Of a DNA stretch of 64,000 bases, positions 1 through 64,000 are shown in pieces. Each line of letters starts with the position of its first letter. Positions within the stretch are counted from its first letter, which is position 1. Source of the DNA: a virus (lineage: Duplodnaviria > Caudoviricetes); the IMG/VR virus record IMGVR_UViG_3300028805_000061; one strand, given 5' to 3'. The notes beneath the pieces were generated by a model, which saw only the letters and a program-made list of their open reading frames with translations, did no database searches and was not told the origin of the DNA. The position numbers and the translations under genes are program-made.

Positions 1-218
1 ATTCAATATAGTAATTTAGACCATGACTTAGTATTAACTGCTTTAACAGAAGAAAGTATATCACAAGATACATTAGCTACTTCTAAAGCAATATGGGATG
101 CTATTACTAATGTTAGTATTCAATATAGTAATTTAGACCATGACTTAGTATTAACTGCTTTAACAGAAGAAAGTATATCACAAGATACATTAGCTACTTC
201 TAAAGCAATATGGGATGC
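1..218 (+). repeat. 117-bp (39-aa) in-frame tandem repeat
   Basis: Bases 1-101 recur identically at 118-218. Confidence 0.95.
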
Positions 219-1740
219 CATATATGCATTACCTACCGCTAATATGTCAACAGTTACTGATATAAGTACAATTAGTGATGTATCTGACTCATCCTTGCCT
301 ACTTCATTAGCTGTATATACGGCTATTCAAAAAGCTGCTAGTGGGGGGATGGATATTGTTAATGGAGAAGGGATTTCTATTGAAAATAATAAAACTACTC
401 AAATTTCTATTTCAACAAGTAGTGATATAGAAGTAGAGTCTTCTTATACTGGAACTCAACCAGATGTGGGAGTAATTACCTATGTATTTACTTATGTAGA
501 TGCTTATAATAGATTAGAAACTACAACTAGTACTTCAACGACTAATCCCGATTTAACAGTAAATTGTTATTATACTGGAACTCAGTCTGAAGTGGGAACT
601 ATTACACATACCTTTACTTATGTAGATAATGAATATGGTGTTTATTGGGAAGAGAATGGAGAAATAGCTGATTTAACTAATTATGATTTAGTTATTACAG
701 GTGAAGCTAAAGTTGGTGATATTGTAACTCTAATTTATACTACTAATTATGTCTCAGTCCCAGCACATTGGGTAGATTCAGATAATCAAGAAGTTAGTCT
801 AGCAGAATATGATTTAACTATTACCTCTGGTACTCCTGTAGGGGGTGACACTATTACTTTAACTTACGTTACTTCAAATCCAGTAATGGTTTCTATAGAT
901 GAAGATACTATTTCTAATTTAATAACTTATAAAGATACTAAGGGGGCTCCTAATTATGTGTTCCAAAATGGATTAGAAGAAATAGCTGGTTTAAAAACAG
1001 AAGTCAATGTAGCAATTTCAACAAGTAGTGATATAGAAGTAGAGTCTTCTTATACTGGAACTCAACCAGAAGTTGGAACCATTACTTATATATTTGTCTA
1101 TAGAAATGTAGATGAGCAATTAGTTTGGGTAAATAGAAATACAGGTGAAGAAATTAGTCTAGCAGAATATGATTTAACTATTACTTCTGGTACTCCTGTA
1201 GAGAGTGATAGAATTACTTTAACTTATAAAACTAGACTATCCACTACAGTAATAGCAAAAGATTTAGAAACTACTAACTTCAAATCAGAAGTAATTAGAA
1301 CTTCCATAAGAGATATTTCTACAGCTAGTGATACTACTTTAGCAACAGAAAAAGCTGTAAGACAAGCTATTAATGATGCTAGTGGAGGTGGAAGTGAAAC
1401 CCACAGTACAATACAAACTTATCAATCATGGAATGCTTTTAATAATGGTAGTATAATTTTACAAGATGATGTAAGTGTTTATTCAGCTTCAGCTGATATT
1501 ACAACTGCTACAACGTTTACATTTGATATTTCAAATTTAAGTTATCTTTCTAATTCAGTATTTTATACGTTTGAAGTAAAATTTACAATGTCAACTGTTT
1601 CTACTTTATCGTTCCCAGATAATGTAGTTTGGCAAGATGGTGAAACCCCTACATTTGATGAAGTTGGAACTTATCTTTTAGCATTTAGGACAATGGATGC
1701 TGGTTCAACATTTATTGGTAATGTACAAGGGAAATGGTAA
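1..1740 (+). CDS. Tail fibre/adhesin-like structural protein, 5'-truncated by the window edge
   Basis: Frame 1 is open from base 1 (IQYSNLDHDL...) and continuous with the 244..1740 ORF. Thr/Ser/acidic beta-rich repeats; C-terminal module (FPDNVVWQDG...AFRTMDAG...IGNVQGKW) is shared with 49743..51482. Confidence 0.65.
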   Translation: MQYSNLDHDLVLTALTEESISQDTLATSKAIWDAITNVSIQYSNLDHDLVLTALTEESISQDTLATSKAIWDAIYALPTANMSTVTDISTISDVSDSSLPTSLAVYTAIQKAASGGMDIVNGEGISIENNKTTQISISTSSDIEVESSYTGTQPDVGVITYVFTYVDAYNRLETTTSTSTTNPDLTVNCYYTGTQSEVGTITHTFTYVDNEYGVYWEENGEIADLTNYDLVITGEAKVGDIVTLIYTTNYVSVPAHWVDSDNQEVSLAEYDLTITSGTPVGGDTITLTYVTSNPVMVSIDEDTISNLITYKDTKGAPNYVFQNGLEEIAGLKTEVNVAISTSSDIEVESSYTGTQPEVGTITYIFVYRNVDEQLVWVNRNTGEEISLAEYDLTITSGTPVESDRITLTYKTRLSTTVIAKDLETTNFKSEVIRTSIRDISTASDTTLATEKAVRQAINDASGGGSETHSTIQTYQSWNAFNNGSIILQDDVSVYSASADITTATTFTFDISNLSYLSNSVFYTFEVKFTMSTVSTLSFPDNVVWQDGETPTFDEVGTYLLAFRTMDAGSTFIGNVQGKW

Positions 1741-1843
1741 AATAAAATTTCACCCTTTCTTTATTTATAAATTATAATTTAGGCTCTAGAAAAGATTTAA
1801 AAGCTAGTAAAATTCTGTTTAAATAGTTTTTATTATAGTTTAT

Positions 1844-2422
1844 TTATTTTAAGAAAGATATATTAGAAAAATCATATTCTTCATTTCTTAATATTCTTTT
1901 AATTATTTTTGTAACTCCATCAATATATTTTAATCCATTAAAATTAGGGAGGTCTATTTCTTTAAATTGTTCTAAATATTCATTAATTACTTCTGGATCA
2001 AAATACTCTTTAAAAGGTTTATTACTTCTCTCCCAATTATTCATATTTACAGCTAATGCCAAATTAGGTAATTCTGTTTTACCTCCTTTTGAATGAGGTA
2101 AAATGTGTTCAAGTGTAACATTATTCTTAGTAAGTTCCCCTCCATAAATTCCAAATTTTACAAAAGGCATGTTACCTTTTAACCATTCTGTTTTTAAAAT
2201 TGATTTATAACCAAAAGAAATATCATTCCCTTTTATGATATATGGGATTGATTGAATAGTTGAAACATTTTTTACTTTATCTGATTGTTTAATAAAGATA
2301 TCAAAAGATTTTTCAGGAAAATTTATTAGTCTATTTGCAGAATGAATAATAGTAGAAGGGTTAATGGGATTTATGGGAAAATTAGTAGATATTGCTCTTG
2401 TTGTTTGTATTTTCATTTTCAT
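1844..2422 (-). CDS. HNH endonuclease-domain protein, probably host-derived
   Basis: TLEHILPHSKGGKTELPNLALAVNMNNWERSNK HNH motif; low-complexity N-terminus ending in ISFG. Confidence 0.8.
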   Translation of the reverse strand: MKMKIQTTRAISTNFPINPINPSTIIHSANRLINFPEKSFDIFIKQSDKVKNVSTIQSIPYIIKGNDISFGYKSILKTEWLKGNMPFVKFGIYGGELTKNNVTLEHILPHSKGGKTELPNLALAVNMNNWERSNKPFKEYFDPEVINEYLEQFKEIDLPNFNGLKYIDGVTKIIKRILRNEEYDFSNISFLK

Positions 2423-2517
2423 TAAAATATAATAAAAATTAATCCTATACAGGACACTCGAAAAGTGTATAAATAGTCTATCTCATTTTATGGATATTTT
2501 ATTTAAAGGAGAAATTT

Positions 2518-3519
2518 ATGAAAATAGATGTTATTATACCTTGTTATAAAGCACATAAGACTTTACCTAGACTACTTGGAAGTGTTCTTTCACAAACAAT
2601 CATAGATGATTTAAAAGTAACATTAGTAAATGATGGAGATGAGAAAGACTATCAACAAATAGTAAAATCTTTTAAAAGTTTTATGGACATTCAAGAATTG
2701 AAATTAGAAAAAAATTCAGGGCCAGGTACAGCAAGAAGATTTGGGTATGAAAATACTTATAATCCACTAGTAATTTGGGCAGATGCAGATGATACATTTG
2801 CAATCTCTTTTGCAATGCAAAGATTAAGAGAAGGATTATTATTAGATGAATCAAATGCAATTTGTATAGGAGATTTTGTAGAAGAAGTAAAAACTGAAGA
2901 CAACTCTTTTAGAATAATGTTACACCAACAAGATACAATATGGATGTTTGGGAAATTATATAAAAGGGAATTTTTAGATAGATATGATTTAAAAATGAAT
3001 GATACAAAAGCTTGTGAAGATTGTGGTTTTAATACAGTTTGTAGAGTAATATTTGATAATCGTATTAAATGTATTAATGATTTAATTTACGTATGGCATT
3101 TAAACAAAAATAGTATTACACATAATTCTAATTATAATTATAATTATGACGTGGGTTTTAAAGGTTATGTAGACAATATGATTTGGGCATTTGAAGAAAT
3201 AGAAAGGATACAAGAATTTTATAACTCTGATCTATTAGAACAAAGAGTTATGTTTGAAAAAGTACAAATTCTAATAAATCTATATGGGAAATATGTTGAA
3301 ACTAAAGAATTATTCCCCGAATATGAAAAACAAAATTGGCAACATTGTAAAAGATATTATAATGAAGTTTATAAAAGTATAAAAGAGAAAGTACCTAGAG
3401 AAATGATTAGTAATATCTGGAGAGAACACATGATTTGGGCTTTATCAGAAAATAGATTTAGTGGATTTATTCCAGCAATATCTATATATCAATTTCTGGA
3501 TTTATTAAAAGAACAATAA
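2518..3519 (+). CDS. Family 2 glycosyltransferase
   Basis: IDVIIPCY, LVNDG, NSGPGTARRFG, DADD (DxD) and CED motifs. Confidence 0.9.
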   Translation: MKIDVIIPCYKAHKTLPRLLGSVLSQTIIDDLKVTLVNDGDEKDYQQIVKSFKSFMDIQELKLEKNSGPGTARRFGYENTYNPLVIWADADDTFAISFAMQRLREGLLLDESNAICIGDFVEEVKTEDNSFRIMLHQQDTIWMFGKLYKREFLDRYDLKMNDTKACEDCGFNTVCRVIFDNRIKCINDLIYVWHLNKNSITHNSNYNYNYDVGFKGYVDNMIWAFEEIERIQEFYNSDLLEQRVMFEKVQILINLYGKYVETKELFPEYEKQNWQHCKRYYNEVYKSIKEKVPREMISNIWREHMIWALSENRFSGFIPAISIYQFLDLLKEQ

Positions 3520-3522
3520 AAG

Positions 3523-3554
3523 TAATCCCAAGCTATATAATTAGCTTGGGATTA
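3523..3554. terminator. Hairpin between convergent genes, probable bidirectional terminator
   Basis: Perfect inverted repeat taatcccaagcta-tataat-tagcttgggatta. Confidence 0.75.
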
Positions 3555-3588
3555 AAGAGTTTGATATAGTATAAATATTTTAACCTTC

Positions 3589-4773
3589 TTAGCCAGTGAT
3601 TGCATTATGAAGTATTACATTATTACCTATAAAAGTATGAGTTTTATCAATAGTAAAATCATATACTTCAATTAAATCTGAGTCTAATATTTCTATAGAA
3701 TCTATTTCTAAATATTCATTATTTATTGATAAGCATTTATCTTTAGGTTTTAATTGATATAGAGTAGAATTATTATATAAATTTTCTTTTCTAGTCTTGG
3801 AATTATCATAAGAAGCCCAACCTTTTTCAGTTAAAACAGGATGGCCAGAAGTTAATTCAATAAATTGTTTATTAGTAAAATTAATTCTAATAATATCATT
3901 TTTCAAGTTTTTCATTATTGAAACTACTCTATTATTTTCAAATTCTTTTGTATCTTCATTATAAGTAAATAATAAATCACCTTCAATAACATTTTTAGCC
4001 GATTTGATAGTACCATCACCTAATAAAATCTGAGTATCTCCTGTTATACAACCATAAGCTGCTAAATTAACAGTAATAGTAACATTTGATTTAGCTGCTG
4101 GTATAGTAAATGATTGTGAATAAGTACCTGTAAGAGAGACATTTTGTGAATATTCATTACAACTAATATTGATAGAAGTAATAGCTGTAGCTATTGTATC
4201 AACATTTACAGTTACTGTGGCATTATAGGTAGTACCAGATTTTATAGTATAACTATTAGTAGTATTAGTGTTTATAGTAGTCTGATCACCCTCTAAAGTA
4301 AAGTATATTTGATTTACTGTAGAGTTATTTTTAACATTTAAAACTAGATTCTGTTTCTCCTGTTTATATCCTCCCATAGGATTAAACTTAGTTCTTATCC
4401 CTCCACTACTTTTACTCTTATTTAAACCATAGGCTTCATTCATGGCTTCATAGAATGCATCTGTAGCAGTATATTTTCTATAAGAAGATGCATTAGTAGT
4501 TCCTAATTTACTACTAACACTCATACCCTCAAAACCACTTTTGTAAGGATATACAGTATAGTATACTGTGTTATTAGGACCATAAAAATCTATGGTCTCA
4601 TCCCAAGCCATGCCTGATGTATAATTATAATAGAGTGTATCATTACTTATCATAAATTGACTCTTAGTTAAAGTATATTGATAACCATATTTTGTATCTA
4701 TAAACACCTTTTCAAATAGAATATCTTTAGGTGTAATTTGTATTTGTCTTGTTGTAGGTGTTGATCCTGCCAT
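3589..4773 (-). CDS. Beta-rich protein with C-terminal Hint (intein-like) domain
   Basis: G|CITGDTQILL (block A), ELTSGHPVLT (TxxH), VYDFTI...VILHN followed by AITG-stop; Hint spans 4050..3604. Confidence 0.85.
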   Translation of the reverse strand: MAGSTPTTRQIQITPKDILFEKVFIDTKYGYQYTLTKSQFMISNDTLYYNYTSGMAWDETIDFYGPNNTVYYTVYPYKSGFEGMSVSSKLGTTNASSYRKYTATDAFYEAMNEAYGLNKSKSSGGIRTKFNPMGGYKQEKQNLVLNVKNNSTVNQIYFTLEGDQTTINTNTTNSYTIKSGTTYNATVTVNVDTIATAITSINISCNEYSQNVSLTGTYSQSFTIPAAKSNVTITVNLAAYGCITGDTQILLGDGTIKSAKNVIEGDLLFTYNEDTKEFENNRVVSIMKNLKNDIIRINFTNKQFIELTSGHPVLTEKGWASYDNSKTRKENLYNNSTLYQLKPKDKCLSINNEYLEIDSIEILDSDLIEVYDFTIDKTHTFIGNNVILHNAITG

Positions 4774-4889
4774 TTTAATCTTACTCCTTTCAATTAATAA
4801 TCTCCTTTTTCAAAAATACCTACTAAAAAAAAAAATCCTTTAAAATCTACTCGAATAGACAACAGCCTTTTTAGGCTTATAATAATTAT

Positions 4890-6965
4890 ATGCTTACTAG
4901 AGACTCCAAAATATCAATAATGACTTCTATTTATCAATTAGTCAATCCAAATACAAATAGAATGGTTTTTGATAAACATCAAGCTAAAAGAGCAATTGAA
5001 CTAGATGAACCTCTAATAGTAAATGATAAACCCTACTATTTATCAGACAATGTAAAACAATGGATAGGAACAACTTGTTTTTATAATGATCCAACCACAA
5101 CTAAAATACTAGAACAAAAATATTGGGAGCTTAATAGTCATCACTATAAGGAAAAACCTCTAACTTTACAAGAATTTATAATGCATCCTGATTATTTAGG
5201 GGGAATTTATGGGGAAAAAATGAATAAATGGTGGTTAGGTTGTTTTAATGTTATCTACCCTACATTATGGCATAAACGATATTGTGAAGTAGTTGCCTCT
5301 TTAGCAATTGGGACAGGTAAAACTACAGGAGCTGCTATATCTTTATCCTATGAAATATATAAATTGATGTGTCTTAAAAATCCAGTAGAATTCTTCCCTA
5401 ATTTAGTTAAAGGTACAAAGATAGTATTTAGTTGTTTTAATGTTTCAAGAGACTTAGCTTATTCAGTAACATTTTCACCTTTTCAAACTATTTTCTCAGA
5501 AAGCCCTTTCTTTAAAGATAGAGTTACTATTCCTGGTAAATCTTCATTAACAGAATATGGTATTTATATTACAGATGATATTAGAATGGATTTAGGTTCT
5601 TTAGATAGAAATGCTTTAGGAAAAGCGATTTTTGGAGCAGTATTAGATGAAGGAAATTTTAATAGGGTAGAAGATCAAACTTTAAAAACTTATTCAACAC
5701 TAAGAACAAGAATTGCTTCTAGGTTTGGTACTACTTATGGGTTTCCTGGTATTCTTTGGTGTGTATCTTCCCCAATGACAGATGCTGATTCTATTAATAC
5801 ATTAATTAGTGGAGCTGATCCCAGTATTACTTATGTATTAGATAATGTTGCACAATGGGAAGTTTGGCCAGATCCTAATAGATATACATTACACAAAAGA
5901 TTCCCAGTATTTATTGGAGATGCAAATAATGATCCAAAAATTTTATATAATGGTAAAAAGAGTATAAATAAATATGATTCAAATAAAATATTATATGTTC
6001 CCCAGAATCTATTTCCTCTATTTAAACATGATTTGTATAAAAACCTTAGAGATTTAGGAGGGGTTAGAGTTGCTGGAGCTTCTAACTTGTTTAGATCAAT
6101 AGAATTACTAAGATCTACCTTTACAGCTCCTATACATTTAAAAACAGAAGTACCTATTACTCTAGACTTCTACAATGCTAAAGATATTTTAAGAAATTAT
6201 GTAAATGAAGACTACTTTAGACATCCTCTCTATCCAGACTGTCCCAGATTTATACATTTAGATCAAGCCGAAGCCGATGGAGGAGACAGGTTTGGTATTG
6301 CAGCTACTTATTGTAAATATGTTGAAAAAGTTTTAGAGAGAGAACACAAAGGTATAGATATATTTGAAGAAGATACACCAGCAATTGAAGCTTATGATAG
6401 ATTTTATTATACTGATTTCTGTTTTGCTATTGAAGCTAAGCCTGGTCAAAAAATACCATTAAGAAAAGTTAGAGATTTTCTTATTTGGCTTAGAGAAATA
6501 GGTTATCCTATAGAATTAATTACTGGAGACCAAGTAAGCCAATCAACTAGAAATGATTTAGAATTAGATGGTTTCAAATGTGAATATCTTTCAGTTGATA
6601 AAAAAGAAATGGGCAGAGTTCCTTGGATTAGTTTTAGAAGTGAAGTAGAAAATTCAAATATAATTTTACCAAAATATCAATTAGCAATAAAAGAAGCTCA
6701 ACATCTTATAGATAATGGAGAAAAGATTGACCACCCAGAACGCTTTGCTAGTACAGGTGAAAAAGGTTCAAAAGATGTGATGGATGGTATAGTTGGTTCT
6801 TATTGGGCTTGTAAAACATCTAAAAAATCAGGGGGAATTATTACTATTGATAAAACTGCTGAAGATCTAAAATTCCAGAGAAGAATAAAACAAATAAGAG
6901 ATAAAATTGCTCCTTCAGCTAAACAATTAGATCCACAAGTACTAATTAATTTTATTAAAAGTTAA
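4890..6965 (+). CDS. terL: Terminase large subunit
   Basis: Walker A AIGTGKTT, Walker B AVLDEG, coupling motif CVSSP, nuclease FIHLD and KIDHP...GSKDVMDG. Confidence 0.85.
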   Translation: MLTRDSKISIMTSIYQLVNPNTNRMVFDKHQAKRAIELDEPLIVNDKPYYLSDNVKQWIGTTCFYNDPTTTKILEQKYWELNSHHYKEKPLTLQEFIMHPDYLGGIYGEKMNKWWLGCFNVIYPTLWHKRYCEVVASLAIGTGKTTGAAISLSYEIYKLMCLKNPVEFFPNLVKGTKIVFSCFNVSRDLAYSVTFSPFQTIFSESPFFKDRVTIPGKSSLTEYGIYITDDIRMDLGSLDRNALGKAIFGAVLDEGNFNRVEDQTLKTYSTLRTRIASRFGTTYGFPGILWCVSSPMTDADSINTLISGADPSITYVLDNVAQWEVWPDPNRYTLHKRFPVFIGDANNDPKILYNGKKSINKYDSNKILYVPQNLFPLFKHDLYKNLRDLGGVRVAGASNLFRSIELLRSTFTAPIHLKTEVPITLDFYNAKDILRNYVNEDYFRHPLYPDCPRFIHLDQAEADGGDRFGIAATYCKYVEKVLEREHKGIDIFEEDTPAIEAYDRFYYTDFCFAIEAKPGQKIPLRKVRDFLIWLREIGYPIELITGDQVSQSTRNDLELDGFKCEYLSVDKKEMGRVPWISFRSEVENSNIILPKYQLAIKEAQHLIDNGEKIDHPERFASTGEKGSKDVMDGIVGSYWACKTSKKSGGIITIDKTAEDLKFQRRIKQIRDKIAPSAKQLDPQVLINFIKS

Positions 6966-7311
6966 TTTATCAGAATAAATCAGTTTTGGCCAATAGATCT
7001 GAATAAAACTAATTGTTTTGACAGGTGTAACGGGTGGCACATATTTTAATAAAAAATAAATTAACTATCGATATATAAAATATATCGGTATAATTTTAAA
7101 ATCTTATTATATATCAAGGGTTTATAAAATTTTTTATATATTTTTTATATATTTTAAAATAAATTGCACCGTTTTAAAAATTTTATTTTAATATAATAAT
7201 ATAAAAATTAAATATTATTATTTTAATATATTATTATTTTAATATATTATTAAATAATAAATAATTAAAATAATAAATAATTAAATATCGCACATTGACA
7301 ACTTAATAACC
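6966..7311. promoter_or_regulatory. Extremely AT-rich intergenic region between terL and the early genes
   Basis: No credible ORF; 16-bp tandem unit atattattattttaat at about 7212-7250; TTTAATATAATA at 7187. Confidence 0.5.
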
Positions 7312-7312
7312 T

Positions 7313-7743
7313 ATTATAATCTCTAGATAGCTGGGCTAGTCGTAATAGTAGTACATTATTATAATATAAGGAGACACCATTATGACAAAAGCAGAAAACA
7401 CAGTAGCAACAAAAGTTAATAGCATTGATATTAGAGACTATATGCCTCAAATTCTTGCAATTAAAAAGAATACACTGAAGTTTAGTATAAGCAATCAGGA
7501 AGAGTTATCTGACTTATTAGATATAATGTTTGGACAACGTTTAACTAATACCAATGATAATATTTCACTAGGATTCTGTGACAATAAAAATTATAGCTCA
7601 CGCATCCAATTAAGACACAATGGTAAGTTCTATACCATTTATAGCAACGTATCTGATAACAAATTAAGACAAAACTTGAAAGCTTAGATAGAAGCTTAAT
7701 CTATCACAATCATTGACTAGCTCAGCTATCTGGGGATTATAAT
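7313..7743 (+). repeat. 29-bp long-range inverted repeat flanking ORF 7382..7687
   Basis: 7313-7341 pairs with 7715-7743; the three non-Watson-Crick positions are all G-U on the + strand. Confidence 0.85.
7382..7687 (+). CDS. Hypothetical protein, first gene of the early block
   Basis: Strong RBS taaggag; 101 aa. Confidence 0.75.
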   Translation: MTKAENTVATKVNSIDIRDYMPQILAIKKNTLKFSISNQEELSDLLDIMFGQRLTNTNDNISLGFCDNKNYSSRIQLRHNGKFYTIYSNVSDNKLRQNLKA

Positions 7744-9199
7744 AAATCCTCAAAGTAATATATGTTATAGAAGGAGAAGTATATGCTAGAACAAAAACTA
7801 CATAGGATTTATACTGATTTAAAAAGAGGTGCACGAGTTGATATAACCCCTTTTGCAAAAGAAGAGTATAAAGAGTATGTTGATACTCCAACAGGAGAAA
7901 AATTGATAACAAAAATGACTTTAGAGTTAAAAGGTAGAGAACAGCCAGTAATCATTGCTTCTTGGTATAAAGGTGACGAACTTGAAGAAAGCCACTTTTA
8001 TTATCTTGATCAAAAAGAGCAATTGAAAACCCTAATGAGTACTTGGTTGAATAAACTATAGAAAGGAAAAATATGTTTACATGTCCACATTGTAATAAAA
8101 AATTGGAATCTGTCCAAACTACCTATGAAATAGCAGATGAAGATGGATATATGTTAAAAGATAATATTGAGGATAATATCAATTCCATATTAGAAGGAAA
8201 AGATATTATAGAGACTTACGATACAATCACATGCCCACATTGTGATTCTTGTTTAGAAATCAAGACTAGAATGAAGGTGGAAAAAGTTGAAGTAGATATT
8301 ATTAAATAGAAAGGTAAATAATGTTAAGCACTCAAGAAGCTGAGAAGATATTAGAAGATTCAGGTATAGAAGTAATAAAGAAACCTGACCCAGACAATAT
8401 GTTCTTGAATAGAGTATATATTGGCAATGAGATAGTTTGGGATAAACTGATTCAAGCAATGAGATCTATAGATGTTATAAAAGAAAAGATGGATTCTATT
8501 CCTCATCTAAAATTCCTTCAAGCTATACTAAATAAATACAATCCTAAGCTTGAAATTATAACAATAGAAGATGATAGAGGTGATCCTGTAAAGGCTTATG
8601 GGATAGCTTTTAAAGAAATAGTAGATAAAGAAGGTAGAGTCCCTAAGTTAGATAAATGTTTCCATTATTTATTTTATATAATTCAGTGGTATATAACACC
8701 CTTATTTGAACCATTTGAGAAAATAGATCAAGAATTAAGAAAAAATAGTAGTAATTAAAGGAGGTACTATGAGTACAATAACTAGAGAAAAAGTAGAAGA
8801 ACTTGCTAAAATTGGTTTTGAACAAGTTTGTATATGGCCAGGATGTTTAGTAGTTAATGACACCCCACATAAGGTAACACCAGAATCATTAGTTAATATG
8901 ACTCCAGAAGAGAGAATAAATGAATTTAAAGAGTACATGAAAGTAGAATTTGGTGTTAGAGTAGAATATTTAGAAGAGGTTAAAACTTTTCCTGATAAAG
9001 ATGACTATGGTAATATTGTACCTGAAACAGGTAATAGAAATGATTTATTCTTTGTAGTTCACAAAGATGATATAGAAAAATTTGCTATTCCTAGATTACA
9101 AGTTGGTATTAGATGGTATGAAGATGTAGTAAGTTATAATGGTCATGACAATATATACTCTAAAGAGATATTAGAAAAATATCCGGTGAGGTGGTAATA

Positions 9200-9337
9200 A
9201 TGGGTGATTCAACAAAAATAACTATAGCAACAATAATTGCTTTTACTATAATAATTGTAGCTTTAATATTTTCAGGTCAAGCTAATAACCCTATTAATAT
9301 GAATGAACAGACAAAACCTATTTTGGAGATGAAATGA
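9200..9337 (+). CDS. 45-aa single-pass membrane protein (not in ORF track)
   Basis: MGDSTKITIATIIAFTIIIVALIFSGQ...; gaggtg RBS; fills the gap between neighbouring genes. Confidence 0.7.
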   Translation: MGDSTKITIATIIAFTIIIVALIFSGQANNPINMNEQTKPILEMK

Positions 9338-10173
9338 TGACTACAGATTGGATTGCTTTAGGTTATGCACCACAGGGAGAAGTAACTCTTTTTAATAATA
9401 AAGAATGGGTTGAAAAATATCAAGATAAAGTATTACTAGCTTGGTTTAATCAATTAAAAAGAACTTTTATAGGTTTCTCAGACAGGATTTATATTAAACA
9501 AGATTTTCCAAAAAATGATTATTTTATAGTAGTAACATTTGATAATGAGGTACAGTTTGAACAAGCTAAAGAAATAGCTGACAATATTCCTTATTGTTGG
9601 GATGATCAAGCTAAAGAAGAATTAGGAAAAGTTTATTTTAAAGAAACAAGAGAAATATATTGTAGAAATACAAAGTCCAATAATTAAAGAAAGGTGAAGA
9701 TATTGTGAAAATGAAAGCTATAGAAGATAAAGACACTGAATGTTCTTTATTAATAAAAAGAATGATTGATAAAAATGAGAAATGTTATTTTAAAATAAAA
9801 ACAAAAGAATATGACTATTTTGATCAGGGTTGGTGGAGAGTTATTTTAACTCCTCTTATAGAATTACCTCATACTAGAGAAGTAAAGTTTCAAATATATG
9901 CTACTAAACATTGTCCATCTGGTTTATGGGATAATGGTATAGAAAAATCAGAACATTATACATATTATCCTAAAGCTTTTAATGATTTTGATAGATTTCT
10001 TTTTGAAGTAACAAGAGATTTAATGAGTTCTATGAATTATAAAGTAGAGAATTGGCAGATAAAATAAAAAATTTACAAAAATTAATAAACTCATTTTTTA
10101 TTATATTTTAATATTATAATATTATTATATAATAATAAAATTTTTAGTACACATAGAAAGAAAGGAGGCACTT

Positions 10174-10506
10174 ATGCCTACAACAAAAACAAAGCAGTCC
10201 GCTTCAACTGTAAAAGAAGTAAAAGATATTCAAGTAATTGAATTAGTTCGTAGACAAGGTATTTATACTGGTACACTTCAAATTGACAATGTAAAAGAAG
10301 TAGAAAAAATTCTAAGTAATTTTGAAAGAAATGATGGAATTAGAGCTACAGTAAAATCAGTTACACAAATTGAATTTAATGCTAAAGGAGGTAGATCTGG
10401 TAGTAGAGATTATTGTTTAAGATTACCCAATATAGCAATTGAAGATCTCGAAAAAATTGGTTTTACTAAAGATACTAATATGAATAATTTTTATACTTCC
10501 AAATAA
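10174..10506 (+). CDS. Hypothetical protein, paralogue of 13159..13650
   Basis: aaaggagg RBS; by-eye alignment over about 90 aa. Confidence 0.7.
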   Translation: MPTTKTKQSASTVKEVKDIQVIELVRRQGIYTGTLQIDNVKEVEKILSNFERNDGIRATVKSVTQIEFNAKGGRSGSRDYCLRLPNIAIEDLEKIGFTKDTNMNNFYTSK

Positions 10507-10552
10507 AATCATAATGGTAAGATAAACTTCCCCAGAAGTTATATCAACTCCC

Positions 10553-10582
10553 AGGGAGAAATAAATATAATTTCTCCCTTTT
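10553..10582 (+). terminator. Rho-independent terminator
   Basis: agggagaaat/atttctccct stem followed by T-run. Confidence 0.75.
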
Positions 10583-10853
10583 CCATTAAATAATATATTT
10601 TAGAAAGGAAGTATAAAATGCAAGAATTTACAACAGATTCAATAAAAGCTGATACATTTAAACTTATTCAGCCTATGGCAATGGAAAAAATGAAAGATGC
10701 AGTTACTTTAATTGGTTCTATAATGTGCAATTTTAAAGACAATATTTCTATAAAAGATATATATTATTTAGCTATTGCACAAAGTATAATTGCTAATTTA
10801 GATTTGAATTTTCAACAAAATGTATTGAGAGCAAAATATGAGGAGATAAAAAA

Positions 10854-11180
10854 ATGGACAAAATTAAAAAATATAGAGTATGGACGATTATAAATCCACC
10901 AGATGAGCCTATTACAATTCCAGTAAATACAATGGATGAAGCAATTGTTGCTTTAAAAGTATTAGCTAAAATTGGAAATCACCCAGATATTGATAAAGCA
11001 ATGGTAGCTAATGTTTCAGGTTTAGAAGAATATAATGAAAAAGAACAAGAATGGCAAGAATGGTATGATTATAATGGTGAAGATGTTGAATATTATTGGC
11101 AACAAGCTGAATCAGATGATAATCTTACTTTTAATTCTTTCTATATTTTAGAAAGTGAGGCGATAAATGCCAGTACATAA
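10854..11180 (+). CDS. P22 gp17-like (exclusion-related) protein
   Basis: YRVW..INPP..P..IPV...EA..., ANVSGLEEY and EWQEWYD match my recollection of the P22 gp17 family pattern. Confidence 0.55.
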   Translation: MDKIKKYRVWTIINPPDEPITIPVNTMDEAIVALKVLAKIGNHPDIDKAMVANVSGLEEYNEKEQEWQEWYDYNGEDVEYYWQQAESDDNLTFNSFYILESEAINAST

Positions 11181-13158
11181 AACTATTTCTAAAGAAGTTA
11201 CTTTATATACTTTAGATGAAATGTTAGCAGATGAAAAATTAAAGAAAAATGTTTTAGATGCTAATAGAGAACCTGATCCAGTAATGGAAAGAATAATAGA
11301 AGATAAATCCAATGATTTAGCAATAGAGCTTGAAAAGAAAGGTTTTCAAAAAGTTGAGATTTATTATGATCTAAGTTATTGTTCAGGTTCTGGAGCTTGT
11401 TTTGATTTCAATGGTTGTAATATTTTAAAAATAGCAAAAAACTACCCCGAGCTATTATCTTATATAAAAAATATTAAATGGCTATTCAAAGATTGGGCAA
11501 GACGAGGTAAAATAAATTCAATAGATAGTTATTGTGAAATCAAAACAGAAAGAAATCAATTTGCAAACTTATATTGTCATGCAAAAACTAGAAATATCTA
11601 TTTTAATTGGAATATGAAATTAGATATGATTAATCTTAGTTCAGATGACAAATCAGTAATAGGGGAATTTCAACAAGCTTTTAGAAGTTTATATGTAGAC
11701 ATTTGTCAAGATATACTTAAAAAACTAAGAGCTGAAGAAGAATATTACCAATCAGATGATTATACTAAAGAACTTCTAGAAAGTAATTATTCTTATTGCT
11801 ACTTTTATGAAAATGGTACAATTTGTGATGAACTTAATAAAGTAGATAATCCTCCAGAAGAAAGTCTTCTATTAAATAATATTACTAGTTTCATGTACTC
11901 TAAAAATAGTTATGTAATTATTGATGAAGATGGTAAAATATTTTCTAATACTGGTTTAAGTGATGAACCAAGAGATGGTGATTTTCTTGATACAAGTGAT
12001 GAAGAAGATTTGGGTTTATCAAAAGCTATAATATTTTCAACTAATAATGAAGCCAATGATTTTATAGTAAGTTATTTAATAGATAATTATAAAGTAGTAT
12101 CAGTAGAACAAGCATTTAGAAAGATAAATAATGAATTGTCCAAAATGTAAAAATGATTTTGAAGTATATAGGACCTTTAAAAAAGTTAAATAAGAAATTA
12201 AGGGGTAGAATAATGCAATACAAAGAAGAAAATATAAAAATAGTAAAAGAAAGATTTGCATCAGCTTTATGTAATGAAGCTCTAATAGTTCAAACCTGTT
12301 TAGCAATGATAGAAAATCCTGATAAAGTAGATATTTCAGCTATAGATTTTGCTAAAATGATTTTAAATACAGTTAGACGCCCTTGGGAGGAGTTGAAAAA
12401 AGTAAATGGGACGGCTTGTAAATATAGTGAAATTGCTGTAGAGCAATATTTTACACAAGGTAAACTAGATGATGAAGCACCTATACACTTAGTAAAATAA
12501 AAGAGATTTTGAAATAAAGTAGAATTAGAAAGTAAAATCAAAACAACAGATAATAAATAAAATTATTAAGGGAGATTAGAATAGTGAAATTGAATATCAG
12601 ATACAAAAAACCACTAGAAGAAGTACATCAAGGTGAAGTAGAATTACATAAAAATGCTAAAGGTTATAATATTCAAATAGAGGGTAAGTTTTATTTCCCT
12701 GATAGAAACAATCAAGTTATAAATAATTTAGATAAGGTAAAAGATAAAGAATTATGGGTAGTTATTTATAAAGATGAAATAAATTATGGAAATATAGCTT
12801 TTGCATCACCAGACTATTTCATTAGATTCAATGAAGAGGAGAAATCAGTATGGATAGAAAAAGAAATCCCTTTAAATCAAATAGATAATCCGGATCAACC
12901 TTATATATGGGACTATATTGTTCTTGATAAATGTTCATCACCAGAACAAACTGATTTATTTATTGATAATTTAGAAAACTTAGGTTGTCCAGATCAATTA
13001 ATTAAAGAAGCTTTAAAAATCTTTTATAACTTACAAGAATAAATTTTTTTAAAATTTATTTACAATCATGTTTAATATAATAATATTATTTAATAAAATT
13101 ATTTTATTAAAATATTAAGTAGTACATAAGCCTATAAGGTGAAAAGAAAGGAGTCATT

Positions 13159-13650
13159 ATGACAGATACACTTATTTTAGAGACTAGAAGGTCTAAGGGG
13201 GTTCATAAAGCTGACCTCACAAAACTTACTAAAGAACAAGTTAAATCAGCTTTAGATTTTTTCAATTCTTCTTCTTACGTAGCAGTTAAAAATTATCGTG
13301 CAAAAGCAGATAATGCTGAAGTAATGGAGATTAAGTTTCACAGACAAGGAGCTAAAGGAATAATCAAATATAGCTTAAAGACTATTCTTACTCCAGAAGA
13401 TTTCAAAGCAATAGGTTTTGAAGATACACCAAATAAAAACTTACATTTAACTCAAAAAGGTTGTACTATAGATAAACTATTTGATGTTGAAGTAAAAGCT
13501 CCAGTAAAGAAAATTTCTTCAAAGAAAACTAAAACTGAAAAAGCAAATGAAGAAAAGAAATCTTCATCAAAGAAACAACCATTACCATTCACTAAGGAAG
13601 CTGCAAAAGCTAAAACTATTGAAGAAACTACAGAAACAAAAGAAGAATAA
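13159..13650 (+). CDS. Hypothetical protein with Lys/Glu-rich tail, paralogue of 10174..10506
   Basis: Shared pattern ending EDxxxIGF; strong RBS. Confidence 0.7.
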   Translation: MTDTLILETRRSKGVHKADLTKLTKEQVKSALDFFNSSSYVAVKNYRAKADNAEVMEIKFHRQGAKGIIKYSLKTILTPEDFKAIGFEDTPNKNLHLTQKGCTIDKLFDVEVKAPVKKISSKKTKTEKANEEKKSSSKKQPLPFTKEAAKAKTIEETTETKEE

Positions 13651-13655
13651 ATAAT

Positions 13656-13691
13656 TTAAAAGGAGATAACTATAAAGTTATCTCCTTTTAA
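13656..13691 (+). terminator. Rho-independent terminator
   Basis: ttaaaaggagataact-ataa-agttatctccttttaa perfect hairpin. Confidence 0.8.
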
Positions 13692-13945
13692 TAGAAAGAT
13701 TTTTATGAAGGAAGTACAACAATTATATAATAAAGTTACAGAGGGAATAGAATCTCCCACTGATTTAGTTTTAAAAGTAAATGATTTGTATTCAGTAATA
13801 CTATTATTAATAACTAAAGCTTTTGAAGTAGCACCAGATGATCAAAAGAATTTAGTTATTGATTCTATAAAGCCTATGACAAATCAATACATTTCTAAAT
13901 TAATGAAATTAGTTACGGACAATGAGTTGAATACAATAGATAAAA

Positions 13946-14338
13946 ATGAGTAGTGATGCATTAATAATACGTAATTTTCAACTAATGAAAAACATATTTG
14001 ATAATAACGACATTTTAGTTACTTATTATAAGTTGACTAAGAAAGAAATATGTTTAATACAAGAATTATGCATGAAGCACCACTCTTATAAAGCTTTTAT
14101 AGAGTGTAATCCAAAAGATTTTTCTTTGTCACATAAAAGTTTATATAGAGTTTTAAATAAGTTAGAAAATAAGAATGTTTTAAATATAGTAAGCAAACCA
14201 AGTAATCAATACTCCCTTATTCAAGTATATTTTACAATAAATTTTATTCAAATAGTTTGTGATGAGGAGTTTGCTGATTTGTATGAAAAATGGTTAGCTT
14301 GGAGAAAAGAAGATATCAGTTTAAATAAGGAGATGTAA
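13946..14338 (+). CDS. Winged-helix (MarR-like) DNA-binding protein
   Basis: LTKKEI...LSHKSLYRVLNKLENKNVL pattern. Confidence 0.5.
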   Translation: MSSDALIIRNFQLMKNIFDNNDILVTYYKLTKKEICLIQELCMKHHSYKAFIECNPKDFSLSHKSLYRVLNKLENKNVLNIVSKPSNQYSLIQVYFTINFIQIVCDEEFADLYEKWLAWRKEDISLNKEM

Positions 14339-15853
14339 AATGAATGAAATAGATAAAATATTTGAGAAGGAAGAGTTAAAAAATAGAATTAATCAAGCGA
14401 TGATGTGGTTAGGTTTTGAAGATATAGAATTTGAAAAAACTTTTTCCACTGAAGATTTTGAGCAAGGTAGAACTGGTGAAAAAGTATTTAAAACTGGTAT
14501 AACTTATTCTAATACAGATGGCTTGATACCAAAGCAAATAGCAACTAGTTTAGTAAAAATATTAGAAGAGATTATAGACTACCATATTAAATTAAAAGAT
14601 ATCAAATTGAATATTAAACATAAAAAAGAAGAAAAACTTCAAAGAGAAAAAATAGAAATTGAAAGAGAGAAGTTAGAAAAACAATTAAAGGGAGGTATCG
14701 ATGCCTAATAGATTAATTAAACTAAAAGAAGTAATGGATACTCTGCAAGAACAAGATCAATTTCATATAAGCTACCCTTCTATAAGACAATTCTATATAA
14801 GAAAATCCTTAAATGAAGATGTAGCTAAATATATTATTGAAAAGAAAAAAGTTCAAAACATTAGTTATTATATAGAAGAAGATAACTTTGAAGCATTTAA
14901 AAAAGCTTTATATAATCAATTTATCTAATTAGATTATATTAGAGGAGGAATTAAAATGTATATTCCAGTATTTGCATTAAGAAAAAATGAAATTGAAATA
15001 CTTAGCCCAAAGCTAAATAGACTTGTTACTATTAAAGAATTAAATGAGCCAATAAATGCTTTTATAGTTGATCAAAATGAGTATAATTATATAGTTAATT
15101 TTGTAGAAGGTTTTAGGGAAGGTCTATATGAATCAACAGTAGAACAAGTAAGAAGACCAGAAGTACTAAGAGCTGTTACATTAGTATTTAATTTACTTGT
15201 TGATGCACAAAAAATTAAAGATGTTGATTTAAAAACTACTGCTATGGCTGGTATATCTAGTTCAATAATGTCGATAATGATTATGGCTCCAGAATATGGA
15301 ACGAGATTAATTAGTATAATAAAGAGTAAAATATAATGAAAATATTTAATTTAAAAGCACTAGGCAATAAAATAAAAGTTAATATTTTAAATAAATATGA
15401 TTCAATATTAAATAAAATTGCAATTAAAAGTAAAGCATATAAAAATCTGTATAACGAATATAGTTCTTTTTTAATTACAAATAAAAGAATAGTTGATATT
15501 GATAAAATTATTCATGGTACTAAAATTGGTAAACTAATTAGACTTATATTTCAAAAAGTGCCAGGTATGATGAGTAATTTGAATTCTTTTGATATAAGTA
15601 TTATTAGATCAACTGAGCCTAATGATATTTTAATTGTAAGTGATAATTTAGAAAAACATAGAGTTCTTGAAGAAATGAAGTATTTTTCTGGATCAGCTCA
15701 AGTTTTTACTATTGAAGATCTAGAAAATCCTTATATGCCAATATTAACACCATTAGGGAGGGTTTACATATTTTCTTCAATTTGGTTAAAAGATTTAATT
15801 ACAATAGAGAATCTAGTTTATATTATAGAAAATGAAAAAGGAGAGTTGGCGTT

Positions 15854-16459
15854 ATGATTTATATAGAGGGTCCAAGAAATACAGGAAAGACTTATTTGTT
15901 AGATAGGTATTTAAAAGAATTTCCGAACAAATTTTATACTTATAAATTCCCTTATTATAGTTTATATGAAAAATTAGAATTAAATAAAGAATTGAATGCT
16001 GGAACATATTTTAGTTTTGGTAAAGATTTAGACTTATTAGCTTTAGCTAAAGCTAATTTATTACCTGAAAATCTTATTTTAGATAGAGGTTTTACTAGTT
16101 CTATAATATTTGCTATAATGTTTAGACAAGCTAAACCTGAGAGTATGTCTAATTTTATTGATACAATATCTACTATTTATAAAGATATAAAAATTGATAT
16201 ATTATATATTGAACCTAATATAACTGAAAGAGATAGATTGGGTTTATCTGAAAATAGAGAAAAAGATAAAGAAGAACTTCCTTCTTTAAATTTAGTAGAT
16301 AATATTATTACTGATAAAGTATTTGATTTTAACTATAATTGGGTGTTTCAACAATTAGCAAATTGCCCTAATATAGCTATTCATAGATTTACTAATAATT
16401 TTGATGAAGATTCTGTTACTAGATTTACTAGCTTAATGAATGTTTTATATAAAAATTAA
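15854..16459 (+). CDS. Deoxynucleoside-monophosphate (thymidylate-type) kinase
   Basis: N-terminal P-loop IYIEGPRNTGKT and LILDRGFTS motif. Confidence 0.8.
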   Translation: MIYIEGPRNTGKTYLLDRYLKEFPNKFYTYKFPYYSLYEKLELNKELNAGTYFSFGKDLDLLALAKANLLPENLILDRGFTSSIIFAIMFRQAKPESMSNFIDTISTIYKDIKIDILYIEPNITERDRLGLSENREKDKEELPSLNLVDNIITDKVFDFNYNWVFQQLANCPNIAIHRFTNNFDEDSVTRFTSLMNVLYKN

Positions 16460-16559
16460 TATTATTTAAAAATCACATTTTTATATAATATTAATTTAAT
16501 AAAATTATAATATATAAAATCTAATTAATACCTAGATTTAGAATTAGAAAGGAGATATT

Positions 16560-16733
16560 TTGAATATTTTATCCCGGGTAATAATAGTATTAGTTACATC
16601 AATAGTAATTATAATAGGGGGTTTCTTTTTTATAATAATAACTTTACTAGCTGCTATTAAAAATTGGGGGGCATTTAAAAATTGTGATAGTCCAGAAAAT
16701 GATTTTATTGATATAGAAGATTATGACTATTAG
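16560..16733 (+). CDS. 57-aa membrane protein, TTG start (not in ORF track)
   Basis: aaaggag RBS; long hydrophobic stretch VIIVLVTSIVIIIGGFFFIIITLLAAI and acidic tail. Confidence 0.65.
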   Translation: MNILSRVIIVLVTSIVIIIGGFFFIIITLLAAIKNWGAFKNCDSPENDFIDIEDYDY

Positions 16734-17234
16734 GAGATGTAAAAATGATTACAATAGACAAAGAAATTTTAGAAGAAATTCAAAATTGTATTGATGATGC
16801 TGTAGAACAAATTAGAGATGGTTATCCAGATATAGCTGAATCAGATTTACAAGATGCTGCTTATTTAATAAATACAAAAATACCAAAAGAATTAAGAGAA
16901 GAAGTAGCAGCAAGTCTAGAAATAAATCCTTTAGATTTTGCAATTTAAGAAGGAGGTGAAAATGAATAAAAAAGAACAATTCACAGCAATATACTATTAT
17001 TTTCTAAATGTAGTTTATGCTTATTACTTAATGAAAGGTCAAACAGATAATGAAATTTTCAAGTATAGTTTTGAGCAATTAAAAGAAAGAGCTAAAGAGT
17101 TAGGATTAACAGCTGTTTGTGAAAGAAATGGAGAAGATATCATTTTAATAGTTGAAAAACCAGAGGAATATGTAATAGTATCAGCTGATTTAGATATCTA
17201 CACTTATGAAGATGAAGAAATGGAGGTGCAATAA

Positions 17235-17708
17235 ATGGGTGAAATTGCTGAAATGATGTTAGATGGTACTCTTTGCGAAAGATGTGGTAGTTTTATAGAT
17301 GGTGACTCTCCTGGTTTTCCTAGATTATGTAATGATTGCAAACCTAAAAAGAGAAAGAAAAAGACTTCTGTAAAAGCAGTTTTAATTAACCCTTTTAAGA
17401 AATCGGTATCTTTAATTGATTTAAAGAAAGAAGAAGATGAAATAGACTTAAAACACTGCTATTATTTATTAGATTGTGATTTAGTAACATTTGTATATGC
17501 AAAAGGGAATAGGATTTTAGTAGTAGATGAAGAAGGTTTAATGAAAGAAAATAATAAACCTTTTAAAATAGATAAAGTAGGGCAAGAATATTTTGTAGGT
17601 AAAGCTTTATTAGTTCAAGAAAATCAACAAATACCTACTGATCTAAATAAACAAGAATTACCTTTCCTTAAAAACAAAATATCTTTTCCAGAAATAATAG
17701 AAGAATAG
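17235..17708 (+). CDS. Zn-finger plus DUF3846-like protein
   Basis: CERC...CNDC N-terminus; KAVLINP...LVVDEEGL...FVGKALLV. Confidence 0.5.
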   Translation: MGEIAEMMLDGTLCERCGSFIDGDSPGFPRLCNDCKPKKRKKKTSVKAVLINPFKKSVSLIDLKKEEDEIDLKHCYYLLDCDLVTFVYAKGNRILVVDEEGLMKENNKPFKIDKVGQEYFVGKALLVQENQQIPTDLNKQELPFLKNKISFPEIIEE

Positions 17709-20128
17709 AGGGTTAAATGGTTCAAGGTTATGATTCTTGGTTATACCAACAAGCAGACAATTACATGAGTAGCTTTTGTGAAGGTGAACCAAAAGTAACT
17801 GGAGCTTATAAAGAATTTGAGGGTTACGATGAAGAGGGTAATATAGAAACTTCAACCAGTTATACTTACAATTGCGAAGATTGTGATAATGAAGAATGTG
17901 AATATTGGAAAGATTTTCATTCATAAGGAGAAAATAATGACTGATGATTTTAGTTATAAAAAAGAAGATATTAGACCTTTAGGAACAATAATTTATCCTA
18001 TAAAGTTAGAAGAAAAATCAAAAACTATAAAATGTAAAATTTGTAATGGTACAGGTAAACTATCAGTTACTAGAAATAAGAAAAAATATACTTTTCCTTG
18101 TCCTTGTTGTTTAGGAGAAGGAAAAGATGAAAAATATTATAATGAATGGGTAATACCAAAACTAGTAGACTATAGAATAGGGGGTTATCATATTTCAGCA
18201 ATTGCAGATTCAGCTTTAGGAGAAGCCCATAATTTTGAATTACTAGACATAAAATATAGCACTGTACACGGATATGTATATTATAATCATTCAGACTGTT
18301 TTTTAACTAAAGAAAAGGCTGAAGCTGAATGCAAATACAGAAATAGATTTCCTAGTAGAAAGAGAAGAGATTAAATAATGAAGACTAGAAAAAGACAAGT
18401 AAGAGAAATCTCTTTTTATAAAAGATTAAATCAACTTTGTAAGAAAGTAGAATTTAAACCTGATTTAGCTGAATATATTTATCATTCAATAGTAAATAAT
18501 GTTTCTACTACTGAATTAAATCAAATAAATATTGCACTAGAAAATACTTTAAAGGAGATAGAAATATGTACACATCCATAGAAGGTCTTTCTAATACAAA
18601 TCAAAATTTAGCTTTAGAATTATTGGATAATTATAGAGATAGTGTTAGAGATGAACTTTTTAATATATTAAAGAAAGAATTCAAGAAAAATAAAATATAT
18701 GGAAATGTAGAAAAATCAGCATTCCCCTTAGGAATATACATAGAATTTACTAAAGCTAAAAAACTTTTTGTAAACATTGAATTTACTAATGAAGAAATAA
18801 CTATTTCAGCTGGTTTATTATTAGAAGAAGATATAGATTTCCATATTGATGATACTTTACATTTAAGCGGCTCATTTTTATGTATAACAGAACCTAAAGA
18901 ACAGGCTAAACATTTAGCATATCAAATTATAGAATTTGTAAAACCTCTATACAAATTATCTCAAAAAATTTATATAAGAAAGGGAAATAATGACTAAAGA
19001 AGAACAAATCAAAGAAGCTTTCTATGCAGCTATTCAAGACATAGATCAATGGGCATGTCCTTATACAGACCTAGAAAGTTTAATAAGATATGCAGAAGTA
19101 AATGGTAAGCCTTTTCCAACAGCAACTTCGCAAGCTATTATAGAAGTAATAAGAGCTGAAGGGTATTTCTTTAGAGAAATAACACACGTAGATATATACA
19201 AATTCTTACTAGATTACCCAGAAATTCAAGATGATTATAGCTTTAATATTGAAGATTTAGACGAGATATGTCAAGTAGGACTTGAAGTATGGCTAGATAA
19301 ATCAATAGATATTGATGAATTTCTAAGAAGTTGTATAGCTAATTATTAAAGGAGAATATGATGGCAATAACGAAAAAAGCTAAAGAAAGACAAGCTATAT
19401 TAAGACAAATGTTAATTGATATTCACAAAGATTGTATTGAAGTATCAGATAAATTTCATACACTAGATTTAGTTGATGCAGTTATGTTATCAGTTGCAGA
19501 AAACGTTTCAACTACACAATTAAATCAAATAAACATTTCTTTAAAGAATAGATTGAAGGAGTTTAAAAATGAGTACGTATGATACAGAATTAGATAGTAT
19601 TAACAATATATGTTCTTTGGTTGGAGAGATAATGCAACTTTCTTTAGATATACATTCTAGAACAGGTAATGAACAAATAGAAAAAGATTGTACTTTAATA
19701 GCTAAGAAAGCTACAACTATAAAAAGTAAAGCACAAAGAATGGAAAATAGACTTAAAGAGTATAAAACTACAATAGAGAGTTTAGGTTTTAGAAGAATTA
19801 AAGATAAAAGGAGAAGTAAATGAAAGTAAAAGATATCCAGAAAATAGCTTTAGCTACAGCACAATTCTTAGATTTTGTTGATGAAGTTGCAGATGAGATG
19901 TATCAAGGTTATGATTTTATAGATTATACTTTGCTATGTGTTCATAGAGATGCTTTTTCAAAACTTACAGAAAATGAAGCAGTAGAACTAGTAAAAGCAA
20001 TAGGATTTGCTGTTCTCCCTGGAAATACTTTTGAAGAAATAGATGAACCTACTTTTTCTTTAAAGATCCTATGCAATGAAGAAGATTTAAAAAATAAAGT
20101 AAAGAATTTTATAGAAAAGGAGTTGTAA

Positions 20129-20281
20129 ATGAATAATGAATTACTAGGAGAAATACAAAAACTAGTTCAGAAATTAGTAAATATTGCTAATGGTGATCCA
20201 GAAGTTAAGAACACCCTTTCAAGGAGAGAAGCTTATTTAGCTGTAAGAGTAATGGATTTAGCTGAAGGTTTTATTAGTTAA
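20129..20281 (+). CDS. 50-aa hypothetical protein (not in ORF track)
   Basis: aaggag RBS; MNNELLGEIQKLVQ...; abuts the previous stop. Confidence 0.65.
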   Translation: MNNELLGEIQKLVQKLVNIANGDPEVKNTLSRREAYLAVRVMDLAEGFIS

Positions 20282-21393
20282 GTAGAAGATGATAGATTTA
20301 TAGGAGAGGTAAGAAATGAGTAAGTATAATTTAGTAGGTGTCGACTCAAATGCTTTTTCAGTTTTAACTTATGTAAAAACAGCTTTAAAAAGAGAGGGGT
20401 TAAAAGATAAAATAGATGATTATATGGCTAAAGCAACAAGTTCAGACTATGATCACTTATTAGCAATAAGTATAGAATATATTGATTTAGCTAATGAAAA
20501 AGCTATAGAAAATGGTTATATAGAAGAGGGTGAAGAATGAGTTTAGAAGAACAAAGAAAAGAATTAGCTGAAATAATGAAAAAAGCTAAACAGAAAAATA
20601 AAGAATTAAAGAAAAGTTTTGAACCAATAGAAATACATATAGGTTTTTGCTTTAAGTATAAAGGGAAAACTTTTGTTTTTAAAGGTTTGAAAGAAGATCA
20701 GCCTGAATTCCTGGAAATGAAATATGATTATGGTTTAATGGATCTAGATATAACTAAAAAACAAATAAAAACTATTGATCCTACTTCAATAAAATGTGAT
20801 AGATATGGTAATATATTAGATGAATCAAAAGAAATAATAAAAGATGATAAAGGATATTATAAATATAAGGAGGATAATATGGCAGTAGATCAAGATGGTA
20901 AATGGGTAGGTCATTTGAATAATATAGAAATGACTGATTTAGAACTAGCTTTTTATAATCAAGCAAAAAGAATTAAAATGAATATGAAATATAATTTGCT
21001 TGATTTTGAAAAAGTAATAGATTTTTTAGAAAAAGTAGACATAAATAATATGACTTTACTAGAAGCTGTAATAATAAATATGCTTATTGGAAAAACATTT
21101 GTTAAGAATAGTTGGAGTGATGAAGCTAAGTCAAGACTTCAAACTTTTATCTATGATAGAAAATTAATTACACAAGATGGTAATGAAGTTAGTACTAAAT
21201 CAGGTTCAGTTAAAATAGAATCTCCAGAGAGATACTCTTTATATAAAGGTGAATATATCTCTTTAATAGATTCTAATAATGAAAAAGTACAAAGACTGAG
21301 ATACTTGGAAGAAGAGATAATGCCTTTTTATAATAAAATAAAAGAGTATGAAGATTTAAAAAGAGAATTAAATTTATAAAGGAGAGATAAATT

Positions 21394-22056
21394 ATGAATA
21401 TACTTAACTATGAAGCACAAGAAGTAGATTCTTTAACTGAAATAATAAATAAACAAAAAGTTATAATGTTTGCATTTGAGCCTAATTTAGAACAAAAAGC
21501 AAAAGAATTTGATATAGATATTTATGAAGATCAAATGCTACTTAAAGAGTTTCTTCTAGAAAGAGTAGTTGAAGAAATAACTGAAGCTTTTGCAGCATTT
21601 AGAGCTAAACATTATGAACATTATTTAGAAGAGATTGTAGATGTATTTAATTTTATTATTGAAACACATATACTTTTAAGAAATGTAGTAGAGAATGATT
21701 CAACTCTTCTAAAAGATTTAGCTAATTCTTTTAGCTTATATGAAAAACACATTAAGTTACCTGATTATTTATATCAAGATTTTTGCCCTCCAGAATCCCA
21801 AAGAAGAGCACTTATAAAAAGTGATTTATTTAATATTATTCAACTAATTGGAGAAATTACTAATTTATTAAAACAACGTCCTTGGAGAGAAAGTCAATAT
21901 CCAGTAGATTTACTTACATTTAAGAAAAAATGGTTGGAATTTATTCAAATTTTCTTTGATACTCTAATTCATCAAGGAATTGGTTATGATATTTTATCAG
22001 GTATTTGGTCTAAGAAATATCAAGTAAATAAGTTCCGTATAGAAAGTAATTATTAA
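21394..22056 (+). CDS. All-alpha dNTP pyrophosphatase (dimeric dUTPase/dCTPase, MazG-like fold)
   Basis: EEITEA...LEEIVDVFNF acidic motifs, KQRPWR and KYQVNKFR end motif. Confidence 0.75.
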   Translation: MNILNYEAQEVDSLTEIINKQKVIMFAFEPNLEQKAKEFDIDIYEDQMLLKEFLLERVVEEITEAFAAFRAKHYEHYLEEIVDVFNFIIETHILLRNVVENDSTLLKDLANSFSLYEKHIKLPDYLYQDFCPPESQRRALIKSDLFNIIQLIGEITNLLKQRPWRESQYPVDLLTFKKKWLEFIQIFFDTLIHQGIGYDILSGIWSKKYQVNKFRIESNY

Positions 22057-22424
22057 TATGCATGAAAGAGATTACTATAAAGCTTTATTAATAGAACATT
22101 GCAATAGATATAACAATAAATTAATTCCTACTAGATTTGGTTTTAAACATTTATCTAAACCAAAAGAACTGTATGAGATACAATTTATTTGTAAAAAGGT
22201 TGCAGATACTATTACACAAGAAAAACTGGAACAAAATATAGTTAAACTTTCAGCAATATACCCTAATGTAACTGGTAAACCTCATAAATATTCAAAATAT
22301 AATTCCAAGAGAATTATAAAGAAAGAACAAGATTATATTTATAATGAAGTAAGAGAACGAGAAAAACGCTTAGGTTATTTCTTTGATGCTGCTTCGCAAC
22401 ATATATATGGTAAGGGTTATGACA

Positions 22425-22799
22425 ATGAACAATAATTTGTTAATTGAAAGATTAAACAAACATACTTATTTATTAGAACAAAATGATAAAATTAAGGACC
22501 TTTTTAATAAACTTAGTAAAACATCTTTAAAAATTAAAGGAAGTATATTTAAAGAACGTCAAACTCCAGAACATATTAAAAATTTTGTAGATAAGTTAAT
22601 AGGGAATGATAAAAGATATGATTTAAAAGTAGATTTTGAATCTAGAGAAAAACCTAAATCTAGTTATTCTATAATTTGGTCTAAAAAAGAGCCAGATAAA
22701 TTAGAACTCTTTAAGATAATTAATAGTAGATGGGATAAAAGATTTGTTGATGTTGACTCATCTATAGAAGAAATAGAGAAAGCTTTAAATGATTTTTAA
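22425..22799 (+). CDS. Leader-bearing protein 1, putative virion-internal protein
   Basis: Probable start 22419 or 22425: MNNNLLIERLNKHTYLLE. Confidence 0.55.
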   Translation: MNNNLLIERLNKHTYLLEQNDKIKDLFNKLSKTSLKIKGSIFKERQTPEHIKNFVDKLIGNDKRYDLKVDFESREKPKSSYSIIWSKKEPDKLELFKIINSRWDKRFVDVDSSIEEIEKALNDF

Positions 22800-22815
22800 A
22801 ATAGGAGAATAAATA

Positions 22816-23151
22816 ATGGAGAATAATAAACTATTAGAAAAACTTTTATATCATCTTAATGAAGATGGTTATGGTAAATTAGAAGTCATACTTAGAAATC
22901 TTATAGCTGATGAACAACAAGCCACAGCTGGTTATCTTAAAGCTGCTCATAAAGTAGCTGAAAAAGCTGAAGAAAAAGGCGATTCTTTGGGTTTGAAAAT
23001 AGCTAAAGTTTTTGAAGATTTAGCTAATGAAGAAAAAGTTCATATTGGTGAACTTAAAAAATGTTTAGAACTAATTGGTGTTTCTGATAAAGAGCAACAA
23101 GAAGGTGAAAATGAAGTAGAAGAAATAATAGGAAATGTAGGAAAGGTATAA
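22816..23151 (+). CDS. Leader-bearing half-ferritin/rubrerythrin-like protein
   Basis: IADEQQATAGY and DLANEEKVHIGEL (EExxH) di-iron helices after MENNKLLEKLLYHLNE. Confidence 0.75.
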   Translation: MENNKLLEKLLYHLNEDGYGKLEVILRNLIADEQQATAGYLKAAHKVAEKAEEKGDSLGLKIAKVFEDLANEEKVHIGELKKCLELIGVSDKEQQEGENEVEEIIGNVGKV

Positions 23152-23154
23152 AAA

Positions 23155-23478
23155 ATGAAAAACTTAAGTGAAAGACTGGATAAACATATTCAAAGATTAC
23201 AAGAGATATCTACTTTAGCTTGGGGTAAAGCTGCTGTGAAATCTCTTCCTAAAAGAATAGGTGCAGTGGTAAAAAAACCTTTTAACAAAAATTCTTGGAG
23301 TAGACTAGGTAGAGCTAATAGAATAGCCAATGCTACTAGTAGTGTTGCTAGTAAACCTGGGGGTAAAGCTTTTCTTAAAAATAATTCAGCTAATTCAATA
23401 AAGAAAGCAGTTAATACTAAACTATCAGTAATAAAGAAAGCCCACCCTGTATTAGCAGCTGGTACAAGTCAAATATAA
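23155..23478 (+). CDS. Leader-bearing highly basic protein
   Basis: MKNLSERLDKHIQRLQE, then a K/R/A-rich body with no acidic residues. Confidence 0.65.
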   Translation: MKNLSERLDKHIQRLQEISTLAWGKAAVKSLPKRIGAVVKKPFNKNSWSRLGRANRIANATSSVASKPGGKAFLKNNSANSIKKAVNTKLSVIKKAHPVLAAGTSQI

Positions 23479-23496
23479 AATAGAAAAGGAGCAAAA

Positions 23497-24129
23497 ATGA
23501 AAAACTTAACAGAAAGACTAGATAAACATTTACAGAGTATTAGAGAAGTAAACGGTATAATTTCTAATCAAGAAATATTAAAACTATTAAATAATCCTAC
23601 ATCTAAACTTAAACAAGCTTTTAAAGCTAAAAATAGATGGGGTTCCTCTTTATATCCCCTAGGATTAATTGATGATTTCAAAGATGATCCCTCTAGCGGT
23701 TTTAATGACTCTTATGTAGATGAACCAGTTAATTATATGAAATACTGTATTTGTAAAGCCTCTGGAGTAGAATCTGGTATTGATATAAATCAAGCTATTA
23801 AAGATATTGAAAATAATGTAAAAGAATCTGAAAGATTATATAAAAGAGATCTACCTGAATATAATTATCAAAGTTATAAAGATGAATTATCTTATGATGA
23901 TCAAGCTAAAAAAGAAGCTGAAGAATTAATTAAAAAAGGTGCTGACCCTAGAAAAATATTAATTACTGGGGATGATTCTGGAGATGAAACTATCAATCCT
24001 ATAGATTTTGTAATAGATAGTGAACCTTTTGCTAGAGCTTGTGGGGCTATAGAATTAGCTAATAAAATTAAATCTAATCCCTATTTTAAAAGAGCTAAAG
24101 AATTAAATAATTTAATAATTATTTTATAA
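23497..24129 (+). CDS. Leader-bearing protein 4
   Basis: MKNLTERLDKHLQSIRE. Confidence 0.65.
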   Translation: MKNLTERLDKHLQSIREVNGIISNQEILKLLNNPTSKLKQAFKAKNRWGSSLYPLGLIDDFKDDPSSGFNDSYVDEPVNYMKYCICKASGVESGIDINQAIKDIENNVKESERLYKRDLPEYNYQSYKDELSYDDQAKKEAEELIKKGADPRKILITGDDSGDETINPIDFVIDSEPFARACGAIELANKIKSNPYFKRAKELNNLIIIL

Positions 24130-24149
24130 TAAATTAAGAGGTAATAAAA

Positions 24150-24632
24150 ATGAACTTAACAGAAAGACTAGATAAACATTTACAGAGTATTAGAGAAGAA
24201 GCTAATTATTCTTCAACTGAATTCTTTAAAGAGTTAAAAGATTATAATTATAGAGATGATAAAGATTTCGCTAAGTTAGTTTATGAATTATTAAAACCTA
24301 CTGTAGATTCACAAGGAGATAAATTTATAGCACCTAATTTCAATTCCTTAAAACCTCTAATAATTAAAGACATTAAATACAATATAGATGTCATGGAAGA
24401 AGATGGTATGGATAGACAAGAAGCTATAGAATACCTTTTAAACCCTACTAAATATGATTCTGAAATTGGGAATTATGCTGATACTTCTTTTGCTGATATG
24501 TTAGATGATGGTCATGATGGTAAAATCAATAAAGCTAGTAAAATTATAGTAAAATTCTTTGATGATACAGTAGATTATTTAAAAAGAGAAATTAAAAAGA
24601 ATTACAGAGCTTTGATACAAGCTGTAAAATAA
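24150..24632 (+). CDS. Leader-bearing protein 5
   Basis: MNLTERLDKHLQSIRE; 46 nt identical to the 23497 leader. Confidence 0.65.
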   Translation: MNLTERLDKHLQSIREEANYSSTEFFKELKDYNYRDDKDFAKLVYELLKPTVDSQGDKFIAPNFNSLKPLIIKDIKYNIDVMEEDGMDRQEAIEYLLNPTKYDSEIGNYADTSFADMLDDGHDGKINKASKIIVKFFDDTVDYLKREIKKNYRALIQAVK

Positions 24633-24704
24633 TTTAAACAATCACTTTTTATTTATATGTTTCTTTTTATAAGATAATAATATATTTTATAAGGAGAAAC
24701 ATAT

Positions 24705-25226
24705 ATGATGTTTTTAGTATTAGCAAAAACTCCAATAGGAGCAGTAGATTATCTATTAGAACATACTAGTAGAAAATACTTAAAAGTTCAAATTAAAGAA
24801 CTTTGTCAACTTATATGTTCAGCTGGTTATTCAGATGTATATGACAAGATACCTCAAGGTAAAGAAATTCAAAACTGGATAAAAGCTAATCATACAAATG
24901 AACTTTATGTTTGGTATTATCTACATTATGCATTTCATATATTATATATACCTAGTTTTGGAAATGCTTATAATGTACCAGAAAAACAAAGACAAATTTT
25001 TAATGATTTTACAGAAAAAATAACTTTAAAAGACTGGGATAAGACAAATGCTACAGATATAAAAACAGCAATTTTTAGATATCAAAAACAATATAAAGAA
25101 TATACAACGTATGAGACAAATATTGAATTGCCAATTGATATTTGTATTAAAGAATATAGAAAATATTTAAAATGGAAAATAGAACAAAATAAAGATTATT
25201 TTAAGAAAGAGGTAGTAGGATGTTAG
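24705..25226 (+). CDS. Possible pyrimidine-dimer DNA glycosylase (DenV-like) family protein
   Basis: FLVL..TP..A...KYLKVQIKELCQLICS resembles the family's KHxxKMxxExxQLL pattern; YRKY near the C-terminus. Confidence 0.4.
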   Translation: MMFLVLAKTPIGAVDYLLEHTSRKYLKVQIKELCQLICSAGYSDVYDKIPQGKEIQNWIKANHTNELYVWYYLHYAFHILYIPSFGNAYNVPEKQRQIFNDFTEKITLKDWDKTNATDIKTAIFRYQKQYKEYTTYETNIELPIDICIKEYRKYLKWKIEQNKDYFKKEVVGC

Positions 25227-26042
25227 TAATACCCCTAGTTTTATTAAGAAAGGAGTAGATTAAATAATGAAATTAACTTATCAATTGGATAAAACTATTT
25301 TTAATATCAAATTATTAAAATCTATATCAGAAATAAAAATAATTAATGACTATGAAGAACAAGAAGTTAGAAAAAGAATAGATAAACAAGTAGATGAATC
25401 AACTTCCCAATTCAATACAAGGTTTCCTAAAATATCCCCAGTACATATCTATATTGATTATGAAAAAGAATGTAAAACAATAGAAATATACATAGATGAA
25501 AAATTATACAGATGTTCTAATTATAATCTTATAAAGGAAGATTCTAAACTAGGTTTAATTATTCCAATATCGACTAAATGTAGAATAACAACAGAATCTC
25601 AAAAAGAATTTGATATATTTAAAAATCAAGCAGAAAATTTATTAGAAGCATTTAAGAAATTATAGAAAGAGAGGTTAATAGATGAAAACTGTTCAACTAG
25701 TAGCAGGTGAAATAGAATCAAATTACCCTATAAAACAATTCAAGGAACTTAATATCTTTAGTGAATATTTTTTAGTAGATAAGGGTAATGATCCACATGT
25801 AAGAATATTAAGATACTTTGATGATATAAAAGAATGGTATATTATTCGTTTAGATAGTTTTTGTACAAATAAATTAGAATTAGATATAGAAGAACTATGT
25901 GAAAGATTTTATGTATATTGTATACCAGAATTTACTGGTGGAAGTGATGGTATTTACTTAAATAATGAAGAGAGTAGAGAAGCTAGAAAAGAACTTTTAA
26001 AATTTCTAATTAATAAATATATGTAGTTAAAGGAGTGAATAA

Positions 26043-26774
26043 GTGACTAGAATATTTAGAGATTGTGAACAATATATAAAAGAAATAGATAGAGAACTAT
26101 TTCAATCTGGTATAACAGTACCAGTAAATCACTATCAGAATAAACAATTAGAAGGTGAAAATAAGAATACCAAAGAAATAATTGGAGTTAGTGCTTGTAT
26201 TTCTAATCCACTTAGAAAACGTAAAGAGATGTTAGAACATATTTTTAAAGATGATGCAGAAAGAATAGAAAAATACTGTATTCAAGAATTTAAAGATAGA
26301 ATTTCTCCTATACCATTAAATCCTGGTGAATCTTATAAAATTAGAAAAGATGTTTGGCAAAAATTTATGGTGGAAGATGAAACTAAATTTGATTATACAT
26401 ATAGTGAAAGACTATATGATAAATGGCAATATATAATCGCTACTTTAAAGGAAGATAAACATTCAAGACAAGCTTTAATGGAAGTATTTAAACCAGATGA
26501 TTTAGAAAAACATGGAGGAGATACTAGAATACCCTGTAGTATATGTTATCAATATTTAATTAGGAATAATCAATTACATTGTATTTATACAATGAGAAGT
26601 AATGATTATTTCGGTCATCATCCTATAGATATATGGTTAGCAGCAGAAAGTATTTTATATTTACAAGAAGAGCTTGTTAAAGTTTACCCAAAATTACAAA
26701 CCGGTAAGTTATACTATCAAGCTGGTTCACTTCATGCTTATCAATGGGATTTAAAAGAAAGGTTATTATTTTAA
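26043..26774 (+). CDS. Thymidylate-synthase homologue, dCMP-hydroxymethylase-like
   Basis: YTYSERL, SRQA, catalytic IPC, MRSND-x7-D and GSLHAY. Confidence 0.8.
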   Translation: MTRIFRDCEQYIKEIDRELFQSGITVPVNHYQNKQLEGENKNTKEIIGVSACISNPLRKRKEMLEHIFKDDAERIEKYCIQEFKDRISPIPLNPGESYKIRKDVWQKFMVEDETKFDYTYSERLYDKWQYIIATLKEDKHSRQALMEVFKPDDLEKHGGDTRIPCSICYQYLIRNNQLHCIYTMRSNDYFGHHPIDIWLAAESILYLQEELVKVYPKLQTGKLYYQAGSLHAYQWDLKERLLF

Positions 26775-26789
26775 TTAAGGAATTGTTAA

Positions 26790-26990
26790 ATGGCTAGAGT
26801 TTTAATTAGTATGCCTGAAAAATTCTTATCTAATATAGATAAAGTAGCAAATAAAGAAAATAGAAGCAGATCAGAATTAATTAGAGAAGCTTTAAGAACT
26901 TATATAAATAAACAAAATATAGTTAATAAATATATGTCTAATTCAATTGCTGAACAAAATGCTTCTAAATTAGAGGATATGTTACAATAA
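26790..26990 (+). CDS. CopG/ribbon-helix-helix regulator
   Basis: RVLISMP...ID..A..ENRSRSELIREALRTY. Confidence 0.9.
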   Translation: MARVLISMPEKFLSNIDKVANKENRSRSELIREALRTYINKQNIVNKYMSNSIAEQNASKLEDMLQ

Positions 26991-27775
26991 TGTATATAAA
27001 AACTTATGAATATGAAATAAAAGTAATAGAATATCTTGCAAGTATAAAAAGATTTCCACCAGTTCAAATTTGGAAAACTGAAGATAATAGATTTAAAGTA
27101 GAATGTTCACCTAGTTTTACTCTAGAAGAAGGTACAGGAGGGTCTTTGTCATTAGCATTACAAGATTTAGTCAATAAATTGACTAACTATTTAACTAATG
27201 AGGAATTTAATTATTTAGAAGATTTAAGGGATCTATTATGATATCAAAAGAACAATTTTTTAAAAATCATAACCCTTTGTTTATAAATAAAGAATCAGTT
27301 CCAAATTGGGAAAATGAAAAGTATAAATATTTTGTTATAGAACATTCAAAAGATTTTAGATATATAATAACAGCTGTATATACACAAGAGCCTTTTAAAA
27401 TAAAAACTATATTGTTGTACATAGACAATGAACCTTATGAAGAATTTACAAGTCTTGAAGCAGCATATACTATATATAGAGTATTAAGTAAAGGAGAGAA
27501 GCTAGAATGATTCAATTACAAAAAGGAGTTATTAAAGATAATAAAGGAGAGGAACAAATAGTAATATGTAATGTATCTAATCCAGAAAAACCTGAAGTAT
27601 TAATGGCTTTCTTTAATAGTTGGAACTCTTCTTTAATAGCAGAAAATGTAATAAATTTATTAATAGAAAAAGATAGAGAATTAGTTGAAAAATAGATTAT
27701 ATTAAAATGTATCCCAAGATTTCTACCTGCAACAATAGTTGTTCAAAGTGCTTGGGTTTTTGAATGGAGTAAAAC

Positions 27776-28012
27776 ATGTCAACTCAACAAGAAGAAAATT
27801 TAATTGCCTTATTAGATGGCTATGTTGAAAAAGGTGGGCACCATTTGAATGTAAATGTTTTTAATAAAGAAACATTAATTGATGCTCAACAACATCCAGA
27901 AAAATATCCACAATTAACTATTAGAGTTTCTGGTTATGCTGTTAATTTTGTAAAACTAACTAAAGAACAACAAGATGATGTAATTAATAGAACTTTTCAT
28001 AAAGGTTTATAA
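27776..28012 (+). CDS. grcA: Autonomous glycyl radical cofactor (stand-alone PFL C-terminal domain)
   Basis: GGHHLNVNV...[19 protein letters not shown]...[11 protein letters not shown]. Confidence 0.92.
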
Positions 28013-28076
28013 TTAGAACTTTGTTTATTTATTTCTAATTATTAAAAATAATACAAATTTTAATAAGGAGGAATAA

Positions 28077-29105
28077 ATGGCAAAAACAATTATACTTTGT
28101 GATTATAGGTGGGTATTATATAGAAGTTCATTTAAGTTTAATGAATTTAAGATAGAAGAAAATGAAGCAGAAATTTATACTGGAGCTGTATATGGTATTC
28201 TAGAATTTGCTAAAACAGTTTTAAGTAATTATGATAAAGTAGATCTATTCTTCTGTTTAGATGGTCACCCCTCAGAAAGAGAAAAACTACTACCTTCATA
28301 TAAAGAAAAGAGACATGAAGCTGACCCACTTCCAGAAATAGCTTCAGCTCGAGCATTACATGATGAGCCTATAAAAATATTATCTACAGTACCTAATGTA
28401 CATTTTATACAAGATTCAGAAAAAGAAGCTGATGATTTAATGGCTATGATAGCTTTTAGAGAATTGGGTAAAGGTAATAAGCCTATTATATTTACTGGAG
28501 ATAAAGACTTACTTCAATTAATGCAATTTGGTATAAACATTTCTAAGAATATAGAAGAAGGTAAATTACAAATATTACCAGAAAACTATATAACTTTACA
28601 CAAAGATTTTCAATGTGCCCCAGAAGAATTACTTTATTTAAGAGCATTAAATGGAGATAAATCAGATGAAATCCCACAAGCATTTTTCAAAGGAGGATCA
28701 GCTGGTTTAAGATTAGAGTTTGCTAAACTTTGGTATCAATCAGGAGATAGATATTTAGAAAATTTTGATCAATTAATAGAAAAAATGGATCCTATAATAG
28801 AGAATCTGTATAAAGGTAAAAAAGCTCAAGATAACAATAAAGCTAAAATAAGAACAATAAAAGAAGATGCAATAAGAAATATGAAGTTGATGGAACTAGA
28901 CAAATATGAACCTATTTATGAAGCCTATAAAACATATAAAGAAACTAAGAATAAAGACTTAATAGATAAGGTTAAAGAAGAATTTCAAATGAGTAATATT
29001 AAATCTTTAAACTATGATTTAGATAGTGAAGATATTTCCAAAATATTAACTAGATTAGATTTACAGAGATTTAAGGCTTGGATGAATTATAATAACTATA
29101 TTTAA
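28077..29105 (+). CDS. 5'-3' flap exonuclease / RNase H (PolI N-terminal-like)
   Basis: LPSYKEKR, EADD, TGDKDLLQL and GDKSDEIP. Confidence 0.9.
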   Translation: MAKTIILCDYRWVLYRSSFKFNEFKIEENEAEIYTGAVYGILEFAKTVLSNYDKVDLFFCLDGHPSEREKLLPSYKEKRHEADPLPEIASARALHDEPIKILSTVPNVHFIQDSEKEADDLMAMIAFRELGKGNKPIIFTGDKDLLQLMQFGINISKNIEEGKLQILPENYITLHKDFQCAPEELLYLRALNGDKSDEIPQAFFKGGSAGLRLEFAKLWYQSGDRYLENFDQLIEKMDPIIENLYKGKKAQDNNKAKIRTIKEDAIRNMKLMELDKYEPIYEAYKTYKETKNKDLIDKVKEEFQMSNIKSLNYDLDSEDISKILTRLDLQRFKAWMNYNNYI

Positions 29106-29208
29106 TTACACTATAAACTTAATAATACAGAATAATGTTATCTATAACTCATAGGAAATAAATTTTTATTTCCTTTTTCATTGTGTGTATATTATATAAA
29201 AGGAAATA

Positions 29209-29409
29209 ATGATGTCTTCAAATATTAAAGTAGGTACGATAGTTAATATAATGAGAGTGTATGGACAATATCAACAAAAAATAAAAGATGATTATAGTTA
29301 TCTTGAATATTGTAGAAGTACTGGTAGTAAATTCAAAATACAAGAAGCTCAAGCTCAATTAGATAAGGATAAAGCTGAAATGGGAGAATTTTTAGACTTT
29401 TATATTTAA
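29209..29409 (+). CDS. Small hypothetical protein
   Basis: aaagga RBS; 66 aa. Confidence 0.6.
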   Translation: MMSSNIKVGTIVNIMRVYGQYQQKIKDDYSYLEYCRSTGSKFKIQEAQAQLDKDKAEMGEFLDFYI

Positions 29410-29410
29410 T

Positions 29411-30902
29411 TTATTTCTTTCTTTTTAATTTCTTTAAATTAGTAAAAGTCTCTTCAGCTTGTAAATTCTTTCTCCAAACTTTTTGGTCTCTTTCTTTCTT
29501 GAGTTTTCTTGCATTAAATTCATTAAGTTTAGAATTAGGTACAAATTGATTGTCAGCAGTAGCTCCTAACATTTCTTTGTTGGCAGTCATTTTTAAATAC
29601 CAATATTCATCTATTGTATTTTTAACTAGTAAAAACCAAAAATCATAATGTTTCCATTTAGAAAACATTCTACCTATTCTACCTTTGACTTGAGAAAATT
29701 GCCCTGGACCCATAGGTATTTCAAAATAACATAGATTATGAGTCCAATGTAGATTTAAAGATTGACCCATAGCTTGAGTACCTATTATACATTTATTTTT
29801 AGGTTTACCTTCAAAACCCCATTCAATGATTTCTTGTCTTTCCTCTTTTGAGGTTGAACCAGAAATGATTCTAGCTTCCATACCAACTTCTTCTACAATA
29901 GATTTAATATATTCAAGCATATCAGCTTTTCTAGTTCTAGAATAGATGATTAAACCATCTTCTCTACACTTCTCAATAAGTTGTTTTAACAAGAATTTTT
30001 TAGTACTACTCTTATCAATAAGCCTTTGTAATTTAGGCATTATTTTACTATGTTTATTGTTATTTCTACCATGTGTTTGCATTGCTAGTTCGTCATATTT
30101 TAAAGCTCTTCTTGAACCTTCTTTCATAGATTTAGCAAGGACATGAAATCTATAATCCAATTTAGGAAAGTATTGAATCATTACATCTTTAGTATATTTA
30201 AGAAATTTGTCTAGATTCTTATACCCTACTAATTTTGGATAGGTTACATATTTTCTATATTTCTTTAGATATCTAGTACCTTCTTTATAAATACAGAAAT
30301 TTTTATGGAACCATTTAATACCACCTAAAACACCTGGCTTAATAAAGGATATTACTCTATAACCATCCTCTAATTCACTTGTTACTGTTGTAGCTGTTAA
30401 CCCCACTAAATAGATAAAAGCTGATTTTAAATAGTTTAAACATTTAGCTGTTTGTGATTCTTTCTTTTTACCTATTGTTTTAACTCTATGAACCTCATCA
30501 ATAAATAAACCTGACTTGAAATCCTTAAATGCTCTTGTAAGATTAATCAATTTTATGTCTATTAGTATTTCATATTGTATTATAAAAATGGTCTTATCAT
30601 TATTACTAATATCCTCTATATCTTTAATTGATCTAATTATTACTAAATTTTTAGAGGGGTAATCAGTTTTCTTTATATCTGATTCAAAACTTAGAACACT
30701 TGACTTAGTACAAACTACTAAGGCCTTTTCTAATTTATTTTTTTCTAATAATCTGAAAATACTTTCTAAACATATAAGTGTTTTACCAGTACCTGTTTCA
30801 TTCATAGTTTATTAAACTAGCATTTCTAGAAATAATAAAGTCCACAGCTTTAATTTGATGTTCTGCTAAAATTATTTCTGGATCAGTTATAATAAACTTC
30901 AT
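29411..30902 (-). CDS. SNF2-like SF2 helicase, frame broken just before Walker A
   Basis: TGTGKT, IDEVH, GLTAT, SLNL and QVKGRIGR in 29411..30805; Q-motif peptide (LAEHQIKAVDFI) in an upstream 34-aa ORF 30902..30798 preceded by a ggaggtg RBS. Confidence 0.8.
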
Positions 30903-30917
30903 CTTGCATCACCTCCT

Positions 30918-31361
30918 TTATATATCTTTTTTACTACTAACTTTAATATCAGGAGATGGTGGAAGATCATCTCCTATTATATCTTCTTCAAAAATATCAT
31001 TTTCAAAGGGATCTTCTAATAAATGTTCTTCTACAAAATAACCTTCTTTTCTAAATTCTTCTAATTGATATTCTTCTAGAAAGTCACTGTTAAAGCCTGG
31101 AATTTTAATCTCCTCTCCTTTTGTTGCTCTTTGAAATAATCTTTCTAAATTAGGTTTTTTAGGTTTATTTTTAATAGTTTGTTGGGATTTTCTAGCTCTT
31201 AGTTTAGGAGATATCATACCTGTCATATCATACATTTTCATCCATTTAGATACAGTAGGTAAACTTACCCCATAATGTTTACTAATTTTTCTTTTGGACC
31301 ATAATTTTTCAAATAATAAATCTTCTAATTCATCTTCTGATGGAGGCTTAATCTTTTGCAT
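30918..31361 (-). CDS. HTH protein with acidic tail
   Basis: SKRKISKHYGVSLPTVSKWMK helix-turn-helix. Confidence 0.7.
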   Translation of the reverse strand: MQKIKPPSEDELEDLLFEKLWSKRKISKHYGVSLPTVSKWMKMYDMTGMISPKLRARKSQQTIKNKPKKPNLERLFQRATKGEEIKIPGFNSDFLEEYQLEEFRKEGYFVEEHLLEDPFENDIFEEDIIGDDLPPSPDIKVSSKKDI

Positions 31362-31420
31362 ATTTTCTTTTCCTTAATTTAATTTTTATTCATTATAGAC
31401 AAATTTTTATAATCTTATGA

Positions 31421-31731
31421 TATTTTGGTGATATAGATCATTATCACCAAAATACTTTAGTGAAGATAATCTATATCACCAAAATACGTTGGTGATCCGA
31501 GTTTTACTTCACCAAAATACTTTGGTGATGGGAATTCTCTTCACTAAAGTATTTTGGTGAGAGAAATGATATCACCAAAATAATCTAAAAATCTCTTCAC
31601 CAACGTATTTTGGTGAAGCAAATTTATTTCACTAAAGTATTTTGGTGAAGCAAATAGATATCACCAACGTATTTTGGTGAAGCAAATTTATTTCACCAAA
31701 GTATTTTGGTGAAGAGAATTCCCGTCACCAA
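31421..31731. repeat. Array of 20-bp quasi-palindromes TCACCAAAATACTTTGGTGA with 32-bp period; probable replication origin or operator array
   Basis: Full units at 31444, 31476, 31509, 31541, 31597, 31629, 31661, 31693; half units at 31421, 31572, 31725. Confidence 0.9.
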
Positions 31732-32176
31732 TTTTCTCCTAATGCAATAATAATAAGGGTTTCCAGCCCCTACAATATATATATTTATATATAAATAATT
31801 ATAATATATATATGATTTTGTTACTTTATTATTTTATAACTTTGTAATTATAAAATAATATTAAAATAAAATTTTATTTTCCTTTAAGAAAAAATAAATA
31901 CCCCTTGAATTTTTCAGAGGATAGGAGCGTGTGAGTGGGGCGCTGAGGGATCTCTCTCGAACTGAATATGAACCCCATTTTACAAAAAAGGCTGCTACAA
32001 GGGCTCAAAATTTCTTCCCCAATGAAAAAATACTCATAAAATGTATTTAGGAGCTCTTAAAAAGCCATCGGAGCAGCTCTAATTAAACATTTTACTTAGA
32101 CATTTGAAGATGATTTTAATAGGAAATCTATAAAATTCAAAATAATAGAAAATTGAACAATAAAAGAAAGAGTAAA

Positions 32177-32674
32177 ATGGCAGATTCATACTATAATAAA
32201 CAAGAGAAAATAAAAGTGTTAAAGAGCTATTTGAATAACTTATTTATTGATCCGAATGAGTTAAATAGGAACAAATATCAACAAATAAAAGGTAAGTTAG
32301 AAAAAATTAAAACTCCTTTAACAAAATTAATAATCTCTAATAATATCAATTATTTAAAGCTGGCTGCTAGTATTTTACTTACTCATAATTTGAGATATCC
32401 CCAATATGAAATGATAGATATTGATACACTGATGAATTTATGGTTGGGTTATGATGTAGGGCCAGTAACTAAAGATACAATAAAAACTACAGATACTTTG
32501 ATAATACTGAGTTTTGGAAGTTCCTTTTTTAAAAATACAAAAGGATTATTTGAAAGTGTAGTTCAAAAAAGACAATTTGATAAACTTTCCACAATAGTAT
32601 TAACTACTAGTTCTGAAAGGAATATTAGTTCAGTTTTTACTAAGACTGACATTATTGATTTTAAAGGCAAATAA
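32177..32674 (+). CDS. Degenerate DnaC/IstB-like helicase loader
   Basis: DTLIILSFG...LFESVVQKRQ..KLSTIVLTT resembles the DnaC C-terminal half; no Walker A; directly upstream of DnaB. Confidence 0.45.
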   Translation: MADSYYNKQEKIKVLKSYLNNLFIDPNELNRNKYQQIKGKLEKIKTPLTKLIISNNINYLKLAASILLTHNLRYPQYEMIDIDTLMNLWLGYDVGPVTKDTIKTTDTLIILSFGSSFFKNTKGLFESVVQKRQFDKLSTIVLTTSSERNISSVFTKTDIIDFKGK

Positions 32675-32676
32675 AA

Positions 32677-34197
32677 ATGAAAAACAAAAATAAGTCTTTG
32701 TATAAACGATTAAGTGAATTAAGTCTAATAGTTTCTGGTAATTTGCCAGAAGTAGACATAGAATATCTTAAAGAGATTAATGAAATAATTCCAAAAACAA
32801 GAGTAGCAGTATATTCAAACATTTTTGAAGATGCAATAAAGTATTACAAAACTCAAAAGAAATTACCAGATTTTGATTATGTGAATATGCATTTTTCTGA
32901 ATTAATGGAAGATTTAAAAGATGAAGAACCTGCTTGGCATGAAAGCTTTGCTTTGGAATATCTTTCATTATTACAAAAAGATGAATTATTACAAGAAATT
33001 GCATTAGCTCAAGCAGAAGATGATTTAGAAGGAATTGATCAAATCATTTCAAGTAATGAGAAGATATTTAATGATGATATTTCAGGTAAATTACCAACTT
33101 TTGATGAATTGTTTGAAGCCTATGAGAACATTAAAAATTCTAAACCTCCTTTAAAATTTGGTATAAGAGAGTTGGATAAAATGTATAATGGTTTATGTTA
33201 TGGAACATGTAATATTTTAGCCGCTCCCCCTGGTAAATTCAAAACCACTACTGCAAATAGTGTGGCTTATGTTAATTTAAAAGATGGTAAAAAGGTTTTA
33301 TATATTACTTTAGAAGATTCATGGGATGTGATTTACTTTAATATAGCTACAAGAGAAAGTTATGAGCAAGATAGATTACTTAATGCTTCAACTATTAAAA
33401 TTGGTAGATTAGATGAAGAAGATGAACAAACATTAAAAGAAATAATTGAAGATTGTAAAAAGAGATATAACAATAATTTTAGAGTAGCTTGTCAACAATG
33501 CTGGGGAGATTTTAGTCCAGCCGGATTACTTAGACTTTTAAGAAAAGCTAAAAAAGAGATGAATGGACTAGATTTGGTTGTTTTAGATCATGCTAGTTTA
33601 ATGAAGTTTTATAAAGTAAAAGGAGTAAGCGATCCTAAAGAAATAATTAATTTTTATATCAGGTATTTAACAAATTTATCTATTTCTTTTGAAGATAAGT
33701 TTGCTTTATTAGTTGCTATGCAAACAAATAGAGACGGTATAAAAGAATTAGAATCTGGTAAAACTGGTTCATTAACAAATTTAGCAGAAGCAAATGAAGC
33801 AGAAAGATCTGCTTCTACAGTAACATTAATTTATTCTGGTCCTAATGCAGTAGAAAGCAATATTATCAATTTTTACCCAAAGAAAAATAGAAGAGGTTAT
33901 CTATCTGCTAAACCCATTATTAGTTTTATTGAACCTGGAGCTTATTTTGTAGGAGAAAGAGCTATTGAGGGAGATGTTTCTTTAGATGATTTAATGGATG
34001 ACATGGACTCGAAAGAAGATCGAGAAAGTCAAGACAGTATAGAAGATAATGAGATAAAAGGTTTTGCTCACCCACAAAAAATTACTAAGACAGTAGTTAA
34101 AAAGAAAAGATTTAAGACAGAAGATGAAGAAGAATCAAATAATGATAAGCCAAAACCAACTTTAATGAGAAGAAAAATAAAGAAAGTTATTAGATAA
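32677..34197 (+). CDS. dnaB: DnaB-like replicative helicase
   Basis: FGIRELD..YNG, AAPPGKFKTT, YITLED, VVLDH, AMQTNR and KKNRRG. Confidence 0.88.
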   Translation: MKNKNKSLYKRLSELSLIVSGNLPEVDIEYLKEINEIIPKTRVAVYSNIFEDAIKYYKTQKKLPDFDYVNMHFSELMEDLKDEEPAWHESFALEYLSLLQKDELLQEIALAQAEDDLEGIDQIISSNEKIFNDDISGKLPTFDELFEAYENIKNSKPPLKFGIRELDKMYNGLCYGTCNILAAPPGKFKTTTANSVAYVNLKDGKKVLYITLEDSWDVIYFNIATRESYEQDRLLNASTIKIGRLDEEDEQTLKEIIEDCKKRYNNNFRVACQQCWGDFSPAGLLRLLRKAKKEMNGLDLVVLDHASLMKFYKVKGVSDPKEIINFYIRYLTNLSISFEDKFALLVAMQTNRDGIKELESGKTGSLTNLAEANEAERSASTVTLIYSGPNAVESNIINFYPKKNRRGYLSAKPIISFIEPGAYFVGERAIEGDVSLDDLMDDMDSKEDRESQDSIEDNEIKGFAHPQKITKTVVKKKRFKTEDEEESNNDKPKPTLMRRKIKKVIR

Positions 34198-35552
34198 TGT
34201 CAAGTATATGGCAAAGCAAAGTAGTAGCAATAAATCCTTTGAAAGAAAATAATGAAATTACTGGTTATGCTATTGTAAGTAAAGAACATAAACATTTTTA
34301 TGGATCAAATATAGATTTAGATCATATTTTAAAAGATGCAAAAGGAAAAATTTATTTTGATGCTCCCAGCGAGAGATATAATTTTAGAGCATTGTATTAT
34401 CAGTTAAAGCCAAATATAAAATTTCAAAATATTTCAGATATTGTAAAGCAAGAATATTATACTACTAATGTAAAAGATATCTTATATTTTGTAAAAAGAG
34501 AAGGAGCAAAACAAGCTGTTATTGAAGCTTGTTTTATGTTAGAGTTTTTCAAGAAAAATTACAAAGAGCGAAATGATAAAATCTATCATTTAGATAAAAA
34601 TCTTTTGAATTTGACAAGTAATTATGAGAGTGAAATTTCTATTAATAAAATTCAATTAAGAACTGATTTAAGTTTATACCAAAAGAAAAGATGGGATACA
34701 GAAAGGAAATTGTTTGAAAAAACAGGTTACCCTATTCAAAATCAATTTTCTATTGATAATCCAAAATTAAGAGAAAGTTCTAGTGTTGTAAAAGTTTTAG
34801 ATCAAATTAAAGACTATAAAAGTAAGGTAAACTATTTAGAAAAATATTTAGATCTTCCTAAAATAGTATTAAACTTTGATATTACTGCTACTGCTACAGG
34901 AAGAATACTCTGTAGAGATAAACAAAATAATATAGGATTATTTGCTCCAGATAAAAACTATAGATATTTATTTCCAGCTAAGAAAGAATTTATTTTTATT
35001 TCAGCTGATTACAAGAGACAAGAAGCTTGTATATTAGCTAAAGTAAGTAATGATAAACAATTAGAACAAGATATACAAGAAGAAGATTTTTATTCTAGAT
35101 TAGCAAGATGGACAATAAGAGAAACTAAAAAACAAATAGGTAAAACTTTATTTTATGCAGTAATTTATGGAGCAAAATCCCAAACAGTTGCAGAAGAATT
35201 AAAGATAGATATTGATACAATAAAGCAAGCAATTAGAAAAATTAAAAATCGATATAAGAGCCTTTCCAGTTGGTTAGAAGATTTTGATGAAAATACTAAT
35301 TATTTTGGTAGACCATTACATAATAATACAGTTAATGCTTATGTACAAAGTACTGCTGCTGATATATTAAAAGATAGATTAATTGCTACTTTTAATTATA
35401 GTCCAGCTTTAATTTTGTCTGATAACATAATTTATCAAATTAAAGATGTAGATATTCAGAGAAAAATTGAAAATATCAAGTTATTATTACAGAAAACTAG
35501 CCCTTTTAATTTGAAAGTTGATATAAAAACTAGTTATAATTTATCTTTTTAA
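34197..35552 (+). CDS. Minimal/divergent family A DNA polymerase
   Basis: TATGRI, motif A ADYKRQE, motif B KQIGKTLFYAVIYG, NAYVQSTAADILK, motif C LSDN. Confidence 0.8.
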   Translation: MSSIWQSKVVAINPLKENNEITGYAIVSKEHKHFYGSNIDLDHILKDAKGKIYFDAPSERYNFRALYYQLKPNIKFQNISDIVKQEYYTTNVKDILYFVKREGAKQAVIEACFMLEFFKKNYKERNDKIYHLDKNLLNLTSNYESEISINKIQLRTDLSLYQKKRWDTERKLFEKTGYPIQNQFSIDNPKLRESSSVVKVLDQIKDYKSKVNYLEKYLDLPKIVLNFDITATATGRILCRDKQNNIGLFAPDKNYRYLFPAKKEFIFISADYKRQEACILAKVSNDKQLEQDIQEEDFYSRLARWTIRETKKQIGKTLFYAVIYGAKSQTVAEELKIDIDTIKQAIRKIKNRYKSLSSWLEDFDENTNYFGRPLHNNTVNAYVQSTAADILKDRLIATFNYSPALILSDNIIYQIKDVDIQRKIENIKLLLQKTSPFNLKVDIKTSYNLSF

Positions 35553-35651
35553 TATAAATGTTAATTTTTATTAACTCCATTTATTTTTTAATTTAGTTTT
35601 AATATAATTATTTTAATAAAATTTATTTTAATAGTTTATAGGAGAAGAAAA

Positions 35652-36455
35652 ATGACATTAGTATTAGAAGGAAAGACACTAGCAGCAACTAATCCAATTA
35701 GCACAATCAACAGAGACAATTCTTATGTAAAAAGAAATGCTCTTAATTGGAATTCTCAATTATATAAGGAGATTGAAAAAGCTGTTACAATGTACTATAG
35801 TTCTCATAAATTTGAAATGGAGAAATATAGAGTTGAACTTGAAGACTTGATTCAAAAGGTAGCTTTTACTTTTTATAGATGGAAGGGTTTTGATCCAGAG
35901 GCATACGGTAAAAAGATTTCAGCTTATACTTATTACATAATTAATCAAAAATTGATTAAAGATAAACGAAATTATTTTAGAGCAAGAAAAAATATTTCAG
36001 TATCAATGGATGAAGAATTTAATAATCAATCAAGTAAAGATTCTACTGAAACTACAATTTCTGATACAATAGCTGATAATTCATACAGATTTATAGAATT
36101 TGTGGAAGAATGTTTACAAAAGATCCCTGTAGATCACAAGTTCTATATTGATGATGTTTGTTTTAAAACAAGAGATATATTTAGATTATTGTTCAATAAT
36201 TATTCTGGAGAAGAAATAGCTTATGCAGCTAAAGTAGATGGTAAGAAATTTAGAAAAATGAAAAGAACATTAACTAAAGAATTTTATTCAGCTGATATAG
36301 TTGATATATGGAATTCTTTACCATCAAATGTATCATTTAAAGCTGATTACTTTATACCTTATTCAAAAGAAGAAACTTTAGAAAATCAAAAAAGAGAAGA
36401 AGAGTTGAGAAAAAGTTTATCAGGAGAAGTAAAAACCTTTTATATAAATAAGTAG
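35652..36455 (+). CDS. Phage sigma-70-like factor
   Basis: EDLIQ...FDPE...ISAYTYYII region-2-like pattern, VSMDE, C-terminal YSGEEIAYA HTH. Confidence 0.65.
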   Translation: MTLVLEGKTLAATNPISTINRDNSYVKRNALNWNSQLYKEIEKAVTMYYSSHKFEMEKYRVELEDLIQKVAFTFYRWKGFDPEAYGKKISAYTYYIINQKLIKDKRNYFRARKNISVSMDEEFNNQSSKDSTETTISDTIADNSYRFIEFVEECLQKIPVDHKFYIDDVCFKTRDIFRLLFNNYSGEEIAYAAKVDGKKFRKMKRTLTKEFYSADIVDIWNSLPSNVSFKADYFIPYSKEETLENQKREEELRKSLSGEVKTFYINK

Positions 36456-36949
36456 ACAGGTTTTTAATATAGAATAATTTTATTAAAAGCTAATTTATTA
36501 ATAATTAGTTTTAAGAGGTATAGATGAATAAAGAACAGTTATTAAAATCTTGTAATCTAATAAGAGATTATAATGAAGATTTATTTAAAAAATTAAGAGT
36601 AGCAAATAAAGTTATTAAAGGAAAATCTAAAACAAAGAAATATTTGGAAATAGAACAAATACAAGAAATACTTATTTTAATAAGTATTTTACTTTCTGGT
36701 AATATTAAAATAAGATATGAACTAGAAGATTTTATAAAAGAAAATAAAGCTTTTGTAGATCTTTCTTATATTAAAAGTTTATCTACAAATTGTAAACAAG
36801 ATATTGATGCTTTAAAAGCAACTTCCTTTAACATGGTAGAAGTATTAAAAACTATGCGAAATAAGGAAGAAGAACAGAAATATAAAGATAATACTTTATA
36901 AATAAGTACATAATATAAAATAATAACAGAAATAGAAAAGGAGAGTCAA

Positions 36950-37846
36950 ATGTCTACATTAAAGAAAAAGAAATTAGGTGAAAGAATTGGTGGAGGTCTG
37001 ATGCAATTGAAGGGTAATGATGAACAAGCCCAAGTATTTTCAATTGTAAGTGATGACATTTTTAGTTACATTTATCATTATGATGATGTTTATGAAACAC
37101 TAGGTAAATTTATGTGTTTATCTGAATATGATGATGATGGTAAAATGGTTAAGAAAGCTGATTGCTGTAAATTATTTAAAAAGAAAACTGAAAGAGTAGT
37201 TATTCCAGTAATTCACTATGAAGGAAAGAAAAAGAATTATCGTAAAATGTCAGAGGGTAAATTCAAATATCTTTCAATTACTTCATATAAATATACTCAA
37301 CTTTGTAAAGATCTAGAAGATGCTGGAGTTACATTTGATGATTGTGATGTAGATATTCTTTTAAAATCAGAAGATGCTGGAAGAGGAAAAATTTCATTTG
37401 AAGTAATTGACTCAGAAGAAGGTGCTCTTTGGAGAGAAGATGAAGATATGAAAAGACAAGTAAAAGAAGCTTTAAAAACTTGGGAAGAAGATGTAGCAGC
37501 AACATTACCTACAGAATATTCATCTATAGAAGCTTTTGAAGAAGCTGTAGAAGAAGCTAAAGAAGCTGGAGAAAAACCAGAAGGAGTTGAGGATGTTGAA
37601 GATGATATCCCTAAGAAAAAGAAAAAATCATCTGATGAACCTAAAGCTACTAAGAAAAAAGTAGAAAAAGAATTAGAGGATGACTTGGATGAAACAGAAG
37701 ATGATGAAGAAGATGAAACTCCTAAAAAGAAGAAAAAATCTGTAAAAGAACAGATAGAGGAAGAAGATTTTGATAATGAAGAGTTAGAAGAAGATGAATC
37801 AGAAGAAGATGAAGAAGATGAGTCTGATTTAGAAGATGAAGACTAA
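36950..37846 (+). CDS. Single-stranded DNA-binding protein (gp32-like) with long acidic tail
   Basis: His/Cys cluster (YHY...FMC...DCC), very acidic C-terminus, located among recombination genes. Confidence 0.65.
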   Translation: MSTLKKKKLGERIGGGLMQLKGNDEQAQVFSIVSDDIFSYIYHYDDVYETLGKFMCLSEYDDDGKMVKKADCCKLFKKKTERVVIPVIHYEGKKKNYRKMSEGKFKYLSITSYKYTQLCKDLEDAGVTFDDCDVDILLKSEDAGRGKISFEVIDSEEGALWREDEDMKRQVKEALKTWEEDVAATLPTEYSSIEAFEEAVEEAKEAGEKPEGVEDVEDDIPKKKKKSSDEPKATKKKVEKELEDDLDETEDDEEDETPKKKKKSVKEQIEEEDFDNEELEEDESEEDEEDESDLEDED

Positions 37847-37871
37847 ACTACTCTACCCTATAAACTAAAAG

Positions 37872-37907
37872 ATAAATAGTTAGTAATTAATTTTACTAAC
37901 TATTTAT
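37872..37907 (+). terminator. Hairpin after the SSB gene
   Basis: ataaatagttagtaa/ttactaactatttat inverted repeat. Confidence 0.65.
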
Positions 37908-37911
37908 TTAT

Positions 37912-38679
37912 ATGAAAGGATTATATATGTCTAAAAGTAAAAATATTAAAGCTGCAAAACCTTCTATAGAAGAATTAAGAGCTTTACCTGAACCCTTACC
38001 TAAAGAAGAAAAATCTAAAAAGAAAAAATGGGTAAATCCTCATAAAAGAGAGTATGGTATTGAAATAGTAAAAAGAATTAATGAACCTTTTGTAGAAGAT
38101 ATTATTTATAAACTTAGTATAGATATAGGTTTTGCTACTTCAGGTTTAACTTTCTTTAATAGGAATACTAAAGAAGTAAAAAGTATTTATTATAAAAAAG
38201 ATAAAGAGTGTCATGTTAAAGGAGCTGGTATAGTATATTTGTCCAGGTTATGTGAAGAAACTTGGCAAAAATATAAGGAACTGATTCCTAGAGAAATGAA
38301 AATGAATAGAGGGCTATCTCAATTTATTTTGGAAGAACCTTTAGTAATTGCTGGTCAAAGAAGTTTTTCTATTTCTTTATATGTATTGTTGCATTACTTA
38401 ATAGATAAATTACTTTATGAATTCAAATGTCATTCAGTAATATTAATTAGACCAGGGTCAGCTAAAAAATTACTTAATTGGGGTAGATCTAAGATGCCTG
38501 ATAATGAAAAAACAAAATGGATTAAAGAAAATTTACCAGAATGGCAAACTAAAAACAATCATACAGCTGATTCTAATTTTTCAATGATTTTAACTAATTA
38601 TGATGAATTAAGCCAGTTATATCCAAACGTGAAACTATTAACTAAAGTAGACTATAAAGTATATGAAAGTTATTTATAA
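37912..38679 (+). CDS. RuvC-like Holliday junction resolvase
   Basis: LSIDIGFATSG, ILEEP and NHTADS acidic catalytic set. Confidence 0.7.
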   Translation: MKGLYMSKSKNIKAAKPSIEELRALPEPLPKEEKSKKKKWVNPHKREYGIEIVKRINEPFVEDIIYKLSIDIGFATSGLTFFNRNTKEVKSIYYKKDKECHVKGAGIVYLSRLCEETWQKYKELIPREMKMNRGLSQFILEEPLVIAGQRSFSISLYVLLHYLIDKLLYEFKCHSVILIRPGSAKKLLNWGRSKMPDNEKTKWIKENLPEWQTKNNHTADSNFSMILTNYDELSQLYPNVKLLTKVDYKVYESYL

Positions 38680-38691
38680 GGAGATGTTTTA

Positions 38692-39867
38692 ATGGCAGGA
38701 CTAAGAAAAATTAAAGCTAAGAAGAAGAAAACCTCTAAAAATGCTACTGTTATGGTATTTAACCCATTTGCTGAAGAACAGTTTATTCCAACTTCATCTA
38801 TAGGGTTTGATGTTCTTCTATCTGAAAATGTAGCTGGAATAGAAGTTGGATCATTAGTAGAATTAAATGGAGATTCGGGGGTTGGTAAAAGTACAAGTAT
38901 GTTTTATATGGCCTGTAATCAAGCCAGAAATTATGGAGTAAAAGTTGTTTATATTGATGCAGAAATGGGTATTAAGCGTTCACATATTAGAATAAATAAT
39001 GCATTTGATCTATTTCATCCTGATACAGAAGAACTTCAAGAGAAATATAGTGATAAATTAGATGAGTTTCTGGAACATGCTTTTGATGATGGCTATTCAA
39101 TGGTTGTATTACAACTGAATTCATTTACTGGTTTAGATAGTGTTACTGATGCTGTTTATAAGTGGACTGAAAATCATGATGAAGCATTGGTATTAGTAAT
39201 TGATTCTCTTGCATTCTTAAATACTACAGCAGAACTGGATGCTGAACAAGCTGATAAGGTTCAGATAGGGCAGAAAGCTAGAGCATGGAGAAGATGGGTA
39301 GTAACAAATAAAATAAATCTTACAGCACACGGTATAACTACTTGGTTTATTAATCACCTGACAACACAAGGTATAGGTGGTAATACTTTCTTAACACATG
39401 AAAAACCTAAAGATGAATCAGCTGGAGGTAAAATTTCTAAATATGGTCCAGATGTAAGAATATTGATTAAAGAAGGCTCAAAAATTAAAGATGAAAATGA
39501 TAATGTTATTGGTAATGAAGCTAAAGTATCAACTAAAAAGAACAGAAACAATATTTCTCATAGACAAATCATTCTCCCTTTAATGAAAGGAGCTGGACCA
39601 GACAATGCCCGTTTTCTTAAAGAAGTTCTTTCAGAAACAGGAGTAGTAAAATTCTCTGCTTGGACTACTTTTGATTTTCCATTTTTAGAAGAACCTGAAA
39701 AAGTAAATGGAGCAGAGAAAGCTTTAACTTGGATTAGAGAACATGAAGAACAAATAACTGAATATTTAAAATCTGAAAATCTTTTATCTTTAGTTGATTT
39801 AGGTGAAGTAGTTGTAGCTGATGACTCAGATGATGCATCTCCAGAACTTTCAGAAGACGATGAATAG
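38692..39867 (+). CDS. recA: RecA/UvsX recombinase
   Basis: VELNGDSGVGKST, YIDAE, VIDSL, FINH, AGG...KY and KKNR. Confidence 0.9.
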   Translation: MAGLRKIKAKKKKTSKNATVMVFNPFAEEQFIPTSSIGFDVLLSENVAGIEVGSLVELNGDSGVGKSTSMFYMACNQARNYGVKVVYIDAEMGIKRSHIRINNAFDLFHPDTEELQEKYSDKLDEFLEHAFDDGYSMVVLQLNSFTGLDSVTDAVYKWTENHDEALVLVIDSLAFLNTTAELDAEQADKVQIGQKARAWRRWVVTNKINLTAHGITTWFINHLTTQGIGGNTFLTHEKPKDESAGGKISKYGPDVRILIKEGSKIKDENDNVIGNEAKVSTKKNRNNISHRQIILPLMKGAGPDNARFLKEVLSETGVVKFSAWTTFDFPFLEEPEKVNGAEKALTWIREHEEQITEYLKSENLLSLVDLGEVVVADDSDDASPELSEDDE

Positions 39868-39927
39868 AGAATTTTAATATTATATAAAGTGTTTGTCATA
39901 CCCTTTTAATTTCTATGTGTTACTATT

Positions 39928-39963
39928 AAACCTGTTCTAAGAAATTTTTAGGACAGGTTTTTT
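39928..39963 (+). terminator. Rho-independent terminator
   Basis: aaacctgttctaa/ttaggacaggttt stem plus T-run. Confidence 0.8.
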
Positions 39964-40005
39964 GTTTAGTATAATAAAAAATACTTATATAAAGGAAATT
40001 AATAT

Positions 40006-41100
40006 ATGAAGTTAAAAATAGAGAATTTTCAATCATTAGAAGGAATTAATGAATTCACTTTCAATCCTGGTATAACAATGATTATTGGGGCTTCAAATTC
40101 AGGTAAAACTGCTATACAAAGAGCTTTAAGGGGATTAATTCTAAATTATATTTCTTCTAGTAAAGCTAAAAAATATATTACACATTTTAAAGATTATTTA
40201 CAAGTAGATTTACAATTTAATGAAGAAATAAAATACTCTTGGTATAAAGATACAAAAAATACTATTTATAGAATAGAAGATATAAATGCTGATCCAGAAA
40301 TACAAATTTTTGAAAAAGCTGGGAATGATGATTTAGAAAGTATTTGTAAAAAATCTGGTCAACTTTTCCCTTTTGTAATAAGAGATAAAAAACTAATAAA
40401 TACACATACAGAGAAAGATAGTTTACCCTTCCCATTCGATTTAAATGATGTTGAATTATTTAAAATGTTTGAAGAATTATATAATGTTTCTTCTTCAGGT
40501 ATAATATTTAAGTTTATGAAATCTCTGGAAACAAAAACTAATTCAGAAATTAAATCAGTTAAAGAACAAATTGACGTAGATAAACAAAAAATAGAAAAGA
40601 TTATTGATCTTGAAGATAAATATGAAATAGAGAAATTAGAAGAATTAAAATTAAAAGCCGAAAAAGTTCAGGCTGGTATGATAGGTATAGATGAAGATAT
40701 TAAAATCGCAGCAAGAAATAATAAAACTTGTAAAATTATAAGAGAATTTTTAGATACTACTCCTTATTTAGAAAATGCTGAAGCAAAATTAAATAAAGCT
40801 TTAACTATTTATAATGAATCAAAAGATATAGCTAAAGATATTAAGATAATAAATAGCAATAATAAAATAGAACAAATAAATGTTTATAAGAAAGAATTTA
40901 ATACAGCTCTTATAAGTGATTTTAATGCTCTATCATCAGATTATAATAAAGCAAAATCTTTAAATAATGAATTAAAATCTGCTCAAGAAGAAATAGATGA
41001 GCTTTTAGAACAGCAAAAAGAGATTAAAGAAGAGTTAGCAAAAGTAGATGTATGTCCATTATGTAAACAACCAATTAAGAGAGGTAAGAATAGTGACTAA
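40006..41100 (+). CDS. SbcC/Rad50-like ATPase, N-terminal half
   Basis: LKIENFQS, Walker A GASNSGKT, coiled coil and CPLC Zn hook at the C-terminus. Confidence 0.85.
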   Translation: MKLKIENFQSLEGINEFTFNPGITMIIGASNSGKTAIQRALRGLILNYISSSKAKKYITHFKDYLQVDLQFNEEIKYSWYKDTKNTIYRIEDINADPEIQIFEKAGNDDLESICKKSGQLFPFVIRDKKLINTHTEKDSLPFPFDLNDVELFKMFEELYNVSSSGIIFKFMKSLETKTNSEIKSVKEQIDVDKQKIEKIIDLEDKYEIEKLEELKLKAEKVQAGMIGIDEDIKIAARNNKTCKIIREFLDTTPYLENAEAKLNKALTIYNESKDIAKDIKIINSNNKIEQINVYKKEFNTALISDFNALSSDYNKAKSLNNELKSAQEEIDELLEQQKEIKEELAKVDVCPLCKQPIKRGKNSD

Positions 41101-41283
41101 ACCAGTAATATTAATAAATGCTGATAATTTAAAGTCTTTTACTAAATATATAGGTAAGCAAACTTGTATAAATAGAGAAATTATTAGTTACTTAGATCAA
41201 TTATCTATAAATGGAATTTCAGAAGTAGGTAAATACCACCTGCAAGAAATAAAGAGGTTAGTTAAAGAACAGGGAGATATAGA

Positions 41284-41556
41284 ATGGCAAGTGGAATAAC
41301 AGTAGAACAGTTTGAAAAACTACAGAATAAATTAAAAAAGATTGAGCCTAAAATAGCTGAATTAGAAGGTATTAGAAAAACTAAAAAAGCTCAAACAAAA
41401 GAAATATATGAAAAATGGGGAGTAAGTAAACTTTCTGAATTAAAAGAATTAAAAGAAGAAAAAGAAAAAGCTGCTCAAGAGGTTTATGATTCCTTAAAAG
41501 AGTATGTAGATGAAATGAATATAGAATTTGATAAATTAGACGAGGAACTTGTTTAA
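41284..41556 (+). CDS. Small coiled-coil protein between the SbcC halves
   Basis: E/K heptad-rich, 90 aa. Confidence 0.6.
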   Translation: MASGITVEQFEKLQNKLKKIEPKIAELEGIRKTKKAQTKEIYEKWGVSKLSELKELKEEKEKAAQEVYDSLKEYVDEMNIEFDKLDEELV

Positions 41557-42248
41557 TGAAAGAATTATTAGAAAAGTTTAACTATAACTTAGTAAGATTT
41601 AAGAAATTACCAGAAGTAAGAGATTTATATAAAAGTAAAGTTAAACGTGAAAATAAACAATTAGAAGAATTAGAAGATAAAATAACTCTAATTCAAGATT
41701 CAAGATTAGCTTATCAAAAAACTATAGATTTGTTTTATGAACAATCAATAGGCCAATTAGAAAATCTTATTAATTGTGCATTAAGTACTATTTTTATAGG
41801 TAGACATTATAAAATTAAAATATCTTTATCAGATGAATCTAAGAAAGATAAGTCATTTTCATTTGATGTAATAAATGAAGACATAGGAGAATTAGAAGAT
41901 TTAAGAGATGGGTCTGGAGCTGGGATAAGAGCTGTAATAAGTTTTGTAATTCTTAGTTATTATTTAATTGGATTTGGATCTCCTTACATATTTGCTGATG
42001 AATGTTATTCACAGATTTCAGCAGAGTATGTAGATGCTTTCTTTGAATTTGTTCACAAATTATGTGAGGAACAGGGTTTAATATTTGTTTTAATTACACA
42101 TGATCAAAGATTTGTAAATTATGCTGATCAGATAATTCAGGTAGTAGAAGGAAGAGTTACAGTTCATAATAATTTAGATGAAGATAAAATAAGTGAAATA
42201 GTTAAACAGATTGAAGAGTACAACAATGAAAATAAAATTAAAGCTTAA
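41556..42248 (+). CDS. SbcC/Rad50-like ATPase, C-terminal half
   Basis: Signature GSGAG, Walker B IFADE and H-loop LITHD. Confidence 0.85.
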   Translation: MKELLEKFNYNLVRFKKLPEVRDLYKSKVKRENKQLEELEDKITLIQDSRLAYQKTIDLFYEQSIGQLENLINCALSTIFIGRHYKIKISLSDESKKDKSFSFDVINEDIGELEDLRDGSGAGIRAVISFVILSYYLIGFGSPYIFADECYSQISAEYVDAFFEFVHKLCEEQGLIFVLITHDQRFVNYADQIIQVVEGRVTVHNNLDEDKISEIVKQIEEYNNENKIKA

Positions 42249-42438
42249 AGAAATTTTGGAACAACGGGAAATGACCACTTATCAATTATCTAAAGTAACA
42301 GGTATTAAAATCCCTACACTTGAGAATTGGACAAATGAGAGATCTTTGCCAAGGTTAGACAGTTTAGTCAAATTAGCTTTTGTTTTGGGTATTGAGGTAA
42401 CAGATTTGTATGAGGTATTAAATTATGAAATTGAATAA
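42226..42438 (+). CDS. XRE-family HTH regulator
   Basis: MTTYQLSKVTGIKIPTLENW...PRLDSLVKLAFVLG. Confidence 0.85.
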   Translation: MKIKLKLKEILEQREMTTYQLSKVTGIKIPTLENWTNERSLPRLDSLVKLAFVLGIEVTDLYEVLNYEIE

Positions 42439-43369
42439 TAGTATAGCTTTTGTAGGAGATATACATTTACAATTTAATAATCCAACTTCAAGAATAGATA
42501 GTTATTTTGAAGCTATTTTAAATAAAATTTTACAAATAATGAAAACAAATAAATATATTGTTTCATTGGGAGATCTATTTTCTAATCCAGTATTAGATAT
42601 TCAAGGTACAATGATGTTTATTGAATTATTGAAAAAGTATAAAGAACAGGGTGGTACTTGGATAGAGATTATAGGTAATCATACAATTTATAATTGGCAA
42701 TTAAACACAATAAATAAAACTACTTTAGGGCTATTACATAAATTAGGTTTGATTCAAATATTAGATAGATCCCAGCAAATAGAAAACACTTTATCTAAAA
42801 TAGAGATTGAAGATTGGACTATAATTCCTAATTTATTAAATACTCCAAAAGAAATTATAGATGCTCCTACAGATAGATCAATTTTAGTTGGACATTGTTA
42901 TTATGCTTTTGAAAGAGATAAAAAACACTCTTTAGAATATGAAGATTTAAAAGAAAAGGGTTATAAATATTGTTTTCTAGGGCATGATCATCAACCTTAT
43001 AAACCTAAAGTAATTGAAGGTACTACTTTATATAGACCTGGTAGTTTAGCAAGGGAAGCTGCACATTCTTATAACTTTGACAGAAAAATAATTTATTATC
43101 AATTGAATTTAGATACTGATGAAATTAAATCAATAGAAGTAAAAGCTGCAGAAGCTGCTGAGATATTCTCTTTAGAAGTAATTAATAAACATAATGATAT
43201 AACTCCAAAATATGTATATGATATGGAAGAGTTAATGAAAAGTTTTAAACAGAAGAGAACAGTTAATATTTCAATAAAGAAAATGCTTGAAGAGAATAAA
43301 GAAATTCCAGATAGGATAGTTAATTTCATTAAAGATTGTTACGAAGCTTGTGAAATAGAGTTTGTATAG
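42425..43369 (+). CDS. SbcD/Mre11-like metallophosphoesterase nuclease
   Basis: GDIH, GDLF, GNH, GHDH and PGSL. Confidence 0.88.
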   Translation: MKLNNSIAFVGDIHLQFNNPTSRIDSYFEAILNKILQIMKTNKYIVSLGDLFSNPVLDIQGTMMFIELLKKYKEQGGTWIEIIGNHTIYNWQLNTINKTTLGLLHKLGLIQILDRSQQIENTLSKIEIEDWTIIPNLLNTPKEIIDAPTDRSILVGHCYYAFERDKKHSLEYEDLKEKGYKYCFLGHDHQPYKPKVIEGTTLYRPGSLAREAAHSYNFDRKIIYYQLNLDTDEIKSIEVKAAEAAEIFSLEVINKHNDITPKYVYDMEELMKSFKQKRTVNISIKKMLEENKEIPDRIVNFIKDCYEACEIEFV

Positions 43370-43384
43370 AAAGGAGAATTTTAA

Positions 43385-44119
43385 ATGATTATTACTTTAT
43401 TTGATAGATACAAAGAGAGTGATTTAATAAATAAAATGTGGGTAGCTGCTAGAACTTGTTATAGTGCAAATAATATAAGAGATTTAAAGATTGAAGCTGA
43501 AAATCTTACTATTGAAGAAAAATTAGACTTAATTAAAAAAGTATTTAAGTCTGGTCACTTATCAATTGCAGAACATATTTCTTTTACTTTTGGGATTTCA
43601 GGAATTAGTAGATCTTGTTCTCATCAATTAGTAAGAAATAGAATAGCCTCTTATTCTCAAGCTTCACAAAGATACATTAATTTTTCTGATAAAAGTTTTG
43701 ATTTTGTAACTCCTCCAGAAATAGATAAAAATCCAGAATTATTAGAAGAGTATATTAATTTTATGAATTTATGTAAAGAAAAATATGATAAATTTGTTAA
43801 AGCTGGTATAAAAGCTGAGGATGCTAGATTTGTTTTACCCAATGCAGCTTGTACTAATATATCTATGACTATGAATTTAAGAGAATTAATGCACGTTATG
43901 GGATTAAGACTTTGTTCAAGAGCTCAGTGGGAAATTAGACAAGTATTTCAAGAAATGCAAAAACAAACAATTGAACAATATCCTTTTCTAAAAGAATATT
44001 TACAACCTAATTGTGAACAATTGGGATTCTGCCCTGAAGGTCATGGGGCTTGTGGTAGAAAACCTAAGAAAAGTGAATTAATAGAATTATATAAAGAATC
44101 ACAAAAAGAAGATAAATAG
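43385..44119 (+). CDS. thyX: FAD-dependent thymidylate synthase
   Basis: GHLSIAEH, SRSCSHQLVRNR-x7-SQRY, EDARFVLP and RAQWEIR. Confidence 0.92.
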   Translation: MIITLFDRYKESDLINKMWVAARTCYSANNIRDLKIEAENLTIEEKLDLIKKVFKSGHLSIAEHISFTFGISGISRSCSHQLVRNRIASYSQASQRYINFSDKSFDFVTPPEIDKNPELLEEYINFMNLCKEKYDKFVKAGIKAEDARFVLPNAACTNISMTMNLRELMHVMGLRLCSRAQWEIRQVFQEMQKQTIEQYPFLKEYLQPNCEQLGFCPEGHGACGRKPKKSELIELYKESQKEDK

Positions 44120-44181
44120 GTCAAATTAATTTGAAACATAATAATAACTATATTAAATATAGTTATTATTTTGGAGGAAAA

Positions 44182-44769
44182 ATGACATTAGAAAGCACTA
44201 TATTACAATACCCTAAACCAAAACAGAGATATTTTGATGAAATGTATATGCAAATGGCAGTAAATATGGCTAAACTTTCCACTTGTGCAAGGGTTCAAGT
44301 TGGTGCTGTTTTAGTAATAGATGACAGGCCTTTGCTAAGTGGTTATAATGGATCACCAAGAGGACACCAGCATTGTATTGATATATTTCAAGAAAAATAT
44401 GAAAAATACTGTAGATCAAATAAAGAACCCATTAGTATATTTACTTTTAAAGATTTTATGAGTTTACCAGAAATAAAAGATGAACATGGTAAATTTTCTA
44501 GATTACATGAAGTACATGCTGAAATAAATATTATAGGTCAAGCTGCTTATAAGGGATTATCTACAAAAGGAGGTAAACTTTATGTAACATGTAGTCCTTG
44601 TAATGATTGTTGTAAATCTATATTAACAGCTGGAATAAAAGAAGTTGTATTTAAAGATTTATATGATAGAGAAACAGAAGGCTTAGAAATATTAGCTCAA
44701 TCAAAAGTATTGATAAGACAATTAATAATAGAGGATAGAGAAGTTAAGGAGAATTTACAATGGCAATAA
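44182..44769 (+). CDS. dCMP deaminase
   Basis: STC.R..VGAV, GYNG, HAE and SPCNDC; ggagg RBS favours start 44182. Confidence 0.9.
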   Translation: MTLESTILQYPKPKQRYFDEMYMQMAVNMAKLSTCARVQVGAVLVIDDRPLLSGYNGSPRGHQHCIDIFQEKYEKYCRSNKEPISIFTFKDFMSLPEIKDEHGKFSRLHEVHAEINIIGQAAYKGLSTKGGKLYVTCSPCNDCCKSILTAGIKEVVFKDLYDRETEGLEILAQSKVLIRQLIIEDREVKENLQWQ

Positions 44770-45715
44770 CGCATATTGATCCAGATTATAGAATTAAGTA
44801 TAAACATTTATTTAAAGAGAGAAAACCTTTTAGAAGCACAATGAGTACTATAAAAGATGAAATAGATAATATTCTTAAAGATTTTAATCAAGAAGTTGAT
44901 TCAGTATTCTATGCTGAAAATAAAATTTTAATTCCAGGGAAAGAGGGGAATCTTCCAAGACATGGTATAATAATTGAACATCAAGGAAAGAATGAAGATT
45001 TTGAAAGAGATTTTAATAATTATATAGAACATATAAAAGAATTAGCTAGAAAATTAGATAGTAAAACTTCAATATATGAATACTCCTTTAAAACAGAATT
45101 CACACAAAAAGATAAATGGGTTTTATATGAAGGAGATTATGTAGCTTATAATTTATCAATGTAAAGGAGATATAAAATGGCAAAGAAACAAAAGTTAACA
45201 GAAGAAGAAAAAGAACAATTGAGAATTGAACGTCATAATCAAATAATGGCTCTTTATAAAGTAGATAAAGATAAAGTAGAATTTCTTGGACAAGATAAAA
45301 AGAATTCTTATTTCCATAATCCAGATAATGATAGAATTCTTAGGGAAGCAGTTGAAAAAGCTCCATTTACAATTGATTTAAGAGCTTATACTGATATTTA
45401 TATTTTAGACGTATTTATGGAAAAATCAAAGAGTTTTGTTACAATGATTAAAAGAGTAGCTGGTAAAGACTTAACTAATCCTAGATTAGAAGGTAAATCT
45501 CTTATTATGACTATTAATGGTGATGCTTATTATGGTTTAAGCGAACAAAGAAAAAAATACTATTTCTTAAAAGAGTTATCTAGACTATCGTATAATGCTG
45601 AAAAAGAACAATATAAGATTTTAAAATATGAATATCAAAATAATGAAAATCTAATTGATTTATATGGTGTTCATCCAACTGAAGAAGCTATAGCAGATCT
45701 ATAAGGAGGAACATT

Positions 45716-45982
45716 ATGATAAAGAAGTATAGAAAGAAACCAGTAATAATAGAAGCTGTTCAATGGACTGGGGATAATGCTACAGAAATATATCTATTTT
45801 TCAAAACTGTATTGCATAATTATTATTTTGAAATAGATGAAGCTGATCAAGTTATCAGAATTGAAACATTAGAAGGAATAATGACAGCTAATAAAAATGA
45901 CTACATTATCAAAGGAGTGAAAAATGAATTTTATCCTTGTAAACCAGATATATTTGAACAAACTTATGAGGTAGTAGAATAA
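45716..45982 (+). CDS. Widespread small phage protein (YRKKPV...TLEG...YPCKPDIF family)
   Basis: Recognisable conserved motif set. Confidence 0.7.
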   Translation: MIKKYRKKPVIIEAVQWTGDNATEIYLFFKTVLHNYYFEIDEADQVIRIETLEGIMTANKNDYIIKGVKNEFYPCKPDIFEQTYEVVE

Positions 45983-46501
45983 TGAATTGGTTTGAAAAAA
46001 TAAGAGATAATTTAATTCCAATAGAAAAACTATATAACAAATTTTTCTATACAGATAAAGTAGCTTCTTTATTATTAAAACTTCCAATAAGTGAAGTAGG
46101 AGATGAGACTGCTTTAGTACAATTTTTAAGTAAAGGTTTTTCTAAATACAGTTTACTTAAATTATATAAAAAACAACAAAAATACGAATTATATATAAAT
46201 AAGGCAATGGCTAAATTTAGAGTATATGATTCAAATACTAGAAAATATATTCAACTAATAAGAATACAATATGGTCAAGGTATTGAATATTTGTTACTAG
46301 GAGAAATTTTAGAAAGAGATTATAAATTCAGTTTTAAATTTACTCCACAACAAATAGCTGAAGATAATGGTTATTTATTATGTACTCAAATAGAACAAGC
46401 ATTAAATAGAATGCCAGACTACTTTAAGGATAAAGATAAAAACACTCTTAGAGCTATTAGAAAAATGATAAAAGAAGAACAAATATTAAAGAAATTAGAA
46501 G

Positions 46502-47194
46502 ATGACGAATAAACAGTTGTTTTATGACAATATATATTTAAAACAATTTATAGAATTATATAAACAATGTAAGATAGCTTCTAATTTAACTAAAGTAAAC
46601 AATGAAGAAAAAAGGGTATTCTCTATTAAAAAGGGTTTACCCATTAAATTTGGTTGTACTAAAAAATTATTAAATTATATTCCACAAAAAGAAGGGATGT
46701 ATAATTTCTGGAAAGAGAATAAATATTTTTGGATTATTCCTTTAGAAATAATGCCAGAGAAAGTATATGGTTTTATTTTAAGAGGATATGAAAAACATTA
46801 TACTGTATTTAGACTAACTAACAATTTACCAGTATTATTTGGTTTATATGATTTTAAAGATTTTGAATTTGGAACTTCTCAGCCTATAATTCTTACAGAA
46901 GGCGTTAAAGATGCATTAGTATTAAAAACAATATATCCTTATACTATTTCATTAAATACAGCTGGACTTACAGTTAATAGTATACAAGTAGTTTCTAGTT
47001 TATCTAATAATTTTATTCTTATTTATGATAATGATAAACCAGGTAAAGAAGCTTCACAGAGAGACATAGAATCACTTACAGAATTAGGTTGTAAAGTTAT
47101 AAATATAATCCCCACTTTTAAAGATGTTGGAAAGTACATTGATAATCCTCTGCAATTAAAAATATTATATTCATCTATAAAACAATATTTATAA
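46502..47194 (+). CDS. DnaG-type primase catalytic (TOPRIM) domain without Zn finger
   Basis: YGFILR, LFGL, IILTEGVKDAL, IYDNDKPG and KD. Confidence 0.82.
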   Translation: MTNKQLFYDNIYLKQFIELYKQCKIASNLTKVNNEEKRVFSIKKGLPIKFGCTKKLLNYIPQKEGMYNFWKENKYFWIIPLEIMPEKVYGFILRGYEKHYTVFRLTNNLPVLFGLYDFKDFEFGTSQPIILTEGVKDALVLKTIYPYTISLNTAGLTVNSIQVVSSLSNNFILIYDNDKPGKEASQRDIESLTELGCKVINIIPTFKDVGKYIDNPLQLKILYSSIKQYL

Positions 47195-47222
47195 ATGATT
47201 TAATTTTTAAGAGGGTTTATAG

Positions 47223-47843
47223 ATGAATCCAGCAATTAAAAGAAATTTTTATAGACAATGTAAAGAAGACATTGATTGGTATATGGCCAATAATAGTAAA
47301 GAAGACTATGCAATGCTTTATAGATTGTTAGGGTCACCGGCTTCTTCAAAATTTGTTAATTTTGAAGGTAGAATGGCTGAAGATTTACTAAAAGAATTAA
47401 GAATGTATTTTGCAAATAAAATGAATGATAGACCAGGACCTGGTCCCCATCCTCATCCTGGTCCATGTCCACCGATCCCTATTCATGATTTAATTAAAAT
47501 TATGGAAGAAATATTTACAAAAGCTTCTACAACAAGACCTGGATTAATAAGAATAGCTACTGATGAAGAAGCATTAAAAGCTACTTCTATTGATACTGCA
47601 ATTACTCCACATACTTTAGCTTTATTTTTAGATACTAAAGGAATAGGAGAAACTTATGAATATGATCTAGGAGGAGTTGCTTCTAATCAGTGGGAGATTA
47701 ATCATAATCTAGGAAGATACCCTACAGTAATAGTAGTAGATAGTTCTGGTAGGGAAGTTATTACAGAAGTACAATATATTGATAAGAATAATTGTATAGT
47801 CTTTTCTAAAGGCGAATTTAAAGGTACAGCTTACTTAAATTAA
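47223..47843 (+). CDS. Fibre-associated structural protein
   Basis: Tail-fibre repeat AST..PGLIRIATDEEA...AITP; WEINHNLGRYPTV domain; Pro/His linker. Confidence 0.6.
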   Translation: MNPAIKRNFYRQCKEDIDWYMANNSKEDYAMLYRLLGSPASSKFVNFEGRMAEDLLKELRMYFANKMNDRPGPGPHPHPGPCPPIPIHDLIKIMEEIFTKASTTRPGLIRIATDEEALKATSIDTAITPHTLALFLDTKGIGETYEYDLGGVASNQWEINHNLGRYPTVIVVDSSGREVITEVQYIDKNNCIVFSKGEFKGTAYLN

Positions 47844-47865
47844 AATAATAAGGAGGAAAATTAAA

Positions 47866-49470
47866 ATGGCTAAAACCGTACTTTGTGATTTAAACTTAAA
47901 TCAAAATGAATTACAGAATGTTGTAATTCAAAATTTGGCAGATGCCCCAGTAAATCCAGTAGCTGGTCAACATTATTTTAATACAGTTGATCACATAGAA
48001 TATGTTTATGATGGTACTGCTTGGCGTAATTCTTTATCAACTGGAGATTACACTTTTCAAAATGGTATTATTGAATTAACTGGTGCTGATGCTGGTAAAG
48101 TTCAATTAAATATTGCTTCAGGAGATAATGCTGGTAATATTACATTAACAGCTAATGCAAATGGTTTAAAAGCAGATGTAGCAGAAGCAACTAATGCTTT
48201 AAAAGGTATTGTTCAATTTGCAACTGATGCTCAAGCTATTGCTGGGACAGCTGAAGATTTAGTAATTAATCCTAAACAATTAGCTACAGCAATTGATGGA
48301 GATATTGAATTAACTGATTTATCAATTGCAGCTGGTTCAACTGATTACTTAGAGTATAATAATACTAACGGTCAATTCGGTGCTAAAGTTGATACAACTG
48401 TTACAGATTCTTCTACAAACTTAGTTACTTCTGGAGCAGTAGCTACAGCAATTGCTAATTTTATTGAATTAACAGATCTTTCAATTGATTCTGGTTCTAC
48501 TAATTATTTAGGTTATAATAGTTCAACTGGTAAATTTTCAGCTAATGTTGATACAGTAGTTGGTACAGTAGATACAAATTTAGTTACTTCTGGAGCAGTA
48601 GAAACTGCAATTGCTAATTTTATTGAATTAACAGATCTTTCAGTTGCTTCAGCTTCAGCTAACTATTTAACTTACAATAATGCAAACGGAGAATTTGCAG
48701 TAAATGTTGATACTACAGTTACAGATTCTTCTACAAACTTAGTTACTTCCGGAGCAGTAGCTACAGCAATTGCTACAGCTTTAGTTGGTGGAGTTATTTA
48801 TCAAGGTACTTGGGACATTACTGGTGCTACTGATTTTTCAGGAATTACTCTTCCAGTTAAGAAAGGTTACTTATATTATGTAGCTGGTACCGGCCCTGTT
48901 ACAGTTGGTGGTATTGAATGGAATGCTGGAGACTATTTATTAGTTAATGAAGATGTTGCAGCTGGTGGTTCTTTATCTGGTAAAGTTGAAAAAATAGATA
49001 ACACAGAAGCTACAGATATTGTAAGATTAGATGCTACTCAAACATTAACTAATAAAACTATTGATTGTGCTACCTCTGGTGTTGGAGCTGGTAATAACGT
49101 TATTACTAATTTACCATTTAGTTCATTTGCAGCAGCTACAGTAGTTGATTCTACAGCTGGTATTGCAGCTACAGATTCTGCTTCAGATGTAAAAGTAGTT
49201 ACAGAAAAAGCAGTAGCAGCAGCATTAGATGATAAAGCTGGTAAATTGGTAGTAGCTAACACAGCAATTACACCTGATTCAGGAGTTGCTACTTGGAATA
49301 TTTCTAATACATTAGGTACTGCAGATGTAGTATTAATGATAAAAGAAGTAGCTACAGGTGATGAAGTAATAGCAGATGTAAAAGTTTCTGCAGAAAGCAT
49401 CATAATTAAATTTAATGCTTTAGCAGAAGTAGCAGCTAATACTTATAAAGCAGTTATTCTGGGTTGCTAA
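47866..49470 (+). CDS. Fibre protein with three internal repeats
   Basis: Three copies of IELTDLS...YL.YN...NLVTSGAV.TAI; fibre repeat EAT...KGIVQFATDAQA. Confidence 0.65.
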   Translation: MAKTVLCDLNLNQNELQNVVIQNLADAPVNPVAGQHYFNTVDHIEYVYDGTAWRNSLSTGDYTFQNGIIELTGADAGKVQLNIASGDNAGNITLTANANGLKADVAEATNALKGIVQFATDAQAIAGTAEDLVINPKQLATAIDGDIELTDLSIAAGSTDYLEYNNTNGQFGAKVDTTVTDSSTNLVTSGAVATAIANFIELTDLSIDSGSTNYLGYNSSTGKFSANVDTVVGTVDTNLVTSGAVETAIANFIELTDLSVASASANYLTYNNANGEFAVNVDTTVTDSSTNLVTSGAVATAIATALVGGVIYQGTWDITGATDFSGITLPVKKGYLYYVAGTGPVTVGGIEWNAGDYLLVNEDVAAGGSLSGKVEKIDNTEATDIVRLDATQTLTNKTIDCATSGVGAGNNVITNLPFSSFAAATVVDSTAGIAATDSASDVKVVTEKAVAAALDDKAGKLVVANTAITPDSGVATWNISNTLGTADVVLMIKEVATGDEVIADVKVSAESIIIKFNALAEVAANTYKAVILGC

Positions 49471-49516
49471 TAATCAAGAAATTCTAATTCTAAATTACTA
49501 ATAGGAAAAGTAAACA

Positions 49517-49729
49517 ATGAAATATTTGAATTTAGATATAGATAGTACTTTAGGAGGAGATAACGCTAGTGATAGCGTTATCCCTTCCCAAAAGGCTATA
49601 AAAACGTATGTTGATAATGCCGTTCCTCATATTACAGTAGAATCAGATGCCAATGGGAATGTTGTTTTGTCTACTGCTGGTATATATGTATCTGATGATG
49701 GTAGCGGAAATGTAGTTATAGAAATGTAA
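49517..49729 (+). CDS. Small fibre-associated protein
   Basis: ASDSVIPSQKAIKTYVD motif related to the other fibres. Confidence 0.55.
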   Translation: MKYLNLDIDSTLGGDNASDSVIPSQKAIKTYVDNAVPHITVESDANGNVVLSTAGIYVSDDGSGNVVIEM

Positions 49730-49742
49730 ATAGGGGTATAAA

Positions 49743-51482
49743 ATGACATCCAGTTTAAAAGAAATGAAAACCCTTAATTTTGGGGGTCCTGATACATATC
49801 AAATAATAGATGACACTGCTTTACATAGTAGTGATATTACTTCTACTTATTCAGCAACCGGTACTGCAGCAGTAAATGGTACAGCAGTAGCTTCAGCAAT
49901 AAGTGGTAAACAAGATTCAAGTACAGCAGTTACTTATAATGGTAGTGCTACTGGTGGAGTAAATCAAGGAGTTTATATAGACGCTAATGGTTTAGTTCAA
50001 CTTTGTGATGCTGTTACTTCTATATATTTAGCAACTGGTACAGCTCCAGTAAATGGTACAGCAATAGCATCAGCAATTGCTAATCTTGTTCATGATTCTA
50101 GAACAATAAATAATAAAGATTTGAGTTCTAATATTATTTTAGATGCTTCTGATGTTGGTGCTTTACCAAGTACTACAACAATTAATAGTTTAACAAATGA
50201 AGCCCAACAAAATGCTTTAAATTCAGGAGCTAATTCTACTAATATTGGACAAATAGCTACTAATACAAGTGATATATCTACTATTAATGATAAAATCCCT
50301 TCTGCTGCAACAACTCAAAATCAATTAGCAGATAAAGCTTTTGTTAATTCTACAGTTGCAACAAATACAGCTAATTTTATTGGTACATTTAGTAATATTC
50401 CTAGTTTGAATGCCTATTCTGGAACTGTTACTAATAATGATTATGCTTTTGTTGTAAATAGTGTAATTACTGATAGTGGTAATGATTGGGCAAGTTATTC
50501 TGCTTTAAATGCTTACACTAAAAGTTTACTTACAAATTTTGATTATGCTTGGGTTATAAATGGTACAAAATTTGATTTATATAGATTTGATATTATAGAA
50601 CAAACCTGGGATTTAAAAGTTTCTGATACTATAAAAGAAACAGTTACATTAAATACAGCTTATAATAGGTATAAAGCTACAGTATCTGATAGTACAACTA
50701 CTTGGGCTTATGAATTTACTTTAAATAATTCTAGTTTTACAGCTGATCAATGGGCAGCTATTACTTCAGGAATTACTTCTGGAGATGTAGCTTTAATTGC
50801 GACTGCATTACAATCAAGTGATGTAGTAAGTACTTATAATTCTTCTGGAACTGCTCCTATTAATGGTGCTGGGGTTGCTGCTGCATTAGCTACTTTAACA
50901 ATTCCTACTACTACAAATAGTGTAACATCTGGTGGAACTGCTGCTTTAACTTCAGGTGGTGCTTATACAAATTTAGTTAGAAGATTAAGTACTTCAGCTG
51001 CTACTGGTAGTACTTCACAAGGAGTTTATATAGATGCTAATGGTCAAGTTCAAACTTGTACAGCAGTAACATCTACTTATAATTCTTCTGGAACTGCTCC
51101 AGTAAATGGTACAGCAGTAGCATCTGCATTAAGCAATTTAAGCTTTGCTCCTATAAGTTCTATAACTACTCAAGATATTACTACTTTAAATAGCGGTACT
51201 ATAGCACTAACTTCAGGAGTTGCTATTTATAAACATACTCCATCAGCTGCTACTACTTATTCATTTAGTACTAGTAATTTAAGTTTAACAAGTTCAGTAG
51301 CTTATACTTTTGAATTACTTGTAATAATGACAAGCACAGCATACACTCTTACATTTCCTGCAAGTTTAACTTGGCAAGATGGAAGTGCTCCCGATTTAAG
51401 TGCAACTGGTACTTACTATTTTGCATTTAGAACAGTAAATGCTGGTACTAATTGGATTGGTAACTTACAAGGTAAATGGTAA
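49743..51482 (+). CDS. Tail fibre-like protein
   Basis: RTINNKDLSSNIILDASDVGAL fibre motif; repeated GTAPVNGTA; C-terminal ...GNLQGKW module. Confidence 0.7.
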   Translation: MTSSLKEMKTLNFGGPDTYQIIDDTALHSSDITSTYSATGTAAVNGTAVASAISGKQDSSTAVTYNGSATGGVNQGVYIDANGLVQLCDAVTSIYLATGTAPVNGTAIASAIANLVHDSRTINNKDLSSNIILDASDVGALPSTTTINSLTNEAQQNALNSGANSTNIGQIATNTSDISTINDKIPSAATTQNQLADKAFVNSTVATNTANFIGTFSNIPSLNAYSGTVTNNDYAFVVNSVITDSGNDWASYSALNAYTKSLLTNFDYAWVINGTKFDLYRFDIIEQTWDLKVSDTIKETVTLNTAYNRYKATVSDSTTTWAYEFTLNNSSFTADQWAAITSGITSGDVALIATALQSSDVVSTYNSSGTAPINGAGVAAALATLTIPTTTNSVTSGGTAALTSGGAYTNLVRRLSTSAATGSTSQGVYIDANGQVQTCTAVTSTYNSSGTAPVNGTAVASALSNLSFAPISSITTQDITTLNSGTIALTSGVAIYKHTPSAATTYSFSTSNLSLTSSVAYTFELLVIMTSTAYTLTFPASLTWQDGSAPDLSATGTYYFAFRTVNAGTNWIGNLQGKW

Positions 51483-51542
51483 TTTTTATAAATTAATACA
51501 TAAAATATAATAGAAAAATACTTTTAAAAGGAGTTTGGTAAA

Positions 51543-52763
51543 ATGGGTATAAAAACAAAATTGGAACCTCTTGGTGGATTCCAAAAAATTGCTGGTGGTG
51601 TAGAACCAAAAGTTGCTTGTTCAGATACTACAACTTGGTACTTAACTAACAACGGTAAACTTTATGGTTGCGGCTCTAATAGTAGCGGTCAGCAAAGTTC
51701 AAGTGATACATCAAATGTTACAACCTTTACCCAAAGAGCAACAAATGTAGCACAAGTTGCTTGCTCAGGTAATACAACTTGGTACTTAACTAACGATGGA
51801 AAACTTTATGGTTGCGGCTCTAATAACTACGGTCAGCAAGGTAGAGGAACATCAACACAGTGGGACATTACATTTTTTACTCAAAGAGCAACAAATGTAG
51901 CACAGATTGCTTGCTTAAGGGAAAAAACATGGTATCTAACTAATGACGGTAAACTCTATGGTTGCGGAAGAAATTATTACGGGGAACAAGGTTCAGGTAA
52001 TACAACAGAGGTTGCAAGTTTTACCCAAAGAGCAACAAATGTAGCACAGATTGCTTGTTTAGATAATACAACTTGGTATCTAACTAACGATGGTAAACTC
52101 TATGGTTGTGGATATGGTGGTAAGGGTGGGCAAGGTTCAGGAAATACCGATAATGTTCTAACTTTTACCCAAAGAGCAACAAATGTAGCGCAGATTGCTT
52201 GCTCAAGTTCTACAGCATGGTATGTAACAAATGATGGTAAACTCTATGGTTGCGGCTCTAATAGTGGCGGTCAGCAAGGTTCAGGAAATACAGATAATGT
52301 TCTAACCTTTACCCAAAGAGCAACGAATGTAGCACAGATTGCTTGCTCAAGTTCTACAACTTGGTACTTAACTAACGATGGTAAACTCTATGGTTGTGGA
52401 TGGGATGACTACGGTCAACAAGGTTCAGGTAATACAACGAATGTTACAACTTTTACCCAAAGAGCAAATAACGTAGCAAAAGTTATTTGTTCAGATGAGA
52501 CAACATGGTATTTAACTAATGATGGTAGACTCTATGGTTGCGGTCATAATTACTTCAAGCAACAAGGTGGAGATGGTGTATATTCTTCTGTTAAAACCTT
52601 TACCCGAAGAGCAAGTAATGTAGCGCAGGTTGCTTGCTCAGATGATACAACTTGGTACTTAACTAATAATGATGAACTCTATGGTTGTGGCCGGGGTTAC
52701 GAGGGTCAACAAGGTAATGGCAGTACTAGCGGTAATGTTACAACCTTCACAAAGCGAAAGTAA
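51543..52763 (+). CDS. RCC1/BLIP-II-like beta-propeller, putative receptor-binding protein
   Basis: Eight tandem ~48-aa (~144-bp) repeats ACS..TTWYLTNDGKLYGCGxNxxGQQG. Confidence 0.85.
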   Translation: MGIKTKLEPLGGFQKIAGGVEPKVACSDTTTWYLTNNGKLYGCGSNSSGQQSSSDTSNVTTFTQRATNVAQVACSGNTTWYLTNDGKLYGCGSNNYGQQGRGTSTQWDITFFTQRATNVAQIACLREKTWYLTNDGKLYGCGRNYYGEQGSGNTTEVASFTQRATNVAQIACLDNTTWYLTNDGKLYGCGYGGKGGQGSGNTDNVLTFTQRATNVAQIACSSSTAWYVTNDGKLYGCGSNSGGQQGSGNTDNVLTFTQRATNVAQIACSSSTTWYLTNDGKLYGCGWDDYGQQGSGNTTNVTTFTQRANNVAKVICSDETTWYLTNDGRLYGCGHNYFKQQGGDGVYSSVKTFTRRASNVAQVACSDDTTWYLTNNDELYGCGRGYEGQQGNGSTSGNVTTFTKRK

Positions 52764-52856
52764 GGAGAAACTAATAATTAACTACATACAGAGTAAACTC
52801 TAATACCTGCATATATACAAATTATAAATTTCAATTTATAGGAGAGACATATTAGT

Positions 52857-53627
52857 ATGCAAGTATTAGAGGATTTACCAACAATAGAAGAGAAGATTGA
52901 TAAATATGAAGAAGATTCATTGATAAAAAAAGAAGAAAATATTGATGAATCTCCTTTAACGTTTGAAGAAAAATTTAAAACATGGGACCCAGAAAAAGCT
53001 TTAAGAGTAAAAGATCCAAGAGCAAAAGCTTATGTACTAGATCAAATATTTTGGAATCATCCTTTACATCATCAAAGTCCAGAATTTTATACAAGAGTTT
53101 TAGGCTTTATTAAAAAAGCAATAGAAAGATATGGTATAGAGGAACAACAACAAGATGAAGATTTACCAGTTCAAATATATAGTAAAATTTGTGAAGCAAT
53201 AAAGGGTTGGTATGATCCTTACAAAGCAAATGTAGTAACATTTTTACATGCAGTATTATTTAATCATATTAAACTAAGAGCATACCATATTAAAAAATAT
53301 AAAGATGGAACATTTTATAATAGGTTTTATACATACGATAGTATTATAAAAAGCATTACAAAAAGTATAACTACAACAGATTATATAACACTAGATAATT
53401 ATTTTGATCACTTGAAGTACACTAAAGTAAACCCTTCTACAAGAGAGTATTTAAAAAATGACTTAATAAAAATTGCACCAAGAAACAACATATTATTTAA
53501 GGCGGTAGTATGGGAATTACTACAAAATAGTGAGGAGATGAACATTGGAAGGTACAATAATAAATTCACCAACAAGAGAGATACAGAAAGTATTAAAGCC
53601 AGAAGAGCAAAAATACGTAGATCTTAA
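52857..53627 (+). CDS. Second divergent sigma-like factor
   Basis: EDL..QIY..ICEAI..YDPYK....TFLH....NHI resembles sigma region 2.2-2.4. Confidence 0.45.
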   Translation: MQVLEDLPTIEEKIDKYEEDSLIKKEENIDESPLTFEEKFKTWDPEKALRVKDPRAKAYVLDQIFWNHPLHHQSPEFYTRVLGFIKKAIERYGIEEQQQDEDLPVQIYSKICEAIKGWYDPYKANVVTFLHAVLFNHIKLRAYHIKKYKDGTFYNRFYTYDSIIKSITKSITTTDYITLDNYFDHLKYTKVNPSTREYLKNDLIKIAPRNNILFKAVVWELLQNSEEMNIGRYNNKFTNKRDTESIKARRAKIRRS

Positions 53628-55344
53628 TATAAGTCCAGAAATATTAACCCTATACTATTTGTCATATATAACAAAAATAGATTTATTAACACTAACATTA
53701 GTGTTTGAAAAATTAGGGACAAGTTTATATTATTTATTCTATATGTTAGCAAAAAGGAAAATAAGTTTTCCTAGTGAAGCTAATTTATTAAAGGCAATAA
53801 AGTTTACAGAGACAGTAGAAGCTTTAGATAATAATTATAATAACATAAACAAAATTCCAGAAAAAGATAAAGAAATATTTGAAGATTTAATAAATCATAT
53901 AGTAGATAAAAGATATATTAGAGTAAAAATAGATACAGTAGTAGGAGAAGGAGTAACTTTACCAGTAGTGAAATCAATAACCACTCCAGGTAAATCAGAA
54001 TTGAATAGTTCAATTAAAAAATATATAAGAAAAGAAAAAAGAAAATTAGATAAAATAGGTCAGATGTATACATTATTTGATAAAAATTCAAATAATAGAA
54101 TGATTTTAATAGACAAAATCTATAAGCAATTTTCAGAAAGAATTCCAGAAAATTATAATGAATCAGATCTAAAACAACTCATAGAAATACTTATAGACGG
54201 ATATAATAATTAAAATGACAGCAAGTAAAAAGAAATCCAAGATAAAAACTAGAAGTATACCTCTTACAAATAGAGAAAGACGGTTACAAAGGGATTTAAA
54301 ATTAAGTCAAGCAATACAAGAAATAATAGATCAAGTAACAGATAATGTTTTAAATATAGAAGAATTATCTGATGAAGCAAAATATTTAGAAATAGTAAAT
54401 AGAGCTAAAACAAATAAATATTTGAATATGTGTTTAACTAGTTCAATGGATAGTTTAATTAAGATACAAGGGATAAATAATTTTATTTTAAATAAAATTT
54501 CTGGTAAGAAAAATATAATAACAACAAAAGAATCTACTAAAACTTTTTTAAAATTAAAAGAATTAGAAAATGAACAAGTAAAACTAATAACAGAACTTTC
54601 CAAAACTCAACAATTTGTTTTGGATGAAAGAGAAAGAGAAATATTAATAATATATAGATCTATTCCAGAAAAATTACAATTATATATGTATGAAACCATA
54701 TTGGAGTTTATAAAACAATGTCCAAAAATTCAAAAAGCAATGCTGAAAACAAAACAAGAACAACTAGAAAAAGAACAAAAGGAAGAAAAGGAAAGAAAAG
54801 AGGTAGAAAAACTAACATAGAGAGAAAAATTAGAGATGCCGAAATTCTTTCCAATAATGAAATGCAACAATTAATAGAAGGAAATTCCTTTGTATTAAAC
54901 CCTTTAATTCAAAATAATTGGTTTGATAAATGTTTTGAATTTGAGAAAAAGAAATTATCAAGTACTGAAAAACTACATGATTTAATATTTGATCCAAGTT
55001 ATTTAAAAGACATGGAAGAAAAGAATGTAATTACACTATTTGGTATGATGTTAAAAGATTCTCAATTCCAGAAATCTTCAAATATTAAAATAGCTGAAAT
55101 AAAAGAAAATGCAAGAATTGTAGCTGGCTTAACTAAAATGAAAGCTGAACAAGTTAAACGTCAAGAAATAGAAAGTCAAGACACAACACATGTAGGTTCA
55201 TTAATAAATACTTTATTAGATGAAAGTTTGAGAATAGCAATGAATGATCAATTAGATTTACAAACTGGAGGTTTAAATACATATAGACCACCAGAAAATA
55301 CAGATTATAATATAGTTACACTTGATGAAAATGCAGATGACTAA
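53545..55344 (+). other. Three hypothetical helical proteins (53545, 54215, 54718)
   Basis: Abutting or overlapping long ORFs; no recognised motifs. Confidence 0.6.
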
Positions 55345-55788
55345 TCAGACAATATACCACTTAGAATAATCATTATTTACTTCTATAGTTTTATACATTA
55401 AGTCTAATTCTTCTAAAGAACTTATATTTAGTTTATTGAATTCTTCTTCAGTTTTTTCATTATATTCTTCAACATAATAATTTATTTTCTTTTCAGAAGC
55501 ATTAGAAATTAAATAACTTAAAGGATCTAATTTCATTATTAATTTTATATAGTGGTAAGCATAATAAGATTTATGTTCCTGGAAACACCATAATTTAATA
55601 GGAGAAACATTAGTATAAAATCTTGCCGAAGGCTTAGAACCAGCTGCTTTACTTTCTCCATGGAAAGGACAATATATGTTTTTTTCTTGAACTTCACCCA
55701 TAAGTTCTTTAATAGAGAAAATATTATTTACAACGTAATACAATTTCTTTGGGTTATTTTTAAGGTCAGACAATAATTGCTTATTCAT
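55345..55788 (-). CDS. Stand-alone primase-type Zn-binding domain (CHC2-like)
   Basis: YCPFHGE...KPSARFY...WCFQEH. Confidence 0.75.
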   Translation of the reverse strand: MNKQLLSDLKNNPKKLYYVVNNIFSIKELMGEVQEKNIYCPFHGESKAAGSKPSARFYTNVSPIKLWCFQEHKSYYAYHYIKLIMKLDPLSYLISNASEKKINYYVEEYNEKTEEEFNKLNISSLEELDLMYKTIEVNNDYSKWYIV

Positions 55789-55885
55789 ATAAATAATTAT
55801 ATGTTTTAGTATTTTAACTCAATTAAAATAGTTGAAAGTATAAATAAGCAAATAATAACAATTATAAAATTTATAAGGAAAGAAA

Positions 55886-58168
55886 ATGACAATAGAATTA
55901 ACAGAAGAACAAGAAGTTGATATACAAGTAGAAACTGATAAACAAATAGAAGAAACTAAAGAATATCAAGATCTAAGAGCTCAAATAGAAGCAGAAGTAA
56001 GAGAGAAGATTAAAGCTGAAGAAGCTGAAAAAAGAAAGAAAAGATCTAAGAGTAAAACCAAACAGCCTAAAATAACACCTTCCTGGGATGATGTTTGGCA
56101 GGAAGCTATATGGACAAGAACCTATGATCATATAGAAAAGGACCCAAATTATGATTCTTATTTAGACCAATTAGAGAAAACAAATCAATTATATGTAGAT
56201 TTTGAAACACATACTCCTTTAGCTGTTAGACCAGTAGAAGTAATGGAGACTATTGCTGAAGAGAAAAATTGGAAAAACTGGAAAGGTGTTCTGAATAATA
56301 TAAGAATTGAAGTTACTGGTTATAATAATAAAGGAGAGAGTGTAAGTAATAAGGGTTACCCTCTTGATCCAAAAAGAGGTAAAATTAGATTGGTTCAATT
56401 AGGTGACAAAAAAGATACATTTATTTTTGATAGATATAAATGTACACCACAACAGTGGGAGAGAATAGGTAAACTATTTAAAAATAAATTTTTTATAGGT
56501 CAAAATATTTTATTTGAATGTAGATATATTTGTGAAGAATGGGAACCCAATTATTTACCTTTTCATTGTTATGATACAATGACTGTAGAAAAATTAATAA
56601 TGTGTTCTAAATTAAGTTTTTTAGGAGCAACTAGATTTGACTTACAGTCTATAGCAGAAAGAAGAGCTGGTATTTATATAGCTAAAGGTTATGGTCATTC
56701 AGACTGGGGAAATCCAGATTTAAGTGAAGAACAATACAAATATGCAGCAGAAGATATTGATATATTAAGACCTATAGTAAAAGCTCAATTGCCAGAACTT
56801 AAAAATATGGGTAATAATTTTGTAAGAATAGAAAGAGATCCAGTAAAGGATTTATCTTTCTTATCACCATTAAGAAAATTACATTTAATAGCTGCAATAG
56901 AATGTGATGTAATTCCTTGTTTTGCTAGAATGATGTGGAAAGGTATTCCAGTAAATACAGCAGTATTAGAAAAAGAAATAGCAGAAAGAGCAACTAAAGT
57001 AGAAGAATACAATAATAAATGGGGATTTAATTTAAAAAGTCCAAAACAGACTTTACCAGTATTAATAAATGACTATCACTTAAATATATCAGCTACCAAT
57101 GCTGATGAATTAGCACCTTATTATGAAACTAATGAGTTGGTTAAAGATATTATTGATTCTAATTCAATAGCTACAATAAAGGGTTTAATAGAAGGGTTTT
57201 TAGCTGCTTCACAAGAATATGGAGATGATAGAGTTCATCCAAAATTTACAGTATATCAAGCTTATTCAGGAAGAACTGCTTGTAAAGACCCAAATGTTCA
57301 ACAAATACCTAGAAAAATAAAACCAGTATGGATGATGCCCCCAGAAGGTAAAACTATTATTAATTTAGACTATCCAGCTATAGAGATGAGGATAATGGCT
57401 GCTTATTGTAAAGAAAGAAAAATGTTAGATGCATTTTTACATGGTAAAGATCTCCACAAGATAACAGCTGCTGCAGTAAATAAAATCCCTATAGAAGAAG
57501 TTACTAAAGATCAACGAAAGAAAGCTAAGGCCTGCAACTTTGGATTTTTGTACGGTTGCTCATCTAAGAGGTTTAAACAAACAGCCATGACTAAATATAA
57601 TATTGATTATAGTATTGAAGAAGCTACTCAAATTCGTGAAGCTTTCTTTAAAGGATATCCTGATTTAGATAGACACGTAAGAAGAATGTTTAAATTATTT
57701 CCTTATGGTAGAAAAGATATAAGATATTTAGTTAAAACTTTCTTAGGTAGAAAAATGATGGTAGATGGTTCTGGTAACGCATTGAATTTTCCTATTCAAG
57801 GATCAGGAGCTGATGCTGCAAAATTAGCAATAATAATGCTTTATAGAACTATTAGAACTTATAAAGATGGTAAATATTCTAAGGGTCAAATAGAGCCAAT
57901 AAGTTTCATACATGATGAAATTTTTCTTGAATCTAATATTGAATGTATGAAATTTGCTACTAGAATACTTAAAAAATCACTAGAATCAGCTATGAATTAT
58001 ATAATGATAGACTTTTTTCCAGTAACAGTAGAACCTGAATTAAGTGATTTTAAAGGTGAAAGTTGGAAAAAGAAATATACTGAAGAAGATATACAACAAT
58101 TTATAGAAGAGTTAGGATCTAGTTCTTATACTATTAAAGGTAAAGTTAATTCTATTAAGCCAGAATAG
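55886..58168 (+). CDS. polA: Family A DNA polymerase with 3'-5' exonuclease
   Basis: VDFET, YDTM, YAAED; SGRTAC..PNVQQIP, DYPAIEMR, RKKAKACNFGFLYG, NFPIQGSGAD and IHDE. Confidence 0.95.
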   Translation: MTIELTEEQEVDIQVETDKQIEETKEYQDLRAQIEAEVREKIKAEEAEKRKKRSKSKTKQPKITPSWDDVWQEAIWTRTYDHIEKDPNYDSYLDQLEKTNQLYVDFETHTPLAVRPVEVMETIAEEKNWKNWKGVLNNIRIEVTGYNNKGESVSNKGYPLDPKRGKIRLVQLGDKKDTFIFDRYKCTPQQWERIGKLFKNKFFIGQNILFECRYICEEWEPNYLPFHCYDTMTVEKLIMCSKLSFLGATRFDLQSIAERRAGIYIAKGYGHSDWGNPDLSEEQYKYAAEDIDILRPIVKAQLPELKNMGNNFVRIERDPVKDLSFLSPLRKLHLIAAIECDVIPCFARMMWKGIPVNTAVLEKEIAERATKVEEYNNKWGFNLKSPKQTLPVLINDYHLNISATNADELAPYYETNELVKDIIDSNSIATIKGLIEGFLAASQEYGDDRVHPKFTVYQAYSGRTACKDPNVQQIPRKIKPVWMMPPEGKTIINLDYPAIEMRIMAAYCKERKMLDAFLHGKDLHKITAAAVNKIPIEEVTKDQRKKAKACNFGFLYGCSSKRFKQTAMTKYNIDYSIEEATQIREAFFKGYPDLDRHVRRMFKLFPYGRKDIRYLVKTFLGRKMMVDGSGNALNFPIQGSGADAAKLAIIMLYRTIRTYKDGKYSKGQIEPISFIHDEIFLESNIECMKFATRILKKSLESAMNYIMIDFFPVTVEPELSDFKGESWKKKYTEEDIQQFIEELGSSSYTIKGKVNSIKPE

Positions 58169-58231
58169 GCTTTAATTAAAGACCAGGTAGCATGATGACA
58201 TATTTATTTTTAATAAAAGGAGAAGATAAAT

Positions 58232-59188
58232 ATGCCTGCAAAAAGATTTGATGAAAATGGTAATAGAATTATAGGTATAGCTAAAGCTCGAAACCAGAGA
58301 AGAAAAGAGAATTGGACAAAAGAACAATTAGAAGAAAAAGCTAGAAAAAGACAGGAAGGTAGAAGAGCAAAAAGAGCCAGGAGTTTTGAACCTCTTACTA
58401 AAGAGGAATTAGAATTAATTAAATCAGGTATAGCTGATAAGTCTTTGAAAATAAGATATGCTTGGCAATTAAACAGAGAAAAGTATTGTGAAGCTATTAG
58501 AAAAACCCGAAGTACTAAAGAATCACGAGAATTAACTAGTAAAATTTCTAGTGAAATGATGTCTTCTGAAGAACTTAGAAAAAATATATCTGAAAAAGAA
58601 ATAGCTTATTGTGAAAATCCAGAAGTAAGGGAAAGACTTAGAGAAAATAGTAAAAAGATTTTTGAAAATAAAGATCATAGAAAATGGATTAGTGAACTTT
58701 CTAAAAAACTCTGGGAAAATCCCGAAATAGCTGAAAAACGGTATAATACAATGAAAAAGAATAACTCTTTTACTAAATCTCAAGATGAAGAATATATTGC
58801 TGAATTATTATATAAGAAATTTGGTAAAAGAAATGTAATTAGGCAATATTGTGATCCTAGATATATTAATCCTTATAATAGTAGATTATTCCATTGCGAT
58901 TTCTATATTAAATCTTTAGACTTATTTATAGAATATCAAGGGACTTGGACTCATGGTAAAGAACCCTTTAATGCTAGAAAGAAAGCCCATAGAGAAATAG
59001 TAAGTTTATGGGAAAAGAAAGCTAAAGAAATAAATTTTAAGGGAGAGTTCAAAGAACAATTTTTAAGGGCTAAACAAATATGGACCTATCGCGACCCACT
59101 CAAAAGAGAAATAGCAAAACAGAATAATCTTAATTGGAAAGAATTCTTTACAGTTAGAGATTTAAAAGAATGGTTGAAATCTATTTAG
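58232..59188 (+). mobile_element. Free-standing homing-type endonuclease (basic helical repeats plus PD-(D/E)xK/Vsr-like domain)
   Basis: Repeated R..IS...K..W motifs; CDFYI...LFIEYQGTWTHG; RDPLKR; sits immediately after polA. Confidence 0.65.
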
Positions 59189-59225
59189 CAATCCCTATAA
59201 TAAATTATACTAAAGGGAGAATATA

Positions 59226-60380
59226 ATGACTCATCCAGGTATATTGAAATTAAATGAATTTTTTAATAATAAACTATCTAAGAATACAGATAATATTAAA
59301 TTTTCCTTAAACTATAAAGCTAATTTTGCAAATAAATCTTTATTTGATTTATTAAGAGAAATTTTATTTGAAGTGGGCTATAAAGATATTAATGGGCAAA
59401 TAGATACAATATTTTGTCTAGTAGATGCATTACAACATAATTATCTTATAGAAGATAGAATTAAAGAAATTAATAAAAATAATAAATTAAAATCATCTGC
59501 AGAGGCAATTATAAGAGCTTTTAAGGAACTTATAAAATTAGGCAAAATAAGTTTTGATAGTAGAATTAGAAGAGATATAATGATGTGCATATATCTTGAC
59601 TCTAATAATGTAAATTTTAAAACATCTCCTTTAAAAAATAATCAACAAAAAATAATATATGATAAATTTATTAATGTGTTAATTAAAAATAGATTAATTA
59701 TATTAAGAAGTGGTGTTGTTAAAATAGATACTGCTGATTTATATCAACAAATTTATGAAAATGCTAAGTCAGTAATTACAAATATGAATTCCAGAGGAAT
59801 GAGTACTTTTGCTATTGCTTGTTATTTTTGGATGAATAATAGAGATTATACACCAAAACCATTTTTATTAAGCTGGACTAACTTGGACTTTATAAATGCT
59901 TTAAAAAGAAACCCTTTATTTGAAACACAAGCTAGTGAAAAAATCAAAAATATATTGGACACCCCTAGAACATACTGGACAGTATTAAGCGAAGTTTCTT
60001 TAATGACTGGTAATGTAGCAAATATTAATCCAGAAAGAAAAGAGATGAATAGGTTAATAAACCAGGTTTTAAATAATGAGGGTGAAAAGTATATTAAAGA
60101 ATATTTAAAAAGCTTAAAGTTAATTCAATCAAGCAATGAGATTATAGAAGAATTTGATGGAGAAGTCACTAATACAAATGGTTTATTTAAAAATATAGAA
60201 AATGCTATAAAGAGAAATCTAATAGATAAAACCACTACCATTCCTTCAAAAGAATTAATCATTGAAGCTATTAAATATCAATTTATGATTTCTAGAGTAA
60301 TTGATATAGATTTTAGTTCTAAAAGAAAAGATCATTTAATTCTTGATAAAGGAACAAGACAAAGGATTTTTGAAATATGA
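59226..60380 (+). CDS. Hypothetical protein
   Basis: 384-aa ORF with gggag RBS. Confidence 0.65.
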   Translation: MTHPGILKLNEFFNNKLSKNTDNIKFSLNYKANFANKSLFDLLREILFEVGYKDINGQIDTIFCLVDALQHNYLIEDRIKEINKNNKLKSSAEAIIRAFKELIKLGKISFDSRIRRDIMMCIYLDSNNVNFKTSPLKNNQQKIIYDKFINVLIKNRLIILRSGVVKIDTADLYQQIYENAKSVITNMNSRGMSTFAIACYFWMNNRDYTPKPFLLSWTNLDFINALKRNPLFETQASEKIKNILDTPRTYWTVLSEVSLMTGNVANINPERKEMNRLINQVLNNEGEKYIKEYLKSLKLIQSSNEIIEEFDGEVTNTNGLFKNIENAIKRNLIDKTTTIPSKELIIEAIKYQFMISRVIDIDFSSKRKDHLILDKGTRQRIFEI

Positions 60381-60705
60381 ACATAGCTAAAGAAATAGCT
60401 AAATTAGAGAGAAAACAACAATTACAAAATACTATTAAAAAGGCTTATAATATTATAAAAAGTTTATTATGCCAACATAAAGAATGTTATAGTGAAATAG
60501 TTAATGTTGAGTTAGGAAATTGTTCCTCTTCTATACTAGAAGAAATTTTAGGAAAAGAAGAGTCTATAAAAAAACATAAAATGAAAATTAGAATTATTCG
60601 TTGTGCTAATTGTGGAAGAGAAATAGAGCGAACTTATATTGAAGATGATATTCCTTATGATCAAGAAAAACAAGAAAATATAAAAGTTGATTCATAATTT
60701 ATTAT

Positions 60706-61089
60706 ATGAACAATGAGAATGAAGAAATAAAATGTTGTGAAGTACTTGATCTTTCTAAGATTAAGAAAAAATGTAAAGAAGTTATAAAACATTGTGAAAT
60801 TTGTGAAGGAGTTATTATAGATCATGATAATGTTCCTGAGCAATACATTGTAGACTACAATGATAGACAAATATATTCTGCTTTAATTAAATGTGTTAAA
60901 TGTGGAGCTAATGTTTGTGAAAATTGTTGTATTACATTAGATGATACATGGGAAAAGATTTATGTGTGCAATAATTGTTATAACAAGTATAAAAAGAAAA
61001 TAGATAAAATACTAAAGCTTCAAAATAAAGCTGAAGTATTGGCAGAAGAGATAGCAGATGAAATCGAGGAATTTTTAGATGGCAAATAA
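60706..61089 (+). CDS. Cys-rich Zn-finger protein
   Basis: Four CxxC pairs. Confidence 0.65.
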   Translation: MNNENEEIKCCEVLDLSKIKKKCKEVIKHCEICEGVIIDHDNVPEQYIVDYNDRQIYSALIKCVKCGANVCENCCITLDDTWEKIYVCNNCYNKYKKKIDKILKLQNKAEVLAEEIADEIEEFLDGK

Positions 61090-61579
61090 GAAAATAGCTC
61101 AATTTGATATTTCTAGAAAAAAAGTAGATGACCCATTAACACTAACTTTTAGTCAAGACTTAAAGAGACTTGATTCTTTTGGAATTGGAATGACCACTCC
61201 AATGTTATGTGAATTATTATGTGTATCAAAATCAGCTGTTGAGAGATGGATAAGAGAAAAATTGATATTTCCTACTATATTAACTACTAAAGAAGGAATT
61301 AAACGTAGAAAGTTTCGCTATAAAGATATTTTAAGAGGATTCACTTTAAAATGTTTAATGAGTGAATTAGGTTTTAGAAAATTTATTGGGGTAAGGCTTT
61401 TATTAGAAATGACTAATCAAGCTATTACTTCTAAAGATGAGCCAGCAAGTACTATAAATAATGAGAGAATAGATAAATATTTAATGAAAGTACTAAATTA
61501 TAGTGTAGAAGATATAGCTTTAATGAGAATGAATAATAATAACAAAAAGAAAGTTAATAAAGATGACAGCATTGAGTAA
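61079..61579 (+). CDS. MerR-type HTH protein
   Basis: LCELLCVSKSAVERWIREKLIFP...RRKFRYKDI. Confidence 0.7.
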   Translation: MANKKIAQFDISRKKVDDPLTLTFSQDLKRLDSFGIGMTTPMLCELLCVSKSAVERWIREKLIFPTILTTKEGIKRRKFRYKDILRGFTLKCLMSELGFRKFIGVRLLLEMTNQAITSKDEPASTINNERIDKYLMKVLNYSVEDIALMRMNNNNKKKVNKDDSIE

Positions 61580-63064
61580 TTTAGTATCAAAATTAGATTG
61601 TCCACAGCCTGAATTAGAAAAACTATTTACTAGAGAATATTGTTATGTATTATTAAAAAAGATAGATGACAAGGTATTAAATGCTGTAAAAACATTAGTA
61701 GATAATTATGTTAGAAATGAGTTAAAAGAAAATATTATAAATTATAGAATTTATTCTTATAAAACTTTAGAAGGAATTACTGCTGAAATACTTATTCAAC
61801 CAGAAAATTCCAGTATTATTATTCAATATTTGTTAAATATTTCAGAGAAAAATACTAAACTGGTAAGGATCAGATGAAATGAGTTTACATGCTTTAGATA
61901 GAATATTTCAAAGATATAATCAAAGTTTTAGTTGGACTGATGTAAGAAATATTATAAAAGCTATTAAAAAAGAAAGATGTTATTTTGTTGATGCTGCTAA
62001 TAATGATTGTATAGTTGTTTTAGTGAATTATGAACATATACCATTAAAATTAGTTTATTCCTCTACTAAAGATCATAAAGGAGCTATTGTAACAGCTTTA
62101 CCATTAGATATTGATGAATGGAATTCTAATTTAAGTCAAATTCCATTAGTAAAAAGAGAACAAAAGAAAAAGAAAAGCAAAAAGAAAAAAGGAGATATTA
62201 TGGAATCAAAAGAAACACTTGATAATTTTTTAAATGAGGCTGGAATACCTACACAGGATACATTCCAGGGGTTATTAATGCATATTGAATCAAATGGTTA
62301 TAGTGAAGAAAGACTTGAAACAGCTTATAAAGACTGGGAACTTTATTATGAAAACCCTTCAGCAACAAACTTTAATAGTATAGTATGTCATTTGATTTGT
62401 AAAGCAGATTGTGAAAACTTATATAGATTGGCTAAAGGTTTTCCAGAACATGTAAGAGTATTTATTGAAATGCAATTAGTAGGAAATGCTTCACAGGAAA
62501 AATTGAATGAAGTTGGATTAGGTGAAAATAATGAGTAAAAAAGAAGAACTAAATAAACAAGAAATAATTAAATGGGAAGATGTCAAAAGAGAGAGTTCTG
62601 GTGATTCTCTATATGATTTAAGTTGGCTTGATAATAAAAAAGGAACAAGTTTAGCTAAATTAGAAGGAGAAAATAAATTAACAATAAGAGAAAAATTTCT
62701 TGAAGACTTAAATAAACAATTAACAGAAGGAAGAAATATTAATGAATATAGAGAATTAAAAACTTTTTTAGTTGAACAATCAAGCTATATTAGAAATAAA
62801 ACTAATTTAGATAACTCTGATTTACAAAAATATATTGATAAACTTGATGATTTAATATTTAAAACTAATACAGAGAGATACGAAGAAGCTAAGAAGTTGT
62901 TATCAGATGAAGAACAATTTAAACAGCTTGAAGAATTACAACAAGAATATCATAAAACTGTTCAATCTTTAGCATTAGAAACAGTAGTACAAAAACAAAA
63001 TAGACTTACAACTGCAAAAGTAAGTTTATTAGAAATATTAAGAGGAGAAAAGTAAGAGGTAAAA

Positions 63065-63736
63065 ATGTCACATATAGAAAAGAATTTAATTTCAAATAAA
63101 TCAGCTTGTTATATTTTTGATATTGATGGTTGTATGGCTGATGTAAATCATTTAATATTAACTCATAAAGAAGCTTATGAAGCTAATATGAATAAGTATA
63201 AGTTAGCTGAAGAAAAATATCAAAGAGATTATAAAGCTTATGAGTATGAACTTAATCAATTTAACAAAGGTTTTATAAAGGATAAACCTATTGAACCAAC
63301 AAAACCAGATGCTCCATTAAAATATGAAGCAGCTAAAAAAGATAAGATAGATTATAAGTATTTTTATAATAATTTATCTGAAGCAACTCCTATAGAGGGG
63401 GTTATTGACTTATTTATTGCATTAGCATTAACTAAGAAAGTAATAATTCTTACTGGAAGAAATGAAAATAGTCGAAGTGATACTTTAGAATGGCTTAAAA
63501 AAGTAATTGAAGATAAATATAATTCTGATATGTATAGAAGAATTAATTTTCAAATGATATTTAAACCAGAAAAGGATAATAATTCTACAGAAAAATTTAA
63601 AAAGGAAAAAATTCTTGAATTAGCTAAACAGTATAATATTCAACTTATTATAGATGATTGTCCAGCTAATATAGAAGAGTTTACTAAACTAGGTTTTCTT
63701 GTATTATCACCCAATAAAGAGTATAGAGAATTATAA
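63065..63736 (+). CDS. HAD phosphatase (PNKP 3'-phosphatase-like)
   Basis: IFDIDG, ILTGR, K and IIDD motifs. Confidence 0.85.
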   Translation: MSHIEKNLISNKSACYIFDIDGCMADVNHLILTHKEAYEANMNKYKLAEEKYQRDYKAYEYELNQFNKGFIKDKPIEPTKPDAPLKYEAAKKDKIDYKYFYNNLSEATPIEGVIDLFIALALTKKVIILTGRNENSRSDTLEWLKKVIEDKYNSDMYRRINFQMIFKPEKDNNSTEKFKKEKILELAKQYNIQLIIDDCPANIEEFTKLGFLVLSPNKEYREL

Positions 63737-64000
63737 TGAGTAAAAAGAAGAAAAAAACTTTATATGAAGAATTGGAAATCTCTCCTTTAAGTAATAAAGC
63801 CCAAATAAAGAAAGCTTATAAGAAAAAAGTAAGAAAAGTTCATCCAGATAAAGGAGGAGATCCAGAAGAATTTAAAAGAGTAGTGACAGCATATTTAATT
63901 TTGTCTGATAATGAAAGTAGATATAAATATGATTCAACTGGTGAAGAAGAAAAGCCAACAGATAGAAAGCCTATTGATATTGATAAACAAGCAGAAAGTT
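63736..64000 (+). CDS. DnaJ J-domain protein, 3'-truncated (not in ORF track)
   Basis: MSKKKKKTLYEELEI...IKKAYKKKVRKVHPDKGGDPEEFK...AYLILSD...YD, with HPD motif. Confidence 0.92.
   Translation, partial: MSKKKKKTLYEELEISPLSNKAQIKKAYKKKVRKVHPDKGGDPEEFKRVVTAYLILSDNESRYKYDSTGEEEKPTDRKPIDIDKQAES

Follow-up and report, generated by a model that had tools for sequence, protein, structure and literature searches.

What function can a short N-terminal leader have when the proteins behind it share nothing else? The question is raised by five consecutive genes in the DNA analysed here, a stretch of 64,000 nucleotides (the window). The window has a G+C content of 24-34%, mostly about 26%, and reads as belonging to a large, uncultured tailed phage of the animal gut. 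Its left end cuts into a tail-fibre gene, followed rightward by a long run of small plus-strand genes and then by genes of nucleotide metabolism (MazG-like, ThyA-like and ThyX) and of replication (family A polymerase, DnaB-like helicase, UvsX-like recombinase and primase). Baseplate and tail-fibre genes are located just upstream of the window and a DnaJ-domain gene just past it, the head module presumably being more distant. The proteins of the window recur in ENA, on contigs 144.7 kb long (ERZ27256871), and in short contigs from JGI and Logan. Among cultured phages, no DNA or protein match was found for the locus, for the products of its genes D and B, or for the other half-ferritins considered below. 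In IMG/VR, no close relative was retrieved using A2 or the UvsX-like protein, and the search with the ThyA-like gene gave a single record (L004), sharing just the nucleotide-modification genes.

The five genes, A to E, are adjacent on the plus strand (22425-24632), are tightly packed with intergenic gaps of 3 to 20 nt, and encode proteins with related N-terminal leaders of 16 to 18 residues. Gene A (22425-22799, 124 residues), whose start overlaps the upstream gene, carries an 18-residue leader (22425-22478) ending in L-L-E and a body of 106 residues. Gene B (22816-23151, 111 residues) has a 16-residue leader (22816-22863) ending in L-N-E, ahead of a half-ferritin hairpin of the EncFtn/rubrerythrin kind. 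Gene C (23155-23478, 107 residues) combines a 17-residue leader (23155-23205) ending in L-Q-E with a basic body of 90 residues. The last two leaders both end in I-R-E: that of gene D (23497-24129, 210 residues) has 17 residues (23497-23547) and precedes an all-helical body, and that of gene E (24150-24632, 160 residues) has 16 residues (24150-24197) and precedes an acidic one. The last three leader residues are thus [L/I]-x-E in all five genes. The left flank (21394-22435, plus strand) consists of a MazG-like pyrophosphohydrolase gene (21394-22056) and a gene of 125 codons (22058-22435), and contains a match to phrog_12184 with an E-value of 3e-9. The right flank is a plus-strand gene of 173 codons (24705-25226) without the leader. 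The cassette sits in a packed block of small genes beside genes of nucleotide metabolism. Comparison of promoters, terminators and upstream motifs gave nothing above chance: no promoter of the cassette's own was recognisable, and no upstream motif was found in common between the cassette and the tail-fibre genes.

An HMM built from the five leaders was compared with the N-terminus encoded from every start-codon candidate of the window, 603 in total (open reading frames of at least 40 amino acids, on both strands). It matched only the five cassette genes, with E-values ranging from 2e-12 to 1e-4 (1e-7 for gene A, which has an orthologue, P0134), the next best candidate having an E-value of 0.49. 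The back-translated core pattern of the leader occurs 5 times in the window for 0.25 occurrences expected. Pairwise comparison of the A to E bodies using BLASTP and phmmer yielded nothing significant. An earlier note on this DNA had described five consecutive genes sharing a leader and then diverging, and both the leader HMM and the absence of body similarity bear it out. The weaker sixth candidate that it placed at 25267 is rejected, the E-value of 9.1 against the leader HMM corresponding to chance. The body of this gene aligns with that of D at 27% identity over 74 residues with an E-value of 0.004, obtained in a nine-sequence database with no composition correction and not taken as significant. 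The observation that the D and E leaders are identical over 46 nt (23503-23548 = 24153-24198, plus strand), identity stopping one base past the Glu codon, was confirmed; it drops to 34% over the next 100 nt. This 46-nt identity marks recent recombination or gene conversion.

The leader was then followed beyond the window. Searching 5.8 billion proteins with a leader profile (A5, made of leader-bearing N-termini) recovered 55 matches. Added to the proteins of the window and of the fetched loci, they form a set of 63 leader proteins, which were grouped into 12 cargo clusters, none of them connected to another by BLAST. Among the 28 non-ferritin members, the lineage consensus M-[TK]-N-L-[TN]-E-R-L-D-K-H-L-Q-S-I-[RK]-E is near-invariant, position P1 is Glu in 28 of 28 and position P3 is Ile, Leu or Val in 28 of 28; position P1', where the body starts, takes 10 different residues. 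Conservation therefore stops exactly at an [ILV]-x-E site. The ferritin-type leaders terminate in L-N-E or I-N-E. The leader is predicted to form an amphipathic helix. Other routes were less productive: the leader search by region returned orthologues only, the leader DNA pattern was not found in IMG/VR, and a degenerate version of the pattern gave five chance matches only in JGI metagenomes. The contig of P0073 (L068) has neither the shared leader family nor a T4 context and was discarded. Separately, at one locus (L030) and in part at another (L043), successive genes carry very short motifs at their N-termini, which may be partly compositional in these AT-rich genomes; they were excluded from the evidence.

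Comparison of related loci indicates how the cargo behaves. The window has a syntenic counterpart in ENA assembly ERZ1024266 scaffold_23 (141.8 kb; loci L070 and L071), with protein identities of 50 to 96%. In L071 and in a further locus, L073, the flanking genes are 54 to 96% identical to those of the window, and different sets of cargo lie between the same flanks. In L071, five leader genes are found between the MazG-like gene and the orthologue of 24705-25226. Compared with the window, only one cargo is shared, an orthologue of B (93% identity), the other four matching in the leader only. In the L073 cassette, B and an orthologue of E (96% identity, L073 9040-9525) are accompanied by two cargoes known from L071 and by a protein distantly related to a third L071 cargo. 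B is consequently the sole cargo common to the window, L071 and L073, and E is common to the window and L073; further E orthologues are P0002, P0101 and P0108. Right-flank orthologues, 72 to 73% identical, close the cassette in both L071 and L073, and MazG-like orthologues lie upstream of it in L071, L073 and L018. The latter, a more distant syntenic relative (35 to 57% identity), has a distinct version of the leader, present on two adjacent genes downstream of the MazG-like one. On short contigs, an E-like gene lies directly 5' of a B-like gene (L012 to L014), and a homologue of the 125-codon gene is directly followed by a half-ferritin with an A-like leader (L015). An orthologue of D has been relocated: with 57% identity, it is found at L070 10001-10609, about 11 kb from the cassette and in a different neighbourhood.

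With 12 cargo groups, three versions of the cassette between the same flanks and a D orthologue that has moved, there is good support for a leader that is portable and for cargo that can be swapped. The comparisons of sequence strongly support a leader that behaves as a portable module on unrelated, exchangeable proteins, and the leader DNA plausibly serves as a recombination handle. To this extent the interpretation offered in the earlier note stands; its other half, targeting to the capsid with release after the Glu, is supported indirectly, and the arguments that bear on it come from the cargoes and from the leader itself.

The cargo most amenable to analysis is B. Its Pfam match to Rubrerythrin has an E-value of 1e-4 and a score of 22.9 for a cut-off of 22.8, and its NCBIfam match to EncB_fam has an E-value of 4e-6 and a score of 26.8, below the cut-off of 90. 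Four residues that are invariant in alignment A3, E33, Y40, E73 and H76, correspond in B to the ferroxidase-type E, Y and ExxH pattern. In the AF2 model, a leader helix (residues 2-14, pLDDT about 62) and a loop (15-19) precede a hairpin (20-86) with pLDDT above 90, and the top rows of the Foldseek search were EncFtn (5n5e) and rubrerythrins, with weak E-values. As modelled, B is an EncFtn-like half-ferritin with a predicted two-helix hairpin. Among its 60 homologues, some have a leader of this general kind and others begin at the ferritin core. No encapsulin shell gene was found in the neighbourhood of B, and the tag that B shares is N-terminal.

Half-ferritin domains are encoded at 45 IMG/VR loci, several of which have head genes nearby. 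At three of them (L038 to L040), a single open reading frame contains the domain, with Phage_portal on one side of it and Phage_Mu_F on the other. Nine records have a MuF match, and in each of the nine the half-ferritin is located within 1.3 kb of MuF. In two complete genomes (L042 and L031), it has the portal gene on one side and the MuF, protease and major head genes on the other, and adjoins small genes that share N-terminal motifs. A Peptidase_S77 protease, of the gp21 type, is encoded in 15 of the 32 IMG/VR records with a half-ferritin domain. The capsid-targeting sequence (CTS) of T4 is M-K-T-Y-Q-E-F-I-A-E; in two of the S77-encoding records the half-ferritin begins M-K-F-K-E-F-[IM]-L-N-E, which, judged by its residues, appears close to this CTS. 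Many of the head-module half-ferritins are without the leader described here, so the link to the head that B provides is one of association. In the literature, we found no paper linking phage heads and encapsulins.

Two other cargoes have distinctive properties. The body of C contains 18 Lys and Arg and no Asp or Glu, with a pI of 12, and its acidic fraction is the lowest among all plus-strand open reading frames of the window. The body of its orthologue P0004 is likewise free of Asp and Glu. From its composition, C looks like a DNA-condensing internal protein. The bodies of D and E are acidic. The AF2 model of D (alignment A6; pLDDT 88.8, pTM 0.82) has an all-helical body, for which no structural look-alike was found in the PDB, BFVD or the ESM Atlas, and its leader has a pLDDT of 50 to 56, residues 13-18 being below 50. 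In the B and D models alike, the leader is thus predicted as a low-confidence helix detached from a confidently modelled body. For A, C, D, E and the other cargo groups, nothing reliable was detected in Pfam, PHROGs or NCBIfam.

These elements can be assembled into a mechanism. The leader of 16 to 18 residues would be a portable address tag acting at the protein level, by which unrelated proteins would dock onto the core of the assembling prohead. A head-maturation protease would then cut after the invariant Glu of the [I/L/V]-x-E site, and the released cargo would stay in the head and enter the host with the DNA. The block itself is a recombination hotspot, in which the homology of about 45 nt provided by the leader DNA would let cargo genes be replaced, reordered and moved. 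Prohead binding, cleavage, packaging, injection and the roles of the cargoes are what we infer. Capsid loading and cleavage appear the best explanation because of the Glu boundary, the head-associated family of B, the acid-free C and the detached leader. Counted against them are a leader unlike the T4 CTS, the lack of a late-type promoter, the position of the cassette beside nucleotide-metabolism genes and the conservation of rare codons in the leader. On balance we lean, with limited conviction, towards a capsid-loading tag with protease release, analogous to that of T4 and borne by assorted cargo.

The leader may instead stay uncleaved and act as a helix that docks onto something other than the prohead, gathering effectors at one site in the infected cell; candidates for the partner include a hub protein of phage or host, chaperones like the DnaJ-domain protein encoded past the window, and another part of the virion. 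A single partner is what an amphipathic leader almost invariant over 12 cargo groups would lead one to expect, and the cassette is surrounded by early-type genes and lacks a late-type promoter, with the DnaJ-domain gene coming after the end of the window. Such a helix nevertheless leaves unexplained why conservation stops exactly after the Glu of [ILV]-x-E with P1' free, why the family of B is associated with head genes elsewhere, and why C is so like a DNA-condensing internal protein, and we regard it as unlikely, while giving it more credence than the explanations that follow.

At the level of nucleic acid, the shared 5' end could be mainly a DNA or RNA module, either a handle for recombination and gene conversion or a translation-initiation cassette, encoding a peptide without function. 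Besides the 46 nucleotides identical in D and E, the leader copies are very similar in DNA down to the rare codons AAC, CTA and CAG, present in all of them; some of the leader conservation may therefore be due to recombination and not to function, and the likeness of the copies fits frequent recombination or gene conversion. The leader RNA has no structure (z from +0.2 to +1.4 relative to shuffled sequences), being less structured than these, which would favour initiation. However, codons vary synonymously at conserved residues (CTA/CTG/TTA, CAA/CAG, GAA/GAG), and the two L018 leaders differ at five such sites; the divergent relatives of alignment A3 preserve the helical pattern and a final Glu in otherwise different sequences, and the upstream ribosome-binding regions are not shared between copies. 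Synonymous changes, divergent helices, unshared upstream regions and unstructured RNA therefore argue that the peptide itself is under selection, which makes a functionless peptide quite improbable; the identity of the leader DNA explains how cargo gets swapped. Least credible of all is that A to E arose as ordinary paralogues and kept an N-terminal helix while the rest of each protein diverged past recognition. They are in tandem and of similar sizes, as paralogues would be, but their folds and compositions differ (a half-ferritin hairpin, an acid-free basic protein, a helical domain of 190 residues), no pairwise similarity remains between bodies, homologues of the B body exist without the leader, and in close relatives the same leader precedes different bodies at the same locus. 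Differing bodies and the reshuffling of leaders and bodies already contradict this explanation, to which we give almost no weight.

Returning to the capsid-loading tag, a broader proposal can be built on it, which we put forward as tentative and rather doubtful. An uncultured lineage of animal-gut phages with genomes of about 142 to 145 kb, whose replication genes are unrelated to those of T4, would have its own portable capsid-loading tag and an exchangeable arsenal of at least 12 families, including an encapsulin-type half-ferritin that in other phages is incorporated in the portal/MuF region of the head. Ferritin-like enzymes would then be regular contents of DNA-filled heads, and tag-directed loading an ancient property common to HK97-fold shells, whether of phages or of encapsulins. 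If the tag does load the head, it provides a list of injected first-strike proteins in unculturable phages, with at least 12 families of which the ferritin-like one alone is recognised, and a compact handle of 17 residues with which foreign proteins could be packaged in a capsid other than that of T4. Phage heads and encapsulins may be functionally linked, as is suggested by the half-ferritins encoded in head modules and by those fused to portal or to MuF. Even without the capsid, the locus is a clear natural case of cassette exchange via a short conserved coding leader.

Encapsulin cargo tags are usually C-terminal and are not removed. The tag described here is N-terminal with a protease-type boundary, and its shell would be a phage head filled with DNA. 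The likeness lies in a short terminal peptide that directs varied cargo into an HK97-fold shell, and in the resemblance of B to EncFtn (PMC5012862). MuF-type minor head proteins with variable fused domains have been described as polyvalent or polymorphic head proteins (PMC5512222). Here too variable domains would be delivered in the capsid, and the half-ferritin is fused next to MuF in L038 and lies beside MuF in nine records; unlike in the MuF class, where the domains are fused to a large structural carrier, the cassette encodes free small proteins with a tag of 17 residues. In phages phiKZ, 201phi2-1 and SPN3US, the propeptides of inner-body and ejection proteins are cut after S/A-x-E by gp21-related proteases (PMC9026906). 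As proposed here, many head-internal proteins are loaded and trimmed after a Glu at a minimal motif, but their propeptides are long and heterogeneous with Ser or Ala at P3, whereas the present leader is one portable tag with Ile, Leu or Val at P3.

The closest parallel is that of the T4 internal proteins. For packaging of IPIII, its first ten residues are enough, and cleavage by gp21 falls after L/I-X-E (PMC9026906), the motif matched by the [L/I]-x-E end of the leaders in the window. In T-even phages, the leader is the sole similarity between internal proteins (Ip1-3 and the products of the polymorphic ip loci), which are encoded at a hotspot locus of variable content from one related phage to another and inhibit distinct GmrSD enzymes (PMC12373910, PMC3012670). 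In the present lineage too, an N-terminal leader is the sole similarity among unrelated small proteins, and a hypervariable locus holds cargo that differs between related phages (the window, L070, L071 and L073). The differences are equally clear. By inspection, the leader differs in sequence from the T4 CTS and has 16 to 18 residues instead of 10, one of the cargoes is ferritin-like, and the phage, known here from the genes of the window, is not a recognisable relative of T4, having a family A polymerase and no cultured relative. By analogy, the locus would thus represent the internal-protein architecture of T4, built with a different tag in an unrelated genome.

The cassette is flanked by a gene for a MazG-like pyrophosphohydrolase (window 21394-22056) and by a thymidylate-synthase-like gene (window 26043-26774). 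At positions 8024-12402 of L004, an IMG/VR locus reached via its ThyA-like gene, only an asparagine-synthase-like gene lies between the MazG-like and thymidylate-synthase-like genes. The pair in L004 is followed by a 396-aa ORF and by a homologue (40% identity) of the product of window 44182-44769. This arrangement suggests that the cassette sits as an insertion within a base-modification module. The thymidylate-synthase-like product of the window carries an Asp in an H-P-I-D context, which may point to dCMP specificity.

In the syntenic relatives L071 and L073, other cargo sets lie between the MazG-like gene and the orthologue of window gene 24705-25226. There, the MazG-like gene is followed first by a gene (L071 11248-11634, L073 6615-6986) that stands in for both the 125-aa gene of the window and gene A. 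The initial 13-residue segment of its product ends in L-T-E and loosely resembles the A leader, so this gene may represent a thirteenth cargo group; the HMM profile of the shared leader gave no match to it. Just before the ThyA-like gene, L073 alone has an insertion, a 186-aa gene (10458-11018) judged by eye to be a candidate GIY-YIG-type homing endonuclease.

Shared N-terminal motifs were also observed in other phages with half-ferritin genes. In L037, a piece of a very large phage genome with a GC content of 42%, 7 or 8 consecutive genes (4987-9169) have in common an N-terminal motif containing D-I-A-x-L-I-T-E-D-P-D, which one of them carries twice, and the half-ferritin gene lies directly downstream of this run. 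In the 103-kb gut phage L019, three genes (13367-13804, 19104-19790 and 19805-20122) share a 20-residue leader ending in N-E and differ in their bodies; in place of this leader, the half-ferritin (10001-10588) carries 93 additional residues at its N-terminus.

Beyond the window end, the ENA contig encodes a 235-aa DnaJ-domain protein directly after the HAD/PNKP-like gene (window 63065-63736), and a 3D-domain gene about 8 kb further.

In two IMG/VR phages with a half-ferritin, the strong matches to Peptidase_S77, the gp21-type protease family (G030 13294-13734, locus L076; G031 34576-35064, locus L075), each contain a single in-frame TGA, which may be a recoded stop or reflect an alternative genetic code. 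Finally, a single giant ORF of L038 (170-3433) combines a portal domain (with an intein), an EncFtn/rubrerythrin-like half-ferritin and a MuF domain, and L039 and L040 have such an ORF as well.

Follow-up and report, generated by a model that had tools for sequence, protein, structure and literature searches.

A predicted dCMP-modifying enzyme of the thymidylate synthase fold and its pyrophosphatase partner in a phage from the sheep gut

Why should a phage with a ThyX of its own carry a further enzyme of the thymidylate synthase fold, and what would that enzyme make? The question is raised by the gene at 26043-26774 of the window, the whole 64,000-nucleotide stretch of DNA analysed here, which comes from a large, AT-rich phage found only in sheep-gut metagenomes (74% A+T in the window). 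Phages that replace the cytosine of their DNA evade many restriction and CRISPR defences, and enzymes of this sort are now tools for epigenetic sequencing. A sequence-only reading of the window had assigned the gene to a dispersed cytosine-modification pathway, arguing that a phage also encoding ThyX and dCMP deaminase would not need it for thymidylate. Both of those assignments are confirmed by PF02511, PF00383 and phrog_174, and the redundancy for dTMP is borne out, the two genes lying side by side at 43385-44769. The ORF at 26043-26774 is predicted from its sequence to encode a folate-dependent dCMP C5 one-carbon transferase with a thymidylate-synthase fold.

26043..26774, + strand: ThyA-fold enzyme of 243 aa, member of a clade with Arg143, His173 and Asp177 (PF00303, AlphaFold2, VIA-align, hhalign)
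43385..44119, + strand: ThyX, flavin-dependent thymidylate synthase (PF02511, 2.6e-63)
44131..44769, + strand: dCMP deaminase family protein, adjoining ThyX (PF00383, 2e-22; phrog_174, 1.6e-49)

The ThyA-fold enzyme and its active site

The ORF has a GTG start 8 nt 3' of an AAGGAG ribosome-binding site. That its product is a thymidylate synthase homologue, as the sequence-only reading held, is supported by matches to PF00303 (1.3e-11; 44.6 bits, cut-off 24.3) and to phrog_160 thymidylate synthase in PHROGs (5e-21), and by the ThyA fold of its AlphaFold2 model (pLDDT 96.5). Structural comparison with VIA-align ranks MilA highest (Z = 23.0; rmsd 2.0 over 217 residues), followed by HY126 AfhB (22.6), E. 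coli thymidylate synthase (20.2, superposed over 207 residues) and T4 dCMP hydroxymethylase (19.6). The top sequence matches are likewise MilA (4.7e-9) and the T4 enzyme (4.8e-6), any thymidylate synthase ranking lower, while profile-profile alignment with hhalign gives probabilities of 98.6% for E. coli ThyA and 98.5% for T4 gp42. The model corresponds to E. coli residues 1-221 only, without the C-terminal tail 222-264, and the protein stops 10 residues past its His-x-Tyr motif. Two stretches hold most of the residues discussed below.

26526..26537, + strand: Arg162-Ile-Pro-Cys165, the catalytic Cys with Arg at the Cys-3 position (E. coli L143, T4 D145), from alignments
26592..26630, + strand: MRSNDYFGHHPID, with Arg185 (R166), Ser186 (S167), Asp188 (D169), His192 (G173) and Asp196 (N177 in E. 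coli, D179 in T4), from alignments

The Asp claimed for the Asn177 position of E. coli ThyA stands. The hhalign alignments match Asp196 to N177 of ThyA and D179 of gp42, along with Cys165 to C146/C148, Arg185 to R166/R168 and Asp188 to D169/D171, and the HMMER alignment to MilA, which is gapless, produces the same Asp-Asp match. The stretch MRSNDYFGHHPID that had been singled out lies exactly at 26592-26630 (residues 184-196), and the selecting Asp is its last residue, encoded by GAT at 26628-26630. The description of an MRSND context is correct for the comparison with T4 gp42; the Asp within MRSND is the conserved D169, distinct from the dCMP-selecting Asp196. The catalytic set of ThyA is otherwise kept as C165, R185/S186, D188, E82, Y120 and H231, and the equivalents of Glu58, Trp80 and Tyr94 are all retained as Glu82, Trp105 and Tyr120.

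These features are shared widely among relatives. In a 105-sequence alignment extending down to 28% identity, R162, C165, R185 and D196 are invariant, while conservation of H192 and of D188 is 90% or higher. The pattern R-x-x-D-x7-D is found in 246 of 270 retrieved relatives, and Asp occupies the E. coli D169 position in 57 of 58 sampled clade members. Clade-wide, the position of E. coli G173 is His and that of residue 143 (Cys-3) is Arg. Of the four arginines that bind phosphate in thymidylate synthase, R21 and R127 are not conserved, a point against the pathway proposed below. T4-type hydroxymethylases have a Ser or Thr hydroxyl next to the catalytic Tyr (Ser94-x-Tyr96 in T4). Near the catalytic Tyr the protein reads Tyr118-Thr119-Tyr120; Thr or Ser is conserved at 119, yet hhalign sets Tyr118 on T4 Ser94.

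Gene partners in the window and in related lineages

The other genes that bear on a possible pathway are as follows.

21394..22056, + strand: all-alpha NTP pyrophosphatase of the dimeric-dUTPase / T4 gp56 family, predicted dCTPase and possibly also dUTPase (phrog_12184, VIA-align)
55886..58168, + strand: family A DNA polymerase with 3'-5' exonuclease, presumed to be the incorporating polymerase (PF00476, 5.3e-58; PF01612, 7e-13)
15854..16459, + strand: P-loop protein, possibly a dNMP kinase, by a weak match (phrog_761 thymidylate kinase, 1e-8)
2518..3519, + strand: soluble GT-A (GT2) glycosyltransferase of doubtful pathway membership (PF00535, 3e-17)

The product of ORF 21394, previously read as an all-alpha dNTPase, matches phrog_12184 at 2.7e-9, and comparison of its model (pLDDT 82) confirms a dimeric-dUTPase fold: VIA-align Z-scores against three dimeric dUTPases are 14.0, 10.2 and 9.0, with a background of no more than 7.8. 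The acidic metal-binding motifs E-E-x-x-E and E-E-x-x-D are invariant. A homologue in one related locus (L016) matches PF08761 with 25.3 bits (cut-off 22.9), as does T4 gp56 with about 25 bits; for ORF 21394 itself the top Pfam entry is PRA-PH, at 15.4 bits and under the cut-off. A Foldseek search with the model returned nothing at E <= 0.001, though the top-ranked entries were dimeric dUTPases, a search of the PDB with its sequence profile found no significant match, and hhalign aligns its profile with T4 gp56 weakly (probability 24%), at the C-terminus only.

Among IMG/VR loci the pyrophosphatase is a conserved partner, lying 0.5-4.7 kb from the ThyA-fold gene in each of the 13 lineages examined. 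The two form a pair like gp56 and gp42, and this linkage is newly described here. A separate trimeric dUTPase is present in nine of the 13, a sign that the all-alpha enzyme has a role beyond that of a dUTPase; from this, and from its linkage to a dCMP enzyme, ORF 21394 is predicted to hydrolyse dCTP. A dCMP-deaminase-family gene lies near the ThyA-fold gene in 8/13 lineages, an asparagine-synthetase-like amidotransferase is inserted in the same operon in 5/13, and a C5 DNA methyltransferase adjoins the ThyA-fold gene in 5/13. The methyltransferase would be an odd neighbour if every C5 were already substituted. In the window itself, profile searches found neither an asparagine-synthetase-like protein nor a trimeric dUTPase nor a Dcm-like methyltransferase.

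The phage's own PolA, also claimed earlier, is present at full length with its 3'-5' exonuclease at 55886, and a second, partial PolA lies at 34197-35552. The proposed dNMP kinase fared less well. ORF 15854 does encode a P-loop protein, with a Walker A motif GPRNTGKT and a DRG motif, and its homologues adjoin the pyrophosphatase in two loci (L016 and L017), but the kinase assignment is weak: in addition to the phrog_761 match, the L016 homologue matches dNK (PF01712) at 4.7e-4, under the cut-off. ORF 2518 is similarly a glycosyltransferase by PF00535, but a part in the pathway is unsupported. It is GtrB-like (phrog_841, 2.2e-8), with chondroitin synthase, GalT1, TarS and TarP as its closest solved relatives, and lies 23 kb from the ThyA-fold gene, with HNH, Hint-domain and terminase-like genes beside it. 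Nor is it a conserved neighbour, since homologues occur in none of the three complete relatives' genomes searched, and the two incomplete genomes that have them carry them at a distance from the ThyA-fold gene. No glycosyltransferase was found near that gene among the best 25 of 47 families in 12 related lineages, and a Pfam scan of 78 window ORFs revealed neither DHFR nor a carbamoyltransferase, a TET-like dioxygenase or a further glycosyltransferase. A 5hmC-decorating gene linked to the ThyA-fold enzyme was likewise not seen. That neither DHFR nor a glycosyltransferase or other decorating gene is linked to the enzyme counts against the pathway proposed below.

Comparison with characterised enzymes

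The likeness to T4 extends over both enzyme and gene content. T4 gp42 and the window enzyme share the ThyA fold, the absence of a C-terminal tail, the catalytic Cys, Asp at N177 and at 169, the Glu58 and Tyr94 equivalents and MRSND; both phages have a PF08761-type all-alpha pyrophosphatase partner, a separate thymidylate synthase and a dCMP deaminase. The two enzymes are, however, only about 20% identical, with T4 Asp145 replaced by Arg and Gly173 by His, and the second Arg of the SRR motif of gp42 is Gln in the window enzyme. The window phage has no adjacent glucosyltransferase and combines PolA with ThyX, whereas T4 has a B-family polymerase and Td. The signature of T4-type hydroxymethylases is Asp or Glu at Cys-3, and T4 D145N is inactive (PMC6400193). 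That residue is Asp in T4, MilA, SPO1, phiW-14, phage G, ATCCB and LuckyBarnes; the window enzyme, with Arg162, lacks the signature.

MilA, the CMP 5-hydroxymethylase of mildiomycin biosynthesis (PDB 5b6d, 5jnh), is the best match in both sequence and fold and shares the Asp at N177, but has Asp at Cys-3, an extra C-terminal domain and the ribonucleotide-favouring Lys133 and Ala176. The changes A176S and K133R move its preference from CMP to dCMP (PMC6400193), and the window enzyme has the deoxy-type Arg142 and Ser186 at these positions, unlike a MilA-type CMP hydroxymethylase. The 5-hydroxy-dCMP synthases RB69 gp48, DLP3 gp80 and HY126 AfhB are of similar length, have a short C-terminus and Asp at N177, and form a neighbouring branch. 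The signature of these flavin-dependent enzymes is Asn at the E. coli D169 position (PMC13326640); Asp188 is kept in the window enzyme, so that the signature is absent. RB69 gp48 is also without the Glu58 and Trp80 equivalents that the window enzyme possesses.

Asp196 at position 177 and the missing tail 222-264 set the window enzyme apart from a canonical dUMP-methylating thymidylate synthase. With N177D, thymidylate synthase switches to dCMP, and viral contigs with modified cytosine show an enrichment of Asp177 enzymes (PMC8670742, PMC13326640). The dCMP methylase of Xanthomonas phage Xp12 shares with the window enzyme the Asp at N177, a non-acidic residue 143 and a deaminase-family gene in the genome, but differs in its full thymidylate-synthase C-terminal region and Gly173. 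The missing region, and the position of Xp12 outside the clade, set the window enzyme apart from the Xp12 type. As far as the alignments tell, the active site is unlike that of every characterised type, and the product is therefore not readable from it.

A phylogeny with gp42-type enzymes, suggested in the sequence-only reading as a check, sets the Arg143/His173/Asp177 clade (SH-aLRT 98) beside T4 gp42 and RB69 gp48, while the Xp12 methylase joins the true synthases. The clade is large: close relatives number 368, and the cluster representatives at E <= 0.001 number 2638. It is mostly metagenomic, although it also includes phages of Clostridium perfringens and Streptomyces. A 12-kb region around the gene had no megablast match in a set of 50,697 phage records, none of which is thus a close relative of the phage.

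A predicted pathway, its product and cultured relatives

Taken together, the ThyA-fold enzyme and the gp56-like ORF 21394 probably constitute a pre-replicative cytosine-replacement module acting through folate-dependent transfer to C5 of dCMP, and the phage DNA very probably contains a 5-modified cytosine in place of C. The idea of cytosine replacement is itself already published: MetaGPA screens report a thymidylate synthase homologue, a deaminase, a PRA-PH-type pyrophosphatase and PolA as marks of modified-cytosine contigs, and include Asp177 ThyA homologues as markers.

The steps that we propose are drawn from homology and gene linkage throughout. The pyrophosphatase would convert dCTP (and dCDP) to dCMP, both removing the canonical triphosphate and supplying the next step. 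Cys165 of the ThyA-fold enzyme would then attack C6 of dCMP, held and protonated by Asp196, and the methylene of CH2-H4folate would pass to C5 with the participation of Glu82, Tyr120, Trp105 and Asp188. The resulting exocyclic methylene intermediate may take up water to give 5-hydroxymethyl-dCMP, with His192 and Arg162 in the role of T4 Asp145. A kinase, possibly ORF 15854, and host NDP kinase would raise the product to the triphosphate for incorporation by the phage PolA (55886), dTMP being supplied separately by ThyX and dCMP deaminase.

For the product, we give 5-hydroxymethyl-dCMP roughly an even chance. Water capture is favoured because the whole C-terminal segment used for hydride-transfer closure is missing. 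The residue at 143 is non-acidic, and a working rule of published studies would associate this with a methyl product. Reduction to 5-methyl-dCMP is a possible but clearly less probable outcome, and some other product, formed with another nucleophile, is less probable again.

A dCMP methylase that gave the phage 5mC for C, as in Xp12, is on the whole unlikely, though it has several points in its favour. The literature predicts 5mdC from Asp177 with a non-acidic 143 (Asn in Xp12), five of seven deaminase-linked metaviromic homologues tested in published work made 5mdCMP, and the clade resembles published 5mC modules in the deaminase-family gene nearby in many lineages and has no linked glycosyltransferase or other decorating enzyme. 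Against this, the Xp12 enzyme keeps the segment equivalent to E. coli 222-264 that the window protein lacks, the clade lies apart from Xp12 and closer to T4 gp42 and RB69 gp48, Gly173, the site of pterin packing in thymidylate synthase, is exchanged for His, and DHFR is absent from the window. Methylation of dCMP followed by deamination, so that the enzyme would merely supply dTMP and dTTP to a 74% A+T genome with canonical DNA, we regard as very improbable. Deaminases that prefer 5-methyl-dC and yield dT are documented beside such enzymes, and the window has both a deaminase-family gene and a very low G+C content; yet the published cases are phages that also have 5mC DNA, ThyX directly upstream of the deaminase suggests the ordinary route from dCMP through dUMP to dTMP, and a conserved dCTPase-like partner fits exclusion of dCTP.

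The two residues peculiar to the clade could instead bind a co-substrate, Arg162 and His192 directing a nucleophile other than water or hydride to the methylene intermediate and so producing a 5-(X-methyl)-dCMP. Arg143 and His173 are invariant in the clade and unique to it among the enzymes compared, both belong to the set of 12 residues that come within 6 Å of C5 in the E. coli enzyme, and the amidotransferase of the five lineages lies in the same operon. The argument is nevertheless built on two residues, the amidotransferase is absent from the window, and a literature search found no precedent, nor any asparagine-synthetase homologue in phage DNA modification, and we think such trapping improbable. 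In its broadest form, which is something of a long shot, the clade would add a fourth kind of chemistry to the ThyA-fold cytosine modifiers and be widespread among phages of gut and soil, with a product that is neither 5mC, 5hmC nor 5hoC but, for example, a 5-(X-methyl)cytosine elaborated by the amidotransferase in many lineages.

Palindrome counts in the window tell, if anything, against the main reading. CATG occurs at 0.55 of expectation and CATATG not at all against 12 expected; avoidance overall is mild and mixed, and under-representation of palindromes containing C or G is no obvious prediction of full protective modification.

The window thus adds a large, uncharacterised clade, including phages that can be cultured, in which two residues near C5 differ from all compared enzymes of known product and for which the sequence rules at 143, 169 and 177 give no clear call. 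The product of any member would extend or correct those rules and reveal the base used by a common group of gut phages. The candidates are isolated phages of 50-80 kb, in contrast to the metagenomic window phage: C. perfringens phages CPD4, CP3, Clo-PEP-1 and CPAS-15 and Streptomyces phage KimJongPhill. A literature search for work on DNA chemistry in the C. perfringens members found no report. Their annotated 'thymidylate synthases' fall in the same clade (31% and 27% identity, respectively) and have Arg143, His173, Asp177 and a short C-terminus, as in the window enzyme. Two genes upstream lies a pyrophosphatase, which in CPD4 is a homologue of ORF 21394 and in KimJongPhill a differently related enzyme annotated as MazG.

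The ThyA-fold enzyme and its clade

The gene for the ThyA-fold enzyme belongs to a tightly packed block of early genes on the same strand, and two small proteins are encoded just beyond it.

26043-26774, +, ThyA-fold enzyme of 243 amino acids; GTG start with an AAGGAG ribosome-binding site 8 nt before it
26790-26990, +, 66-amino-acid protein starting 16 nt past the stop of the ThyA-fold gene
27776-28012, +, stand-alone glycyl-radical domain of 78 amino acids, 1 kb downstream of the ThyA-fold gene

By its sequence the 66-residue protein looks like a ribbon-helix-helix (CopG-type) protein; a pooled Pfam scan of 37 ORFs gave a single RHH_1 match (1.9e-09), which names no ORF and which we assign to this one. 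The sole glycyl-radical match in a pooled scan (PF01228, 2.4e-23), similarly unnamed, was assigned to 27776-28012 through the motif RVSGYAVNF, and that protein looks like a GrcA/YfiD-type spare part.

The ThyA-fold enzyme matches the Pfam thymidylate synthase family PF00303 at 44.6 bits, passing the threshold of 24.3, and also phrog_160. An AlphaFold2 model made with 105 relatives as input (pLDDT 96.5, pTM 0.93) superposes on MilA (Z 23.0, rmsd 2.0 Å, 217 residues), on AfhB, the flavin-dependent dCMP hydroxylase of phage HY126 (Z 22.6), on E. coli ThyA (Z 20.2) and on T4 dCMP hydroxymethylase (Z 19.6), the same ranking being returned by Foldseek. Residues 9-243 cover E. coli ThyA 1-221 and, since the alignment stops there, the enzyme is a ThyA core that lacks the final 43.

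In a maximum-likelihood tree the protein forms one clade (SH-aLRT 98) with 57 metagenomic relatives, the C. perfringens phage CPD4 and the Streptomyces phage KimJongPhill. The clade adjoins T4 gp42 and RB69 gp48 with support of 90, although the long branches mean that only the clade itself is to be trusted. The Asp177 ThyA homologue, in company with a pyrophosphatase, a deaminase and PolA, is already published as a mark of modified cytosine, validated statistically and biochemically in metaviromes, and the present system is a well-supported member of that known kind. What the window adds is an abundant clade whose active site departs from those of all the characterised enzymes compared. We found no product assignment for it in the papers searched.

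Active site and likely chemistry

Residues were mapped by profile-profile alignments to T4 gp42 (probability 98.5%) and E. coli ThyA (probability 98.6%), together with a 71-sequence alignment.

Active-site residues of E. coli ThyA, counterparts in the ThyA-fold enzyme, and state in its clade
C146; Cys165; invariant
R166 / S167; Arg185 / Ser186; kept
D169; Asp188; kept
E58; Glu82; kept
W80; Trp105; kept
Y94; Tyr120; kept
R126; Arg142; kept
H207 / Y209; His231 / Tyr233; kept
N177; Asp196; invariant
H147; Ser166; Ser or Thr
L143; Arg162; invariant
G173; His192; 57/58
R127; Gln143; mostly Gln
R21; no conserved counterpart

The sequence-only reading had placed Asp at the position that selects between dUMP and dCMP, and both kinds of alignment bear this out: Asp196, which ends the peptide MRSNDYFGHHPID (residues 184-196, bases 26592-26630; compare the similar motif RSNDYYGHFPID), falls on N177. 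The N177D change makes dCMP the substrate of thymidylate synthase (PMC8670742, PMC13326640), dCMP binding is lost in T4 D179N (PMC6400193), and metavirome contigs with modified cytosines are enriched for Asp177 enzymes (PMC8670742). At the two positions responsible for the CMP preference of MilA, the enzyme carries the deoxy-type residues Ser186 and Arg142, so the substrate should be dCMP rather than CMP.

The nature of the product is less straightforward. In hydroxymethylases the third residue ahead of the catalytic Cys is Asp or Glu, T4 D145N is dead, and this acidic residue is the proposed activator of water (PMC6400193, PMC13326640). All known or annotated hydroxymethylases compared (T4 gp42, MilA, SPO1 gp29, phiW-14, phage G gp319, Lactobacillus phage ATCCB and LuckyBarnes) have Asp there; the ThyA-fold enzyme instead has the clade-invariant Arg162. 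Nor does it show D169N, the mark of 5-hydroxy-dCMP synthases (PMC13326640) that is carried by RB69 gp48, since Asp188 occupies that position. A methyl product, or some different adduct, is possible. The Xp12 methylase combines Asp177 with a non-acidic residue (Asn) at position 143. However, Xp12 methylase retains Gly173 and the complete C-terminal region of thymidylate synthases, neither of which the ThyA-fold enzyme has, and groups in the tree with the true synthases, outside which the ThyA-fold enzyme lies. In E. coli ThyA, 12 residues come within 6 Å of C5 (PMC13326640); positions 143 and 173 are both among them, so that the catalytic pocket of the clade is distinct. We favour 5hm-dCMP, formed through capture of water, because the enzyme shares the open, tail-less architecture of hydroxymethylases and hydroxylases, and because hydride transfer needs a pterin pose that a side chain at position 173 should upset.

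Partner pyrophosphatase and operon neighbours

Taken alone, the ORF at 21394-22056 (+) has no Pfam match at a limit of 0.01, and relaxing the limit yields only PRA-PH (E 0.026). Its PHROG is annotated as nucleotide pyrophosphohydrolase, the motifs E-E-x-x-E and E-E-x-x-D are invariant among its relatives, and structural comparison of its model (pLDDT 82) with three dimeric dUTPases gives Z scores of 14.0, 10.2 and 9.0 against a helical background of at most 7.8. The all-alpha NTPase originally proposed here is thus upheld. Both T4 gp56 and the homologue at the related locus L016 match PF08761 at ~25 bits, and gp56 shares with the family a C-terminal ending K-x-x-x-N-x-x-R-x-x-x-x-Y. The pyrophosphatase is also encoded at 71 of the 74 IMG/VR loci carrying a ThyA-fold relative; when these are collapsed at <80% identity it is present in all 13 lineages, 0.5-4.7 kb from the ThyA-fold gene. 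An ordinary trimeric dUTPase is found as well in 9/13 lineages, which argues that the all-alpha enzyme has some other role. By analogy, the obvious one would be that of gp56, conversion of dCTP to dCMP.

Related loci, including CPD4 (L001), encode the following neighbours.

L016:8647-10011, L017:6048-7481, L018:11566-12891, L022:11527-12846 and 59 further IMG/VR loci, asparagine-synthetase-like amidotransferase of ~450 amino acids
L016:10739-11929, L017:8475-9686, L022:8788-10017, C5 cytosine DNA methyltransferase (PF00145, 9.3e-22)
L001:18536-19180, CPD4_73, 'hypothetical protein'

CPD4_73, two genes upstream of the ThyA-fold gene, matches a dimeric-dUTPase-like pyrophosphatase profile (5.9e-17), and the neighbouring 'thymidylate synthase', CPD4_75, has Arg143, His173 and Asp177; the public annotations of the two genes are therefore probably not specific enough. 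The MazG-annotated gene at the equivalent position in KimJongPhill, again two genes upstream, does not match the pyrophosphatase family profile and may encode a different all-alpha pyrophosphatase.

The amidotransferase (GATase plus PF00733, 1.7e-33; phrog_16728, function unknown), which among solved structures is closest to human asparagine synthetase, shares one nucleotide-metabolism operon with the pyrophosphatase and ThyA-fold gene in 5/13 lineages (63/74 loci). It is absent from the window, and we found no paper on this protein. The methyltransferase directly adjoins the ThyA-fold gene in 5/13 lineages, a puzzling position if every cytosine is already C5-substituted.

Other proposed genes and the window at large

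Several further genes had been proposed for the pathway. ThyX and dCMP deaminase are indeed encoded, by adjacent genes with solid matches, and of two family A DNA polymerase genes one is a complete PolA.

34197-35552, +, 451 amino acids, partial polymerase domain without exonuclease domain
55886-58168, +, complete PolA with proofreading domain

The P-loop protein at 15854, the supposed dNMP kinase, resembles thymidylate kinase weakly; its homologues adjoin the pyrophosphatase in two lineages, which helps an assignment that is still weak.

A soluble GT-A enzyme, the GT2 at 2518 carries a DxD motif. TarP-related GT-A enzymes glycosylate 5hmC DNA (bioRxiv 2023.12.21.572611) and its distant solved relatives include TarS and TarP, so by analogy it could possibly act on DNA. 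Its inclusion in the pathway is doubtful: it lies 23 kb away from the ThyA-fold gene, of which it is no conserved neighbour, has no homologue in the three complete related genomes searched, and is classed by PHROGs as GtrB-like. Among 25 listed of the 47 families within 8 kb of the ThyA-fold gene in 12 lineages there is no glycosyltransferase, whereas glycosyltransferases are immediately adjacent to the Asp143 enzymes of T4, LuckyBarnes and ATCCB. Around the GT2 gene lie the following.

1844-2422, -, HNH endonuclease, flanking on the opposite strand
3589-4773, -, protein with C-terminal Hint/intein-type domain, likewise flanking
4890-6965, weak terminase-like ORF adjoining these genes

We infer that the cytosines of the phage DNA itself are modified. 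The window (G+C 25-33%) holds genes of replication, recombination and nucleotide metabolism; Pfam recognises no capsid or tail gene in it, which marks it as a portion of a larger phage genome. Sheep-gut metagenomes from two studies contain near-identical sequence. CATATG is missing altogether, where a Markov model expects 12, and CATG reaches 0.55 of its expected count; most other short palindromes are near theirs. One further gene lies in the single segment where G+C is raised (33% vs about 26%).

51543-52763, +, RCC1-repeat beta-propeller protein of 406 amino acids (PF25390, 4.3e-98)
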